A stretch of 57,712 nt of DNA from a bacterium. GTDB taxonomy: Bacteria; Actinomycetota; Acidimicrobiia; Spongiisociales; ZC4RG35. The DNA is taken from positions 1-57,712 of the forward strand of contig JAHEDH010000003.1 in assembly GCA_024641285.1 (NCBI GenBank). Reading direction: 5' to 3'. Positions within the stretch are counted from its first letter, which is position 1, and the number at the start of each line of letters is the position of its first letter. The notes under the pieces were generated by a model. The model had not been told where the DNA came from, did not search any database, and saw only the letters and a program-made list of their open reading frames with translations. Shown here in pieces: positions 1 through 57,712 of this stretch. The position numbers were made by a program, and so were the translations under genes.

Positions 1-2
1 GG

Positions 3-1643
3 CCGGTCAGAGCAGCGACCGGCACCGAGTTGAGCTGTCGGGGATGGCAGCAGGAAGCGGCGTTGCGGATGTTCCACAACAACCTCGACCCCGAGAATGC
101 CGAGAACCCCGACGAGCTGGTCGTGTACGGCGGCACGGGCCGGGCGGCCCGGTCATGGGAGGCGTTCGACGCCATCACCGCCACCCTCCAGAGGCTGGCG
201 GACGACGAGACCCTGCTCGTCCAATCCGGCAAGCCGGTGGGCGTGTTCCGTACCCACGAGTGGGCTCCACGCGTGCTCATCGCCAACTCGAATCTCGTTC
301 CCGAATGGGCGACCTGGCCCGAGTTCCGCAGACTCGAGCACCTCGGGCTCACGATGTACGGGCAGATGACGGCGGGGTCGTGGATCTACATCGGCACCCA
401 AGGGATCCTCCAGGGAACCTACGAGACGTTCGCCGCTATCGCCAAGAAGCGCCACGGCGGTTCGCTGGCCGGGACGATCACGCTGACCGCCGGCCTCGGC
501 GGCATGGGCGGCGCCCAGCCCCTGGCGGTGACCATGAACGAAGGGGTGGCGCTCTGCGTCGAGGTCGATCAACACCGGATCGACCGCCGCATCGAGACCC
601 GCTATCTGGACGTCCAGGCAGATGACGTGAACGACGCCTTGGAGCGGGCGATCACCGCCAAACGGGACCGCACCCCCCTTTCGATCGGCATCCTGGGCAA
701 CGCCGCCGACGTGGTCCCCCGGCTCCTCGAGATGGGTGCCGACATCGACATCGTCACCGACCAGACGTCGGCGCACGACCCGATGACCTACGTGCCGAAC
801 GACCTCTCGATCGAGGCCGCCACCGAGATGCGCACCAACGACCCCGACGAGTACATCCGCCGTTCGAGGCAGGCGATGGTCCGCCATGTCGAGGCGATGG
901 TCGGGTTCATGGACGCCGGAGCGGAGGTGTTCGACTACGGCAACAGCCTGCGGGCCGAGGCGATGATCGGCGGCTACGACCGGGCGATGGACTATCCCGG
1001 GTTCGTGCCGGCATACGTCAGGCCGCTCTTCTGTGAGGGCAAGGGCCCGTTCCGCTGGGCTGCGCTGTCGGGCGATCCGGCCGACATCGCCGCCACGGAT
1101 CGGGCGGTCCTGGAGGAGTTCCCAGATGACGAGGCACTGGGGAGGTGGATCCGGATGGCCGGTGAGCGCGTGGCGTTCCAGGGTCTGCCCGCCCGGATCT
1201 GCTGGCTGGGATATGGGGAACGCCACCGCCTGGCGCTTCGATTCAATCGCATGGTCGCCGGTGGCGAGATATCCGCGCCGATCGTGATCGGCCGAGACCA
1301 TCTCGACTCCGGGTCGGTCGCTTCGCCCTACCGGGAGACCGAGGCGATGGCCGACGGCTCGGACGCCGTCGCCGACTGGCCGCTGCTCAACGCCATGCTC
1401 AACACGGCTTCGGGTGCCACCTGGGTGAGTATCCATCACGGCGGCGGTGTCGGCATCGGGAGATCGATCCACGCCGGACAGGTGTGCGTCGCCGATGGAA
1501 CCGACTTGGCGGCCGAGAAGCTCGAGCGGGTCCTGACCAACGACCCGGGCACCGGCGTGATGCGTCACGTGGACGCCGGATACGAGCGCGCCATCGAGGT
1601 GGCGGGCGAACGCGGAGTTCGTATCCCGATGATGGAGGGCTGA
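3..1643 (+). CDS. hutU: Urocanate hydratase (5'-truncated by window edge)
   Basis: Frame open from base 3 ([23 protein letters not shown]). Hallmark motifs [46 protein letters not shown]. Confidence 0.97.
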
Positions 1644-2212
1644 TGTCGGTCCGCCCGATCGTTCCGATCGGTCACCCGGTGCTCCGCACTCCTACGATCG
1701 ATGTGGACCCGGCGGACATCGCCTCGCCAGAGATCCAGGGATTGATCGACGACCTGATCGACACGATGCGTCACGAGAACGGCGCCGGGATCGCCGCCAA
1801 CCAGATCGGCGCCACGGCCCGGATCACGACCATCGAGGTCACCGACAATCCACGCTATCCCTACAAGCCGCCGATCCCGCTCACCGTTGCGATCAACCCG
1901 CGCCTCGAGCCCATCGGTGGCGAAACAGTCGTCATCAACGAGGGCTGCCTCTCGGTGCCGCTCCGAGGGGATCTGGTCCGCAGCGTCACGGTGCGCGTCC
2001 GCTATCTCGACAGGGATGGCCTCGAGCACGACGAGATCAAGCGGGGTCTGACCGCCGGGACTTGGCAACACGAGTGCGACCACCTCGACGGACGGCTCAT
2101 CGTCGATCGGATCGATCCCGCGACGATGGCCACCTGGGAACAGTTCGAAGCCCACCAGCGGGATGCCTTCATCGAGCGGATCACCCGCTTCACCGAGGAG
2201 GTGGGCTCGTGA
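1643..2212 (+). CDS. def: Peptide deformylase family protein
   Basis: All three PDF motifs present: GIAANQ, EGCLS, QHECDHLDG. ATG overlaps the hutU stop (TGATG). Confidence 0.93.
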   Translation: MSVRPIVPIGHPVLRTPTIDVDPADIASPEIQGLIDDLIDTMRHENGAGIAANQIGATARITTIEVTDNPRYPYKPPIPLTVAINPRLEPIGGETVVINEGCLSVPLRGDLVRSVTVRVRYLDRDGLEHDEIKRGLTAGTWQHECDHLDGRLIVDRIDPATMATWEQFEAHQRDAFIERITRFTEEVGS

Positions 2213-3537
2213 CCGCCTACTTCTGTGAACGGGCCCTTCTCCCGGAGGGCTGGGAGGAAGACGTCCTCATCGATGTCACCGACGGAGTCATCGAGCGTGT
2301 CGGCATTGCGCTGACGGCGGAGAAGGAGGCCACGGTTCTGGCCGGGCTGGTGATTCCAGGCATGGCGAACGCCCACAGCCATGCGTTCCATCGGGCACTG
2401 CGAGCCAGGACTCATGCCCTCGGTGGGTCGTTCTGGACGTGGCGTGACCTGATGTACGAGACGGCAATCAAGCTCACGCCGGACAGTTACTACGAGCTCG
2501 CCGTTGCTGTCTTTGCCGAGATGCTCGAGGCCGGGTTCACGGCAGTCGGTGAGTTCCATTATCTCCATCACCAAGCAGACGGCACGCCGTACTCGGAACC
2601 GAACACGATGGCTCAGCGGGTGGTCGACGCCGCCAACCACGTCGGGATTCGGATCACGCTCCTCGACACGGTCTTCCTCCATGGCGGTCTCGACCCAGAC
2701 GGCTACCGCCCGCTTTCCGGCAACCAGCTCCGCTTCGGTGACCGCACGGTTGAGCGCTACCTCGACCGCACCAGCCAGTTGAACCTGGAGGGCCTGTCCA
2801 AGGTCGGCACTGCCATTCACTCGATCCGTGCCGTCGACCCTGAGTCGATTGCAGTCGTCGGGTCGGCCCTCGATCGGCCAACCCACGCACACCTGTCCGA
2901 ACAGCCCGATGAGAACACACAGTGCCTGGCGGCCCACAACGGCACGCCGACCGAAGTCTTCCATGAAGCAGGGGTCCTGTCGCAGTCGTTCACGGCGGTT
3001 CACGCGACCCACCCCACCCCACACGACATCTCCCTGTTGGGCGACTCGGGTGCCTCGGTGTGTCTGTGCCCGACAACGGAACGCGACCTCGCCGATGGGG
3101 TGGGACCCGCCTCCGAGCTGAAAAGGGCCGGTGCCCGGCTGTGCGTGGGGAGCGACTCACATGCCGTGATCGATCCATTCGAGGAGATGCGAGCGATCGA
3201 GATGCACGAGCGACTCACCTCCCACCAGCGTGGCGTCTTTCATTCCGCCGACCTCATCACCGCAGCAAGCCTCGATGGATACGCGGCGATCGGTTGGCAG
3301 GGAGGCGGGCGCATCGCCGTAGGGGCTCCTGCCGATCTCGTGTGCCTGGGCCTCGGCTCGAACCGCCTTGCGGGCGCCGACCGTTCTCTGCCCGACGACG
3401 CCGTGGTGTTCTCCGCAGGGGCCGGCGACGTGACCGACGTGGTCGTGGCCGGCCGGCATCTGGTCAGCGAGGGGTCGCACCGGAGCGTGGCCACCGGCGA
3501 AGCGCTGGACCGGGCGATTCAGGCACTGTTCCGGTGA
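2209..3537 (+). CDS. hutF: Formimidoylglutamate deiminase
   Basis: [50 protein letters not shown] start overlaps the def stop (GTGA). Confidence 0.93.
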
Positions 3538-4679
3538 CGACGGTCATCGACGACATCGGACTCCTCGTCACGAACGATCCTGCGATCGGGCGGGGAGCGC
3601 TCGGGTTGGTCGAGAACGCCTCGATCGTCATCGACGATGGGGTCGTCGTGTCGGTGGGCCCGGCAGGTCAGCTCGCCGACGACCGCGTAGATGCCGCAGG
3701 TCGGTGCGTGCTGCCCGGGTTCGTCGATTCACACAGCCATCTCGTGTTCGCAGGAGACCGGGCCGAGGAGTTCACCGCCAGGATGGCCGGAACTCCCTAC
3801 GACGGTGGAGGCATCCGGGTGACCACCGAGGCGACACGCGCAGCGAGCACCGAGCGTCTGATGGAGCTGACCGCCAGACGAGTCGGCGAGGCCCGCCGCT
3901 ACGGCACGACGACACTCGAGATCAAGTCCGGGTACGGCCTCAACGTGATCGACGAGGTCCGCAGCCTCGAAGTGGCGAACCGGTTCACTTCCGAGACGAC
4001 CTTCCTCGGTGCGCATCTCGTGCCGTCCGAGTACGTCGGCCGCACCGACGATTACGTCGACCTCGTCTGCGGCGAGATGCTGGAGGCGGCGGCTCCTCTG
4101 GCGAAGTGGATCGACGTGTTCTGCGAACGCGGCGCCTTCGACGCCGACCAGTCGGCCCGGGTCCTCGATGCAGGCAAGGCCGCGGGACTGGGCCTGCGGC
4201 TGCACGGCAACCAGTTGAGTGAAGGACCCGGAGTCCGGCTGGCCGTCGAGAAGGGTTGTGCGTCTGTCGATCACTGCACCTACCTGAGTGACGAAGACAT
4301 CGAGGCACTCGCTTCGTCCAACACGGTTGCGACATTCCTGCCCGCCACCGACTTCTCCACTCGACAGCCCTACCCGAACGCCCGTCGGGTGATCGATGCG
4401 GGAGCACAGGTGGCGATCGCGTCGAACTGCAACCCCGGATCGAGCTACACCACGTCGGTTCCGTTCTGCATCGCCCTGTCAGTGCGCGACATGGGCATGA
4501 CGATCGAAGAAGCAGTCCAGGCCGTCACACTGGGAGGGGCTCGCGCACTGCGCCGGGAGGATCTCGGACGACTCGCTCCCGGGTCTGCCGGCCACGCCGT
4601 GATTCTCGATGCACCCAGCTACCACCACCTGGCGTATCGACCCGGTGTCGACGTCGTCGACCGCGTGATCGGCGGATAG
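3534..4679 (+). CDS. hutI: Imidazolonepropionase
   Basis: [42 protein letters not shown] overlap with hutF. Confidence 0.95.
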
Positions 4680-4685
4680 GCGCCT

Positions 4686-5291
4686 GTGAGCGACGAACGG
4701 AGCCCGACCGTCGACGAGTTGTTCCAGCGTCAACTCGCTCTCCAGAGCGAGGCAGCAAAGGTGATCATGGACCTGAGGCTTTTCGATGTCTTGAAGTCGG
4801 CGGGCGTCCCCAATCCGGTCGGGAGCCTGGCCACCGGGCTGATGGTGTGGCGCGACATCGACTTCACGGTGGTGGTCGACCGGCTGGACCTCGGTGTCGT
4901 CATCGGACTCGCAGGTGTGCTCGCCTTACATCCCCGGGTGAGAGCGATCGAGTTTCGCAACGACAGCGGCCATTGGAACCGGGACGACGCGGAGTATCCG
5001 GACGGTCTCTTCCTCGGTGTCGAGTACGTCGGCGACGAGGTCTGGGAGTTGGACATCTGGTTCGTGACGGAGCCCGAGCGCCAACCCGATATCGCCCACG
5101 TCCGAGAGCTCTCGAAGCGTCTGACAGATGAGCATCGAGCGGCGATCCTCGCCATCAAGGACGCCTGGCACGGTCGCCCCGAGTACGGGTCATCGATCTC
5201 CAGCTACGACTTCTGCTCGGCGGTATTGGACGAGGGAGTGCGCACCGCCGAGGCGTTCGAACAGTTCATGAGTCACCGATCCGACGGGTGA
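4686..5291 (+). CDS. Hypothetical protein, pol-beta-type nucleotidyltransferase-like
   Basis: GS-x8-RDID signature (GSLATGLMVWRDIDF) plus a distal LDIW acidic residue. Starts 6 nt after the hutI stop. Confidence 0.55.
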   Translation: MSDERSPTVDELFQRQLALQSEAAKVIMDLRLFDVLKSAGVPNPVGSLATGLMVWRDIDFTVVVDRLDLGVVIGLAGVLALHPRVRAIEFRNDSGHWNRDDAEYPDGLFLGVEYVGDEVWELDIWFVTEPERQPDIAHVRELSKRLTDEHRAAILAIKDAWHGRPEYGSSISSYDFCSAVLDEGVRTAEAFEQFMSHRSDG

Positions 5292-5491
5292 GGCGCGGAG
5301 TGAGCATTCGGTAGAACTGACTAGTCCCACTGGGCTCTCCTATCCACCCGCGCCGCCTCGTCTACGCCTGCTCCATTCGACCACTCCCCGACGTTGTCTA
5401 GTCACTTTGTGCGTTCATGATTGATCCTCCACTTCGGCATGCATCCGGGTCGATGCAATCGCTGTGGGACCAACCAAGGAAGGTAAGACAG

Positions 5492-7312
5492 ATGCCGAAT
5501 ACAACCGAGTGGCCCCCGTCCCTCACGGACTCCGCTCGATCCAGACATCGCAGAGCCGTCGGCATCTTCACGATTCTCTCGTTGCTGTTCGCCCTCGTCA
5601 CAACAGGACCGGGCCGCTCCACCGCTGATGAGGGCCTGCTCGACGTCATCGTCGTCGAGACCAACCCGGTATCCGATCTGGCCGAAGCGATCGTCACCAG
5701 CGCCGGCGGTGTCATCACCTCACACCTCGACCTGATCGGCGGCTTCAGCGCGACCGTCCCGAGTGGATCTCTCGCTGAACTCGAGGCCAGCGCGTCCGTT
5801 CAGTCGATCACCCCCGACGGGAGCGTCACCCTCACCGAAGCCGGGTGGGGTAACGCAGTAGCCGACCTGGGCTCGCTCAACCCGAAGGATTTCGGCGGAT
5901 CACTGTTCCGCATCACCGAGATCACCAAGGTCCGTGACTTCTGGGCCAAGGGTTTCACCGGCGCAGGCGTCGACGTGGCACTCATCGACTCCGGTGTCAC
6001 CCCGGTTCCCGGTCTCAACGACCCGAGCAAGGTCCTCAACGGCCCCGACCTCTCGTTCGAGTCCCAGAGCGCAGAGTTCCGGAACCTCGACACGTACGGC
6101 CACGGCACCCATATGGCCGGAATCATCGCCGGACGGGACCTGATTGCCGCCAACTACAACGACATCGTCGCCGACCACTTCGTTGGCGTGGCGCCGGACG
6201 CCAGGATCGTCAACGTCAAGGTCGGCAATCACGACGGCACTGTCGATGTGAGCCAGGTCATCGCCGGTATCGACTGGGTCGTCCAGCACAAGAACGACAA
6301 CGGGATGAACATCCGCGTCCTCAACCTCTCGTTCGGCACCGATTCCACCCAGTCCCATCTGCTCGACCCGCTGTCACACGCCGTCGAGCAGGCTTGGAAG
6401 GCCGGGATCGTCGTCGTCGTAGCTGCCGGAAACGACGGAAATGCCAACCCACTTCGGAACCCGGCCACCAATCCCTATGTGATCGCAGTTGGATCAGCCG
6501 AGGGAATGAAGGCCGACAGCGCGTCCATGGACCTCGTCTCCGACTTCTCGAACTGCGGAGCCAACGGGAGATCAGTCGATCTGGTCACCCGCGGACGCTC
6601 AGTTCTCTCGCTCCGGACGCCGGGCTCAGCGGCGGACAACGAGAACCCACAAGCACGAGTCGAGGGCCGCCTCTTCCTCGGCTCCGGCACGAGCCAATCC
6701 GCTGCCGTGGTATCGGGCCTCGCGGCGTTGATGATCGATCAGCATCCGGGTCTGTCTCCGGACCAGGTCAAATCGATGCTCACGACTGGCAACCTCGCGG
6801 TGAAGAACTCGACCAAACAGTGTCAGGGCGCGGGAGGAGCGATCCTCCAACTGAAGGAGAGGATCCCGAGCTCTTCGCAGACCCACGCCCCGTCGACGGG
6901 TCTCGGTACCCTCGAAGGCGCTCGCGGCTCTGATCACCTGCAGTCGAACGGTGTGACGCTCGCCGGAGAGAAGGACATCTTCGGAAAACCCTGGAACGCA
7001 AATGCCTGGTCCAGCGCAGCCACCCTCGGCACATCGTGGTCGGGCGGCACGTGGAACGGGACGTCGTGGTCCGGCACCAATTGGTCGGGTACTTCATGGT
7101 CCGGCACGAGCTGGTCAGGCCTCGGCTGGTCCGGCACGAGCTGGTCAGGCCTCAGCTGGTCCGGAACGAGCTGGAGCAACAAGACGTGGACGGGAACTTC
7201 GTGGTCCGGCACCTCCTGGTCCGGCACGTCCTGGTCCGGCACGAGCTGGTCCGGCACGTCTTGGTCGAGCGCCGGCTGGGGCCCACCGGACACCGGGCTG
7301 CGCTGGGACTGA
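5492..7312 (+). CDS. Secreted S8 (subtilisin-family) serine peptidase with C-terminal Trp-pentapeptide repeats
   Basis: Hydrophobic signal, I9-like prodomain, triad motifs VALIDSG / HGTHMAG / GTSQS, oxyanion GNDG. GGAAGG 8 nt before the ATG at 5492. Confidence 0.92.
   Translation: MPNTTEWPPSLTDSARSRHRRAVGIFTILSLLFALVTTGPGRSTADEGLLDVIVVETNPVSDLAEAIVTSAGGVITSHLDLIGGFSATVPSGSLAELEASASVQSITPDGSVTLTEAGWGNAVADLGSLNPKDFGGSLFRITEITKVRDFWAKGFTGAGVDVALIDSGVTPVPGLNDPSKVLNGPDLSFESQSAEFRNLDTYGHGTHMAGIIAGRDLIAANYNDIVADHFVGVAPDARIVNVKVGNHDGTVDVSQVIAGIDWVVQHKNDNGMNIRVLNLSFGTDSTQSHLLDPLSHAVEQAWKAGIVVVVAAGNDGNANPLRNPATNPYVIAVGSAEGMKADSASMDLVSDFSNCGANGRSVDLVTRGRSVLSLRTPGSAADNENPQARVEGRLFLGSGTSQSAAVVSGLAALMIDQHPGLSPDQVKSMLTTGNLAVKNSTKQCQGAGGAILQLKERIPSSSQTHAPSTGLGTLEGARGSDHLQSNGVTLAGEKDIFGKPWNANAWSSAATLGTSWSGGTWNGTSWSGTNWSGTSWSGTSWSGLGWSGTSWSGLSWSGTSWSNKTWTGTSWSGTSWSGTSWSGTSWSGTSWSSAGWGPPDTGLRWD
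7031..7285 (+). repeat. 17 x 15-bp coding tandem repeat (TSWSG consensus)
   Basis: Trp every fifth residue from TSWSG to AGWGP; synonymously varied codons. Confidence 0.95.
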
Positions 7313-7589
7313 AGGGCCGAGCATGCCGTCTCTCCCGGGACCATGGCAACGGAGTGCACCCGTATGCGGCGGACCAGTCGCCTCCGTTCGGCGCTTCGAG
7401 TCGAGGAGCTAGTCCCTTTGGGCAACACCGATTGGTCCTCCAGACCGCACTCCCGATTCGCCGAAGGAAGAGAAGGAACCAAGGAAGGTGCAAGTTGATC
7501 CGTGTGAGCTACACGATCGGACGGGACGGATACCGAAACCCCGATCGAGACGACTCCCGAAATCCATCCTCAAAGACGAAGGGCCTCGT

Positions 7590-10085
7590 ATGAGAGCCGG
7601 CAGCGTTCGCTGGGAAATGCGCCACAACACGGGTCTCGTTCTGACGTTGATCCTCTCACTCCTCCTTACCATTCTCACATCAGCGGCAGCGGCGTCAGGC
7701 CCCGCCGATGGTGCCCTCGTTCGCGTGATCGTCACCGAGGTCAATCCGGCCACGGCCGATGCCGAGAGCCTCGTCGAGAGGCTCGGTGGCGTTGTACGTG
7801 ACAACCTGGGGTTGATCGGCGGGTTCAGTGCAACGGTTCCACAGAACGCCATCGACCGCTTGGTTGCTGACGCCTCGATCTCGGCCGCAGCCATCGATCG
7901 CTCGGTCGAACTCCTGAGCTGGGCCGACGAGACACCCGATGGGCGCCTACCTGGCTCGCTCGACGTGCTGACCTCGTCGGTCATCCGCGCCACGGACTTT
8001 TGGAGAGCCGGATACACCGGCGCAGGCGTCGACGTCGCGCTCATCGACTCGGGCATCGTTCCGGTCGACGGACTGACAACGCCAGGCAAGGTCATCAACG
8101 GGCCGGACTTGTCGCTGGAACAGGCTGCCGAGGTGCGGTATCTCGACACCTTCGGTCACGGCACGCACATGGCCGGCATCATCGCCGGCCGCAGTGAGGG
8201 TGCCACCATCGATGATTACCGCACCACCTGCTGCTATCTGCTCGGAGCCGACGGACTGCTCAACCGATTCGACCCGGCGCAGCCAGGTTCGGGCACAGAA
8301 ACCGTCGCGACTTCCAGCGCCGGCTTGAAGGCGATGGCCGTCCAGCCGGGAACCGACACGCTGTTCGCTTCCACCGGCACAAGACTCGTCACGGTCGATA
8401 CGGCGTCAGGCGTATCGACAACGCTCGGATCTTTCGGATCCGTGTCCGGATCTGCCGGCTCCGTCAGCCTCGATGCCGTCAAGGTCCTCACCTTCGATGG
8501 AAATCGACTCTTCGGTGTCCAGGACATGGGCTCGGGCAACCAGGATCTGATCTTCGAGATCAACCCGGCCACCGGTGCCGCCCTCCGCGGCGGCTTCGGA
8601 GGCAAGGACTACACCGAAGTGCAGAAGCCATCTGCCACGTTGAAGTCCCTCGCCGACATCGCGGTCGACCCGACCACCGGCATCATGTACGGACTCGCAT
8701 GGGACGGCAACGGTCGCTACGAGCTCGCCACCATCGATGCCGCCACTGGCGCCGTCGCCCTGGTTGGTGGCGGGCTCCACAGAAAGGTCGACACGCTCGC
8801 CTTCGACGGATACGGCGAGCTATGGGGCTTCGACCGTGAGAACTCGGAGCTCGTCGTCCTCGACAAGTCGCGTGGCGGTGAGCCATCCGGGGCGCGCCCC
8901 GTGTCCGTCTCCGGAGCCATCATGGACATCGCTCCCACGACGGCTGACGTCTTCGACACCCCTTCGCCCCACTTCCTCGGTGTCGCCCCCGATGCACGGC
9001 TCGTCAACGTCAAGGTCGGCGCCCATGACGGATCGGTGGATGTCTCGCAGGTGATCGCCGCCATCGACTGGGTGGTCCAGCACAAGAACGACAACGGACT
9101 CGACATACGGGTGCTGAATCTCTCGTTCGGAACGGACGGGACTCAGAAGTACCAAGACGACCCGCTCTCCTTCGCGGTCGAAGCAGCTTGGAAGCACGGC
9201 ATCGTCGTGGTCGTGTCGGTCGGCAACGACGGAAACGGCGCAAAGGTCCGCAACCCCGCGATCAACCCGTACGTCATCTCGGTCGGCTCGGTCGACACAG
9301 CCGGAACCTACGGCCTCGGCGACGACGTCCTGAGCGGCTTCTCGAACTGTGGCGACAAATCACGTCGGCCCGATCTCGTCGCGCCGGGCAAGTCGGTCGT
9401 CAGCCTCCGCAGCCCGGGCTCGGTGTCAGATGAGCTCTACCCGAATGCCCGGACCGGTACCCGCCTGTTCCGCGGCTCCGGGACGTCGCAGTCCGCAGCC
9501 GTCGTGTCCGGGGCAGCGGCGCTGCTGATCGACCAGCGCCCCGAGCTGACGCCGGACCAGGTGAAGGCCATCCTGATCGGGTCCGCGCGGAAGATTCCGC
9601 AAGTCGACAAGAACTGCCAGGGAGCCGGCCTACTCGATCTGAGTGGCGCGTTGGTCACGGCGACTCCCGGCGCAAGCCAGTCGTTCAAGGCCTCCAAGGG
9701 ACAAGGTTCCCTCGATGCCGCCCGTGGGACACATCGCATCGCACTCGACGGGGACGTCATTTCAGGCGAAGTGGACATCCACGGTCGACCGTGGAATGGC
9801 ACCTCCTGGTCCGGCACCAGCTGGTCTGGCACGTCCTGGAGCGCCGGCGTCTGGAACGGCACCTCCTGGTCCGGCACGAGCTGGTCGGGCTTGAGCTGGT
9901 CGGGCTCGAGCTGGTCGGGCTTGAGCTGGTCGGGCTTGAGCTGGTCCGGCACGAGCTGGTCCGGCACGAGCTGGTCCGGCACGAGCTGGTCCGGCACCTC
10001 CTGGTCGGGCACCTCCTGGTCCGGTACGTCGTGGTCCGGCACGAGCTGGTCGGACGCCTCGTGGGCCGGCCTGCGCTGGGACTGA
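7590..10085 (+). CDS. Secreted S8 serine peptidase with internal beta-propeller-like insertion and C-terminal Trp-pentapeptide repeats
   Basis: Paralog of the upstream S8 gene with the same triad motifs and an ~245-aa insertion after HGTHMAGIIAGR. Start could be 7590 or 7617. Confidence 0.9.
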   Translation: MRAGSVRWEMRHNTGLVLTLILSLLLTILTSAAAASGPADGALVRVIVTEVNPATADAESLVERLGGVVRDNLGLIGGFSATVPQNAIDRLVADASISAAAIDRSVELLSWADETPDGRLPGSLDVLTSSVIRATDFWRAGYTGAGVDVALIDSGIVPVDGLTTPGKVINGPDLSLEQAAEVRYLDTFGHGTHMAGIIAGRSEGATIDDYRTTCCYLLGADGLLNRFDPAQPGSGTETVATSSAGLKAMAVQPGTDTLFASTGTRLVTVDTASGVSTTLGSFGSVSGSAGSVSLDAVKVLTFDGNRLFGVQDMGSGNQDLIFEINPATGAALRGGFGGKDYTEVQKPSATLKSLADIAVDPTTGIMYGLAWDGNGRYELATIDAATGAVALVGGGLHRKVDTLAFDGYGELWGFDRENSELVVLDKSRGGEPSGARPVSVSGAIMDIAPTTADVFDTPSPHFLGVAPDARLVNVKVGAHDGSVDVSQVIAAIDWVVQHKNDNGLDIRVLNLSFGTDGTQKYQDDPLSFAVEAAWKHGIVVVVSVGNDGNGAKVRNPAINPYVISVGSVDTAGTYGLGDDVLSGFSNCGDKSRRPDLVAPGKSVVSLRSPGSVSDELYPNARTGTRLFRGSGTSQSAAVVSGAAALLIDQRPELTPDQVKAILIGSARKIPQVDKNCQGAGLLDLSGALVTATPGASQSFKASKGQGSLDAARGTHRIALDGDVISGEVDIHGRPWNGTSWSGTSWSGTSWSAGVWNGTSWSGTSWSGLSWSGSSWSGLSWSGLSWSGTSWSGTSWSGTSWSGTSWSGTSWSGTSWSGTSWSDASWAGLRWD
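9786..10082 (+). repeat. 20 x 15-bp coding tandem repeat (TSWSG consensus, last unit LRWD)
   Basis: 99 residues with Trp in unbroken period-5 register through to the stop codon. Confidence 0.95.
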
Positions 10086-10132
10086 CCCGGCGACTCCAAC
10101 ACGCAGCGGGACTCATGACCTGATTGAAGAGA

Positions 10133-10155
10133 GCGAAGACGGAACCGGTCTTCGC
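10133..10155 (+). terminator. Possible terminator hairpin after the S8 pair
   Basis: GCGAAGAC-N7-GTCTTCGC followed by a T-rich stretch (AATCTTCGTTCTT). Confidence 0.4.
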
Positions 10156-10262
10156 AATCTTCGTTCTTGGGGTGAGTCCAAGTGCGTGCGGCGCTGCGGG
10201 TTCTCAGAATGGGGGGCCGAAGCACCCAAGGAGATCCGCGGGACCGCGCCCCGGTCTTCTCC

Positions 10263-10310
10263 TTGACAAACCATTCTGAACGTATGTACATTCTGTTGAA
10301 CAGTTGTTCA
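10263..10310 (+). promoter_or_regulatory. Sigma70-type promoter with tandem TetR operator palindromes
   Basis: TTGACA (10263) N18 TACATT (10287). Palindrome TGAACA-GT-TGTTCA (10297-10310) and a degenerate copy TGAACG-TA-TGTACA (10277-10290). Confidence 0.8.
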
Positions 10311-10327
10311 GTGCGAGCGAGTTCGGC

Positions 10328-11020
10328 ATGGAAATCGAAGAGAGGAGCACGGCGGCGAGAATTCGCGACGCCGCCATCGAATGCTTCGCCACCGAGGGGA
10401 TCGGCGGAACGACTGCCCGAAGGGTCGCGGCGATCGCCGGTGTCTCGCCTGGCTCGGTGATCAACCACTTCGGCTCGATGGAAGGGCTGCGAGAGGCATG
10501 CGATCGCTACCTGCTCTCGGTCACACGCGATCGCAAGGAGCGGGCGATGACCGCGGGCCCGAATCTCGATGTGCTTGCCAGCCTCCGCGACGGAACCCAC
10601 CCGCACCTCATGGCATACCTCGCAGAAGTGCTCAGCGACGGTTCCCCATCCGTTGCGGAACTTGTCGATGGCATGGTTTCCGACGCCGAGGGCTATCTCG
10701 CCCAGGGGGTGGAGAGCGGCATGCTCCAACCCTCCGATGATCCGCACGGGCGGGCGGTGATCATGGTCATCTGGAACCTCGGACTGCTCAGTATGCACCA
10801 TCACCTGTTCCGGCTTCTCGACGTCGATCTGACCGACCCGGCCTTCGCGTCCACCCCGGCGATCGGCAACTACATCAGGCCGATCATGGAGATCTATGGC
10901 AATGGCGTGTTCACCGCAGAGTTCATGTCGAGCACCCGGGAGGCGATGACAGCGCTCGCAGAACACGGCGTCACCCCAGATTCACCCGAAGAAGGCAATG
11001 CTCAGGAAGGAACCCCATGA
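10328..11020 (+). CDS. TetR family transcriptional regulator
   Basis: N-terminal HTH (RIRDAAIECFATEG...TTARRVAAIAGVSPGSVINHFGS). Confidence 0.92.
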   Translation: MEIEERSTAARIRDAAIECFATEGIGGTTARRVAAIAGVSPGSVINHFGSMEGLREACDRYLLSVTRDRKERAMTAGPNLDVLASLRDGTHPHLMAYLAEVLSDGSPSVAELVDGMVSDAEGYLAQGVESGMLQPSDDPHGRAVIMVIWNLGLLSMHHHLFRLLDVDLTDPAFASTPAIGNYIRPIMEIYGNGVFTAEFMSSTREAMTALAEHGVTPDSPEEGNAQEGTP

Positions 11021-11925
11021 CGACTGGAACCCCGGCCATCGAGACTCGAGGCCTCACCAAGCACTACGGCGACTTCCCCGCCCTGAAGAACCTCGACCTC
11101 GAGGTGCAACGCGGCGAAGTCTTCGGCTTCCTCGGGCCCAATGGCGCGGGCAAGACCACCATGATCCGCACGATCCTCGACGAGATCCGACCGACATCGG
11201 GGTCGGCGACGATCCTGGGCTTCGACTCCCACAAAGACTCTGTCGAGATCCGGAATCACATCGGATATCTCCCCGGTGACCTCGCCATGTATCCGCGTCT
11301 GACCGGACGGGACACCCTCACCTACTTCGCAAACCTCCGTGGTGGTGTGGATTGGTCCTACGTGGATCAACTGGCCGAGCGACTCGACGCCGATCTTTCG
11401 AAGAAGGTCGGAGATCTCTCCACGGGCAACCGTCAGAAGGTCGGCCTGATCCAGGCATTCATGAACCGCCCGACCGTCCTCATCATGGACGAGCCGAGTA
11501 CCGGCCTCGACCCGCTCGTTCAACGCGAATTCCAGGCGATGATGCGCGAGGTGGTATCTGAGGGCCGCACCGTGTTCCTGTCGAGCCACACACTCTCGGA
11601 GGTCCAGCGGATCTCGGACCGCGTCGGCATCATCCGTCACGGCGAGCTGGTCGCGGTCGAAACAGTCCACGAGCTTCGATCGAAGGCGATGCGCCGCGTC
11701 GAGTTCGAGTTCGCCACGCCGGTCGTCGGGTCCATCTTCGACACGGTCCCGGGGGTACGCGACGTGATCCCGAACGAGCACCGCATCGTCCTCTCCTACG
11801 ACGGGAAGATCGACACGCTGCTCAAGACCGTCGCGAATCGGTATGAGATCGTCGACATCTCGACCGCAGAAGCCGACCTCGAAGAGATCTTCCTCACCTA
11901 CTACCGGGACGAGGTGACCGCCTGA
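11017..11925 (+). CDS. ABC-2 type exporter ATP-binding protein
   Basis: Walker A GPNGAGKTT, signature LSTGNRQ, Walker B LIMDEP, H-loop SSH. Confidence 0.95.
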   Translation: MTTGTPAIETRGLTKHYGDFPALKNLDLEVQRGEVFGFLGPNGAGKTTMIRTILDEIRPTSGSATILGFDSHKDSVEIRNHIGYLPGDLAMYPRLTGRDTLTYFANLRGGVDWSYVDQLAERLDADLSKKVGDLSTGNRQKVGLIQAFMNRPTVLIMDEPSTGLDPLVQREFQAMMREVVSEGRTVFLSSHTLSEVQRISDRVGIIRHGELVAVETVHELRSKAMRRVEFEFATPVVGSIFDTVPGVRDVIPNEHRIVLSYDGKIDTLLKTVANRYEIVDISTAEADLEEIFLTYYRDEVTA

Positions 11926-13583
11926 TGCTGGCAACGATCACTACGAAGACGATCGCCGACCGCTGGCGGGCGATCACCCTCGGCGCATTCACCGTTGCGC
12001 TGTTCCTGGTCGGTGGGATGGCCGCCTACAAGGAGGTCGACCTCTCCCTGTACACGAGCCTCCCGGAGGGATTCCGAACCCTGTTCGGCATCGCCGAGAG
12101 TGCCGACGCGGCCAGTCTCGCGTACGGAGCCATCTACGGCTTCTACGGGTCTCTGGTCCTGGCCGGTCTGGCGCTGTCCATGGGATCTGCCTCGATCGCC
12201 GGCGAGGAACGTGACGGCACGATCGGTGTCCTGCTGGGAAATCCGAAGAGCCGGACCGAGGTCCTCGTTTCCAAGGCAATCTCCACGGTCGCTCTCACCG
12301 CTCTGGCGGCGGTGGTCCTCTGGCTCGGAGCGCTGCTGGCCCCGGTCGTGTTGGGTGTGGACGTCACCGGGATGCGGGTCGGTGCACAGGCGTTCCACAT
12401 CTTCTCGAATGCCCTCTTCTACGGCTTCCTCGCACTGGCGATCGGCGCCTGGACCGGCAAGCCCTCGCTCGCATCCGGCATCACGTCAGGCCTCATGGTG
12501 CTGTCGTTCTTCGCCGTCGGGTTGCTCCCGCTGGTCGAGTCGTTGGCGAATGTGGCAAAGGTCTTCCCGTGGTACTACCTCGATGCCGGCCAGCCGCTCG
12601 TCAACGGGGTCCAGTGGGGCGGAATCGCCGTGCTGCTGGGTGGCAGCGCAGTGTTCACGGGGATCGCCTACGTCGGTGTGAACGGTCGGGATCTCCGGCT
12701 GCGATCAGTGGGTGGCTCGATCGTCGAGCGACTCCGGGAGGACCCACGGATCGGCTCACTCGTCGAGCGGATCTCGGGATCCGGGCGGGTGTCCCGGATC
12801 TGGACGAAAACCGTGAGCGACCACCAGGCCGTCGCGCTGATCTCGGGTCTGGCGATGTTCTGGATGATGGGCGTCATGATGGGCCCGATGTACGCCGCAG
12901 TGGACGAGCAGCTCGCCACGTTCGGGAAGGACCTGCCCGAGGCGCTGATGGCGCTGGTCGGGAGCGCCGACATCAGCACGCCCGAGGGCTGGTATCAGGT
13001 CGAGACCTTCAGCCTGATGGCGCCGATCCTTGTGATGGCGGTCACGATCACGATCGGAGCCAAGGCGCTGGCCGGGGAAGAGGCCCAACGCACCATGGGG
13101 CTGCTGTTGGGGAACCCGGTCCGCCGATCGAGCATCGTCCTGCAGAAGACCCTGGCCGCGGCGATTCTCGGTTTGCTCGTCGGTCTCGCCACGTTCCTCG
13201 GCGTCGCAGCCGGTTCGCTGATCGCCGGGCTGGGAGTGAGCTTCGCCAACATCGCGGCGGCCACGGCGCTGTCGGTCCTCATCGGCTTCGTCTTCGGCGG
13301 GCTCGCACTCCTGCTGAGCGCAATCACCGGCAAGGTGCGGGTGGCCGTCGTCGGGTCGGTCGGGGTGGCGTTTGCGATGTACTTGATGAATTCGCTGGCC
13401 CCCTTCAGCGACGCACTCTCAGGGCTCGCCGCATGGTCGCCGTATCACTACTACCTCACGAGTGATCCACTCGTGAACGGGATGCCTTGGGGCGATGCTG
13501 CGATCCTCTCAGCGATCGCGATGGTTCTGCTGGCAGCGTCGGTGTTCGCTTTCGACCGCAGGGACCTCCGCAGCGAGGGCTGA
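11925..13583 (+). CDS. ABC-2 type exporter permease, two fused TMD repeats
   Basis: Two copies of AGEE-x2-T-x-G-x-LLGNP-x2-R in a 552-aa hydrophobic protein. C-terminal RRDL motif. Confidence 0.9.
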   Translation: MLATITTKTIADRWRAITLGAFTVALFLVGGMAAYKEVDLSLYTSLPEGFRTLFGIAESADAASLAYGAIYGFYGSLVLAGLALSMGSASIAGEERDGTIGVLLGNPKSRTEVLVSKAISTVALTALAAVVLWLGALLAPVVLGVDVTGMRVGAQAFHIFSNALFYGFLALAIGAWTGKPSLASGITSGLMVLSFFAVGLLPLVESLANVAKVFPWYYLDAGQPLVNGVQWGGIAVLLGGSAVFTGIAYVGVNGRDLRLRSVGGSIVERLREDPRIGSLVERISGSGRVSRIWTKTVSDHQAVALISGLAMFWMMGVMMGPMYAAVDEQLATFGKDLPEALMALVGSADISTPEGWYQVETFSLMAPILVMAVTITIGAKALAGEEAQRTMGLLLGNPVRRSSIVLQKTLAAAILGLLVGLATFLGVAAGSLIAGLGVSFANIAAATALSVLIGFVFGGLALLLSAITGKVRVAVVGSVGVAFAMYLMNSLAPFSDALSGLAAWSPYHYYLTSDPLVNGMPWGDAAILSAIAMVLLAASVFAFDRRDLRSEG

Positions 13584-13666
13584 AGCCGGGCTCCAACCGG
13601 CTCGACACCCTCCGACTCCGGGGTCTCGGAGAGCAACGGCCCTGCGGAGGCAAGAGACGCGCTCGG

Positions 13667-14809
13667 TCAGACTCGCGCCTCGACGGCCATCGCTGCCCAG
13701 TCCTCGATGCGGTCGACGGCGCCCACCTCTTCGAGGTGCTCCAGGTCGAACGCTGCGGTGTCGGGATCCATGCCCGCGTCGACGAGTGCTCTCGCCGCAT
13801 GCACCGCAGTGGTGACACCAACGCCCTCCGAGGACCGTCTGCTCGGCAAGTGGTGGAGGGTGACTGCATCGACGACCCCGCCGGTCAGATTCCAAGAGGA
13901 GCACAGGTAGCCGGAGATCGCAGCATGAGTCGAACCGAAGAGCCTGATCTCGTCTCTGTCGCGTTGGGCCAAATCGATCTTCATGTAATCGTCGCGCCAG
14001 TTCTGGAAGAGGACGACCTCACCGATGTCGTGAAGCAGTCCTGCGAGCTGAGCCTCGTCGGCGAGCTGAGTGTCGAGGCCTTCCTGCGCCGCGATCATGC
14101 GTGCCAGCCCTCCAACGAGAAGCGAGTCGCTCCACAAACGCTCGATGAGTCGCTGGTCGAACGGCGAGACCGGCTCGAAGACGCCGCTGGCGAGAACCAG
14201 CGGGGTCAGCCTCCGCAGTCCGATGAGCGCGGCCGCCTGCTTCACATCGGTCACGTCGTGGCGCAATCCCATCATCGGAGAGTTGACGAGCTGGAGAACC
14301 CTCACCGTGAGTGCCGGGTCGTTCTCGACGAGCGCCGCCACTCTGGCGATCTGCGGATCCTCGCTGTTGACCTCGTCCTGGAGAGCCGTGTAGATCTTCG
14401 GCAGGGTGGGGAGGTGGCGGGCTCGCTCGACGAGGTGCTTGAGTCGGCCACCGTCCGAAGCGCTCTTGCGGCGCTCGATCTGCGAAGACAGTTGGGTCAC
14501 CAGTTCGGCGAATTCCGATCGTGAGCTCACGACGTGCTGGGCGTCACCCGGTGCCGTTCCGGGCGGGGCGATGAGGATGCGGACGACGAGCGGGAATCGA
14601 TCTGCGAAGCCGGTCATGACGCCTCTTCCGATCGGCGTCGCGGTCGCGATGATGATGTCGGACCCCTCCGATGATGCCAGCACTGCAGCCCCGTCGAGGT
14701 CGCCGGCAAATGACGGAACGACGCGAAAGCCGCCCCAATTCAAGGCGGACGGGAGCGAGAGGTCCGATGTCTCGTCGTTTATCACCACGGCGGCGATTGA
14801 TTGGCTCAT
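13667..14809 (-). CDS. HDOD domain protein with degenerate N-terminal receiver-like domain
   Basis: LPTLP, DPALTVRVLQLVNS, AGLLHDIG, HH motifs. Confidence 0.85.
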   Translation of the reverse strand: MSQSIAAVVINDETSDLSLPSALNWGGFRVVPSFAGDLDGAAVLASSEGSDIIIATATPIGRGVMTGFADRFPLVVRILIAPPGTAPGDAQHVVSSRSEFAELVTQLSSQIERRKSASDGGRLKHLVERARHLPTLPKIYTALQDEVNSEDPQIARVAALVENDPALTVRVLQLVNSPMMGLRHDVTDVKQAAALIGLRRLTPLVLASGVFEPVSPFDQRLIERLWSDSLLVGGLARMIAAQEGLDTQLADEAQLAGLLHDIGEVVLFQNWRDDYMKIDLAQRDRDEIRLFGSTHAAISGYLCSSWNLTGGVVDAVTLHHLPSRRSSEGVGVTTAVHAARALVDAGMDPDTAAFDLEHLEEVGAVDRIEDWAAMAVEARV

Positions 14810-15028
14810 GGGTCGTGATCCCCTTTGGTGACTATTCGGTATTTCGGCTTCCACAGACAGATCTGAACGCATTCATGGGCGATTCAACCGAGGCCGACCT
14901 GACGACACGCCGCGCGAGCGCGATCCCAACGCCTCGTCGGGTGCAGCGAGCTCGTGTATTCATCCTGATTCGCCCGGCCTGTTCCCCTCGCCGGAGGAAT
15001 CCGGTACGGTCGCCACAGGAGGTGCAGT

Positions 15029-15214
15029 GTGAGAGGCAGACCTGTCATCGGGGTGATCGGAGGATTGTTGTTCGGGCTCGGGATGATGCTGGTGCTCCAG
15101 CAGGCGGGAATCTACCCCCTGAAGCCGGCTTCGGTCTACGGGCTTCCGATCCTGGGAGTCGTCATCGGACTGGTCATGGCGGGCCGGGCACCGTTGGGAG
15201 GCGGTAGGTCATGA
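15029..15214 (+). CDS. Small two-helix membrane protein
   Basis: AGGAGG RBS before the GTG, two hydrophobic segments, ATGA overlap with the next gene. Confidence 0.7.
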   Translation: MRGRPVIGVIGGLLFGLGMMLVLQQAGIYPLKPASVYGLPILGVVIGLVMAGRAPLGGGRS

Positions 15215-15795
15215 GGCGCGCACTCACCATCATCGCCTTCGCGGCCCTCGCAGCGACGATGCTGGCGATGCCCGCATCGGCCGGCACCATGGAGGGAGAC
15301 TGCACCGCCTCCGCCATCTCCGGGGACTCGTCCCGGGCCGACGGCTCGGAGCTCGACAGTAAAACGGTGGCGGAAGCGACGGAATCGAATCCGTTCAAGG
15401 TGGATCTGGATGGGTCGGTGTCTTGGGACGCTCGCTCCGACGTCCCGATCGAAGATCACACCTGGAGCATCGGTCTGATCATCGGAGGCACCAAGGCGCA
15501 GTTCTTCAGCGGGGGCGACCCGAACACGGCCGGAACCCAGACGAGCGTGGGGACTGTGTCGGTCAAGGACCGGCTCGACGAGATCCAGAACAGCATGATG
15601 CAGTGGGTGATCGGCGAGCTCAATGGCAAGCTCGAGGCTTGGGGCCGGATCGAAGGCGCCGACGGCACGTTCTGTGCAGGGACCGCATGGGTCGAGATCG
15701 ACGGAGGCTTCGGTCTCATCGGCCTCGTCGGGGCAGGTGTGGCAGCGGCCGGTGGCGGGATGCTCGTGCGCGCGGGAATGAAGAAGTTGGCCTGA
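15211..15795 (+). CDS. Hypothetical exported protein with C-terminal membrane anchor
   Basis: Signal peptide (MRRALTII...ASA), two Cys, C-terminal Gly/Ala-rich TM helix followed by KK. Confidence 0.75.
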   Translation: MRRALTIIAFAALAATMLAMPASAGTMEGDCTASAISGDSSRADGSELDSKTVAEATESNPFKVDLDGSVSWDARSDVPIEDHTWSIGLIIGGTKAQFFSGGDPNTAGTQTSVGTVSVKDRLDEIQNSMMQWVIGELNGKLEAWGRIEGADGTFCAGTAWVEIDGGFGLIGLVGAGVAAAGGGMLVRAGMKKLA

Positions 15796-15818
15796 CACAA
15801 GGCGGTCGAGCCGCTTAC

Positions 15819-17168
15819 TCAGAGCTGACCGGGATCGCGACCTGCGAATACTTCGAGATAGGCGGGATCGTCGAAGCGCACCGGCAGCATCGCATCGGAG
15901 AACGAAGGCAGGTCCTGTCCGACGACGTGGCGGGCGGCAAGTTCGCCTGCGGCCGGCGCCGCCATGATGCCGTACCCCGAGAGCGCCCCCACGACGTACG
16001 AGCCGTCGGGCCCGACCGGTCCGATCAGCGGTCGATTCTCCGGTGTCTTGGTGTAGTACCCGCCGTCGACGTACGGCTGCGGTAGACGCTCCAGGTATGC
16101 AGCCATGTCCGGGATCATCGTGGCGAGCCCGCGGACGACCATCTCGGGATACATCGGCTCCTCGGGGATCGGGAACACCGGGGCGATGACGTCGGTTCGG
16201 TACTCCCAGAGGCCCAGCACCACATCGGAGTCGCCCCCGCCGTCCGGACGGCAGTGGGCGCCGGCATCGAGTCGTCCGGCCAGATGATTGAGAGCCGGGT
16301 CCTCGAGCAGCATCGCACGCTCCTCGGCGTCCCACTCGAGCTCCTGTGGGTCGTTCCAGATCAGCATCGGAGCATGGCGAGGCACGGTCGAGCGCGTGTC
16401 GTGAAAGGACATCTTGCGATGGATCTCGGAGTGAATCGGAAGCTCGACACCGACCATCCGACCGACGTCACCGAGGAGCGGGCCGGCAGCGTTCACGAAG
16501 CGCCTCGTGTCGATCACGCCGTGCCCGAGATGAACTCGTTCGATCCTGCCCAGCTCGACGTCGACACCGACGACTGCGTCCTGGACGAGTGTGGCGCCGG
16601 CGGCGACCGCTTCATCCAGCAGCCACGTCCCCAGCTGCTGGGCGGAGAGCCATCCGGCGCGTCTGGCATGGAGCCCGCCGACGGCTCTCCCCGAGACGTA
16701 GGGAAACGCGGCGTGCAGCGCCTCTGCATCGAAGACGTCCGCTCCCCCCGGCGGATCGGGGTCGACCGGGTCCCACGGGACGTAGCGGCCGAGGTCCACT
16801 CCGACGTGAGCCCGGACGTCTCCCGCTCCGAGAGCCGAGATCTCGTCGGCCTGGGTTCGCATCGAGTCCAGCGTGGCCGGATCGGACGTCAGGTAGAGAT
16901 ATCCGCGCCTCGACAGGTTGAAGATGTCGCCGCTGGCGTCCGCCCACTCCTGCAGCAGGTCGATCGAGCGGTTCATGAACGCGACCATGGCGTCACCGGG
17001 GCCCGGCCACCAGTTCCGGTAGCACTCCGTCGACTTGTCACTCGTCATCGACAACGGAGGGCCCGGGTCGCAGATCACGACGCCGTCGAGTCCCTGGACC
17101 ACGCTGAGATGGAACGCCGTCGACACTCCGGCGATCCCCGCTCCGGCGATCACGACCTGGGCATCCAT
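15819..17168 (-). CDS. FAD-dependent oxidoreductase (DAO/sarcosine oxidase beta family)
   Basis: VVIAGAGIAG dinucleotide fold, VNAAG, TPENRPLIG, SGYGIM. Confidence 0.88.
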   Translation of the reverse strand: MDAQVVIAGAGIAGVSTAFHLSVVQGLDGVVICDPGPPLSMTSDKSTECYRNWWPGPGDAMVAFMNRSIDLLQEWADASGDIFNLSRRGYLYLTSDPATLDSMRTQADEISALGAGDVRAHVGVDLGRYVPWDPVDPDPPGGADVFDAEALHAAFPYVSGRAVGGLHARRAGWLSAQQLGTWLLDEAVAAGATLVQDAVVGVDVELGRIERVHLGHGVIDTRRFVNAAGPLLGDVGRMVGVELPIHSEIHRKMSFHDTRSTVPRHAPMLIWNDPQELEWDAEERAMLLEDPALNHLAGRLDAGAHCRPDGGGDSDVVLGLWEYRTDVIAPVFPIPEEPMYPEMVVRGLATMIPDMAAYLERLPQPYVDGGYYTKTPENRPLIGPVGPDGSYVVGALSGYGIMAAPAAGELAARHVVGQDLPSFSDAMLPVRFDDPAYLEVFAGRDPGQL

Positions 17169-17220
17169 CAGGTCAACGCTAGATACCGAAGGACATGCCC
17201 GGGTCATTTCGAGTCACCCG

Positions 17221-19059
17221 TCACCCGCCGGAGCCGCTGCTACCGAACCACACGACGAAGCCGTCACCGGGTTCGAGTTCGAAGGCGGTGGAACGACCCT
17301 CGAAGTCGACGACGTCGAGCGACCGGCCGGAGATCGCCTGACGGGCCCGGGCTCCGCCAAAGCGGCGCAGGTCGAGTTCGATCCCACGGGGCTGCTCGCC
17401 GTTGATCCCTCCGACCCACCAGCGGTCGCCGGATCTCCTGGCGATCACGACGAACTCGCCGGGGTAGCCGTCGATGAGCCTGGCCTCGTCCCACACCGCC
17501 GGTACCTCCGAGAGGAACATACGAACGGGCCGGGCCAGCGAGTCGTAACTCGTGACGCTGTCGGCGTAATGCTGAAGTCTCGACTGGAACACCACCGACA
17601 GCGCCAACTCGTGCCCGGCAGTGGTGAGGTGCGGATACAGCTGGTCGGAGAAGGTCACCGGCGTGTAGTCCATCGAGCCGACGACGTTGCGGGTGAACGG
17701 AAGAACCGTGTTGTGCCAGATGGCGGTCTGGGGATAGTCCTCGGCGAAGAAGTACTGCTCGGCGCCGCGGACGGCCTCCATCGTCATCACGTTCGGCCAG
17801 GTCCGCTCCCATCCCTTTGGCGCGGTGCAGCCGTGAAAGTTGACCATCATTCCGGCCTCGGCGGCGTCGGCAGCAATGGCGTGATATCGCTCGATGATGT
17901 CGGTGCGATCGGAATGGAAGAAGTCGACCTTGACGCCGGCGACGCCCATCGAAGCGAGGCGCTCGAACTCGGCTCTCCGGACCGCCGGCTCGTGCATCCG
18001 GTCCCGAGGTTGCTCGGGAACCAGATTGTTGGAGCCACCGGAGTTGTACCAGAGGAAGACACCGACGCCGCGGGTTCGAGCGTGGGCCAAGACACCTTCG
18101 AAGTCCGTCGGATCGTTCAGATTCCAGTTGGCGTCGATGAGTGTGTGCTCCCAGCCGAACTCGGCAGCGAGGTCGATGAACGTCCTCAGCGCCTCGGGAT
18201 TGCCAGGGCTCGCATGATCCGACCACCAGGACCACGAGACACGTCCCGGCCGGATCCATGTCGTGTCTTCGACCCGGCTCGGATCGGCGAAGTCGGTGAC
18301 GGCGGTCGATCCGTGGATGGCTGCCAGGTCGTCTGATACGACGATCAACCTCCATGGACTGGTCCACGGAGAGGAGACCGGCTCGCCAGGCGGCTCCGTA
18401 CTCAAGCCTTCCTCGGGGTACGGGAGCTCGATCCTGTAGGTGAGGTCGCCGTCGGCTTGCAGGTGGGCGCCGAAGTTCCCGGGGCCGACCGCAGACTCGG
18501 CCAGCAGGACCCAGACTCCATCGGACTCGAACAGGGCGGGAAGGTTCCAGCTCGGGGCCTCGGTCGGGGTCCCGATCGGGATGCCGTTCGCGTAGAGCGC
18601 CTCGTAGGCTGGGGCTCCGAGCGCCGGCGGATCGTGCGGTTGGATCCATACGCGACCCGGCGAGACGAATCGGAACGACATCCGATCGGACAGCAGCCGG
18701 TCGGCGCCTCCACCCCACGAGTACCGCAGCCCGATGGTGTCATCGGTGACCCGGACCTGCAGCGTCAGCCGGTCTCCTCCGTCTGAGACGAACACGAGGT
18801 TTCGCTGGTGGGCGGTGATCTCGATGACGGTCTCCGACCCGACCATCCGGTACGAGTCCTCGAACACCTCGATGTCATCGGCCTCGTCGAGGTTCAGGCT
18901 CGACAGATCACGCTCGGCAAACGCCAGCCCGATTCGACAGCCCCTCATGACGGCGACGTCGTCGAAGATCACGTCGAACACCGGATCGCCGCGTGCGATG
19001 TCCAGCTGCAAGGCCAGTCGATCACTCGGGCTGCGGACTTCCGTAGGTCTTTCGGTCAC
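17221..19059 (-). CDS. Glycoside hydrolase family 97
   Basis: WIRPGRVSWSWW, GVKVDFF, NFHG, MEAVRG, LPFTRNVVGSMDYTP. Confidence 0.9.
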   Translation of the reverse strand: MTERPTEVRSPSDRLALQLDIARGDPVFDVIFDDVAVMRGCRIGLAFAERDLSSLNLDEADDIEVFEDSYRMVGSETVIEITAHQRNLVFVSDGGDRLTLQVRVTDDTIGLRYSWGGGADRLLSDRMSFRFVSPGRVWIQPHDPPALGAPAYEALYANGIPIGTPTEAPSWNLPALFESDGVWVLLAESAVGPGNFGAHLQADGDLTYRIELPYPEEGLSTEPPGEPVSSPWTSPWRLIVVSDDLAAIHGSTAVTDFADPSRVEDTTWIRPGRVSWSWWSDHASPGNPEALRTFIDLAAEFGWEHTLIDANWNLNDPTDFEGVLAHARTRGVGVFLWYNSGGSNNLVPEQPRDRMHEPAVRRAEFERLASMGVAGVKVDFFHSDRTDIIERYHAIAADAAEAGMMVNFHGCTAPKGWERTWPNVMTMEAVRGAEQYFFAEDYPQTAIWHNTVLPFTRNVVGSMDYTPVTFSDQLYPHLTTAGHELALSVVFQSRLQHYADSVTSYDSLARPVRMFLSEVPAVWDEARLIDGYPGEFVVIARRSGDRWWVGGINGEQPRGIELDLRRFGGARARQAISGRSLDVVDFEGRSTAFELEPGDGFVVWFGSSGSGG

Positions 19060-19142
19060 CGCACAGAAGATACGGGCTGCGCGGGAACGGAGAACGCAGA
19101 GACGTCAAGACCTCGAAGTGGTTCAGCCTCGAGGCGAGCCCC

Positions 19143-19472
19143 TCACCGCTCGAGCAACCGCACTTCGGGGACTCGACCGGTTGCCCCGTCGACGAGCTCC
19201 CGATCACCGAGTGGGTAGTCGAGGACGACCGTGAGCGTGTCCCTGCAGTCGTTCGTCGTGTCGTCCCTCGCAACGATCGTCACCTCGACGGTCGCAGCAG
19301 ACTCGACGACGGAAGCTTCGAGGTCCGCATTGCAGGTGTCGACGCCGAACTCCAGCGTGATTCCGTCAGGCCCCAAACCTGCCTGAGGGCTGATCTCAGG
19401 ATGAAACGCACATCCCGCAAGGAGCAGCACGGACCCGAGGACCGCTAGCACCCCATGCCTTGTGTTCCTCAT
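19143..19472 (-). CDS. Hypothetical lipoprotein
   Basis: Lipobox LAGC after a basic/hydrophobic signal. A further Cys pair in the mature domain. Confidence 0.7.
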   Translation of the reverse strand: MRNTRHGVLAVLGSVLLLAGCAFHPEISPQAGLGPDGITLEFGVDTCNADLEASVVESAATVEVTIVARDDTTNDCRDTLTVVLDYPLGDRELVDGATGRVPEVRLLER

Positions 19473-19549
19473 GCCGACCGTGGCCTTCTCGTGCGAGACG
19501 CCATGCCACGTCGGTCTGCCGAGAACACGTGCGTCCGGAACCCTTGTCG

Positions 19550-19570
19550 CGTATCACAGAACGTGATACG
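19550..19570. promoter_or_regulatory. TA operator palindrome overlapping the -10 element
   Basis: Perfect inverted repeat CGTATCAC-N5-GTGATACG overlapping TACGTT, which lies 7 nt before the antitoxin ATG. Confidence 0.75.
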
Positions 19571-19579
19571 TTGGCTCTC

Positions 19580-19819
19580 ATGGCACAGGCGATATCGGTT
19601 CGACTCGACGATGAAGCACTCAGAGCCCTGAGTGAGCTCGAGGCGACTGGCATGAGTCGCTCAGAGGCCATCCGTGCTGCGCTCGTGACCGCTGCATCTC
19701 GACTGCGCGACAAGCGAGCCTTGGCTGCGGAAGTAGCAGCCCTCGAAGCCGACGAAGACGACCGCACGGAGATGCTGGCAGTAGCCGAGATCATGGAAGA
19801 CCTCCGTGCGTCGGGGTGA
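19580..19819 (+). CDS. Ribbon-helix-helix (CopG-type) antitoxin
   Basis: AISVRLD...SRSEAIRAAL RHH pattern, acidic C-terminus, overlaps the toxin gene. Confidence 0.85.
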   Translation: MAQAISVRLDDEALRALSELEATGMSRSEAIRAALVTAASRLRDKRALAAEVAALEADEDDRTEMLAVAEIMEDLRASG

Positions 19820-20123
19820 CATCTTTGCCTTGCGTCTCCCGAAAGGAACGGGTCACGAACAACAAGGACGTCGATTCGGTGTCGTGATCCAATCCGATGC
19901 CTTCCTCCCACGGTCTGTCGTCCTGGTGGCTCCGACATCGACCAGCGCAAAACCCGCATCGTTCAGGCCCGAGATCGACATTGCAGGCACCGTCACCCGG
20001 GTGCTCGTCGAGCAGATCGGCGCCGTCGACCTTGGCCGACTTGGTGACCTCGCAGGCCATCTCGCACCAGAGGAACAGTGGGGAGTCGACGCTGCGCTCC
20101 TGACCGTGCTCGGTCTGGACTGA
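19806..20123 (+). CDS. mazF: PemK/MazF family toxin
   Basis: MRRGDIF...GHEQQGRRFGVVIQ...VAPTST...EQI pattern. Confidence 0.9.
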   Translation: MRRGDIFALRLPKGTGHEQQGRRFGVVIQSDAFLPRSVVLVAPTSTSAKPASFRPEIDIAGTVTRVLVEQIGAVDLGRLGDLAGHLAPEEQWGVDAALLTVLGLD

Positions 20124-20153
20124 CCGACGAGCGAGTGGCGTAGGCTCGGAGTC

Positions 20154-20564
20154 ATGCTGAGACTGATCGGAAACGTGCTGTGGCTGCTGCTCGGAGGGAT
20201 CGAATTGGCGATCGCCTACGCCATCGCCGGGCTCCTGTCGTTCCTACTGATCGTCACTGCCCCGCTCGGTGTCGCCGCCTTTCGTCTCGCCGGATACACC
20301 CTGTGGCCCTTCGGCCGGTCGCTCGTCGAGAAGCCCGGAGCCGGTGCCGGGTCGGCACTCGCCAACATCATCTGGACGGTCGTGTTCGGCTGGATTCTTG
20401 CTCTCGGCCACCTGCTGGCAGCCTTCGTGAATGCCGTCACGATCATCGGGATCCCCTTCGCCGTCGCCCACCTGAAGCTGGCGAGGACTGCGCTGGTCCC
20501 CTTCGGTCACGAAGTCGTCGACTCCGCGACTGGCGACTTCGCAGTCCGCCCGCTCGGGCGCTGA
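20154..20564 (+). CDS. YccF domain membrane protein
   Basis: Duplicated NxxW...G...II-x2-P...PFG YccF repeats. Confidence 0.9.
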   Translation: MLRLIGNVLWLLLGGIELAIAYAIAGLLSFLLIVTAPLGVAAFRLAGYTLWPFGRSLVEKPGAGAGSALANIIWTVVFGWILALGHLLAAFVNAVTIIGIPFAVAHLKLARTALVPFGHEVVDSATGDFAVRPLGR

Positions 20565-20641
20565 TCACTCCATCGAAAGCCCGTCCCGTGCGTCGCTGAT
20601 GACATACGCCTCTGTGAACCTGAGATGCCTACGCTCGGAGC

Positions 20642-20731
20642 GTGAGTCTCATCGTCCTCGGCATCGGCGTCCTCGTCATCCTCGGAATCATCGTCGGCAT
20701 CATCATCGCCTTCGCCGGCACACGTGACTGA
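20642..20731 (+). CDS. 29-aa single-helix membrane microprotein (not in ORF track)
   Basis: MSLIVLGIGVLVILGIIVGIIIAFAGTRD. Strong C-ending codon bias; TACGCT -10 6 nt before the GTG. Confidence 0.7.
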   Translation: MSLIVLGIGVLVILGIIVGIIIAFAGTRD

Positions 20732-20811
20732 GCGCAGAGCCATGAGAGCCACAGTCAGCGGACGCTGATCCGAACGAAGCGTCTGCTTGACCGAACGCTT
20801 CATGGACCACG

Positions 20812-21396
20812 TCACCGGGGCGGGGTGCGCGCCCATGCCCCGACCACGTCGAGAGCGGCAGCGCTCAGGTCGATCAGGTCGGCGTGGGTGTGTCGCTCTC
20901 CGATCACGAGAGCGACCACCGCTTCTGCAAAGTGCTCCGTCGGGCGATCCTGCCATCTGTCCGCCTGTCTCCAATCGACTCCATCGGGCGATCCGATCGC
21001 CGTCCGGAACGCGCTGCCGAGCTCCTGTTCGACGGAGCAGGCCTCCTCGAGGTGATGACCCAGCTCATGAGCGAGCGACTCGGGGAAACGGAGAGGGGTA
21101 GTCGGTATCTCGATCCGGATGAGTCGATCCGACCGGCGGTACTCGGCCGCGCCGCCCTCAACCTCGTCTACGAGCACCAGCTCGACAGTGCCGATACATC
21201 CTCGCTTGCCGGCGAAGACGTCCAGAAACGACTGCCAGGTCTGGTCCGTCAGCTGTTGGACCTCGGGCGGGAGACGCTGGATAGTCACCAGCCTCGGGCC
21301 GTTCGTGCGACCAGAATCGAAGGGGAGCAGGACCAGCGTCACGACCCCGAAAACAAGCAGTCGATTGGTCCACCGGTGCCTGCCCGGGTTGGTCAC
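20812..21396 (-). CDS. Exported HExxH zinc-metallopeptidase-like protein
   Basis: N-terminal TM/signal, LAHELGH and a downstream EHFAE third-ligand-like motif. GTG start overlaps the upstream stop. Confidence 0.7.
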   Translation of the reverse strand: MTNPGRHRWTNRLLVFGVVTLVLLPFDSGRTNGPRLVTIQRLPPEVQQLTDQTWQSFLDVFAGKRGCIGTVELVLVDEVEGGAAEYRRSDRLIRIEIPTTPLRFPESLAHELGHHLEEACSVEQELGSAFRTAIGSPDGVDWRQADRWQDRPTEHFAEAVVALVIGERHTHADLIDLSAAALDVVGAWARTPPR

Positions 21397-22358
21397 TCGA
21401 CGATCAGACGCTCGTCGATCAGACGCTCGTTGACCGTTTCGCCGTCGGGCTCGAGACGGAGGTACTCGTACTGCTTGCGGAACTGGAGGTCGACCATGTC
21501 GGCGCCGTCGCGGTTCTTCTCGACCGTGAAGACGACCTGATTCTTGAAGCTCTCTGCCGCGGTGAGATCGTGGGTCATCTGTGACCGTGAGACGATGTCG
21601 AACTTCTCGTTCATCAGGAGCACCACATCCGCCTCGTATGCGAGGGACGCAGAGCCTCCGAGGTGGTGCATGCGGAGACGTCGCGCCCTGAGCCCGACGG
21701 TGTCGGAGGCAACGATCGCCACAACGGCGATGTTGGCGCTCATCGCGAGTTCCTTCAGTGCATGGCTCACCGTGGTGACCCGCTGGCCCTCGTCCTCGAT
21801 GGAAGGCGTCACGGGAACCTTCTGGAGATAGTCGACGAACAGCGCGTCGGTGTCGTCGCCGACGAGTCCCTCGATCTGATCGATATCTGTATGCAAGCCC
21901 GACGCACGCACCAGCCACAGCCGGTCTGCATATCCGCTGACCGTCGAGTACGGCAGTTGAAGGACCGGCGCCTCTTCGATGGCCCTCCCCAACGACAGGT
22001 CTCCGGCCTCGACGCGCCCGAGGATGCGGCGGGCGAATCGACCGTCCTGCCCCATCCGCTGTTCGGTGGGCAGCTCCGCCAACTCGAGATGGAGGAGTCG
22101 CGACAGCAGCGTCACTTCGTCGTGCTCGTAGCAGGCGAAGATCACGCTCTGGCCCTTGTGCGCGAGGTTGCGGGCCATTTGCAGAGCGGTGATGGTCTTG
22201 CCGATGCCCGGCGAGCCACCGATCAGCGTCAGGTTCCTGGTGCGCAGCCCGCCACCGATGACGCGATCGAGCGCAGGGAAGCCGGTGGCCATCGTCCGTC
22301 GCTCCGAACCGCGTTCTCGCGCATCCGCCAGCACCGACGACAGCGATCGCCGCTCCAT
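21393..22358 (-). CDS. Stand-alone DnaB C-terminal-like (RecA-fold) ATPase
   Basis: TGFPALD, Walker A GSPGIGKT, Walker B FVDYLQ, YEADVV, KNRDG. No DnaB N-terminal domain. Confidence 0.85.
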   Translation of the reverse strand: MERRSLSSVLADARERGSERRTMATGFPALDRVIGGGLRTRNLTLIGGSPGIGKTITALQMARNLAHKGQSVIFACYEHDEVTLLSRLLHLELAELPTEQRMGQDGRFARRILGRVEAGDLSLGRAIEEAPVLQLPYSTVSGYADRLWLVRASGLHTDIDQIEGLVGDDTDALFVDYLQKVPVTPSIEDEGQRVTTVSHALKELAMSANIAVVAIVASDTVGLRARRLRMHHLGGSASLAYEADVVLLMNEKFDIVSRSQMTHDLTAAESFKNQVVFTVEKNRDGADMVDLQFRKQYEYLRLEPDGETVNERLIDERLIVE

Positions 22359-22465
22359 CTTCTCAGCCAATCGATTCTCCGTTCCCCAAGACCAGACATC
22401 TTCGTGCAGCCATCGGAATTCTCCAACCCCGATCACCCGGGGACGACTCGACCTACGCTCGTGTC

Positions 22466-23455
22466 ATGAAGATCTTGTTCATCGGTGGCACCGGCATCAT
22501 CAGCAGCGCCTGCGCGCCGCTGGCACTGGAACGTGGCCACGAAGTCCATCTCATGATCCGGGGTACCCCGAGCAACGTCCGAGCCCCCTCGCCCGGTGCC
22601 CGTGTCCTGAAAGCGGATGCGAGAAACGCCGAGCAAGCACGGGCCGCCCTCGGAAACGAGCACTACGACGCCGTGGTCGATTTCGTCGCCTTCACCCCGG
22701 AGCACATCCGCTCCGACCTCGATCTCTTCCGCCACCGGGCCGGGCAGTTCGTGTTCATCAGCAGCGCGTCCGCCTACCACAAACCGGTCCGGCACCTGCC
22801 CATCACCGAGTCGACACCGCTCCACAACCCCTTCTGGCAGTACAGCCGGAACAAAGCCGCCTGCGAGGAGCTTCTCGTCGACGAATACAGGAGGCAGGGG
22901 TTCCCGATGACCATCGTCCGGCCCTCCCACACGTACGACGAGACGCTGCTTCCTTTCTCGGCCGGTGGGACCGTCTTCAAGCGGATTCTCGACGACAAGC
23001 CGGTCATCGTTCATGGGGACGGGACGTCGCTCTGGACGCTGACACACCACCGCGACTTCGCCGTCGGACTCGTGGGACTCCTGGGGAACCCGAAGGCGAT
23101 CGGCGAAGCCTTCCACATCACGAGCGACGAGAGCGTCCCCTGGAACGAGATCTTCCTCGCAATGGGCCGAGCCGCAGGGAAGACCCCGCGCCTCGTTCAC
23201 ATCCCTTCCGATGTCATCGCCGAGGCCGACCCCGAGTGGGGCGACGGTCTGCTCGGGGACAAGGCACACAGCGTCATCTTCGACAACTCGAAGATCAAGG
23301 CTGTGGTCCCTGACTTCGATCCAACGATCCCGTTTCATGTAGGCGCCAGGGAGATCGCCGCCTTCCATCTCGAGCACCCTGACTTCGCTCCGCTCGAGCC
23401 GGACCGGGACGCATTGATCGAGCGCCTCATCGATCGATTCTCTGTGCGGGCCTGA
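22466..23455 (+). CDS. NAD-dependent epimerase/dehydratase (extended SDR)
   Basis: GGTGIIS, FISSASAY, YSRNK (YxxxK). Confidence 0.9.
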   Translation: MKILFIGGTGIISSACAPLALERGHEVHLMIRGTPSNVRAPSPGARVLKADARNAEQARAALGNEHYDAVVDFVAFTPEHIRSDLDLFRHRAGQFVFISSASAYHKPVRHLPITESTPLHNPFWQYSRNKAACEELLVDEYRRQGFPMTIVRPSHTYDETLLPFSAGGTVFKRILDDKPVIVHGDGTSLWTLTHHRDFAVGLVGLLGNPKAIGEAFHITSDESVPWNEIFLAMGRAAGKTPRLVHIPSDVIAEADPEWGDGLLGDKAHSVIFDNSKIKAVVPDFDPTIPFHVGAREIAAFHLEHPDFAPLEPDRDALIERLIDRFSVRA

Positions 23456-23514
23456 CCCCCCGAGAGCGCGCCATCGCCTGGAGGCACAGTGCCGATTTCT
23501 GTTGAGTTGCCGGC

Positions 23515-25464
23515 TCAGTCGTCGCCGGCTGCGTCCGACTTCCTCGCAATCTCTTCGACCACGGCGGCGTTGGCCAGCGTCGTCACGTCGCCGAGCTTGC
23601 GATGTTCCGAGATGTCCTTCAACAGGCGGCGCATGATCTTGCCGGATCTCGTCTTCGGCAGATCCGGTGTGAACACGATTGACTTGGGCTTGGCGATCGG
23701 GCCGATGTGGTCGGAGACGTGCTGGCGCAGTTCGGCGATCAGGTCCTCGTCGCCCTCGGCGGTGCCACGCAACGTCACGAACGCTGCGATCGCCTGTCCG
23801 GTGAGATCGTCCTTACGGCCGACAACCGCTGCCTCGGCCACCGCCGGGTGCGACACGAGCGCCGATTCGACCTCCATGGTGGAGATGTTGTGGCCCGAAA
23901 CCAGCATCACGTCGTCGACGCGGCCGAGCAGCCAGAAGTAGCCGTCCTCGTCGCGCTTGGCGCCGTCGCCGGGGAAGTAGCGGCCGGGGAACCTGGTCCA
24001 GTAGGTGTCGATGTAACGCTGGTCGTCGCCCCAGATCGTCCGGGCCATGTGGGGCCACGGGCGAGTCAGGACGAGGAACCCGCCGCCGGGGATCCCAACC
24101 GAGTTGCCCTCCTCGTCGACGACGTCTGCGGCGATCCCGGGCATCGGCATCGTGGCCGATCCGGGCTTGGTGGCGGTGACGCCCGGCAGCGGAGAGATCA
24201 TGATTCCGCCCGTCTCGGTCTGCCACCAGGTGTCGACGATGGGACAGGACTCGGGCCCGATGTGCTTCTGATACCAGATCCAGGCCTCGGGGTTGATCGG
24301 CTCACCGACCGTGCCGAGCAGCCGGAGGCTGGACAGGTCGTGCCGGGCGGGGTATTCGTCACCCCATTTCATGAACGCCCGGATCGCCGTGGGCGCCGTG
24401 TAGAAGATCGTGACCCCATAGTCCTCGATGATGTGCCACAGCCGATCGAAGTCGGGGTGGTTCGGGGCGCCCTCGTACATGACCCCGGTGGTGCGGTTTG
24501 CCAGCGGGCCGTAGACGATGTAGCTGTGACCGGTCACCCAGCCGATGTCGGCGGCGCACCAGTAGACGTCGTCGTCGGGCTTGAGGTCGAACACGAAACT
24601 GTGTGTGGTCGTGACCCCGGTGAGATAGCCACCCTGGGTGTGGACGATTCCCTTGGGCTTTCCCGTGGTGCCCGACGTGTAGAGGATGTAGAGCGGATCC
24701 TCTGCGTTGAGCCGCTCCGGCTCGCATTCGGCGGACTTGTCCTCCATGAGATCGTGGTACCAGATGTCGCGGCCCTCGGTCATGTCGACACCGTGGTCGG
24801 TGCGGCGGACCACCACCACCGATTCGACGCCTGGCGTGCGAGCCAGCGACACGTCGGCATTGGCCTTCAGCGGAACGACGTTCCCACCGCGCCAGGCGCC
24901 GTCTTGAGTGACGACGACCTTGGCATCGGCGTCGAGGATGCGGTCGGCCAGCGAATCGGAGCTGAACCCTCCGAACACCACCGAATGCACGGCGCCGATC
25001 CGCGCGCATGCGAGCATGGCCACGGAGAGCTCGGGGATCATGCCCATGTAGATGGCGACCCGATCGCCCTTCGACACGCCGAGTGACTTCAGGGCATTGG
25101 CGAACCGGCACACCTCGTCGTACAGGTCCTGATAGGTGATCGTCCTGGTGTCACCCGGCTCCCCGACCCAGTGATAGGCCACTTTGTTCCCGGACGATTC
25201 GAGGTGGAGGTCGAGGCAGTTGTAGGACAGGTTGAGCTCGCCGTCCGAGAACCACTTGAAGAACGGGGGATTCGAGTCGTCGAGGATCTCGGTGGGCGGC
25301 GTGTACCAATCGATCCGATCCAATGCCTGACGATGCCAGAAGCCCTGGAAGTCGGCCTCCGCCTGGGCATGGATCCCGGGCTTGGCGTTGGCCTGCGCCG
25401 TGAACTCGGCGCTGGGTGGGAAGCTTCGGCTCTCCCTCAGCAGGTCCTCGAGTGTCTCGCTCAT
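23515..25464 (-). CDS. acs: Acetyl-CoA synthetase
   Basis: [42 protein letters not shown]. Confidence 0.97.
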
Positions 25465-25570
25465 GGGGTGCTCCTCGAATCGGGTCCGTGCCTGGAGAAT
25501 ATGCCAACACCCGTCGGAGCGCGCCCTGAACGTGGTTGTATCTGAGTGGTGCAGATGCGATCGGGTTGAC

Positions 25571-27574
25571 ATGGACTGGCCGTACATCGAATTGCGAATT
25601 CACGGAGTGTCGGGGACTTCGGCAGTCGACCTGCTCCAGGCTCGGCCGGTGAACGCCGACGACGACCCAGAAACGGACCTGACCAAGCCGGCAGAGACCG
25701 GCGGCTGGACCCGGGCGTTCCGATGGGCCAGCCTGACGTCGGGGGATCCGCGTTCGGCGACCTGGATCCTCCTGCTCCCGTACATGCTCTCGAACCTCGC
25801 CGGATGGGCGCTCCCCCGCCGAGCCTCGATCCTCCGTCATCGGATCGATGTGGCGATGGTTCGTATCAGCGGTGCGATGCTCACGGCCATCTTCTCGCTC
25901 GTGATCGCGTACGGATTCATCGTGGTGGGTGGATTCTCCACTCTCGGCGAACACATGGACAAGGGCTTGGCGGTCGGTCTCGGTGCCGTCGCATCGCTGC
26001 TCGTGACGGGGGTTCTCTGGTGGCTGACCCGGAGCCGCGATCTCGAGATCCCACCGGTGCTCACGGATCCGGCTGTCGGTGCCGACTGGGCGTTGCTCCG
26101 GAGAGCACACCTGGGTGTGGCGGCTTCGGCCACGCTGTGGACGCTGGGCTCCGTCGCCCGGAGCGCGTTCCCCCAAACCGATGTCGATCTCGACGGCATC
26201 GTCCTCGCCTCCCAGATCGGGCTCATCGTGCTGGTCGCCTGTGCCGGACTCGGCGTCCTCGCCCCAGCCAGGCCGATGGAGCGGATCGCCGGTGCCGCAG
26301 CGAGCGCCATGGCGCTCGGAGTCGTCGGGTTGGCAGTGATCGTGTGGCTGGGCGACAGTCCGGGGGAGGACGTCATCGGCGGGGCCGGTGGCCCCTTGGC
26401 GGATACGGTGCGGGCGTTCACGGCGATCGCCCTCTTGTTGGTGATGGTGGCGCTGTCCCGGATCGATCGGCTCGCTGCCGCCACGATCGCGACGCTCATC
26501 GCGATCGCCGGAGCGTCTGGCGCCGCGGTCGGAGCGGCGACGATCCAGGTCACTGCGGCGGCCGCCGGGACCGAGACGCCGGCGTCCATCGGTCTCATCG
26601 CCGAGGGTTTCCTCCTCGGCGTGCTCGTCCTGACCGCCTTCGTCCTGATCCTGCACCTGCGAGCCGACCTGCGCACACAGGCAGCCGACAACCGGCTCTG
26701 GCGCAGCGTCGTCGCCATCGTGAACGATCCGGCGCTGCTGGTGATCGGAACGCCAACCATCATCACGGTGGTCTCGTTCCTCGTCTTCGCCAATCTCGAG
26801 GCCGACGAACCGGTGACGCTGTTCCGAACGGCGTCGGAGTGGGCGCTTGGCGTCGTCGTGTTGCTGTTTGCGATGTCGATGCGACGGACGCCCCGCAAGG
26901 CGGCGATCACGCTCGTGGCCGGTGTCGTTGTGTATGTCGTCGCCGACTGGTTGGCGACGGATTTCCAGCAGGTGGCCGTTTTCGGAACCCTCGTGCTCCC
27001 AGCTCAACTGATCGGCTCCCGGATCGTCGGGGCGTATCGCAACGCCGACCAGCGCCGGGCGCTCGCCGTCCCGTGGGACGTCGGCTCCTATTTCCCGGCG
27101 GTGTTCCATCCGCTCGCGCCCCCGCCGTATGGTGCCACGGCCGTCGCCTCGCTCCGAGCAACCCTCCAAGACCTGTCCGATGACGGCCGGACCCCGCTGG
27201 TGGTCGCTGCCCACTCGCAAGGAACGGTCATCGCGGCGAGCGCGGTGGTCGGCTCAGGCGTCGAGGCTGCCCTGTTCACCTTCGGCAGCCCGCTGGGCAC
27301 GCTCTACCGACGGTTCTTCCCCGCTCACTTCGGAGAGGAACTCTTCGAGACCGTGCGAGGGTCTGTGGCTCGGTGGGCGAACCTGTGGAGGGCGACGGAC
27401 CCGATCGGCGGTTCGATCGAACCGGACATCGACCTGCCGGAACAGCCCGACCCCAGATCCCGTATTCACGGCGCCTACTGGTTCCGTGACGAGGCGGTGT
27501 ACAACCGAACGGCCGGCGAGCTCTTCGAGGCACTCGGTGTCGACAAAGCCTCCCTTCCCGAGCGGTATCGCTGA
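25571..27574 (+). CDS. Polytopic membrane protein with split alpha/beta-hydrolase domain
   Basis: N-terminal LRIHGVSG, many TM segments, C-terminal AHSQG, TFGSP, DPIG and a late His. Confidence 0.7.
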
Positions 27575-27596
27575 CGAGAGCCGGTACCGTCGCGAC

Positions 27597-28271
27597 ATGG
27601 ATGGCGTGCGCCCCGAGATCGTCGTGTTCGACGTCAACGAGACACTGCTGAGCCTCGCTTCCCTCAAACCATCCTTTGCCGACGTGTTCGGCAACGCCGA
27701 CTCGATCGGCGAGTGGTTCGCGCGGATGCTGCACGGATCGCTCGTGTCGAATGAGCTCGTCGACTACCGCAGCTTCGCAACGATCGGCACCGAATCCCTG
27801 ATGATGCTGGCTTCGAAGCACGGCATCACGATCGACCCGTCCCACGCCGCAGACGTCGTCGCCGGCATGCAACGACTCGATCCACACCCCGACGTCCTGC
27901 CTGCGTTGGCTGCGTTACGCAACGCCGGCTTCAAGGTTGCCACGCTCACCAACGGCAGCGATGACACGGCCGCCGCCCAACTCGAGTACGCCGGGCTGTT
28001 GCCGCTGCTCGACGACACGATGACCGTCGACGCGGTTCGCCGGTTCAAGCCGGCGCGCGAGGTGTACCTCGCTGCTGCCGAGAGATTCGGCGTCGCGCCC
28101 TCCGAGATGCTGATGGTCGCGGCGCACGACTGGGACGTCGCCGGCGCCGCTGCCGCCGGCTGCCAGACGGCATTCGTCACTCGTCCCGCCGTCTTCTGGA
28201 GCCTGCCTGGTGATCCTCCCGGGCTGGTGGTCGGCGACCTGGACGGCCTGGTCGAGGCGCTCACCGGATGA
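27597..28271 (+). CDS. Haloacid dehalogenase type II-like HAD hydrolase
   Basis: VFDVNETL, LTNG, FKP, AAHDWDV motifs. Confidence 0.88.
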   Translation: MDGVRPEIVVFDVNETLLSLASLKPSFADVFGNADSIGEWFARMLHGSLVSNELVDYRSFATIGTESLMMLASKHGITIDPSHAADVVAGMQRLDPHPDVLPALAALRNAGFKVATLTNGSDDTAAAQLEYAGLLPLLDDTMTVDAVRRFKPAREVYLAAAERFGVAPSEMLMVAAHDWDVAGAAAAGCQTAFVTRPAVFWSLPGDPPGLVVGDLDGLVEALTG

Positions 28272-28663
28272 GCACCGTCGCCGAGCACCTGCTGAGCGGG
28301 GACACCGTGATCGCCGTTGTTGGAGCCACCGACAGCCCCGGCAAGTATGGAGGACGGATCTATCGCGACCTGAAGTCCAAGGGGTTCACGGTGCGAGCGG
28401 TGAATCCGAACCGCGAGACGGTGGACGGCGACCCGGCCTACCCGACTCTTGCCGCGGTGCCGGGCACCATCGACATCGTCGACGTGGTCGTTCCACCCGG
28501 TGTCGGCGCGGACATCGTCCCCCAGACGGCCGTTCTCGGACTGCGCCACATCTGGTTTCAGCCAGGGGCCGAGTCCAGGGAATTGATCCTGACCGCGGAA
28601 GCGGCGAACCTGGACGTCATTCACCACGACTGCATCATGGTGCGGGCATCGAAGGTCGGATAG
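28268..28663 (+). CDS. CoA-binding protein (YccU-like)
   Basis: IAVVGA, VNP, WFQPG, CIM. Confidence 0.88.
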   Translation: MSTVAEHLLSGDTVIAVVGATDSPGKYGGRIYRDLKSKGFTVRAVNPNRETVDGDPAYPTLAAVPGTIDIVDVVVPPGVGADIVPQTAVLGLRHIWFQPGAESRELILTAEAANLDVIHHDCIMVRASKVG

Positions 28664-28674
28664 GAGGAACGCCA

Positions 28675-29202
28675 ATGCTGGAACCAGATTTCCACGTCTA
28701 CGCCGCGATCAAGGGCCTCCGGGTCGTGCGGAACTTCACAGACCGTCAGCTCTCCGCCGACGATCTCGAGGCGATCCTCGACGCCGGCCGTTGGACGGGT
28801 TCGGCGAAGAACCGACAGAACTGGGCGATCGTCGTCGTCCAGGACCGCACCCAGCTCGACCGACTCGCCGAATGCGGAGACTTCACGACGCCGGTTCGCA
28901 ACGCCCCGACGACGCTGGTGCCCGTCCGGCTCCCCGAGGCATATGAGTGGGACATGGGACGGCTGGCCCAGAACATGATGCTGGCGGCTGCGGCACGGGG
29001 CGTCGGGTCGTGTCCCGTCACCTTCCACCGCGAGCAGGATGCCAAAGCGGTCCTTGGTGTGCCCGCCGACCACGGGGCGCGCTACGGGATCACACTCGGC
29101 TATCCCGATTTCGAAGCGGAGCGCGAAGCCCGGTCGCGAAGCAGCATGAGTGGGCGCAAGTCGCTGGAGGCCCTGGTGATGAGGGATCGTTTCGAAGGCT
29201 GA
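28675..29202 (+). CDS. Nitroreductase family protein
   Basis: RVVRNF, SAKNRQNW, QNMMLAAAARGVGSC, LGYP. AGGAGG RBS. Confidence 0.9.
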   Translation: MLEPDFHVYAAIKGLRVVRNFTDRQLSADDLEAILDAGRWTGSAKNRQNWAIVVVQDRTQLDRLAECGDFTTPVRNAPTTLVPVRLPEAYEWDMGRLAQNMMLAAAARGVGSCPVTFHREQDAKAVLGVPADHGARYGITLGYPDFEAEREARSRSSMSGRKSLEALVMRDRFEG

Positions 29203-29245
29203 TCCCGATCGGGGCCACGCCCGCTGATCTCACGATCGCCGCCTC

Positions 29246-30715
29246 TCATGCGGGCCGCCGGCCCTCCGAGCGACCCTGGACCACCCAGATGAGAGCAACG
29301 GCCGCAAGGACCGCAAGCCAATCACCGAGGAGCGCATACACGGTGCGGCCGGCCGACCGCATGTGCACCGTGCCGGTCAGCACCTCGGCGGCCACCAGAT
29401 CGGTCGTCTCGCCGACGACTCCGCCTTCGGTGATGATCGTCGACTTGCCCGTGATCGCTCCATGGACGACGTCGACGCCGAGCTCGGCCGAGCGCATCCG
29501 CGTCATCCCGATGAGCTGATCGGAGGCGTTCGAGTACGGATAGCTCGCCTGGGATGTCGCCACCACCAGCAGCCGAGCCCCGGCGTTGACGGTGTCGCGT
29601 GCGTACCGACTGAAGGCCGACTCGAAGCTGATCACCGAACCGAAAGGACCGAAGCCCTCGTCGAACACGACCGGCTCCGAACCCCTGATCATGTCTCTCG
29701 GCACCCGTGAGAGATCGGGGATCCATGCGAACAGCGGTCGGAAAGGCACATACTCTCCGAACGGCACTGGATGCCGCTTGGAATACTCGCCGACGATCTG
29801 GCCGCCTGTGTCGAACACGACGTTGGCGTTGGTCCACTCGGTGTCGGAGAGCGGCCGATCACCTCCCGCGAGCAGCACCGCACCGATTCGCGCGGCCTCG
29901 GCGCCCATCTCCGATGCGATCGACTGGTCGAGGACCGGGTCGACACTGAAGCCGGTCGATCCCTCGGGCCACACGACGAAATCGACCGCCCCGGCCTCGA
30001 TCGACCTCGTCAGCTCGAGCGAAGTCTGATACGTCGCAGCGCGCTCACCGGCACAGCGTTGCTGAGGGCAGGGCGTCGAGCCCTGGACGATGGCGACCCG
30101 AACGGGCTCGCCATCCGCACTCGGAGCCATGAACACTCCGCCGAGCACGGACAGGGCGATGACCCCACACGCTGTGGCCAATGGTCGGCCATCGGCGGAC
30201 CGGACGAGAACGACTGCTCCAGCTGCAACGGCCACGACCAGCACGGACCAGCCCGTCGTGCCGAAGAACTGCGTGGCGTTCCTCGTCAGCGCGTACTCTC
30301 CCATCGGGTAGCCGGCGAGGCCCCAACCGAAGCCGCCGAACGGGAACCTCAGACGAACCAGTTCCATCGCCGCCCACCCGCCTGTGGCAGCCACCCACCA
30401 CCGGAGCGGCTGCTCCGCCGAGATGCGACGGAGGATCCCGGCGTAGACGCTGGTGAACGCCGCCTGCGACAGCACCAGGGGTGCAAGGGCGATCAGGGCC
30501 GGGTCGACCAGTTCACCGAGCCACGGGAACAACAAGCCGAAGAAGGTGATGCCGAACGCGAGCCCACCCACCCAGGCGTCCCGAGTTCGCTCGGCCAGGG
30601 TGATGCTCCACAGGAACCCGAAGACCGCGATCGGACCGACGAACCCGAGCCCATAGGGTGGAAAGGCCGCCACCAACAGCAGCCCCGCCAGCGCCGAACC
30701 AACGATCGATCTCAC
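29246..30715 (-). CDS. lnt: Apolipoprotein N-acyltransferase
   Basis: FPFGGFGW, VQG, WPEG, KRHPVPFGEYVP, ISFE. Ser sits at the usual Cys nucleophile position, a variant reported in some actinobacteria. Confidence 0.92.
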   Translation of the reverse strand: MRSIVGSALAGLLLVAAFPPYGLGFVGPIAVFGFLWSITLAERTRDAWVGGLAFGITFFGLLFPWLGELVDPALIALAPLVLSQAAFTSVYAGILRRISAEQPLRWWVAATGGWAAMELVRLRFPFGGFGWGLAGYPMGEYALTRNATQFFGTTGWSVLVVAVAAGAVVLVRSADGRPLATACGVIALSVLGGVFMAPSADGEPVRVAIVQGSTPCPQQRCAGERAATYQTSLELTRSIEAGAVDFVVWPEGSTGFSVDPVLDQSIASEMGAEAARIGAVLLAGGDRPLSDTEWTNANVVFDTGGQIVGEYSKRHPVPFGEYVPFRPLFAWIPDLSRVPRDMIRGSEPVVFDEGFGPFGSVISFESAFSRYARDTVNAGARLLVVATSQASYPYSNASDQLIGMTRMRSAELGVDVVHGAITGKSTIITEGGVVGETTDLVAAEVLTGTVHMRSAGRTVYALLGDWLAVLAAVALIWVVQGRSEGRRPA

Positions 30716-30819
30716 CCCAGGAGTGTATTGCCCGGGTGGATTCATGGGACCAGAGGCAGAGACTGGCACCAGGTGGTCGCCTGGCCGCCCACTGCCAGGC
30801 GACCGATAGGCTCGGCCGA

Positions 30820-31587
30820 ATGGATGACCTACAGATTGCGCATGAGGCCGCCGAGGCGGGAGCCGAAGTGATCAGACGGCACTTCGGTCGTGGGGTCGAA
30901 GCCGAATGGAAGGGTGAGGTCGACCCGGTCACGGCGGTCGACCGTGAAGCAGAAGAGGCGGTGCTCGCGGTCATCCGACGGCGCCGGCCGTCCGATCGCA
31001 TACTGGCGGAGGAATCCGGCGGTGACGACTGGAACGAGGGTCGGGTGTGGATCGTCGACCCGCTCGACGGCACTGTCAACTTCGTCCACGGCCTGCCGCA
31101 GGTCGCCACCTCCGTCGGGCTTCGGTCGGACGGCCGTGGGCTGGTCGGCGTTGTCGCATCGGTGGTGAATCGTGAGGTCTTCGCCGCCGAGTCGGGGAAC
31201 GGCGCCACGCTCAACGGCAAACCGATCCACGTCTCATCGGAGCCGACGCCGTCCCGCGCGCTGGTCGGCACCGGATTCGCCTACGACCGGCAGCAACGCG
31301 CCCAGGAGATGGCGAACACGCTGGCCGGGGTGCTGCGCGAATTCCAGGGGATTCGCCGCATCGGCTCCGCCGCACTCGATCTCTGCTGGGTGGCGGCCGG
31401 CCGCATGGATGCCTACTGGGAGTACGGGGTGAGGCCCTGGGACACGGCCGCAGGGGCACTCATCGTCGCAGAGGCGGGCGGCCGAGTGACCGCGTTCGAC
31501 GGGATGCCGTATCCGCTCGACGACCCTGGCATCGTGGCAACCAACGGTCTGGTCCACGACGCACTCCTGCGGGCGATCCAACCGTGA
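30820..31587 (+). CDS. Inositol monophosphatase family protein (SuhB-like)
   Basis: [32 protein letters not shown]. Confidence 0.92.
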
Positions 31588-33005
31588 CCCTGTACGAAGT
31601 CGATGCCGTCATCGATCGGACGGGCCTCATCGGTCGTCGCCTCGAGGTCGGCGAATCGACGGTCACGCTTGCGGACGAGAGCGGGCGAGCCGACGCCGGA
31701 ATCGTGCGGATGCCGGGTTTCATCGTCCCGGGACTCCGCGACGCCCACATCCATCTGGCATCGATCAGCGCGGCGACGACCGGTGTCACGCTCGCCGGTG
31801 CCCGGGACCTCGACGAGGTGAGCGAGCTGCTGGGTCGACACGGCGCCGGCGACATCGTTGCGATCGGATTCGACGAGACGGAGATGGCGGGAGCCGAGCT
31901 TCTCACGGCCGCCGAGCTCGATTCGGTCGTCGGCGACCGGGCAGTGCTCGTGTACCGAGTGTGCGGGCACATCGCCATGGCGAGCTCGGCAGCACTCGAC
32001 CGAGCAGGCGTCGGTGCCGCGACGCCTGATCCTCCGGGCGGATCGATCGACCGCGATCGCTCGGGACGACCGACCGGAGTCCTGCGGGAGACGGCGATCG
32101 ACCTCGTCTCGACCACGATGGAAGACACCGAACGCGGGGTGGGCGACGATCAGCTGTCGGCCACGATCACCCGGCTCCTGGAATTGGGACTGACATCGGT
32201 GACGGCGATGGTCCCCGCCGGCGCACCGGCGTGGTGTGGCCCCGATGACGAGCTCGACCGCCTGCTCGACCTCGGTGGAGGCCACGATCTCGGGATCGAC
32301 GCCGTGCTCATCTCGGATCGGGTCGAGGATCTCCGCTTCCACGCAGGGCGACTCGACGGCGAAGCGCTCCGGTTCGGAGGTTGGAAGGGCTTCGCCGACG
32401 GCAGCCTGGGTGGCCACACCGCAGCTCTCACGGCGCCGTATGCAGATCAGCCGGGGAACAGCGGGACGCTGAGGCAGGATTCGGATCGGTTCCGCGACCT
32501 CGCCGAGGCCGCCATCGAGCTGGACGGGTCGGTCTGCATTCACGCCATCGGGGATGAGGCCGTCTCGTCGGTCCTCGACTTGTTCAGCGACCTCGTCCGC
32601 CTTGGCGCGTCACCCGAGCGTCTCCGGGTCGAGCACGCCTCGATCCTGAGCCCGTCCCTGATCGATCGGATGGCCGACCTCGGGATCGTTGCATCCGTCC
32701 AGCCCGCGTTCGTCGCGTCCGACGCTCGATGGCTCGAACGGCGGCTCGGACCGACGCGAGCCAGGTGGGCCTATCCGTTCAGGTCGATGCTCGAAGCGGG
32801 CGTGCGGCTCGTCGGCGGTTCGGATGCCCCGGTCGAAGAGCCCGACCCGCTGGCGGGCGCCCGGGTAGCGGTCTCCCGGGCGGGATGGAGCGTCGAAGAG
32901 TCGCTCGGCCCCGACGAGGCGCTGGCGCTGTATGCAGACGGTGAGTTCACCGACAGAGCCGTCTGGGTGTCGTCAGACCTCGATCGCTTCGAGCGGCTGG
33001 CGTGA
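31584..33005 (+). CDS. YtcJ-like amidohydrolase (Amidohydro_3)
   Basis: [33 protein letters not shown]. Confidence 0.88.
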
Positions 33006-33006
33006 C

Positions 33007-33237
33007 TCACCCGCGCAAGTGGGGGGCGACGTCCGATTCGTACTCGGCGTGCCGCTTCGTCTCCTTCTTCGAGTAGACGAGATCCCCGTCGACGGTCACT
33101 TCGAATACGCCTCCACTGGACGGGATCAGATGCACGTCATAGCGCGGTCCGAACTCCTCGAAGATCTCCTCAGCCATGCTCACGGCACGGCCCGTGTAGT
33201 TTCAAGAGCGGCAGAACTCGATGGTCACATTGGTCAT
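33007..33237 (-). CDS. SelW/SelT/SelH (Rdx) family selenoprotein, CxxU (not in ORF track)
   Basis: MTNVTIEFCRS-TGA-NYTGRAVSMAEEI...LIPSSGGVFEVTVDGDLVYSKK. In-frame TGA at 33204-33202 occupies the Rdx redox position. TACGAT -10 7 nt before the ATG. Confidence 0.9.
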
Positions 33238-33268
33238 GTCCGCCATCGTAGGAGGCAGCCGGAGCCGA

Positions 33269-33700
33269 TCAGAAGTGCTGATCGATGAGGATCGAGTTGC
33301 CGTCCGGATCGACGAGCGTGATATGACCAGGGCCGGAGTCGGCCTCCACCCGCTCGACAAGAGCGATCTCCTCGGCTTCGAGCCTCCGTTGGATCTCCCG
33401 AACGTCGGTGAACGATCCGAGCCGTTCCATCCGATTCGTCAGGCCCGGATTGAACGTGATCACGTTGCCTTCGAACATCCCGTGGAAGAGGCCGATCACG
33501 GCTTCACCGTTGACGAGGATCGACCAGGATTCGCCGTCACCGCCGGTCGGTTCGAAACCGAGACTGCGGTAGAAAGCAATCGATGCAGCCAGGTCGTCGA
33601 CGCTCAGCGAGATGGAGCAGGCGCCGAGCTCGAGATTGCCCGGCAGCCCCGGATACGCATTGTCGGCGACCGGCATTCCGGCCATCGGATCTTCGCTCAC
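33269..33700 (-). CDS. VOC/glyoxalase family protein
   Basis: [19 protein letters not shown] ... [12 protein letters not shown]. Confidence 0.88.
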
Positions 33701-33742
33701 GTGAACGCTCCTCGCTCGATTCCGATCCGAACATACGCGGGT

Positions 33743-34705
33743 TCACCGCCCATTCGCCGAGAAATGCTGAGGATCGGTGAGGGTCGCCCACCGCCCTCCC
33801 CAACCCCAGCCGATGGCGTCGAAGGCAGCCACAACCGCATCACCCTCGGAGATCATGCCCGGGAGCCCGAGCCCGCGGTCGGTGTATGCGGTCGCCAACT
33901 CCGGGAGCACGAGATCACCCTTCACGTACGGATTGTGGAAGGGATTGACGTCGATGGCGAGGCCATAGGCGTGTTGCGACCATGAGGCTCCCCCGGTGAC
34001 CGGACGGCAAACGAACGCGGTCGTCACGTTCCCATCGCCCGTCGGGGCCGCCTCGAGCTCTGGGGCGGCGATGATCCGGACCTCCTCGATGGGAAAGCCC
34101 GCTTCGAACATCGCCCGGAAGACCGACACCATGTCGTCGGCTGCGGACGCGTTGACGATCAAGTCCCCGAGATAGACGTTGCCGTCGAAGCCGACGTAGC
34201 TGACCGTCACGTAGGACAGCTCGTCGACGGTGACGGGACAGGCCTCCTGCCAGGTCGAGCGGGCGAGGACATCTAAGGGAATCGGGCCGGTCGTGGACTC
34301 GAAGGTGGGGCTGCCAGGGCGCAAGAAGGTCGACGGAGGGAACCGCCGGTCGATCAGCTCGAACGGAGTGGGCTGGATCTCGCCGTAGCCGTCGGGCCTC
34401 AATGGAAGCGGCCGCTCACCGAGCCAGTCGGGCCGCAGGAGCGAGCCGCGCCCGGGCCGGTCGACGGACTCTGCGGGCCGGTCGGCGAGCTGTTCCGAAG
34501 CCGCCTGATCGGCGAGCAGCTCTGCGACCGCGTCGTCGGAGGTCACAGGAGCGCCAGCCTGGACCGATTCCGTAGCCGGCAGATCGACCGGCGTCGACTC
34601 GGCGGCGAGGTCGGGCACCGTCTCCTCGGGTTGGAGAGATCCCGCCGGAGCGCCACAGGCGGTCGCGGCCAGCAAGAGCACAACGAGCAGCATCCCCCGG
34701 TTCAC
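33743..34705 (-). CDS. M15 family metallopeptidase lipoprotein (D,D-carboxypeptidase-like)
   Basis: Lipobox-like ATAC, SQHAYGLAIDVNP, WGWGG, DPQHF. TACATT 7 nt before the GTG at 34705. Confidence 0.85.
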   Translation of the reverse strand: MNRGMLLVVLLLAATACGAPAGSLQPEETVPDLAAESTPVDLPATESVQAGAPVTSDDAVAELLADQAASEQLADRPAESVDRPGRGSLLRPDWLGERPLPLRPDGYGEIQPTPFELIDRRFPPSTFLRPGSPTFESTTGPIPLDVLARSTWQEACPVTVDELSYVTVSYVGFDGNVYLGDLIVNASAADDMVSVFRAMFEAGFPIEEVRIIAAPELEAAPTGDGNVTTAFVCRPVTGGASWSQHAYGLAIDVNPFHNPYVKGDLVLPELATAYTDRGLGLPGMISEGDAVVAAFDAIGWGWGGRWATLTDPQHFSANGR

Positions 34706-34747
34706 GAGTGACAATGTACCGCACCATCACCCTTCCCCAGGGGTTGA

Positions 34748-34966
34748 TGTCCCCCAGCCTGCTTGGGGAAGGGACCTTGCCTCGATTGTGACTACAGCGT
34801 CGTTCGGACGCCGCAACCTGCAAGCACGCATCGAGGGCTTGCGGGTGGGGGGATGCCAACCCAACCGAGCCCTCCACAAGAGGCCTGCTCGGCGCGAGCG
34901 CAGACCCCCTACGTCCAAGGCTCGTCCCTCGTCTTGCAGGAACCTTCCCCCACTCCCTGGGGGACA
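34748..34966. other. Highly structured intergenic element (candidate ncRNA or MITE/REP-like element)
   Basis: Terminal inverted repeats TGTCCCCCAG/CTGGGGGACA and GGGGAAGG/CCTTCCCC enclosing several nested stems. Confidence 0.45.
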
Positions 34967-35029
34967 ACGACCACGAGCAGCGGTCGGCCCGTTGGGGAGC
35001 AAAGCGTCGAGAACCCGTATCGTTGACGA

Positions 35030-36988
35030 ATGCTCTTCGACTACACCACCGTCAACCCGGAGTCCATCACCGCCGACGTCGACCGGACGCTCGCCGCCGC
35101 AGACAGGATCGTGGACGAGGTCGTCGCATCTGCCGCCGATCCCGCCTATGCCTCGACGCTCGGCCGACTCGAGGACGTCGGAGACATGACGGCATCGCTG
35201 TTCGGAAGGACGGCCTTCATGGGCTACGTCCACCCCGACGAGGCGACGAGAACCGCCGGACAACAGCTCGAGGAGCGGATCTCCAAGTGGGGCATCGACA
35301 TCTCGTTCCGGCCGGAGCTCTTCGAAGCCGTCAAGGCCTTCTCCCAGACCGACGAGGCTCGAGCACTCACCGGCGAACGGGCCCGGCTGCTCGAATTCAC
35401 CTTGCGAGACTTCCGGAAGGCGGGCCACGAGCTGTCGAAACCCGATCAGTCTCGCCTCAAGGAACTGAGCAACCGGCTCGTCGAGCTGGGAACCCGGTTC
35501 CAGAAGAACATCGCAGATGTCGACGACACCTTGGTCGTGACCCGCGACGACCTCGAAGGCATGCCCGATTGGTACGCCGACTCGCTCGAGCGGACCCAGG
35601 ACGGCGACGGGCTCAAGATCACGATGGCCTACCCCCATGTCATCCCATTCGTCCAGAACGCCTCCCGACGCGATCTGCGAGAGGCGCTGATGTTCAAGTT
35701 CAACAATCGGGCACGCGAGGCGAATCGACTCATCCTTGCGGAGGCCGTAGAAGTCCGCCAGGAGATCGCCGAGCTCTTCGGCCAGGAGTCCTGGGCCAAT
35801 CACCTCCTCGACGAACGCATGGCCGAGAACCCCGAGAACGTCTTCGACTTCTACGACTCGCTTCGCGATCCGCTGCAAGCTGCTGCGCGGGAGGAGATCG
35901 CGCTCATGACCGAGCTGCTGCGACGCGACACGGGCGACGACACCGCCGTCCTCCAGTCGTACGACTGGCAGTACTACGACACACTCCTCCGCAAGACCGA
36001 GTACGGCGTCGACCCCAACGAGGTGTCGCAGTACTTCGAGTTGGGACAGGTCCTCGACGGCATGTTCGAGGTCACCGGAGATGTGTTCGGCCTCACCTAC
36101 GAGCGAGTCGATGCTCCGACGTGGCACCCCGACGTCATCACGTACGCGATCCACGATTCGGGGTCCGGTGACCTCATCTCGCACTTCTACATGGACCTCT
36201 TCCCCCGTGAGGCGAAGTTCAGCCACGCCGCCGCATTCCCACTCGTGCCGGGACGGCGTCTGGCGGACGGCTCCTATCAGCACCCGGTCTCGGCGATCGT
36301 CGCCAATGTCACCAAGCCGACCGACGAACGCCCTTCGCTCCTCCAGCATCAGGAGGTCGAGACGATGTTCCACGAGTTCGGTCACATCCTCCACCAGACA
36401 TTGACCACGGCCGAGTTGGTCCGGTTCTCGGGAACCAGCGTGGAACGCGACTTCGTGGAGGCGCCGTCGCAGATCATGGAGCACTGGACATGGAAGCCCG
36501 ACGTGCTCCAACGGTTCGCTAAGCACCACGAGACGGGCGAGCCGATACCAGAGGACCTGGTGGATCGACTCGTCGCAGCCAAGAACCTCAACGTCGCGCT
36601 CACGAAACTCAGGCAGATGACGTACGGCACACTCGACCTGAAGCTCCACGGGCCCAACCCCGACCGCGATCTGGACAAGGCACTGGAGGACGCCAACGCC
36701 GTCTCGCTGTTGCCGCTCCACGAGGGCACGTTCTTTCCCGCCAGCTTCGGGCACATGTTCGGATACGACGCCGGTTACTACGGTTATCTGTGGTCCGAGG
36801 TCTATGGCGACGACATGTGGTCACGCTTCGAGGAGGAGGGTTACACCAGCCCTCGAGTCGGTGCCGACTACCGACGCGAGATCCTCGAAGCCGGGGGAAC
36901 CCGAGACGGCATGGAACACCTCCGTGCGTTCCTCGGGCGCGAACCCGACAACTCCGCCTTCCTCGTCAATCTCGGCATCGTCGGGTGA
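35030..36988 (+). CDS. M3 family metallopeptidase (thimet oligopeptidase-like)
   Basis: FHEFGH, DFVEAPSQ, YDAGYYGYLWS. Confidence 0.95.
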   Translation: MLFDYTTVNPESITADVDRTLAAADRIVDEVVASAADPAYASTLGRLEDVGDMTASLFGRTAFMGYVHPDEATRTAGQQLEERISKWGIDISFRPELFEAVKAFSQTDEARALTGERARLLEFTLRDFRKAGHELSKPDQSRLKELSNRLVELGTRFQKNIADVDDTLVVTRDDLEGMPDWYADSLERTQDGDGLKITMAYPHVIPFVQNASRRDLREALMFKFNNRAREANRLILAEAVEVRQEIAELFGQESWANHLLDERMAENPENVFDFYDSLRDPLQAAAREEIALMTELLRRDTGDDTAVLQSYDWQYYDTLLRKTEYGVDPNEVSQYFELGQVLDGMFEVTGDVFGLTYERVDAPTWHPDVITYAIHDSGSGDLISHFYMDLFPREAKFSHAAAFPLVPGRRLADGSYQHPVSAIVANVTKPTDERPSLLQHQEVETMFHEFGHILHQTLTTAELVRFSGTSVERDFVEAPSQIMEHWTWKPDVLQRFAKHHETGEPIPEDLVDRLVAAKNLNVALTKLRQMTYGTLDLKLHGPNPDRDLDKALEDANAVSLLPLHEGTFFPASFGHMFGYDAGYYGYLWSEVYGDDMWSRFEEEGYTSPRVGADYRREILEAGGTRDGMEHLRAFLGREPDNSAFLVNLGIVG

Positions 36989-37182
36989 TTCGTGAACCGA
37001 ATCGCTGTTTAGCGCTAAAATCTGGGCAGTCGTCAAGGGATTCGTGACACCCGGCGGGGGTTCTTTACATCCACTTGACACGCTCGCTCCGAATATGGGG
37101 CAAAGAAGCATCGGATGTGGGGAAGAAACACCCGATTCGAGACGTTGACGAGGATGACCGGCCGACCTGAAGGAGGCCCAAC

Positions 37183-37380
37183 ATGTCGGACACAGCGATG
37201 AAAGGGCGGAGCATCAAGGGAGTTGCCCGCCCGTCGAAGGATTTCGGTGACGGACGCACGTGTATCCAGGACGGGTGCATCACCAAGCTCAGTCGCTACA
37301 ACAAGCGCGATCACTGCTATCTCCACGCCCCGGTGAAGTACCCCCGTGTCCGCGGTCGGATCCTTCCTGAAGGCACCTGA
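37183..37380 (+). CDS. Small basic protein with C-x4-C-x12-C-x2-H putative zinc finger
   Basis: AAGGAGG RBS, coding-like codon usage, own downstream terminator. Confidence 0.8.
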   Translation: MSDTAMKGRSIKGVARPSKDFGDGRTCIQDGCITKLSRYNKRDHCYLHAPVKYPRVRGRILPEGT

Positions 37381-37451
37381 TCGACGACAGACTTCGGAGC
37401 CTCTGGCGAGTTCGGTTCTCTCCCTCCACCTCCCCCGCCACGCTCTGATCC

Positions 37452-37493
37452 CAGGAATCCCGGCCGAACACACGGCCGGGATTCCTGTCGTTT
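37452..37493 (+). terminator. Intrinsic terminator
   Basis: 15-bp perfect stem CAGGAATCCCGGCCG-N6-CGGCCGGGATTCCTG followed by TCGTTT. Confidence 0.85.
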
Positions 37494-37700
37494 GTCCTCA
37501 CCTGCGGCCTGCTCGCTCGGGGCCCCTGCTTTCGAGAAGCCGTCGCACGGCCGCCCCATCGGCTTGCTGACCGATCGTGTGTTCCCCGAAAGGGGGGACA
37601 GGCTGCCCCCTGGGGCAACCAGGGGTGCTCTCGAGAAAGAATTCCCGCGGCTGCCTCCATGGCTTGCTGACGCAAGCCTCCTGCGGGAGAAAGTGTGACC

Positions 37701-37724
37701 CCACCCCCCGGGGGGTGGTATACT
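37701..37724 (+). promoter_or_regulatory. CsoR operator (C-tract/G-tract palindrome) abutting the -10 element
   Basis: Perfect palindrome CCACCCCCC-GGGGGGTGG followed directly by TATACT, 7 nt before the csoR ATG. Confidence 0.85.
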
Positions 37725-37731
37725 GCTGCGG

Positions 37732-38034
37732 ATGAAGGCTCAGCACAAGACATCGGCGCTCAACCGGCTGAAGACGGTCCGGGGGCATCTCAATGCCGTG
37801 ATCGACATGGTCGAGGACGAGAAGTACTGCCCCGACATCATGAAGCAGGTCTCGGCATTGCAGGCGTCGCTCGAGAAGGTCAATCGGGTCCTCCTGCAGA
37901 ATCATCTCGAGACCTGTGTGACCCATGCGGTCGCAGAGGGCCGTACCGCCGAGATCGTCGACGAGCTGCTCGAGACCATGAAGTACACCGCCGCGGTCAC
38001 CGGGCCCGGCCCCATCGAACTGGAGACACCATGA
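37732..38034 (+). CDS. csoR: Copper-sensing repressor, CsoR family
   Basis: RLKTVRGHL, YCPDI, HLETC (Cys/His/Cys ligands). Confidence 0.92.
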   Translation: MKAQHKTSALNRLKTVRGHLNAVIDMVEDEKYCPDIMKQVSALQASLEKVNRVLLQNHLETCVTHAVAEGRTAEIVDELLETMKYTAAVTGPGPIELETP

Positions 38035-38240
38035 CCACCACCACTCTGAACGTTCCGGACATCTCCTGCGGGCACTGCAAGATGTCGATCGAAGGTGCCG
38101 TCAATCAACTGGCCGGGATCGATAGCGTCGAAGTCTCGATCGAGGGCAAGACGGTTGCCATCTCGTACGGCGAAGCCGTGACCCTCGACGCCATCATCGA
38201 AGCAATCGAAGAGCAGGGCTACGACGTCGCGTCGAACTGA
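38031..38240 (+). CDS. copZ: Copper chaperone
   Basis: 69-aa HMA domain with SCGHC. Confidence 0.92.
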
Positions 38241-38259
38241 CGCCCTGCGAGAGGAAACC

Positions 38260-40428
38260 ATGCCCGATGTGACCACCCGCCCCGAGACGCTGACCTTCGA
38301 GGTCGACGGCATGACCTGCGCCGCCTGCGCCAACCGTATCGAACGCGTGCTCGGCAAACAGGAAGGGGTCGAAACCGCCGTCGTCAACTTCACCGGAGCC
38401 GAGGCCAAGGTCCGCTCGGATGTCCCGCTGGACCCCGATTCACTCCGCGAGGCCGTAAAGAGGATCGGTTACGACATCCGGGTCGTGTCCGAGGACGACC
38501 AGCGCCAGTCACTCGTCGAGAAGTACTCCGAAGAGGAGCGGGTCCAGTGGCGGCGGTTCTGGATCGCATTGGGGCTGAGCGCTCCCCTCATGGGGCTCGC
38601 CATGTTCGGCCCCGAGTCACAGTGGAATCGCATCCTCCAGCTCGTCCTCGCAACCCCGGTCGTGTTCTGGATCGGAGCGCAGTTCCACATCGTGGCGGCC
38701 AAGCAACTCAGGTCATTCGGCGCGTCGATGGACACCCTCATCTCCCTGGGGACCCTCGTCGCCTGGTTCTACTCGGTGTGGGCGCTGTTCGCCGACGAGG
38801 CGGTCTTTTTCGAGACCGGCGCCATGATCATCACGCTGATCACACTGGGCCGCGCCTTCGAGGCGAGGGCGAAGGGCCGGGCATCGTCGGCGATCACTGC
38901 ACTCCTCGAGCTCGGGGCCAAAGAGGCACGCGTCATGCGGAACGGGTCCGAGACGACGATCCCGATCGATCGCGTCCTCCCCGGTGACATCATGATCGTG
39001 CGTCCCGGTGAGAAGATCCCCACCGACGGCAAGATCGTGTCAGGCGCTTCATCGCTCGACGAATCGATGCTCACCGGAGAGTCGATCCCCGTCGACAAGG
39101 CACCCGGAGACGTGGTCTACGGAGCGACCGTCAACCAGCAGGGACGTCTCGAGATCAGTGCCACGCAAGTCGGTTCGGATACCGCACTCGCTCAGATCGT
39201 GAGGCTCGTCGAGAACGCCCAGGCGTCGAAGGCCCCGGTCCAGCGGCTGGCCGACCGGATCTCGGCCGTCTTCGTCCCGGTCGTCATCACCATCGCACTC
39301 GCCACGTTCGGTGTGTGGATGCTCGTGGGTGATTCGACGGCGGAGGCGATTCAGGCGGCCGTCGCCGTCCTGATCATCGCCTGCCCATGCGCCCTCGGAC
39401 TGGCCACTCCGACGGCGATCATGTTGGGCTCGGCACGAGGGGCCGAACTGGGCGTGCTCTTCAAGCGGGCCGACGTCTTCGAACGGTCCCGAGTCATCGA
39501 CCGTGTCCTGTTCGACAAGACCGGGACGCTCACGACGGGTGTGATGAGTCTCACCGATGTCGAGACGGACATGGACGTCGCCGAGTTCCTCCGGCTCGCC
39601 GGATCCGTCGAGGCCGCCTCTGAGCATCCGATCGGACGAGCGGTTGCGCTCGGAGTCGAAGAGCGCGACATCGATCTCACCAGCGTTACCGAATTCGAAT
39701 CGGTGGCCGGCCACGGCGTGGAGGGAACAGTCGACGGACACAGGGTCGTCGTCGGGAAGTCGAAGTTTCTGGCAGACCGCGGCTTCATGATCCCGGCCGT
39801 GCTCATCGACCGACTCGAAGCCATCGAGTCGTCTGCCCGAACGGCTTTCGTGGTCGGAGTCGACGGCGACGCCGTCGGTGTGATCGGAGTCGCAGATCAG
39901 GTCCGCGAGACTTCGGCGTCGGCGATCCGCTCACTCACCGGTGCCGGAGTGAACGCCACGATGATCACAGGCGACAACCACCGCACCGCCGAATCGATCG
40001 CGGCACAGCTCGGGATGACCGACGTCGTTGCCGGAGTCCTGCCCGGAGGAAAGGCGGACGAGGTCGAACGATTCCAGCGCAACGGCGAGACGGTTGCCTT
40101 CGTCGGCGACGGGATCAACGACGCCCCGGCCCTGACGAGGGCGGACATCGGCATGGCAGTCGGGACCGGCACCGATGTCGCCATCGAAGCCGGCGACATC
40201 GTCTTGATGTCGGGTAATCCGGCGCTGGTCGATACGTCCATCCGACTCGCCACAAAGACGTTCAAGACGATCCGGGAGAACCTCTTCTGGGCCTTCTTCT
40301 ACAACACGGCCGCGATTCCCCTGGCAGCCCTCGGATTCCTGAATCCGATGATCGCAGCCGGGGCCATGGCGTTCTCCTCGGTGTCGGTGGTCACGAACAG
40401 CCTCCGCCTCCGTCGCTGGAGCCCCTGA
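38260..40428 (+). CDS. copA: Cu(I)-translocating P1B-type ATPase
   Basis: GMTCAAC, TGES, CPC, DKTGT, HP, GDGIND, YN and MAFSS copper ligands. Confidence 0.95.
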
Positions 40429-40429
40429 C

Positions 40430-41104
40430 CTACGCGGCGAACCTCATCTCCCGACGGAACTTCTTCCAATCCGAGGAAGTGGTCGACCACACCACGTCGG
40501 TGACGATCTGGGCGATCCCTACGGCAATGAGCAGCGTCGTGGTCCACCATGGGACCGAGATCACGAGCGCCGGCCCGAGGGCGAGGAACGGGATGGCCTT
40601 CGTGACGATCGCGCCGGCCGCGTGCATCCACGCCCGTGAGCGGGCCGGCGCGGCGAGATAGGTGGCGTAGTCGACCTTGACTCCCGGCTGCGGCCGGGTC
40701 ACCGTGCCGATGAACCAATGTGTGAATCGCATCCCGAAGACACGCCCGACGACGAGGTGCGCAAGCCCGTGGGTGGTGACGAGCGTCACTGCTGTCCCGG
40801 CCAAGAGCAGCAGTCCGGCTGCGGTGGATCCGGCCGAATACGCCATCCACACCAGCACCAGACCGAAGATCGTTCCCGAGCCCATCACCGATGTCCCCAC
40901 CGCAAATGGCACCGTGATGAGCGCCCACGCCTCGAACGCCCTGCGGTCGATGGTGGCGATGCGATCGGCGTACTTCTCGACCAACTCCGGGTTCGCCTTC
41001 ACGGCCCCAACGGCCTTCCAGAACCCGGTGCCTGCGAGCCCTGTGCTCGAGGCCACTGCCGATTCGGCCGATTCGAGTGCCTGTTCGATCCCGGCTTGAT
41101 CCAT
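40430..41104 (-). CDS. Hypothetical membrane protein
   Basis: Four hydrophobic segments. THGLAH resembles an M50-type HExxH with the Glu replaced. Confidence 0.65.
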   Translation of the reverse strand: MDQAGIEQALESAESAVASSTGLAGTGFWKAVGAVKANPELVEKYADRIATIDRRAFEAWALITVPFAVGTSVMGSGTIFGLVLVWMAYSAGSTAAGLLLLAGTAVTLVTTHGLAHLVVGRVFGMRFTHWFIGTVTRPQPGVKVDYATYLAAPARSRAWMHAAGAIVTKAIPFLALGPALVISVPWWTTTLLIAVGIAQIVTDVVWSTTSSDWKKFRREMRFAA

Positions 41105-41169
41105 CACCTGCTCCCTCGCTGTTCGTCCTTCGGACGGTACCCCATCCGACACTGCGGTAGCTTGCATCC

Positions 41170-41856
41170 GTGGGCATTCCGGTCCGAGTCCAGATCTACA
41201 CCGCACAGACACCCGCCGAGGCCATGGCGCTCGCTCGACTGGGCGTAGATCACGTCGGTGTCACACCCAGCGATCTCGGTCTTCCGGGCGAAGTGGACGT
41301 ACGCACCGCCCGTGCCATCTGTGACGCCGTGAAAGGGCGGGCGAGGGCCGTGGCGCTCACCGTGTCCACGGTCCCGAGCGAGATCGTCGACATGGTGAAC
41401 CGAGTCGATCCGGGAATCCTTCACCTGTGCGGGCCGCCCGGCGTGCTGTCGGCAGGCGACGTCGCCGACGTCCGGAAGGATCTCGGGGAGGTCGAGATCA
41501 TGCAGGCGGTGGCGGTGGCGGGGCCTGAGGCGATCGACGTCGCCGTGTCGTTTGCGCCGGTTGTCGACTACCTGTTGCTCGATTCGATCGCTCCAGGTAT
41601 CCCGGGCATCGGGGCCGCCGGGGTCGTCCACGACTGGGCCGTGAGTGCGGAGATCGTTCGGCGGGTGAGCGTCCCGGTGATCCTCGCCGGCGGGCTGTCT
41701 CCCACGAACGTCGCCGAGGCGATCCACATCGTCGCACCTTGGGGCGTCGACTCACTCAGTCATACGAACCGCCTCCTCCAAGGCGGAGGCTTCACGAAGG
41801 ATCTCGACCTCGTGAGGGCCTTCGTAAACGCTGCGACCGACGGCGGTTCCCCATGA
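41170..41856 (+). CDS. Phosphoribosylanthranilate isomerase-like (TrpF-fold) protein
   Basis: LLLDS, HDW, PVILAGGLSPTNV, PWGVDS. N-terminus VQIYT instead of the canonical VKICG. Confidence 0.8.
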   Translation: MGIPVRVQIYTAQTPAEAMALARLGVDHVGVTPSDLGLPGEVDVRTARAICDAVKGRARAVALTVSTVPSEIVDMVNRVDPGILHLCGPPGVLSAGDVADVRKDLGEVEIMQAVAVAGPEAIDVAVSFAPVVDYLLLDSIAPGIPGIGAAGVVHDWAVSAEIVRRVSVPVILAGGLSPTNVAEAIHIVAPWGVDSLSHTNRLLQGGGFTKDLDLVRAFVNAATDGGSP

Positions 41857-42794
41857 CTGTGGTCGTCATCGGGGACGCGAATGTCGACCTGGAAATCCGA
41901 CTCCCCTCGGACGCCGCCACCCACGCCAACCCCGACCCCGTGATGTCGGGTGGTGGTTCGGCAGCCAATACTGCCGCAGGCCTCGCCCGACTCGGAACCG
42001 GGGTCCGATTCGTGGGCACCGTCGGCGACGACGCCGCCGGAAGATTCGCGGTCGGCAGCCTGGCGCAGGCCGGAGTGGACGTGACGGGTATCCGCACGGT
42101 CGACGATGACTCCACGGTGATGGTCATCGTCGTGGTTCGTGACGACGGCGAGCGACTGATCTATGTCTGGCCCCCGAGGGGTGGCGCCCACGCCGCCCTC
42201 GACGCGTCGACGGCGACCGATGCCGTCCAAGGGTCGGCCTGGCTTCACGTCTCCGGGATCTGCCTCCGCGTGGAGCCGGCCCGCCAGGCGATGCTCGACG
42301 CCATGGAGCGCGCCCGCGGCGCAGGGATCCCGGTCTCGCTCGATCTCAACCTCCGACTGGAGAACTGGGGTTGGGAGGACGGGTTCCGCCAGACCGTCTC
42401 TGAGGCGATCGAGCGCGCCGACGTCGTCTTCGGCTCGTCGAGAGACGAGATCTGCGCCATGGCCGGGAGCGACGACCCGATCGAGGCGGCAGCAGCCATC
42501 GCAGGCGGCGAGCGCACCGTCGTGGCCCGTCTCGCCGAGCATGGGGCGATCGCCATGCATCGCGGCGTCGCCGTGTCCTCACCCGGGCTCCCGGCCGCCG
42601 TCGTCGATACGGTCGGAGCCGGAGACGCGTTCAACGCCGGCTTCATCTCGGCCCGCATCGAGGGTGCCCCGCTCGCCGAGGCGTTGCGGACAGGGAACGC
42701 GGTCGCAGCGTTCACCATCTCACGGTCAGGAGCCCGGTCGACTCCGACCCGCGCCCAGTTGGAGGCGATCCTGGCCGATCTCCCAGCAACCTGA
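41853..42794 (+). CDS. PfkB family carbohydrate kinase
   Basis: GGSAANTA, VGDD, DLNLR, DTVGAGDAF. ATGA overlap with the TrpF-like gene. Confidence 0.92.
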   Translation: MTVVVIGDANVDLEIRLPSDAATHANPDPVMSGGGSAANTAAGLARLGTGVRFVGTVGDDAAGRFAVGSLAQAGVDVTGIRTVDDDSTVMVIVVVRDDGERLIYVWPPRGGAHAALDASTATDAVQGSAWLHVSGICLRVEPARQAMLDAMERARGAGIPVSLDLNLRLENWGWEDGFRQTVSEAIERADVVFGSSRDEICAMAGSDDPIEAAAAIAGGERTVVARLAEHGAIAMHRGVAVSSPGLPAAVVDTVGAGDAFNAGFISARIEGAPLAEALRTGNAVAAFTISRSGARSTPTRAQLEAILADLPAT

Positions 42795-42836
42795 GCGCTT
42801 CGGAGCCGCCAGCGGCGCCACCTACACTCACCCGCC

Positions 42837-43667
42837 ATGCTGGCGGCCCAATCAGACGACGAGATCCTCGGTCAGTTCTCCGGTCTCGGGTGGCAGGACT
42901 GGGCGATCGCCGCAGGGACATTCATCGTCGGGCTGATCATCGCCCGGATCGTCGGATCCTTCGTCAAGCGAGCCGTCGACAAGACGCCGGCATCAGACTT
43001 CGTCGGCGTCGTCCTCAGCCGCATCACCGTCGGTATCGTCGGTTTTCTCGGGTTCTATTTCGCTCTCCAGTCTCTCGGCGTGCCCCTCGGTCCTCTGGTC
43101 GGCGCCCTGGGGATCGCCGGACTGGCGCTGGCCTTCGCTTTCCAGGACATCCTCGAGAACGTCATCGCCGGGCTACTGATGCTGATGCGTCGACCCATCG
43201 GGATCGGCGACGAGGTGGCAACCAACGACTTCGAGGGAATCGTCAAGGACGTGACGCTGAGAGCCGTGGAGCTGACGACGCTCGACGGGAAGACCGTGTT
43301 CATCCCGAACGCCATGGTCTGGAAGAGTCCCGTGGTGAACATCACCATGACCCCCGAACGCCGGACCACTCTCGAAGTCGGCGTCGCCTACGACTCCGAC
43401 CTCGATCAGGTCAAACAGCTGCTCGAAACGGCGGTGCCACAGGTCGACGGGGTGCTGGCGGAGCCTCCGACTAGGGCGATGGTCTATCAGTTCGGTGCGT
43501 CATCGATCGACTTCGCCATCCGCTACTGGCACCATTCGGACACGGCAACGACATGGCGGGTGAGGGACGAAGTCGCACGAACGGTCAAGCGGGCGTTCGA
43601 CGAGGCCGGCATCGAGATCCCGTTCCCGCAACGGGTGGTGCATCTCCCATCCAACTCCTCGGACTGA
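42837..43667 (+). CDS. Small-conductance mechanosensitive channel family protein
   Basis: GLALAFAFQD, PIGIGD, IPN, VGVAYDSD, IEIPFPQR. Confidence 0.92.
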   Translation: MLAAQSDDEILGQFSGLGWQDWAIAAGTFIVGLIIARIVGSFVKRAVDKTPASDFVGVVLSRITVGIVGFLGFYFALQSLGVPLGPLVGALGIAGLALAFAFQDILENVIAGLLMLMRRPIGIGDEVATNDFEGIVKDVTLRAVELTTLDGKTVFIPNAMVWKSPVVNITMTPERRTTLEVGVAYDSDLDQVKQLLETAVPQVDGVLAEPPTRAMVYQFGASSIDFAIRYWHHSDTATTWRVRDEVARTVKRAFDEAGIEIPFPQRVVHLPSNSSD

Positions 43668-43810
43668 ACCACCCGGTCCCTGGACTGGCGAGTCGTCGGC
43701 CGACCGACCGCGCTTCTGCACCACGTTTTTCGACGCACGCCTCCAACCTCCGGTTCTAGCCTCGCGCTCGGCGGTACCAAATCCCGCCTTGGCTGACGGA
43801 GGTGGTAACA

Positions 43811-44992
43811 ATGCAAGGTTCCATGCGCGCGCCCGCGCAACTGCTGTTCAGATCCGGGCTGACGATATTCCTGATCACGATCGTGATCGGCATCCTGAAC
43901 GGGATCGACGTCTGGCAGCCGCCGCGCGAACTCCTCCTGACCCACGTGCATGCAGGGACGTTGGGCTGGATCACGCTCGGCGTGATCGGCCTCGCGTTGA
44001 TCATGTTCGGCGGCGAAGGAGACGCTGACTCGGGGATGAGGGTCGCACAGGCGACCGTTGGTGCGACGGTCCTGTATCTGATCGCCTTCGCCACCACTAC
44101 GGGCGTGATTCGCCCGTTAGCTGGGACGCTCATGCTGGTCGCGATCGTCTACGCCTTCGCGTGGATCACGGCTCGGCGCAGAAACGCACCGAGGACGGTG
44201 GTCACTCTCGCAATGTATCTGGGCATGGTGTCGCTCGTGCTCGGCGCCGTGCTCGGCGTGCTGCTGGGGCTGTACATCGCCAACGGGTCACTTCCGGGAC
44301 TGGATGCCGACATGGCAGGGAATCTCGCCGGAGCGCACCCACCGGCGATGCTCGCCGGCTACCTGCTGCTGGTCGGATTCGCCATCGCCGAATGGCATCT
44401 CTCACCCGACCCCGCGACTGTCCAAGAGAGCAGAAGCGGGGTTGCGACGGCATGGGCGCTGTTCGTTGCCGGTCTGTTCTTCAACATCGCCCTCATCTTC
44501 GACATCGAGCCGCTCATCCAGATCGCCTCGCTGCTCCAGGTGCTCGCCGTCGTCGCGTTCGTCGTCAGGATGTGGCCCAACCTCGAGCCGGCGGCGTGGC
44601 GCGGCGGACATGCCCAGACGTTCGCCCGCTGGTCCGTCGTGTATCTCGTCGTCGGGATCGCGCTTCTCGTCTACATCGTCCAGCTGTTCGTCAGCGGTCA
44701 GCTCGACCCCGAGTCGGGGGAAGGCGCCCACATCCTCGTGGCGTTCGATCATGCGTTGTTCGTCGGCCTCATGACCAACGCGCTGCTCGCCACGACCGGG
44801 GCCGCGATTCGATGGGATTCTGTCCAACGCGGAATCGTCTGGGCACTCAACATCGGTGTCGCCGGGTTCATCGTCGGGCTGGTCACGGAGTCCAGCCCGG
44901 TCAAGCGGGTGTTCACGCCGATCCTGGGCATCGCCCTTCTTGCGGCGATCTACACACACATGATGAATCGCGACAGAATCGTCCCGGTGTGA
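43811..44992 (+). CDS. Hypothetical 12-TM membrane protein with intramembrane His residues
   Basis: GGAGG RBS. HVHAGTLGW, AHPPAMLAG and DHALFVG in three similar repeats. Confidence 0.75.
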   Translation: MQGSMRAPAQLLFRSGLTIFLITIVIGILNGIDVWQPPRELLLTHVHAGTLGWITLGVIGLALIMFGGEGDADSGMRVAQATVGATVLYLIAFATTTGVIRPLAGTLMLVAIVYAFAWITARRRNAPRTVVTLAMYLGMVSLVLGAVLGVLLGLYIANGSLPGLDADMAGNLAGAHPPAMLAGYLLLVGFAIAEWHLSPDPATVQESRSGVATAWALFVAGLFFNIALIFDIEPLIQIASLLQVLAVVAFVVRMWPNLEPAAWRGGHAQTFARWSVVYLVVGIALLVYIVQLFVSGQLDPESGEGAHILVAFDHALFVGLMTNALLATTGAAIRWDSVQRGIVWALNIGVAGFIVGLVTESSPVKRVFTPILGIALLAAIYTHMMNRDRIVPV

Positions 44993-45396
44993 GGCCCCTC
45001 GCCTTCGCCTGCCTGGTGGCCATCGTGGTGTTCGGAGCGTGCGCCGAATCCGGACCGACCGACGCCGACTACCTGGAAGGGCGCGAGGTGTACGGGACGT
45101 GCGCTGCCTGCCACGGTGGCAACGGCCAGGGCGGTGCGGGGCCCGCCCTGGCGATGGTGAGGGAGACCTTCCCGGACTGCGCCGATCACGTGAAATGGGT
45201 GAGCTTGGGCTCGAAGCGCTGGAAGGACACCGTTGGCACGACGTACGGAGCGGCCTCGAAGCCGATCGAAGGCGTCATGCCGGAGTTCGGCGAGTCGCTC
45301 ACGGCAGACCAGCTGAAGCAGATCGCGCTGTACGAGCGGGTGCGGTTCGGTGAAGCGGACCTCGACTCCGAGAAGGAGGCGTGCGGGCTCGACTGA
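44989..45396 (+). CDS. Cytochrome c lipoprotein
   Basis: Lipobox FGAC, heme motif CAACH, distal MP ligand. GTGA overlap with the upstream gene. Confidence 0.85.
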   Translation: MRPLAFACLVAIVVFGACAESGPTDADYLEGREVYGTCAACHGGNGQGGAGPALAMVRETFPDCADHVKWVSLGSKRWKDTVGTTYGAASKPIEGVMPEFGESLTADQLKQIALYERVRFGEADLDSEKEACGLD

Positions 45397-45405
45397 CCGT
45401 GGAGC

Positions 45406-46245
45406 TCAGCCGTCCTCGAGGAAACGCTCGATCTCCTCGACGAGCAGTTCTGCAGGGTCGATGCTGTCGTCGCCGGTCAGCGAGTGGCTCTCCAGTTCTT
45501 GCACGTAGTCGATGATCTCGCTGTCTGCCAGAGCATCGTCGACCTGCTGACGGAACTCTGCGGACGCCATCGTCAACTCCGAAGTGTCGACGGCGAGGTC
45601 GAGGATCTCCAGCACCTTGTCGAGAAGGGCCAGGCCGCCCGGCGGGTACTCCTGATTGGACAGGTAGTGCGGCACGGCCGCCCAGAGGCTGAGCGTCTCG
45701 AACCCGGCTTCGTTCAGCACGGCGTTGAGGACTCCGACGATGCCCGTCGGACCTTCGTACCCGGACGTGAACAGCGAATGACGTTCCAGCAGATCAGGCC
45801 GGGACGACGAACCGACCAGGGGGACGGGCAGGGTGTGCGGGACCTGGCCGATGAAGGCGCCCATCGTGACGGCGATGCCGACACCCAGCGTGTCGAGCAC
45901 GGTCACGATGTCACGGGAGAAGGCCTTCCATCTGGTGTGCGGCTCGTGCCCGGTGATGATGACGAGATCACGCTCGGCCCCGAACGGTCGCACCGCCCAG
46001 ACCTCACAGTCCGGCCACAGCACCTCGCGGGTCCCTTCGTGGTCGAGTTCGATCTCGGGGCGGCGCACCTGGAAGTCGAAGAAGTCGTCCGAGTCGATGA
46101 GAGCGAGGCGCTCACCGTCGAACTCGTCGATCAGATACCGGACGGCCATCGACGAGGACTCGCCGGCATCTCCCCAACCCTCGAACGCCAGCAGGGCGAT
46201 CGGGTCGCGGAGGGTCGGGCGCTGCTCCCAGATCAGTCGATCCAT
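45406..46245 (-). CDS. PAC2 family (proteasome assembly chaperone-like) protein
   Basis: AFEGWGDAG, DFQVRRP, GHEP, YEGPTG, WAAVPHY, EIERFL. Confidence 0.9.
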   Translation of the reverse strand: MDRLIWEQRPTLRDPIALLAFEGWGDAGESSSMAVRYLIDEFDGERLALIDSDDFFDFQVRRPEIELDHEGTREVLWPDCEVWAVRPFGAERDLVIITGHEPHTRWKAFSRDIVTVLDTLGVGIAVTMGAFIGQVPHTLPVPLVGSSSRPDLLERHSLFTSGYEGPTGIVGVLNAVLNEAGFETLSLWAAVPHYLSNQEYPPGGLALLDKVLEILDLAVDTSELTMASAEFRQQVDDALADSEIIDYVQELESHSLTGDDSIDPAELLVEEIERFLEDG

Positions 46246-46283
46246 GGCATCAGGCTACCGACTGCAGACGGGTAAGGAACCCC

Positions 46284-48023
46284 TCAGAGATGCCGCTCGA
46301 GGAACAACTCTGTGCGCTGCCAGGCGACGCTGGTCAACCGGGCGTCGTGGCCACCGGTGCCGGGCTTGTAGAAATCCACAGGCTGAGTGGGGTATACGTG
46401 GAACGTGGCATCGAGACCCAGATCGCGGAGTTCGATTTCGGTCTTGGCTGCATCTGGCGCCCCGGGAGGCTGCCCGGACGAGCTCTGATGGCAGAGGTAG
46501 GCCGCCTCCGACAGACGCCATCCCACGCCGACTTCTGCCCACGGCGAGTGCGGGCCGAACGCAACGACGGAGGTGACCCGCTCTTCGAGACCGGCGATCC
46601 ACATGGCCAGTGAGCCTCCGACCCCGAACCCCACCAGCCCAACGGTCCCCGAGGCGGCGAACCCGCCTGCGATGAGCGTGTCGATGGCGCTGGCGACCAG
46701 CCGGACCACGGCGTCAGGATCCAGATCTCCGGGTCCGGAGTCATCGGTGAAGAGGTCGACGGCCAGCGCCGAGTTGCCGAGCGCGGCGATCCGATCGGAG
46801 GCGTCGAGCACGTGATCGGCCAAATGGTCTCCGATGTCGGAGAGGACGACGACGGCATGGCCCCGCTCGACCACTGGTGCGATGAAGTAGCCCCTCCGAC
46901 CGAACCCGAGATCCACCTCGTTGCCCTGTCGGCCGGTCCACGGGACCGCGGCCCGCGTCTCGGCCTGATCTGCATCCCCGGACGGCTCCGGGACCAAGTC
47001 TTCGACGAGATCCTCCGGCTCGACGTCGACGATGTCAGAGGGACCTTCACGCGGTGCCACTTCGTGCCGGCCGCCTGGCTCGTCGGGCACCATCTCATCC
47101 GGTGGCTCCGCTGATTCGAATGAGCCGTCGTCAGGCTCGCCGACCTCTCCATCGGGTGCTGGTACCTCATCGAACGCGATGTCGGCGACCTCGAACGGTC
47201 GCACGGCAGGGCGTGCGGAGGGCGCCACGCGATTCCATGGCAACTCGTCCTGGGTGTCGGGGGGCCCGACTCCCACCAAGGCGCGGACGGCGCTGCCTGA
47301 GCGACCTTCGCCCGTCGAGAAGTGGTCGGCGCCCGCCCGGGCGACGTGCATGACACTTCGCCCGTACTCGCGTTCGAGCGCCAGGCCCTCGTCGAGCGGG
47401 AGGACGCTCCCCTGGATCATCGAGAGCCGGTCGGAGCGAAGCGTCGGCTGAGGGTGCTCCGCGATCCGGCTCGCCCACTCGAGCGCACCGTCGAGCGCCT
47501 CGGAAGGCTCGGTCACCATGTTGACCAGGCCGATCGCGTGCGCTTCCCCGGCGTCCACGGGACGGCCGGTCAGGATCAGCTCCATCGCCAGCCCGTGACC
47601 GATCAGCCGCGGGAGACGCTGGGTGCCGCCGTCGATCAACGGGACACCAAACCGGCGCTCGAAACAGCCGAAGACGGCACCGGAGGAGGCGACCCGGAGA
47701 TCGCACCACAGCGCCATCTCGAGGCCGCCGGCGACGCAGTAGCCCTCGATGGCGGCGATCGTCGGCTTGCCGACCGTCGTTCTGGTGAATCCCAGAGGGC
47801 CCTCGTCGTGGTCCTCGAGGTCGAACGACTTGAGGTCCGCCCCGGCGGAGAAGTGGCCTCCGGCGCCGTAGAGGATCCCGACATAGGCGGCGTCGTCGTT
47901 GTCGAATCTCCGCCAAGCCGCTCCGAGGGCGCGGGCGGTGGCGAGGTCGATGGCGTTGCGGCGCCCAGGTCGGTCGATCGTGATGATCGCGACTCGATCC
48001 TTCAATTGATAGGTGACGCTCAT
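46284..48023 (-). CDS. Enoyl-CoA hydratase/isomerase fused to a dienelactone-hydrolase-like domain
   Basis: N-terminal crotonase (FSAGADL, KPTIAAIEG, GGLEMALWCD), acidic Pro-rich linker, C-terminal alpha/beta fold (VGLVGFGVGG, AWQRTELFL). Confidence 0.85.
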   Translation of the reverse strand: MSVTYQLKDRVAIITIDRPGRRNAIDLATARALGAAWRRFDNDDAAYVGILYGAGGHFSAGADLKSFDLEDHDEGPLGFTRTTVGKPTIAAIEGYCVAGGLEMALWCDLRVASSGAVFGCFERRFGVPLIDGGTQRLPRLIGHGLAMELILTGRPVDAGEAHAIGLVNMVTEPSEALDGALEWASRIAEHPQPTLRSDRLSMIQGSVLPLDEGLALEREYGRSVMHVARAGADHFSTGEGRSGSAVRALVGVGPPDTQDELPWNRVAPSARPAVRPFEVADIAFDEVPAPDGEVGEPDDGSFESAEPPDEMVPDEPGGRHEVAPREGPSDIVDVEPEDLVEDLVPEPSGDADQAETRAAVPWTGRQGNEVDLGFGRRGYFIAPVVERGHAVVVLSDIGDHLADHVLDASDRIAALGNSALAVDLFTDDSGPGDLDPDAVVRLVASAIDTLIAGGFAASGTVGLVGFGVGGSLAMWIAGLEERVTSVVAFGPHSPWAEVGVGWRLSEAAYLCHQSSSGQPPGAPDAAKTEIELRDLGLDATFHVYPTQPVDFYKPGTGGHDARLTSVAWQRTELFLERHL

Positions 48024-48121
48024 CGAGTGGACCCCCGCTTCGAAGCACTACCAGGATGGCAGACATCGCGGTCGCGTCCAGGGATCTCGGGGGATTTATC
48101 CTCCTATCGAAAGGAGTCCCG

Positions 48122-48490
48122 ATGGTTCGCTGGTTGCATCTCGTCTCCGCCTCCGTTTGGGTCGGAGGCCTCATCACGTTGGGCGCGCTCGTGGCCGCGG
48201 TCCGACGCGAAGGGGTCGATCGGTCCGTGCTGCAGGCGATGGCGCGAATGTTCTCCCGGGTGTCGTGGCCCGCCATGGGCGTCGCCGTTCTCACGGGTGC
48301 CTGGATGGCGATCGACCACATCGACGAGCCCGCACTGGCGGTGAAGGTCGCAACGGTCGCAGTCACTGTGGGCCTGGCTGCCTACCACCAGTTCGCCGCG
48401 AGGAACCAATCGGCTCGAACGAGAGGGATCTTGCAGGGTCTCATCCTCTTGTCATCGCTCGGCATCGTCGCGGCCGCGATCGCCCTCTGA
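48122..48490 (+). CDS. Small four-helix membrane protein (CopD/DUF4149-like)
   Basis: AAGGAG RBS; WLHLVSASVWVGG...LTG...K...H pattern. Confidence 0.75.
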   Translation: MVRWLHLVSASVWVGGLITLGALVAAVRREGVDRSVLQAMARMFSRVSWPAMGVAVLTGAWMAIDHIDEPALAVKVATVAVTVGLAAYHQFAARNQSARTRGILQGLILLSSLGIVAAAIAL

Positions 48491-48492
48491 TC

Positions 48493-48566
48493 GGTCGGCA
48501 ACCCAGGGTTCCACACCACAATCGTTGTGGTCAGCAACCCTGGGTTCCACACCACGATTGTCGTGG
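48493..48566. repeat. Two tandem 36-bp palindromic repeats (REP-like)
   Basis: GGTCGGCAACCCAGGGTTCCACACCACAATCGTTGT / GGTCAGCAACCCTGGGTTCCACACCACGATTGTCGT. Confidence 0.85.
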
Positions 48567-48601
48567 ATCTCAGGTCACGGTTGCGAGGTCGGGCCGAACG
48601 C

Positions 48602-48632
48602 GAAGGGACCGGCCCTCGGGGCCGGTCCCTTC
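48602..48632. terminator. Terminator hairpin between convergent genes
   Basis: 14-bp perfect stem GAAGGGACCGGCCC-TCG-GGGCCGGTCCCTTC just after the bS22 stop. Confidence 0.8.
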
Positions 48633-48637
48633 TTCGC

Positions 48638-48727
48638 TCACTTGCGCTTGTGCCGGTTGGCCTTCAGACGCTTGCGATACTTGTGCTTCGACATCTTCTT
48701 GCGACGCTTCTTGACGAGCGAACCCAT
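48638..48727 (-). CDS. 30S ribosomal protein bS22 / AURKAIP1-COX24 domain protein (not in ORF track)
   Basis: MGSLVKKRRKKMSKHKYRKRLKANRHKRK; GAGGTG RBS. Confidence 0.92.
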   Translation of the reverse strand: MGSLVKKRRKKMSKHKYRKRLKANRHKRK

Positions 48728-48903
48728 GTGTACACCTCACTTGTGAAATCCGTGGCGTAGCTCTCCGACATTCCGGCGACGACGAGCGAACTCGCTGCCG
48801 GGACACTCCGGAGAAGGCGGAGCCATCGACTGCGGACGGTCGATGAGCGGTGCTCCTGGCCTATCCGTTACGACTCCACGGTACCGAACGGTCCTCTTCC
48901 AGG

Positions 48904-49755
48904 TCAAACTGCCCCGCGCACCGCGACCTCCAGCGGCCGGATGGCAACCGACTCATCGAGCGCGCGCCGCAGGTGTCCAACGACCAGATCGAGATCGGCT
49001 GACTCGACGATGGCAATGACCGACGGCCCCGCGCCCGACCATGCAGCGTGCACCGCTCCGGCGTCGACTGCCAGCCTGATGCGTTTGGCTACCTCGGGAA
49101 CGAAGGCGTTTCGTGGTGCCTCGTGCACCTCGTCACCGCCGGCTGCCCGGACCAGCTCGCTGTCACCCGCCAGCAGTCCGGCGATCAGTGACGCCGTCCT
49201 CGCCACCGTCGAGACGATCACGCCTCGTGAGTAGCTCGCAGGGAGCACGGTCCTCGCCTTGCGGGTGGACAGCGACTCCGCCGGAACCAGCACGACCGGG
49301 GAGAACCGGGGGTTCCACGGCAGCCGGTGTGCCACGCCGAGAGCATCGACGAGGACCAACCCGCCGAAGACGGCCGCAGCCGCATTGTCGGGATGGCCCT
49401 CCATCTCGGCGACCAACTCGAAGAGGGTCTCTGCGCTGTGCCGGTCACCAACCGCCCGCCAGGCAGCGAGCGCTCCGGCCGCCATCGCAGCGGATGAGGA
49501 CCCGAGACCCTTGCCGATGGGAATGGAATTCGAAACCGTCAATCGGAGCGGGCGATCGCCACCGACCGCCAACCTGGCGGCGGCGAGCACGGCATCGTCG
49601 GAGTCTGCATCCGGCTGCTGCTCCCCATCGTGGGTGACGGACCATTCAGGAGCAGGTGCGGCACGCACGTGACACCGCAATTCGAGTGCGAGAGCCAGGC
49701 AGTCGAAGCCCGGACCGAGATTGGCCGAGGATGCCGGCGCCGACGCCTCAGCCAC
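48904..49755 (-). CDS. thrB: Homoserine kinase
   Basis: PASSANLGPGFD, PIGKGLGSS, EGHPDN, SGAGPS. Confidence 0.95.
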   Translation of the reverse strand: MAEASAPASSANLGPGFDCLALALELRCHVRAAPAPEWSVTHDGEQQPDADSDDAVLAAARLAVGGDRPLRLTVSNSIPIGKGLGSSSAAMAAGALAAWRAVGDRHSAETLFELVAEMEGHPDNAAAAVFGGLVLVDALGVAHRLPWNPRFSPVVLVPAESLSTRKARTVLPASYSRGVIVSTVARTASLIAGLLAGDSELVRAAGGDEVHEAPRNAFVPEVAKRIRLAVDAGAVHAAWSGAGPSVIAIVESADLDLVVGHLRRALDESVAIRPLEVAVRGAV

Positions 49756-49793
49756 TGTGATCGTCCATGACGCGGCAGTCTATTGAGGGGACC

Positions 49794-50564
49794 TCACACC
49801 TCCAGAACGCGGACTTCGTCCCGGGCGACCTCACCGCCCACGTGGACGCCATGCTCGTCCCACTGCAGCTCGATCTGCGACGGATGCCCGATCTCCTGGC
49901 CCTGGTGGATCACCACCGAGCCGGACATCACTCCGCGGGCCCGCATCGAAGCGGCGAAGGCAACAGCGGCGCTCCCGGTCGCCGGATCTTCGACGACTCC
50001 GTGCTCACGCGCGAAGAACCTGGCGCGTATCCGCTTTCTCTCCTCTTCCCAAGCCCACACGTACACCATGCCGTCGTCCGGGGGACGGCCGATGACACTG
50101 ACGGCTTGGGGAGATTCGAGCTCCACCACGAGATAGGGCAGCGGCATCGCGACCTCGCAGGTGTGGACGGCGCCGAGCCGCTCGCCCACATCGCTCGAGG
50201 GGTCCGACACCGTCTGATCGAACGGGGGGTCGATCCAGGTGGAGCGCCCGACGTTGCGAATCGCCACTTCGCCCACACCGCACTCGATGCAGTCGGGGCC
50301 TCCGGGCCCGATCCGGGTGAGCACCCAGGCGGCGCCCACCAGCGGGTGACCGGCGAACGGGAGCTCGCTGGCCGGAGTGAAGATCCGGGCATGCGGATTC
50401 CCGCCCTCCCGCCAGTCGAGGAAGACCGTCTCCGAGAACCCGAGATCCGCCGCGATCGACTGCATGCCGTCTCTGGTCAGACCAGTCACGTCGGGAATGA
50501 CGCCCAGATGGTTACCGCCTTCCCCGTCCCGGGTGAAGACTCGCAGTACATAGCAATGCCGCAT
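49794..50564 (-). CDS. PhzF family isomerase/epimerase
   Basis: GGNHL, SETVF, ELPFAGHP, EDPATGSA, QG. Confidence 0.92.
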   Translation of the reverse strand: MRHCYVLRVFTRDGEGGNHLGVIPDVTGLTRDGMQSIAADLGFSETVFLDWREGGNPHARIFTPASELPFAGHPLVGAAWVLTRIGPGGPDCIECGVGEVAIRNVGRSTWIDPPFDQTVSDPSSDVGERLGAVHTCEVAMPLPYLVVELESPQAVSVIGRPPDDGMVYVWAWEEERKRIRARFFAREHGVVEDPATGSAAVAFAASMRARGVMSGSVVIHQGQEIGHPSQIELQWDEHGVHVGGEVARDEVRVLEV

Positions 50565-50634
50565 GCCCCGAAACCTAGCGATGCGCCGGGCGCGAGCCGT
50601 CGAAACAGCGGATGACCGCAGGTACTCTCGCGTC

Positions 50635-50856
50635 ATGATCGAAGCGCTCGGACTGGACACGCTGTTTGCCGAGATGATCTTCGCCATCGGCCTGGCGATC
50701 ATCCTCGGCAACGCCTATGCCTACTACCAGCACCAGCGAGGCGAACGACCCGACGACGCCGACGAAGGGGCCGAATTCAACACCGGTCGGGTCGTCTTTC
50801 TATCCGTCGTCGGGGCACTCATGGCGACCTGGGGTGGGATCAGCGTCTTCGGTTGA
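50635..50856 (+). CDS. Small two-helix membrane protein
   Basis: Two hydrophobic segments, coding-like codon usage, TACTCT 6 nt before the ATG. Confidence 0.7.
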   Translation: MIEALGLDTLFAEMIFAIGLAIILGNAYAYYQHQRGERPDDADEGAEFNTGRVVFLSVVGALMATWGGISVFG

Positions 50857-50902
50857 GTCACAGATGCGGATCGCCGTGTGGCTGGGTAATCTGACCCGTA
50901 CT

Positions 50903-50973
50903 GCGGGTGTAGTTCAATGGCAGAACATCAGCTTCCCAAGCTGAATACGGGGGTTCGATTCCCCTCACCCGCT
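50903..50973 (+). tRNA. tRNA-Gly (CCC)
   Basis: Acceptor GCGGGTG/CACCCGC, anticodon arm TCAGC-TTCCCAA-GCTGA, T-loop GGTTCGATT. CCA not encoded (CCG follows). Confidence 0.97.
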
Positions 50974-50979
50974 CCGGAA

Positions 50980-51029
50980 CACGTTCCACGGTGCACGCTC
51001 CACGTCACACGCTCCACGTCATCACGTGA
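50980..51029. repeat. Heptamer tandem repeat (CACGNNN x6, plus one offset copy)
   Basis: CACGTTC CACGGTG CACGCTC CACGTCA CACGCTC CACGTCA T CACGTGA. Confidence 0.8.
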
Positions 51030-51351
51030 GATCGACGGCACAGCATCAGGATGCGACCACGGCTCGAAGTCGCCAGGACGAGCAGCACGCTCGACCCGGT
51101 GAGCACGACGCACAGTCCGATCACGATCGCAGCCAGCCTGCTCCGCAGCGCCGAGCGAAGACCAGTTCCAGCCATGAACACCTTGTCGACTGCGTTCGCC
51201 CCCACGTAAGAGCGACCACGACCCGGAGACCCGAGTCAGGTCCCCACCCCGGGCTCAGCCCTCGGCATGGGGAAAGCGATTCTCAGATGTTCGATTGCCA
51301 AATGCGACGCGATGGTCGGGCTCGGAACGAGGACGCAGGCGGCACCCCGAT

Positions 51352-51990
51352 TCAGGGGCTGTGATCCTCGGTCGAGATGTCGAGTCGACCGTCGTCCCAC
51401 CTCGCCTCGAACTCCGACACCGACGTCGCACTCGCGAAGCGAACCCGAACCCGTTCCGGTCCGATGTCTCGAAGCTCGGTGGTGAACCCGGGTTGTGGAA
51501 TGGCGGAGACGAAGTGGACCTCGCCGGGAGCGGACTCGATCGTCACCGAGCCTCCGGGCACGGAGTAGCTCGACCTGACTAGGCCGGAGGAGGCGACAGT
51601 GGTCGTAGTTGTCAGAGGACCAGGCGCCGTCGTTGTGGTCGTCAACGTCGATGCTGTGCTCGTCGACGCCGTGCTCGCAGTCGTCGACGGGCTACCAGAC
51701 GGGCCTTTCGTGGTGACAGAGGACTCCGGAGAGGTCCTGGGTGTGGTCGAGTCGACCGCCGTGGTCGACGTCGACAACGAGGGATCGAGTGACTCGGGAA
51801 CGGTCTCAGGAATCGTCACGACGATGGTCGGCCGGATCGACTCGACTGCGACGGCGGCAATGGTCGTCGGGATCACCGTCACCGGCTGGATCACACGGTT
51901 CCGCACCTGCGAAACGGCTGCCCACGACAACGCCAGCGCGGCCACGACTGAGACACTCCACAGAGCGACGAACTTGATCGACTTCGGCAT
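51352..51990 (-). CDS. Membrane-anchored Ser/Thr-rich protein with C-terminal beta domain
   Basis: N-terminal TM, long S/T/P stalk, C-terminal GGSVTI...PGF...VRF domain. Confidence 0.8.
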   Translation of the reverse strand: MPKSIKFVALWSVSVVAALALSWAAVSQVRNRVIQPVTVIPTTIAAVAVESIRPTIVVTIPETVPESLDPSLSTSTTAVDSTTPRTSPESSVTTKGPSGSPSTTASTASTSTASTLTTTTTAPGPLTTTTTVASSGLVRSSYSVPGGSVTIESAPGEVHFVSAIPQPGFTTELRDIGPERVRVRFASATSVSEFEARWDDGRLDISTEDHSP

Positions 51991-52035
51991 GCACCCATTA
52001 TCACCCGAACCGAGTTCGGGATCACTTCGAAGACA

Positions 52036-52049
52036 GTTAGGAAAACCTC
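52036..52049 (-). promoter_or_regulatory. Putative response-regulator binding site, copy 1
   Basis: GAGGTTTTCCTAAC, 12/14 identical to 54057-54070, 33 nt upstream of GATAAT. Confidence 0.6.
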
Positions 52050-52102
52050 AAGTCGCGCCGAACCCGGCTCGGGCGCATTTGGGTTGAATACGATGACACC
52101 CG

Positions 52103-52786
52103 ATGTCCTCCATCCTCATCGTCGAAGACGAGTTCGCCATCCGGAACGCACTTGCCGAATTCCTTGCGGCGGCCGGGCATGCAGTCGAAGCGCTGTCGAG
52201 CGGAATGGAGGGTGTCCAGCGGGCGGTCCAGGGTGGACTCGATGTCGTCGTCCTCGATCTCGGTCTGCCGGATGTGGACGGCTCGGAGGTCTTGAAGATG
52301 ATCCGGGCCGTCAGTGCCGTGCCGGTGATCGTCGCCACCGCACGGGACGATGAAGCCGAGATCGTCCGCATCCTCAAGGACGGCGCAGACGACTACGTCG
52401 TCAAACCCTTCTCGGGCGCCCAACTGCAGGCGCGCATCGAGGCGATCCTCCGGCGGGCAGGGTCGGCAGAAATGGCCGGCCCGATCACGATCGGACAGCT
52501 CGAGATCGATGTCGATCGCCGAACGGCGGAGATGAACGGTGCGCCACTCGACCTGACACGCAAGGAATTCGATCTCTTGGCCTTCCTCGCCGGCCAGGTC
52601 GGAGTGGTTGCATCGAAACGCCAGCTGCTCGCCGAGGTCTGGCGCCAGCCCTACGGCGGTGCAGACAAGACCGTTGACGTCCATCTCTCGGTCCTGCGGC
52701 GCAAACTCGGTGAGACGGCCGCCGAGCCGCGCTACCTCAGGACCGTCCACGGGGTCGGAGTCAAGCTCGTGGACCCGACTTCGTGA
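52103..52786 (+). CDS. OmpR family response regulator
   Basis: ILIVED, LDLGLP, TA, KPF, winged helix (LTRKEFDLL, VDVH, TVHGVG). Confidence 0.95.
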   Translation: MSSILIVEDEFAIRNALAEFLAAAGHAVEALSSGMEGVQRAVQGGLDVVVLDLGLPDVDGSEVLKMIRAVSAVPVIVATARDDEAEIVRILKDGADDYVVKPFSGAQLQARIEAILRRAGSAEMAGPITIGQLEIDVDRRTAEMNGAPLDLTRKEFDLLAFLAGQVGVVASKRQLLAEVWRQPYGGADKTVDVHLSVLRRKLGETAAEPRYLRTVHGVGVKLVDPTS

Positions 52787-54051
52787 GGCGATGGCTCAGC
52801 CTGTATGCCCTGTCGGTGACGTCGATCGTCATCGTCGCGTTCCTCATCCCACTCGCCATTCTCATCCGCGATCTGAGCGCAGACCGGGCGCTCAGCGCCG
52901 CCGAACGGGAGGCACAGGCGGTTGCCCGGTTCGTCGCCGCCACGCCGGCGGACGCGGTGGACGCCCTTCAGGCGTCCCTCGACACGCTCGACGGCGTATC
53001 CGTCGTCGTGTCGGGCGGCGCGGTTCTCGGCGCCGAGCTCCCACCGAACATCGACCTGGAGGCTGCCCAAACACGCGCCCAGGCCTATCGGCAGCCGCTC
53101 TCCGACGGCGAAGCCGTGATCGTTCCCGTACTCCGGAGCGCCGAGGAGGTCTGGGTCGTCGTAGCCGATGTCTCAGAGGCCGAGCTCACCGAGAACGTGG
53201 CCGTGGCCTGGCTGATCCTTGGAGGGCTCGGGCTGTCGATGATGGTGCTCGCGCTCGTCGCAGCGGATCGTATGGGCCAGGCCGTCGTGCGCCCGGTGAA
53301 CGACCTGGTGGAGGCGACTCACCAGCTCGGTCGCGGGGACCTGGACGTTCGCGTCGCTCCTGCAGGGCCGCGGGAGCTGGAGGAGGTCGGGGCCGCGTTC
53401 AACACGCTCACCCAGCGTGTCGTGACGTTGATGAACCGTGAGCGCGAGAGTGCGGCAGATCTCGCACACCGGCTGAGAACCCCGCTCACGGCTCTCAAGC
53501 TCGACATCGAAGCGCTCGCAAAGACGGCCGACGTCGGAAGGCTCCAGCGCGACGTCGACGATCTCGAACGAGTCACGAGCAGGATCATCGACGAGGCCAG
53601 GCGACCGCTGCGAGGCGCGGCACAGTGTGACTTGGTGTCCATTCTCCAAGAGCGAGCCGCCTTCTGGGGGAATCTGGCAGAGGATCAAGAGCGCAGGTGG
53701 GACCTCGACGTCGCAGCCGCTCACCACGTCATCGCGGCCTCGACAGACGAAGCAGGGGCGGCACTCGACGCGGTGTTCGGCAACATCTTCGCCCACACTC
53801 CGGCGGGAACGCCATACCGGATTCGACTCGATGCAGACGGCTCCTCGGCTTGGCTCAGGTTCTCCGACGATGGACCGGGCATCGCCTCTGAAGACCTCCT
53901 TCGTCGCGGTGCGAGCGGCGGCGATTCGACCGGACTCGGGGTCGACATCGTCCGAGCATTCGCCGAGCAGGCCGGCGGCAAGGCGACATGGGCCGCCGGC
54001 CCCACCGGAGGAACCGTCGTCACGCTCGAGATACCCGCTGCCGGCATCTGA
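52783..54051 (+). CDS. HAMP-containing sensor histidine kinase
   Basis: Two TMs, HAMP, H-box AHRLRTPL, N-box, DDGPG, GLG. Confidence 0.93.
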   Translation: MRRWLSLYALSVTSIVIVAFLIPLAILIRDLSADRALSAAEREAQAVARFVAATPADAVDALQASLDTLDGVSVVVSGGAVLGAELPPNIDLEAAQTRAQAYRQPLSDGEAVIVPVLRSAEEVWVVVADVSEAELTENVAVAWLILGGLGLSMMVLALVAADRMGQAVVRPVNDLVEATHQLGRGDLDVRVAPAGPRELEEVGAAFNTLTQRVVTLMNRERESAADLAHRLRTPLTALKLDIEALAKTADVGRLQRDVDDLERVTSRIIDEARRPLRGAAQCDLVSILQERAAFWGNLAEDQERRWDLDVAAAHHVIAASTDEAGAALDAVFGNIFAHTPAGTPYRIRLDADGSSAWLRFSDDGPGIASEDLLRRGASGGDSTGLGVDIVRAFAEQAGGKATWAAGPTGGTVVTLEIPAAGI

Positions 54052-54056
54052 GAGAA

Positions 54057-54070
54057 GAGGTTTCTCTAAC
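54057..54070 (+). promoter_or_regulatory. Putative response-regulator binding site, copy 2
   Basis: GAGGTTTCTCTAAC, 33 nt upstream of GATCCT. Confidence 0.6.
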
Positions 54071-54144
54071 CCTCCGCAGAGGACCCCGAAACCGTCGATC
54101 GGTGATCCTGTGGTGGTACGGAACGAACGATGGAGGTTCACATC

Positions 54145-55038
54145 ATGCGAAAGCGGTTGGCAGTCATCTCTGCGGGAATCCTCGCAGCACTCATGGCACT
54201 CGGCACGGCGAATGCGCTGGTCCTCGACACGGCAACGGGCTCTGGGGCCAGCCAGCAGGCCGTTGCGGGAGAGCAAACGGTCTTCGATGTCGGCGACGCC
54301 GGAAGCGTCACACTCCTCGACGCCGGAACGACCCTCGAGGTCGTCTCGGTCGAGCAGGCCGCAGGCTGGAAGATCGAGATCGAAGTCGCCAGCGGTCGAG
54401 AGGTCGAAGTCGACTTCTCCAACGGCACGCGTCGGATCCAGTTCAATGCCGAGCTCGAGGATGGCGAGATCCGCGTGCGAGCACGGGAACAGGTGGTCGC
54501 TGCGACCAGCACCACTCAGACTACGACTCGGTCGACCACATCGACCACCGCCGCCGCCGTGGCGTCTTCGTCGGCGACCGGGACCATGACATACCAAGCG
54601 GGCGCGGCCGGAACCGTGACGATCTCGAACGACGGATCACGGCTGACGATCACTGCAGTGGATGCGGCCGACGGCTGGAGCCACGAGATCGAAGTCTCGA
54701 CGGGCCGCGAGGTCGAGATGGACTTCCGCAACGGCGACGACCGGGTCCAGTTCAACGCCGAACTGGAGGACGGGCAGGTTCGAGTCCGGGTCCGCACTCG
54801 AGCGGCGGATGGGTCCCGCACGGAGGTCACGAACGGCGTCGACACGAGCGCTGACGACAGCAGCAGCTCCGAAGACGACAGGATGGACGACAGCAGCAGC
54901 TCTGACGACGAGGACGACGACCGCGACGACCGGTCGAGCGACTCCGACGACGACCACGCAGGCGGCGGACACTCCGACGACGAGGGCGACAACAGTGGAT
55001 GGGGAAGCTCCGATGACGACCACAGCAGTGACGACTGA
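54145..55038 (+). CDS. Secreted protein with two repeated beta domains and an Asp/Ser-rich tail
   Basis: GGAGG RBS, signal peptide, two copies of GW-x2-EIEV...GREVE-x-DF-x-NG...QFNAELEDG, acidic tail with His. Confidence 0.85.
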   Translation: MRKRLAVISAGILAALMALGTANALVLDTATGSGASQQAVAGEQTVFDVGDAGSVTLLDAGTTLEVVSVEQAAGWKIEIEVASGREVEVDFSNGTRRIQFNAELEDGEIRVRAREQVVAATSTTQTTTRSTTSTTAAAVASSSATGTMTYQAGAAGTVTISNDGSRLTITAVDAADGWSHEIEVSTGREVEMDFRNGDDRVQFNAELEDGQVRVRVRTRAADGSRTEVTNGVDTSADDSSSSEDDRMDDSSSSDDEDDDRDDRSSDSDDDHAGGGHSDDEGDNSGWGSSDDDHSSDD

Positions 55039-55059
55039 TCCAACTCGGACGTCGACTGT

Positions 55060-55095
55060 GCGGAACCCCACCGACTCGGTGGGGTTCCGCTTGTT
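55060..55095 (+). terminator. Intrinsic terminator
   Basis: GCGGAACCCCACCG-ACT-CGGTGGGGTTCCGC followed by TTGTT. Confidence 0.85.
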
Positions 55096-55190
55096 CCTCG
55101 CGGCGGTTCCGTTGTCGGATGGGTCACGGTCGGACCGGACTCATTCGTCCCTCAGATCGCCTCGGCGGGAAGCAGGGCTCGGCACGGGCG

Positions 55191-55742
55191 TCACCTCAGT
55201 TGGAGCCAGTCCTGGCGGATCATCGACATCACGATCGCATCGTGATAAGCGCCCTCCCAGCAGAGCGCCTGCCTGAGCACACCCTCGCGCACGAAGCCGA
55301 CGCGCTCGTAGGCGGCGATCGCCCGGGTGTTGAAGTCGAAGACCTCCAAACCGATCCGGTTGATCGGAAGGTGCTCGAAGACGTGATCGGTGACCAGCAC
55401 CATGGCTTCCGGCCCAAGTCCCCTCCCACGGCCTCGGGCGCTCAACGCAATTCGAAAGCCGCAGGAACGGTTGTCAGGGTCCCAGTCGAGAATGGCCAGT
55501 TCACCAAGCCACTCACCAGAAGCGGAGTCGGTCACGGCGAGGTCGAGTCGATCCGACTGCGCGGCACGAGAGCGCACCCAGCGCTCGATCTGTTCCTTGG
55601 TGAACTCGGCGTGCGTCCCCGTGAGTCGTCTGGCCTCCTGATCCCCGAGGTCGGCCCAGAGCTCCTCGAAATCCTCAGGGCCGATCGGGCGCAACGTGAC
55701 TCGAGGCCCCACGAGGGTGGGCTTGTGCGCAAACGACGTCAT
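55191..55742 (-). CDS. RimJ/RimL-type GNAT acetyltransferase
   Basis: RGRGLG, N-x-RAIAAYERVGFVREG. Confidence 0.9.
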   Translation of the reverse strand: MTSFAHKPTLVGPRVTLRPIGPEDFEELWADLGDQEARRLTGTHAEFTKEQIERWVRSRAAQSDRLDLAVTDSASGEWLGELAILDWDPDNRSCGFRIALSARGRGRGLGPEAMVLVTDHVFEHLPINRIGLEVFDFNTRAIAAYERVGFVREGVLRQALCWEGAYHDAIVMSMIRQDWLQLR

Positions 55743-55807
55743 ATCGAAAGCCTACGGACGCAAGCGCCGGGCGAAGTGCGTCCGCTCGTTCCAAGAGACT
55801 CGGGGAG

Positions 55808-56383
55808 TCAGCCGCCGCGGGCCATCGAATAGAACTCGTCGTTTGGGCGAATCGACAGAAAGTTGGCCATCCGATTGGACATCGCGAAGAAGGCGGTGAC
55901 GCCGGCCATGTCCCAGATGTCATCGTCGGAGAATCCGTGGTCGCGGAGAGGCGTGAAGTCGGATTCGGTGATCGCGCCCGAGTCGAGCGACACCTTCATG
56001 GCGAAGTCGAGCATCGCCATCTGGCGCGGCGTGATCTCGGCTTTGCGATGGTTCGTTGCGAGCTGATCGGACAATCGCGAGTCCTTTGAGCGGATCCGGA
56101 CGATCGCACCGTGCGCAACGACGCAATAGAGGCATTTGTTCGCCCCGGACGTCGCCACGACGATCATCTCCCGCTCTGCCTTGGTCAGACCGCTGGCGCG
56201 GTCCATCAAGGCGTCGTGATATGCCATGAAGGCTCGGAGCTCATCGGGTCGGTGGCCCATCGCCAGGAAGACGTTCGGAATGAATCCGGTCTTCTCCTGG
56301 ATCGCGGCGACGGCTTGACGCAGGTCATCCGGCAGGTCGCCGAGATCCGCAACCGGGTATCGACTGATCTTCTCGTCGGTCAT
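55808..56383 (-). CDS. Peroxidase-related enzyme (AhpD/CMD family)
   Basis: [21 protein letters not shown] (CxxCxxxH), NR. Confidence 0.9.
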
Positions 56384-57360
56384 GGCTTCACCCTCACGAT
56401 CGTTCTCCCTCTGATACCACCTCGGAGTTGCCGGGCCGCCAGTTCGACTACGCCTTCGAGCGGCACCTCGGTGCTCATCTCCTCGAGCAGTTCGACGTCG
56501 AGATCGGAAGCCACGCGACTCCACGCCTCGACTCGTCTCGGCATCGGGCAATTGACGGAGTCGATTCCCGCCAGGGTGACCCCTCGAAGGATGAACGGCA
56601 TGACGGTCGCCGGCAGGTCCATGCCCTGGGCGAGGCCGCAGGCGGCGACGGTCCCGCCGTACATCGTCGAAGCACAGGCGTTTGCCAGCGTGTGGCTGCC
56701 GACCGAATCGACAGCGCCCGCCCAACGTTCCTTGCCGAGCGGGCGACCCGGCTCTGAGAGCTCTGCCCGGTCGAGGACCTCGGACGCACCGAGCCGGGTC
56801 AGATACGGGTGCTCTCCCGCTTTGCCGGTCGTGGCGATGACGTGGTAGCCGAGCTTCGCCAGCACGGCGACAGCAACGCTCCCGACCCCGCCGGTGGCGC
56901 CTGTCACCAGAATCGGACCCGAGTCCGGCGTGAGACCGTGCTGTTCGAGAGCCATCACGCACAGCATCGCCGTGTATCCGGCGGTTCCGATCGCCATCGC
57001 CTGCCTGGTCTCGAGACCCGGGGGCAGTGGCACCAGCCAATCGCCCTGAACGCGCGCCTGCTCGGCAAACCCGCCCCAGTGCGTCTCCCCGACGCCCCAC
57101 CCGTTCAGCACGACCAAATCACCGAGGGCGAATCGGTCGGTGTCGCAAGCGGTGACGATGCCTGCGAAGTCGACACCCGGAACCATCGGAAACCGTCGCA
57201 CCACCGGCGACGCTCCCGTGAGCGCAAGACTGTCCTTGTAGTTCAGCGTCGAATACTCGACGTCCACGGTCACGTCGCCATCCGGCAGATCCACCGGGTC
57301 CAGGTCGGTGAGGCCGACGGTGTACTGGTCGTCGACCTTGTCGATGAGGATCGCCCTCAC
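56380..57360 (-). CDS. acuI: Acryloyl-CoA reductase (YhdH/AcuI, MDR family)
   Basis: [43 protein letters not shown]. Confidence 0.88.
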
Positions 57361-57548
57361 GTCGAATCATCTCCCGTCTCTGTGTCGTCTCCAAGCATGC
57401 CAGACCGACAGCGCTCGGGGTGGCCAGATGCAGGAGAGGAAGGAACCGTCGCAGGAACAAGTCATCGCAGACGGACGTCGCTCTGTGGGCTGGCAGACCG
57501 GTCAGCCCTCAGCGCCTAGCATCACGGCCGCAACGACAGGAGCTGGCG

Positions 57549-57712
57549 ATGATCTTCTCGGACCGGACAATCAAAGAAGCGATCGACTCGGGGCGCATCG
57601 AGATCGACCCGTTCGAGGAGTCTTTCATCCAACCATCGAGTGTCGACCTGCGCTGCGACAACGCGTTCAGGGTGTTCGAGAATCACAAGTACGCCAAGAT
57701 CGACCCGATGGC
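57549..57712 (+). CDS. dcd: dCTP deaminase (3'-truncated by window edge)
   Basis: [12 protein letters not shown]...IQPSSVDLR...FRVF; AGGAG RBS. Confidence 0.9.

Follow-up and report, generated by a model that had tools for sequence, protein, structure and literature searches.

A hut-operon peptide deformylase paralogue as a candidate N-formyl-L-glutamate deformylase in Acidimicrobiia

In the five-step, Pseudomonas-type pathway of histidine catabolism, the step after HutF belongs to HutG (PF05013, EC 3.5.1.68), which releases glutamate from N-formyl-L-glutamate. Streptomyces-type hut operons hold an M20 'allantoate amidohydrolase'-like gene (COG0624) directly before hutF, and this gene has also been proposed as an alternative N-formylglutamate deformylase. 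For the Streptomyces avermitilis protein, however, Table 3 of PMC3223725 reports that no deformylase activity was detected. Peptide deformylases (PDFs; PF01327), such as E. coli Def (EC 3.5.1.88, type 1B), are associated with protein maturation. Those closest to the protein described below among solved structures are LiPDF of Leptospira interrogans (PDB 1SV2, 1Y6H, 1SZZ) and PDFs of Burkholderia (5KOB, 5HGW), all deposited as peptide deformylases and matching it at E 1.3e-33 with approximately 40% identity.

The window analysed here (57,712 nucleotides; contig bases 1-57712) begins at the contig start and opens on a hut operon in which the slot before hutF is filled by a PDF paralogue, hereafter PDFh. 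We put the probability that PDFh is an N-formyl-L-glutamate deformylase, and thus a functional analogue of HutG, at roughly 0.7; its genomic context, its co-occurrence with hutF and the fusions found among its relatives all point to this substrate.

Operon anatomy and the gap in the pathway

All genes of the operon lie on the forward strand. The urocanate hydratase gene hutU (3..1643) scores 912 bits in a profile search with TIGR01228 (cut-off 375), matching from model position 12; its 5' end is truncated by the contig start, such that the reading frame is already open at base 3 and approximately 10-15 first codons are absent. PDFh (1643..2212; 189 aa), delineated by its ORF, family scores, clade and residue signature, is followed by hutF, encoding formimidoylglutamate deiminase (2209..3537; 571.6 bits on NF006681, cut-off 362, and 460 bits on TIGR02022, cut-off 413), and by hutI, encoding imidazolonepropionase (3534..4679; 364 bits on TIGR01224, cut-off 298). 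The earlier note on this DNA had described these genes as joined by overlapping stop and start codons, and both the ORFs and the junction letters agree: the hutU stop TGA (1641-1643) overlaps the PDFh ATG (1643-1645) as TGATG, the PDFh stop TGA (2210-2212) overlaps the hutF GTG (2209-2211) as GTGA, and the hutF stop (3535-3537) overlaps the hutI GTG (3534-3536), likewise as GTGA. A scan of bases 1-5600 found no promoters or terminators within the operon.

The absence of a HutG-type gene, noted previously for the window, extends to the whole assembly (89.5% complete), in which a PF05013 search found no member of the HutG family (FGase). The same assembly, at that completeness, holds no NF006770-type M20 gene, no FTCD_N domain or formiminotransferase and no formimidoylglutamase, its sole arginase-family gene scoring as an agmatinase. 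Since the assembly is 89.5% complete, these absences constitute weak evidence. A hutG upstream of the truncated hutU had been named as a possible objection; in the same-genus genome G002, hutH directly precedes hutU and the genes further upstream are transporter genes on the opposite strand. The Zn amidohydrolase that the earlier note had placed in the slot before hutF in Streptomyces-type operons is real, an M20 gene being found directly before hutF in genome G020 (L052:755-2008, 572 bits on NF006770). N-formylglutamate deformylation is the one pathway step here without any other assigned gene.

Family membership, clade separation and association with hutF

Profiles, motifs and fold place PDFh in the peptide deformylase family. 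Its sole Pfam match is PF01327, at 138.7 bits (cut-off 22.8), and it scores 133.2 bits on NF001159 (cut-off 125) and 104.9 bits on TIGR00079, barely over the cut-off of 103.95. It has no PF05013 match and is thus not a member of the FGase family. All three PDF motifs, which had been described as kept, can be read in the sequence as GAGIAANQ, EGCLS and QHECDH, and residues G47, Q54, E100, C102, H143, E144 and H147 are 100% conserved across 90 PDFh sequences. The structure model of PDFh (pLDDT 94.7) finds its best fold matches in LiPDF and the Burkholderia PDFs, with a Foldseek E-value of 3.8e-19 against 1sv2_B (LiPDF), a TM-score of 0.87/0.95 and an rmsd of 1.0 Å, and every cluster given by the ESM Atlas carried the name 'peptide deformylase'. 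A complex prediction for HutF and PDFh scored 0.19 against a mark of 0.32.

The genome also carries a separate housekeeping def, a gene that the earlier note had suggested looking for, on contig C172 in the context priA-def-fmt-rsmB; it is 36% identical to PDFh. Among relatives, def adjoins fmt in 20 of 21 loci, the 21st ending right after def, and no hut matches surround the housekeeping def in any of these 21 loci. PDFh has no such link to fmt or other translation genes and lies between hutU and hutF. PDFh sequences form one clade (24 of 91 tree rows, SH-aLRT 97), and a branch of length 0.9 sets them apart from the local housekeeping defs. In the class sample, searched with PDFh at a cut-off of 1e-30, matches stop at E 3e-51 and none occur between that value and the cut-off.

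The placement of PDFh in hut operons is far beyond chance, recurring in all 80 of the best related loci. In each of these (the best 80 of at least 585 relatives, from species genomes) a hut gene lies beside PDFh on the same strand, and in 77 of them hutF is present; where hutF lies downstream, the gap from PDFh is 0-218 nt in 74 of 76 cases. Loci recorded as Ilumatobacter sp. and Candidatus Microthrix sp. occur among the relatives, which makes these genera possible carriers. All ten PDFh genes in a sample of 41 relatives' genomes adjoin hut genes, and they do so in at least six gene orders (U-P-F-I, F-I-U-P, U-P-F, U..P-F-I, U-F-I-P and F-P). In the class sample hutF is found within 5 kb of PDFh for 30 of 33 genes, and beyond the class the order U-P-F-I is seen in four of five PDFh genomes. 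The hut linkage on which the original suggestion depended is therefore conserved, with two PDFh genes, in G316 and G530, found apart from hut genes.

PDFh also tracks hutF at the level of whole genomes. The gene occurs in 10/18 genomes with hutF versus 0/23 without it among the relatives, in 32/42 versus 1/259 in the class sample (301 genomes) and in 13/86 versus 0/315 in the phylum sample (401 genomes), these being overlapping samples of related and hence non-independent genomes. Conversely, hutF is present in 32 of 33 PDFh genomes in the class and in 13 of 13 in the phylum, so that the co-occurrence proposed in the earlier note is nearly perfect in both samples. The mutual exclusion of PDFh and hutG-type genes that it had also proposed does not hold, as 7 of 33 PDFh genomes carry an FGase-family gene as well. 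FGase homologues are uncorrelated with hutF in the class sample (9/42 genomes with hutF, 14/259 others), where an FGase gene is never found beside hutF. Ten of the 42 hutF genomes in this sample lack PDFh and only two of these ten have an FGase gene; other solutions to this step therefore exist.

Fusions to HutF and the residue signature

Some members of the clade are joined to HutF in a single protein. Of the long proteins tested, 10/10 combine an N-terminal match to the PDF model with a C-terminal match to the hutF model, and the PDF domains of twelve fusions constitute one clade inside the SH-aLRT-97 set of PDFh. Three PDF-HutF fusions come from EukProt protist sets, the EukProt labels being the whole basis for their eukaryotic origin.

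Support from such fusions had not been foreseen in the earlier note.

Several other candidates were set aside. Seven proteins of approximately 745 aa (P0272, P0275, P0277, P0282, P0283, P0286 and P0287) resemble HutU-PDF fusions and were rejected as evidence: their hutU similarity ends at residues 342-512 and gives way to an Arg-rich stretch of out-of-frame appearance, after which the PDF follows. The sequences mark them as pseudogenes or frameshift artefacts in the region of the TGATG overlap. An Acidimicrobiia-type PDF-HutF protein, P0297, was not counted as a real fusion; because its hutF match begins only at model position 42, it may be an artefact of the same kind. P0313 and P0314 were left out, with a branch length of 5.5 in the tree.

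We compared residues among PDFh (n=90), a fusion-type group (n=14; the 12 fusion domains and two standalone relatives), sister PDFs (n=46) and housekeeping PDFs (n=21). The catalytic residues are 100% kept in both PDFh and the fusion-type group. Y74 and K75, in the loop NPRYPYKP, are likewise present in 100% of both groups, and this signature is absent from sister and housekeeping PDFs. The same distribution is seen for A48, G139 and T140, which correspond to Ile44, Ile128 and Cys129 of E. coli Def. PMC5071857 and PMC3101196 define the S1' pocket, the hydrophobic site for the Met side chain, by the second residue of motif I, His-7, His-3 and His. Around this pocket PDFh keeps the Leu at His-7 and has Ala as the second residue of motif I (Ile/Val elsewhere), Thr at His-3 (Cys/Val elsewhere) and Gly at His-4 (Ile/Arg elsewhere). 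An AGT motif thus substitutes for hydrophobic residues of the predicted S1' pocket in both hut-coupled groups, and the combination of NPRYPYKP with AGTxQHE offers a hypothesis for substrate specificity.

R134 and N99 are conserved in PDFh and not common to the fusion domains. The true PDFs of Leptospira and Burkholderia have several traits of PDFh, namely the CD-loop insert, Arg108, the G-A-G of motif I and a C-terminal tail of acidic character. We rejected the idea that the charge of this tail reveals a loss of ribosome binding. Its median is -2 in PDFh and +2 in housekeeping defs, with +6 in E. coli, but true PDFs of the sister clades reach a median of -3, and the measure therefore does not discriminate.

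Proposed function, rival readings and known systems

We propose that PDFh is a metal-dependent hydrolase of PDF fold which would have passed from protein maturation to a role in histidine catabolism, and that its gene would share a transcript with hutU, hutF and hutI and be coupled to them in translation. HutF converts N-formimino-L-glutamate to N-formyl-L-glutamate and ammonia, and PDFh would hydrolyse the former product to formate and L-glutamate (EC 3.5.1.68). Catalysis would proceed through unchanged PDF machinery, namely a Cys/His/His metal site, the catalytic Glu and an oxyanion hole formed by Gln and backbone. The glutamate side chain would be accommodated in a remodelled S1' pocket, lined by smaller residues and more polar, and the invariant Tyr-Lys of the mobile CD loop may bind a carboxylate. 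Activity on fMet-peptides may have been lost in the process.

A more conventional view makes PDFh a normal accessory PDF that acts on nascent fMet-proteins and is simply carried along in the hut operon, for example as extra capacity during histidine use. In favour of this view, PDFh retains every PDF motif, scores above the NCBIfam PDF cut-offs and folds almost exactly like LiPDF (rmsd 1.0 Å), and a 2025 survey (PMC12690207) reports more than one PDF in about half of bacterial species. Such an enzyme would, however, have no physiological reason for its link to hut genes, yet the link is kept in several families and across six or more gene orders. The near restriction of PDFh to genomes with hutF (1/259 and 0/315 of those without it, in class and phylum), the fusion of the same clade to HutF, in protist sequence sets as elsewhere, and pocket residues unlike those of sister and housekeeping PDFs further argue against an accessory role, which we regard as unlikely.

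It is similarly improbable that PDFh serves the hut pathway on another substrate, whether by converting N-formimino-L-glutamate to formamide and glutamate or by, for example, clearing N-formylisoglutamine. In the operons of G124, L098 and L100, PDFh adjoins hutU and hutI while hutF is missing from the vicinity, and no hutF was found at E<=1e-60 anywhere in the 96%-complete genome of G124. Among the best 80 of at least 585 loci, however, 77 hold hutF, usually directly abutting PDFh, and the fusion partner is HutF itself, which indicates the product of HutF as the substrate of PDFh. PDF chemistry is moreover the hydrolysis of formyl-amides, and we know of no case of amidine hydrolysis by the PDF fold. 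The fusions also suggest physical proximity between PDFh and HutF, as would be expected if PDFh had lost catalysis and become a subunit of HutF or HutU with a structural or regulatory task. We consider this very improbable, as all 90 PDFh and 14 fusion-type sequences keep the metal ligands together with the catalytic Glu and the oxyanion-hole Gln, a degree of conservation unexpected for a scaffold.

Deformylation of N-formyl-L-glutamate by PDFh remains the reading we favour, and a dedicated PDF clade likely closes the HutF branch in many Acidimicrobiia and some other Actinomycetota, and does so as a HutF fusion in protists. The last HutF-type step lacks an assigned gene in many Actinomycetota, and a deformylase of PDF fold would fill this hole. 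If true, HutG would have been displaced by a non-orthologous enzyme, and the PDF family would gain its first metabolic role away from the ribosome. As a bolder extension, PDFh may act directly on N-formiminoglutamate in the few operons without hutF. In the literature that we searched, no paper connects a PDF with N-formylglutamate. The 'peptide deformylase' labels widespread in source annotations and automatic cluster names would stand to be corrected, PDFh itself passing the NCBI cut-offs. Surveys of 'accessory PDFs' and reasoning about PDF inhibitors would also be affected, as a PDF paralogue need not serve protein maturation.

Among described proteins, LiPDF and the Burkholderia PDFs share with PDFh an enlarged CD loop with an N-x-R-Y-P core, L/M-R-G after EGCLS and the three motifs. 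Unlike them, PDFh has an invariant Y-K-P in the CD loop, a conserved extra pair of C-terminal helices (T164, W165, F176, R179) and a location in hut operons; immediately before QHE it reads A-G-T, where LiPDF has A-I-V and the Burkholderia proteins A-R-V. E. coli Def has in common with PDFh the family PF01327, the Cys/His/His ligands, the catalytic Glu and the Gln of motif I. It differs at the S1' positions (Ile44/Ile128/Cys129 versus Ala/Gly/Thr), in the net charge of its tail (+6 versus a median of -2) and in context (def-fmt versus hutU-hutF). The M20 protein of Streptomyces-type operons belongs to a different family and occupies the same slot, directly before hutF. HutG, whose reaction and place after HutF would be those of PDFh, is unrelated to it in both fold and family.

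A deformylase gene within the hut cluster

The four co-directional genes at the start of the window are joined by overlapping stop and start codons, and reading of the sequence upheld the junctions reported in the earlier note. On the forward strand, hutU (5' end open at the contig start, stop TGA 1641-1643) is followed by the gene for PDFh, a hut-linked peptide deformylase (PDF) paralogue of 189 residues (ATG 1643 to TGA 2212, sharing TGATG with the hutU stop), by hutF (GTG 2209 to TGA 3537, GTGA overlap with the PDFh stop) and by hutI (GTG 3534 to 4679, GTGA overlap with the hutF stop). Curated models upheld the family of all four. PDFh scored 138.7 bits against Pfam PF01327 and 133.2 bits against NF001159 (cut-off 125), and narrowly passed the TIGR00079 equivalog (104.9 bits, cut-off 103.95). 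A simple scan found no promoter-like or terminator-like sites within the cluster.

In the source assembly (224 contigs, 89.5% complete) the window corresponds to contig C132, whose first bases fall within hutU; no hutH was found in this assembly. As hutH lies immediately 5' of hutU in three genomes of the same genus, we take the full operon to be hutH-hutU-PDF-hutF-hutI, with hutH missing from the window through the contig edge. Right behind hutI is a 201-aa ORF (4686-5291) with no Pfam or NCBIfam match. Two big ORFs 3' of the hut genes (5417-7312 and 7488-10085) end in long C-terminal runs of SWSGT-like repeats, and their orthologous ORF in genome G002 (L033:12090-14075) is a subtilase (Peptidase_S8).

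A separate housekeeping def, which the earlier note proposed to look for elsewhere in the genome, is indeed present as the second of the two PF01327 genes in the source assembly (C172:22037-22483), flanked by priA and fmt-rsmB and 36% identical to PDFh. Defs of this type (32-43% identity) are present in 40 of the 41 genomes of our relatives sample, ten of which additionally carry PDFh, defined there as a copy at least 55% identical to the window gene. Of 21 housekeeping def loci examined, 20 have def next to fmt and the 21st stops right behind def; hut matches were found around none of the 21.

Linkage to hut genes and co-occurrence with hutF

Conservation of the hut linkage among homologues, which the earlier note had left to be surveyed, was borne out. 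PDFh (P) adjoins hut genes in all ten relatives-sample cases, in the orders U-P-F-I, F-I-U-P, U-P-F (hutI 7 kb off), U-gap-P-F-I, U-F-I-P and F-P, where U, F and I denote hutU, hutF and hutI. A pattern scan with one genome per species gave at least 585 confirmed relatives; the best 80 of these at least 585 loci (60-88% identity) were analysed. Their labels are mostly Acidimicrobiia, Ilumatobacteraceae, Microthrixaceae or Acidimicrobiaceae, with some Solirubrobacterales/Thermoleophilia. Within these best 80, a same-strand hut gene adjoins PDFh in every locus, hutU and hutF are each present in 77, and PDFh is separated from a following hutF by 0-218 nt in 74 of 76 cases. The three loci lacking hutF comprise one ending behind PDFh (L070) and two with PDFh-hutI (L098, L100). 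Also among the best 80, the hutU-PDFh gap exceeds 400 nt in 17 of 77 loci; 11 of 13 gap ORFs tested encode a PhyH-family Fe(II)/2-oxoglutarate dioxygenase (PF05721; for example L068:7090-8001, L073:2388-3233, L093:422-1207, L116:7123-8001 and L122:7117-8001).

The expected co-occurrence with hutF also held. Strong hutF matches occur in 18 of the 41 relatives-sample genomes; PDFh is found in ten of these 18 and in none of the 23 others. Of the 301 genomes in a class sample (hutF threshold E<=1e-60), 33 carry PDFh, 42 carry hutF and 32 carry both, and in a phylum sample of 401 all 13 PDFh genomes fall within the 86 with hutF. In the class sample, PDFh and hutF share a contig and are no more than 5 kb apart in 30 of the 33 genomes with PDFh. 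Five of the 13 phylum-sample genomes are from outside the class, four of them with U-P-F-I. In G316 and G530 PDFh is away from hut genes, with hutF elsewhere in both genomes, and in G240 it is located at a contig end. The one class-sample genome with PDFh and no hutF at E<=1e-60 is G124 (96% complete), which has hutH-hutU-PDFh-hutI and, 2 kb downstream, an additional hutI-like amidohydrolase with a ClpX-type zinc finger. In G004, of the same genus as the window (L048), frameshifts split both hutU and hutF and PDFh is absent between them, either because the pathway has decayed or because the 10-contig assembly contains indel errors.

Because the three samples have genomes in common and related genomes do not count as independent, we place weight on the persistence of linkage through many rearrangements rather than on p-values. 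Genomes that carry an unpublished flag enter the tallies only as hutF-less relatives (G027, G038), as a carrier of an FGase-family gene without hutF (G279), or as hutF carriers without PDFh (G434, G544, G339).

Linkage extends to gene fusion. All ten long proteins tested (646-736 aa) combine a complete N-terminal PDF domain with a C-terminal HutF domain, and their linkers resemble natural sequence. The HutF part matches hutF models from position 2-6 on, except in P0297, where the match begins only at position 42 and which was discounted as a true fusion. Three fusion proteins bear EukProt labels, one from an MMETSP transcriptome, and by those labels would be of eukaryotic origin. Apparent HutU-PDF fusions were rejected as frameshift artefacts.

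HutG-type genes and other candidates for the step

The source assembly contains no gene of the HutG family (FGase, PF05013), no NF006770-type M20 gene and no FTCD_N domain, and the only member of the arginase family in it is scored as an agmatinase rather than a formimidoylglutamase. Across the class sample, the proposed mutual exclusion between PDFh and hutG-type genes failed: of 23 genomes with FGase-family genes, nine are among the 42 with hutF, and seven of those nine also carry PDFh. Since the other 14 are among the 259 hutF-less genomes and no FGase gene adjoins hutF in this sample, these homologues look unrelated to hut, and those of Acidimicrobiia, mostly scoring 75-92 bits (e.g. G193:C31:6017-6640), probably have another function.

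Ten class-sample genomes have hutF without PDFh, just two of them with an FGase gene. In G020, an M20 'allantoate amidohydrolase' (L052:755-2008; NF006770, 572 bits) ends exactly at the hutF start, an order matching the Streptomyces-type arrangement and agreeing with the zinc amidohydrolase that the earlier note places in that slot. The homologous M20 protein of S. avermitilis, which had been put forward as an alternative deformylase for N-formylglutamate, is listed in the literature with no deformylase activity detected (PMC3223725, Table 3). Directly 3' of hutF in G007 (L049:9276-9932) and G211 (L138:7114-7890), both hutU-hutF without PDFh, is a TIGR03085 DinB-like metal-binding protein (145 and 155 bits respectively, cut-off 139), which may be another stand-in for the missing step. 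The remaining PDFh-less hutF neighbourhoods showed no candidate gene for it. Three genomes without PDFh, G022, G112 and G239 (L053, L137, L139), share hutH-hutI-[HTH_65 + SAM methyltransferase]-hutF; G022 has an FGase homologue on a different contig, and neither G112 nor G239 appears among the FGase matches of the class sample.

Pocket signature, proposed function and known deformylases

PDFh is a distinct clade by sequence. We built a 91-row tree from 10 PDFh, 21 housekeeping defs and, out of a search across 1.84 billion proteins, 60 full-length representatives. In it PDFh groups with 14 of the representatives in one set (SH-aLRT 97), and a branch of 0.9 (SH-aLRT 99) splits the housekeeping defs from all other rows. 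Twelve fusion PDF domains make up a single clade (SH-aLRT 96), which falls within this SH-aLRT-97 set. Class-sample matches to the PDFh query end at E 3e-51, and the gap down to the 1e-30 cut-off is empty.

We aligned 90 PDFh and 14 sequences of the fusion type, 12 of them fusion domains and two of them standalone relatives, with E. coli Def, 46 sister PDFs and 21 housekeeping PDFs. Both hut-coupled groups share T81 and an NPRYPYKP loop in which Y74 and K75 are 100% conserved; in sister PDFs the first of these positions is mostly Asp, Glu or Gly and the second mostly Ala or Glu, and the loop is missing from housekeeping defs. N99, R134, T137 and W165 are conserved in PDFh only, not in fusion domains. 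At the positions of E. coli Def Ile44, Ile128 and Cys129, both hut-coupled groups have A48, G139 and T140, whereas sister and housekeeping PDFs have Arg at the second and Val or Ile at the third. By a published definition (PMC5071857), the S1' pocket is made up of residue two of motif I, the motif II Glu and the two residues that lie 7 and 3 positions ahead of the first His in motif III; the CD loop has been described as a mobile lid (PMC3101196). The pocket for the Met side chain would thus be lined by smaller, more polar residues, with an invariant Lys on the lid, changes which we infer accommodate the carboxylates of N-formylglutamate.

Just one further reaction is needed to complete the HutF branch, hydrolysis of an N-formyl amide, which is the chemistry of the PDF fold. 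Four lines of evidence support PDFh as a probable N-formyl-L-glutamate deformylase, a reading to which we assign a probability of roughly 0.7: it stays linked to the hut operon despite rearrangements, it co-occurs with hutF, its clade is fused to HutF, and the hut-coupled groups share a pocket signature while a separate housekeeping def is always present. Beside this evidence we consider it improbable that PDFh is an ordinary accessory PDF. Action on another hut-related substrate, which would suit G124, L098 and L100, where hutU and hutI stand beside PDFh without hutF nearby, seems to us no likelier. A non-catalytic partner is very improbable, since none of the catalytic residues varies in either hut-coupled group.

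A full-text literature search found no papers tying a PDF to N-formylglutamate or hut operons, and the word 'hut' is absent from the main text of a 2025 survey of accessory PDFs (PMC12690207). The wider subfamily around PDFh includes the PDFs of Leptospira interrogans and Burkholderia, which are its best solved relatives both by sequence (1sv2, E 1.3e-33) and, from an AlphaFold model with pLDDT 94.7, by fold (Foldseek TM-score 0.87/0.95, rmsd 1.0 Å). We propose, then, a known fold with a new substrate, displacing HutG.

Follow-up and report, generated by a model that had tools for sequence, protein, structure and literature searches.

Small bacterial proteins that resemble selenoprotein W (SelW) and carry a CxxU motif were listed among the bacterial selenoproteins in 2006, with few Cys homologues (PMC1794560), and bacterial SelW-like selenoproteins have been catalogued by Zhang and co-workers (PMC1794560, PMC2398784 and PMC1088965). 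As described in the available text of these surveys, they share with the gene reported here a small Rdx-domain protein, the CxxU motif, a SECIS hairpin immediately downstream of the UGA and few Cys-form homologues in users of selenocysteine (Sec). No member from the Acidimicrobiia is named in the available text of two of the surveys (PMC1794560 and PMC2398784), whereas the gene is traced here through one order and one class. Among known structures, the Cys-form Rdx proteins (PDB entries 2fa8, Atu0228; 3dex, SAV_2001; 2obk, 2oka, 2ojl and 2p0g) have the same fold (TM 0.76–0.89, r.m.s.d. 1.1–1.7 Å), with the redox motif in the same place and an identity of 26–37% to the SelW-like protein. However, these proteins contain CxxC followed by W (or R-W), involve no recoding and are about 100 amino acids long as deposited, whereas the protein described here contains CxxU followed by N-Y. 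Mammalian selenoprotein W (2npb) shares both CxxU and the thioredoxin-like fold (TM 0.78, E = 1.1e-6), although the identity is only 28%. In eukaryotes, the insertion of Sec makes use of a SECIS in the 3'-UTR and of different factors. The family has long been known and is abundant in bacteria, and the recoding mechanism is textbook knowledge; the gene of the window, by which we mean the whole stretch of 57,712 nucleotides that was analysed, is a further member and leaves Sec biology unchanged.

The gene and its surroundings are summarized in Table 1. Coordinates and translation agree with a minus-strand frame of 76 codons that is broken only by a TGA at codon 12, and the frame fills the gap between the Glyoxalase-family ORF on one side and the Amidohydro_3 ORF on the other. 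When read through this single internal TGA, the N-terminus is MTNVTIEFCRSU, so that the predicted IEFCxxU is present in the translation together with the downstream signature GGVFEV, VDG and LVYSK. The original prediction, that of a hidden CxxU selenoprotein gene of the Rdx/SelW type, is supported by the family, the fold, the conservation of the TGA, a covarying hairpin and the presence of the sel genes. Judging from the sequences, this is very probably a genuine selenoprotein gene decoded by means of SelB and SECIS, from which we infer the incorporation of selenium.

Table 1. Features of the SelW-like locus (positions are those of the window)
Feature	Position	Strand	Remark
SelW-like (Rdx family) gene, full; predicted selenoprotein gene	33007..33237	-	76 sense codons and terminal TGA stop; start ATG 33237-33235, stop TGA 33009-33007
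In-frame TGA, codon 12	33202..33204	-	Predicted to be read as Sec; second redox residue of C9-R-S-U12
Cys9 codon	33211..33213	-	First residue of CxxU; invariant column C9 in the 30-locus alignment
SECIS-type hairpin inside the coding sequence	33172..33192	-	8 bp stem, 5 nt loop CGUGA (33184-33180)
-10-like hexamer TACGAT	33245..33250	-	Predicted promoter; 7 nt upstream of the ATG
56-aa ORF from Met21	33007..33177	-	Shown by automatic annotation instead of the full gene; database protein P0002
Amidohydro_3 ORF, convergent neighbour	31584..33005	+	Pfam 233 bits; conserved syntenic partner
Glyoxalase/VOC ORF, upstream on the same strand	33269..33700	-	Pfam 25.1 bits; stop 31 nt before the SelW ATG
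Peptidase_M15_4 gene	33743-34714	-	
M3 peptidase gene	35030-36988		

The family searches were run with Cys substituted for Sec. The protein matched Pfam Rdx (PF10262) with 72.9 bits (cut-off 22.6; E = 2.5e-20) and NCBIfam TIGR02174 (CXXU_selWTH) with 58 bits against a cut-off of 34.2, which, together with a fitting fold, bears out the Rdx/SelW-type assignment. The best-scoring NCBIfam model was the equivalog NF041051 (SelTWH_Campy; 79 bits, E = 2.3e-22), the curated cut-off of which lies at 88 bits, so that the protein is not filed there. A profile built from 30 orthologues matched eight PDB sequences, with E values ranging from 7.4e-18 (2fa8 from Agrobacterium) to 1.1e-6 (mouse SelW, 2npb), and the Sec column aligned with the second Cys of the CxxC motif in 2fa8, where the motif is CTQC, and in 3dex. 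As seen in the AlphaFold2 model calculated on the orthologue alignment (pLDDT 96.4), the CxxU motif is located between strand 1 (residues 2–9) and helix 1 (residues 15–32), which is followed by strands at residues 33–40, 45–49 and 52–56. The best PDB hits obtained with Foldseek were all SelW-related (TM 0.76–0.89), with thioredoxins far behind; the TM values were 0.81–0.89 for bacterial SelW-related structures (2fa8 and 2obk) and 0.78 for mouse SelW. By profile, by the position of the motif and by fold, the protein is a member of the Rdx/SelT–SelW–SelH family with a thioredoxin-like fold, and only one Rdx gene was found in the genome.

From its family and fold, the SelW-like protein most likely works as a CxxU thiol–disulfide oxidoreductase; we know of no bacterial SelW-like member with an assigned substrate. 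A genuine selenoprotein might instead bind or deliver selenium, or serve as a regulatory binding partner, rather than being a catalytic oxidoreductase. The structural homologue 2obk entered the PDB as a 'putative Se binding protein', and the neighbourhood, with its amidohydrolase and M3 peptidase genes, points to no redox pathway, both of which would suit such a role; however, the CxxU occupies the thioredoxin active-site position, and the family is placed with the thiol oxidoreductases in the available text of two surveys (PMC2398784 and PMC1794560). We consider a non-catalytic role of this kind to be unlikely and retain the oxidoreductase as the preferred reading.

The neighbourhood was also considered as a clue to function in its own right and was set aside, as the synteny with the amidohydrolase and the M3 peptidase is indicative of inheritance and gives no hint of a pathway. 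In 18 of the 30 loci, an ORF homologous to the amidohydrolase likewise converges on the SelW-like gene, and in nine of the 30 the M3 peptidase gene adjoins the SelW-like gene directly in divergent orientation. In the window, the SelW-like gene is separated from the M3 peptidase gene by the Peptidase_M15_4 and Glyoxalase/VOC genes, which seem to have been inserted at the genus level into a conserved order of genes; the Glyoxalase/VOC neighbour is genus-specific, with a homologue found only in L019–L021 among the 30 loci. No NCBIfam family was matched by the Amidohydro_3 and Glyoxalase-family neighbours, and no Pfam match was obtained for the overlapping ORFs 32932-33288 (+), 33221-33985 (+), 32771-33010 (-) and 33202-33360 (-).

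The full gene had been expected to be missed by gene callers, and the database entries are indeed fragments. The window's own database protein, P0002, is a 56-aa piece from which the active site is absent, the ORF listing of the window yields a 58-aa version from the GTG at 33183, and 105 of 111 database relatives are 43–63 aa long, too short for the active site; the four short relatives that were inspected all start downstream of the TGA. Source names such as 'selenoprotein W-related protein' or 'Rdx family protein [Acidimicrobiia bacterium]' among the relatives show that the family is recognized automatically; the records nevertheless contain neither the active site nor the Sec codon. The annotation is corrected here in that the database protein for the window is a fragment without its active site. 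Since the database entries are too short, inventories of redox proteins and of selenium use in the Acidimicrobiia undercount the SelW-like gene.

Taken at face value, the same entries would mean that the true product is the short downstream ORF (56–58 aa, starting at Met21 or at the GTG of Val19, which is invariant) and that the upstream 11 codons are not co-translated. TGA-blind gene calling would, however, produce just such entries, and the short product would lose strand 1, the CxxU and the start of helix 1 from a fold that is modelled at a pLDDT of 96. Moreover, neither C9 nor the TGA varies, L020–L022 have Thr in place of Met21 and a -10-like element precedes the upstream ATG in 23 of the 30 loci. 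A product confined to the downstream ORF is very unlikely on these grounds, and the full frame from the upstream ATG is preferred.

The leaderless -10 element that had been proposed for this gene gains comparative support, as TANNNT occurs 4–10 nt before the start codon in these 23 loci compared with 0.7% of positions drawn at random. Of the seven loci that lack TANNNT, five have a Shine–Dalgarno-like motif instead. With a TANNNT hexamer shortly before its start codon and no Shine–Dalgarno sequence, the gene of the window resembles a leaderless actinobacterial transcript. Scans of positions 32700-33800 found neither a sigma-70 promoter with two hexamers nor a terminator. The SelW-like mRNA is probably leaderless or near-leaderless. 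Leaderless mRNAs are common in Actinomycetota. If the mRNA is leaderless, its 5' end would precede the Sec-UGA by only 33 nt and the SECIS by 45 nt, and to our knowledge there is no described example of Sec recoding so close to a leaderless 5' end.

The prediction that the organism decodes Sec is confirmed to the extent that selA, selB, selC and selD were all found in the same genome (224 contigs, 89.5% complete, 4.78% contamination). The tRNA-Sec (selC) has the anticodon tca and scores 69 bits, selA scores 439.7 bits and is directly followed by selB, and selB contains the GTP_EFTU, SelB beta-barrel, SelB-wing_2 and SelB-wing_3 domains. The selD gene is itself of the Sec form, with a TGA in frame within the loop of the active site, H-G-A-G-U-A-C-K (contig C106:12911-13834, + strand, outside the window). 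The sel genes are on other contigs of the same bin, so that their linkage to the SelW-like gene rests on binning; the GC content is 0.654–0.659 on all four contigs, and the relatives carry the same genes. Within the order, selA was found in 55 of 61 genomes (42 of 44 among those of high quality), in all 33 genomes with the TGA form of the SelW-like gene, and the gene was found in none of the six genomes without selA. The accompanying claim that Sec decoding is uncommon in Actinomycetota has to be given up in view of these figures for the order and of the phylum as sampled here, where 167 genomes out of an even draw of 251 have a selA that exceeds the curated cut-off (eight of the 251 are flagged unpublished).

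The UGA could also be read outside the Sec pathway, either through a reassigned code (Trp or Gly) or by near-cognate read-through, and a few database relatives that carry W at both motif positions (P0075–P0081) indicate that some pipelines translate TGA as Trp. However, TGA is the main stop codon of the genome, ending 1638 of 2033 long ORFs as well as the SelW-like gene itself, and the sole tRNA with the anticodon tca, and hence the only TGA reader, is tRNA-Sec, which excludes a change of code. As the full Sec machinery is present and position 12 is the redox Cys of the family, any decoding other than as Sec is scarcely plausible. Among the relatives just mentioned, P0075–P0077 and P0081 (72–73 aa, full length) read Y-W-G-M-W-N-Y, which suggests translation of TGA as Trp by some pipeline, and possibly a UxxU or WxxU variant.

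Further in-frame TGA codons were observed elsewhere in the genome. A molybdopterin oxidoreductase outside the window (contig C148:883-2154, + strand) contains one, in the context S-C-N-R-T-U-H-A-P-S-V, and by its sequence looks like the α-subunit of a Sec-containing formate dehydrogenase. Three AhpC-TSA-type (peroxiredoxin-like) matches (C155:1316-1672, C117:6-341 and C120:16606-16893, all on the + strand) contain one each, in the UxxC contexts W-U-P-Y-C, W-U-P-W-C and G-U-L-T-C, and are candidate Prx-like selenoproteins. The genome would accordingly encode a selenoproteome that looks functional and comprises six candidates or more, namely SelD, the FdhA-like enzyme, the three UxxC peroxiredoxin-like proteins and the SelW-like protein.

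Conservation of the TGA was followed at several levels. Of the 61 genomes of the order, a set that includes the genome of the window, 34 gave a match; in 33 genomes the gene contains a single in-frame TGA, and two weak matches of 36 bits, which resemble paralogues, contain none. The loci of 30 of the 33 TGA-form genomes were fetched, the other three being known only as one-TGA matches, and C-x-x-TGA stands in one column in all 30, with C9, U12, Y14, R17, A18, V19, G43, S56, K57 and H63 as the invariant columns of the alignment. A public scan with one genome per species gave 498 confirmed relatives, of which the best 80 were retained; TGA is found at the position of codon 12 in all of these 80, some of which are the same records as the genomes of the order, so that the two counts are not independent. 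The alignment of homologues, in which Cys and TGA might have alternated at this codon, thus shows TGA in the same column throughout both sets. In an even sample of the class (151 genomes), 67 genomes have a match and 65 of these have the TGA. One row (L036) of the alignments and counts comes from a genome flagged unpublished, and the conclusions are the same without it.

Column entropy peaks at third codon positions both upstream of the TGA (0.89, 0.74 and 1.13 for the three positions) and downstream of it (0.63, 0.52 and 0.96), which indicates a single reading frame under protein-level selection across the TGA. Judged by the conserved column and by the conservation of the protein on either side, the TGA is functional and not a lesion. 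A pseudogene or an assembly error, in which the second Cys codon (TGC or TGT) of a CxxC Rdx gene had been hit, would take one substitution and would agree with the treatment of TGA as a stop by gene callers, but it has practically no credibility given the same TGA column in 33 genomes of the order, 80 of the best 80 public loci and 65 genomes of the class, the identical TGA in contigs from two samples of one study and the in-frame conservation of the N-terminal 11 codons. With the sel genes present and the TGA shared across the order, the codon is not peculiar to one strain of an organism devoid of Sec machinery. The sole variant between the two samples is at window position 33199, where one contig of the second sample has G>A (+ strand); this strain-level change is synonymous in Asn13, right after the Sec codon.

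A SECIS-type hairpin is located within the coding sequence, with the sequence GGCCGUGC-CGUGA-GCAUGGCU (33192-33172). Its stem begins 9 nt after the UGA and its loop 17 nt after the UGA, and it appears in the minimum-energy structure calculated for 71 nt surrounding the TGA, although these 71 nt taken together do not fold more stably than shuffled sequences (z = 0.44). The available text of PMC13188914 (legend to Fig. 2) gives as constraints on a bacterial SECIS a loop of 3–9 nt, an upper stem of 4–16 bp, a G within the first two nucleotides of the loop, a UGA–loop distance of 16–37 nt and a minimum free energy of at most -7.5 kcal/mol. The hairpin falls within all of these, with a loop of 5 nt in which G is second and is followed by U, a stem of 8 bp, a distance of 17 nt and an energy of -11.9 kcal/mol, but its loop departs from the optional 'N1...N2 pair' sub-pattern of the consensus in the same source. 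Among 4000 random in-frame positions from the long ORFs of the same genome, 10.1% pass the constraints at -7.5 kcal/mol or below and 1.8% have a hairpin as stable as -11.9 kcal/mol. In view of these chance rates in a GC-rich (65%) genome, the hairpin in a single sequence is suggestive, and it is the comparative data that carry the argument.

Across the 30 orthologues, 89.6% of the cells are paired and four of the eight pairs show a compensatory change, as in the replacement of G-C by A-U seven times at pair 14-32 and of U-A by C-G three times at pair 18-28. This level of covariation was reached by none of 500 shuffles, a control that related sequences can exceed without any structure, and pairing falls to 20–43% when the partner is shifted by 1–3 columns. 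G22 and U23 of the loop are invariant. Synonymous sites are much less variable in codons 7–12 than in codons 13–19 and are unusually constant within the hairpin, which overlaps the conserved R-A-V-x-M, so that part of the conservation could be at the protein level. The hairpin is retained in relatives with a GC content of 30–33% as CCGUGC-AGUUA-GUACGG, and it offers a clean comparative example of a SECIS that is kept in genomes from 30% to 68% GC.

Two other hairpins had been named as SECIS candidates, and both exist in the sequence, but neither is the best-supported stem at 33192-33172, which overlaps the first of them. The stem GCCGT-GAGC-ATGGC shares its 3' arm with the best-supported hairpin and uses another 5' arm; 94% of its cells are paired, but it shows no compensatory change, is broken in eight of the 30 loci and scores no higher than any of the 500 shuffles. 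The stem CACGG-N6-CCGTG is paired in 70% and is no better than shuffles. The search for a bacterial SECIS therefore ended with a third hairpin, which lies within the published constraints and covaries, but not with a family match: a search of positions 32900-33350 against Rfam returned only three chance-level matches of the snoRNA type (E = 2.4–5.3) and no SECIS family.

In the mechanism that we propose, the UGA at codon 12 would be decoded as Sec. The hairpin in the coding sequence would act as a bacterial SECIS to which SelB binds through its C-terminal winged helix, and SelB would deliver Sec-tRNA(Sec), for the synthesis of which SelA would use the selenophosphate provided by SelD. No such hairpin accompanies the terminal TGA, which would stop translation. 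The product would be a small thioredoxin-fold protein in which Cys9-x-x-Sec12 would most likely cycle between the selenol/thiol and selenenylsulfide states, and its mRNA would probably be leaderless and driven by the -10 element 7 nt before the ATG.

In a literature search on selenoproteins in the Acidimicrobiia, a 2026 preprint on Actinomarina (10.64898/2026.04.03.716425) was the only relevant report found, and the term 'Acidimicrob' does not occur in Peng et al. 2016 (PMC5029168). The available text of the preprint reports universal Sec machinery, a Sec-form SelD and, as the most abundant 'uncharacterised' selenoprotein family, a protein of 78 aa without a database hit. In our class sample, one genus with genomes of about 0.9–1.1 Mb has the TGA-form SelW-like gene in 32 of 35 genomes, and in the three genomes of this genus that were fetched (L135–L137; G407, G341 and G367) the protein is exactly 78 aa long, the DNA has a GC content of 30–33% and the hairpin is kept. 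From the class, the genome size of about 1 Mb and the GC content, we infer that this genus is Actinomarina. If this is right, the unnamed 78-aa family of the preprint is SelW-like, and a likely identity can be offered for an abundant marine selenoprotein family described as 'uncharacterised'. The broader reading could well go either way: that the gene is a core, vertically inherited selenoprotein gene of the Acidimicrobiia (TGA in 65 of the 151 genomes sampled), that its product is probably the 78-aa family of Actinomarina and that its mRNA is leaderless in most members of the order.

The register of the hairpin appears to be lineage-specific. In the lineage described here, the stem starts about 9–11 nt after the UGA and the loop is CGUGA, GGUCG or AGUUA, whereas in more distant, Chloroflexota-type relatives (among L049–L128, for example L072, L094, L099 and L108), and likewise in some Actinomycetota MAGs, the stem is about 5 nt further downstream and the loops are GGA, GUU or GGUCU. 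In the Chloroflexota-type relatives the stem starts about 16 nt after the UGA, so that the register of the recoding hairpin is shifted within one orthologous gene family.
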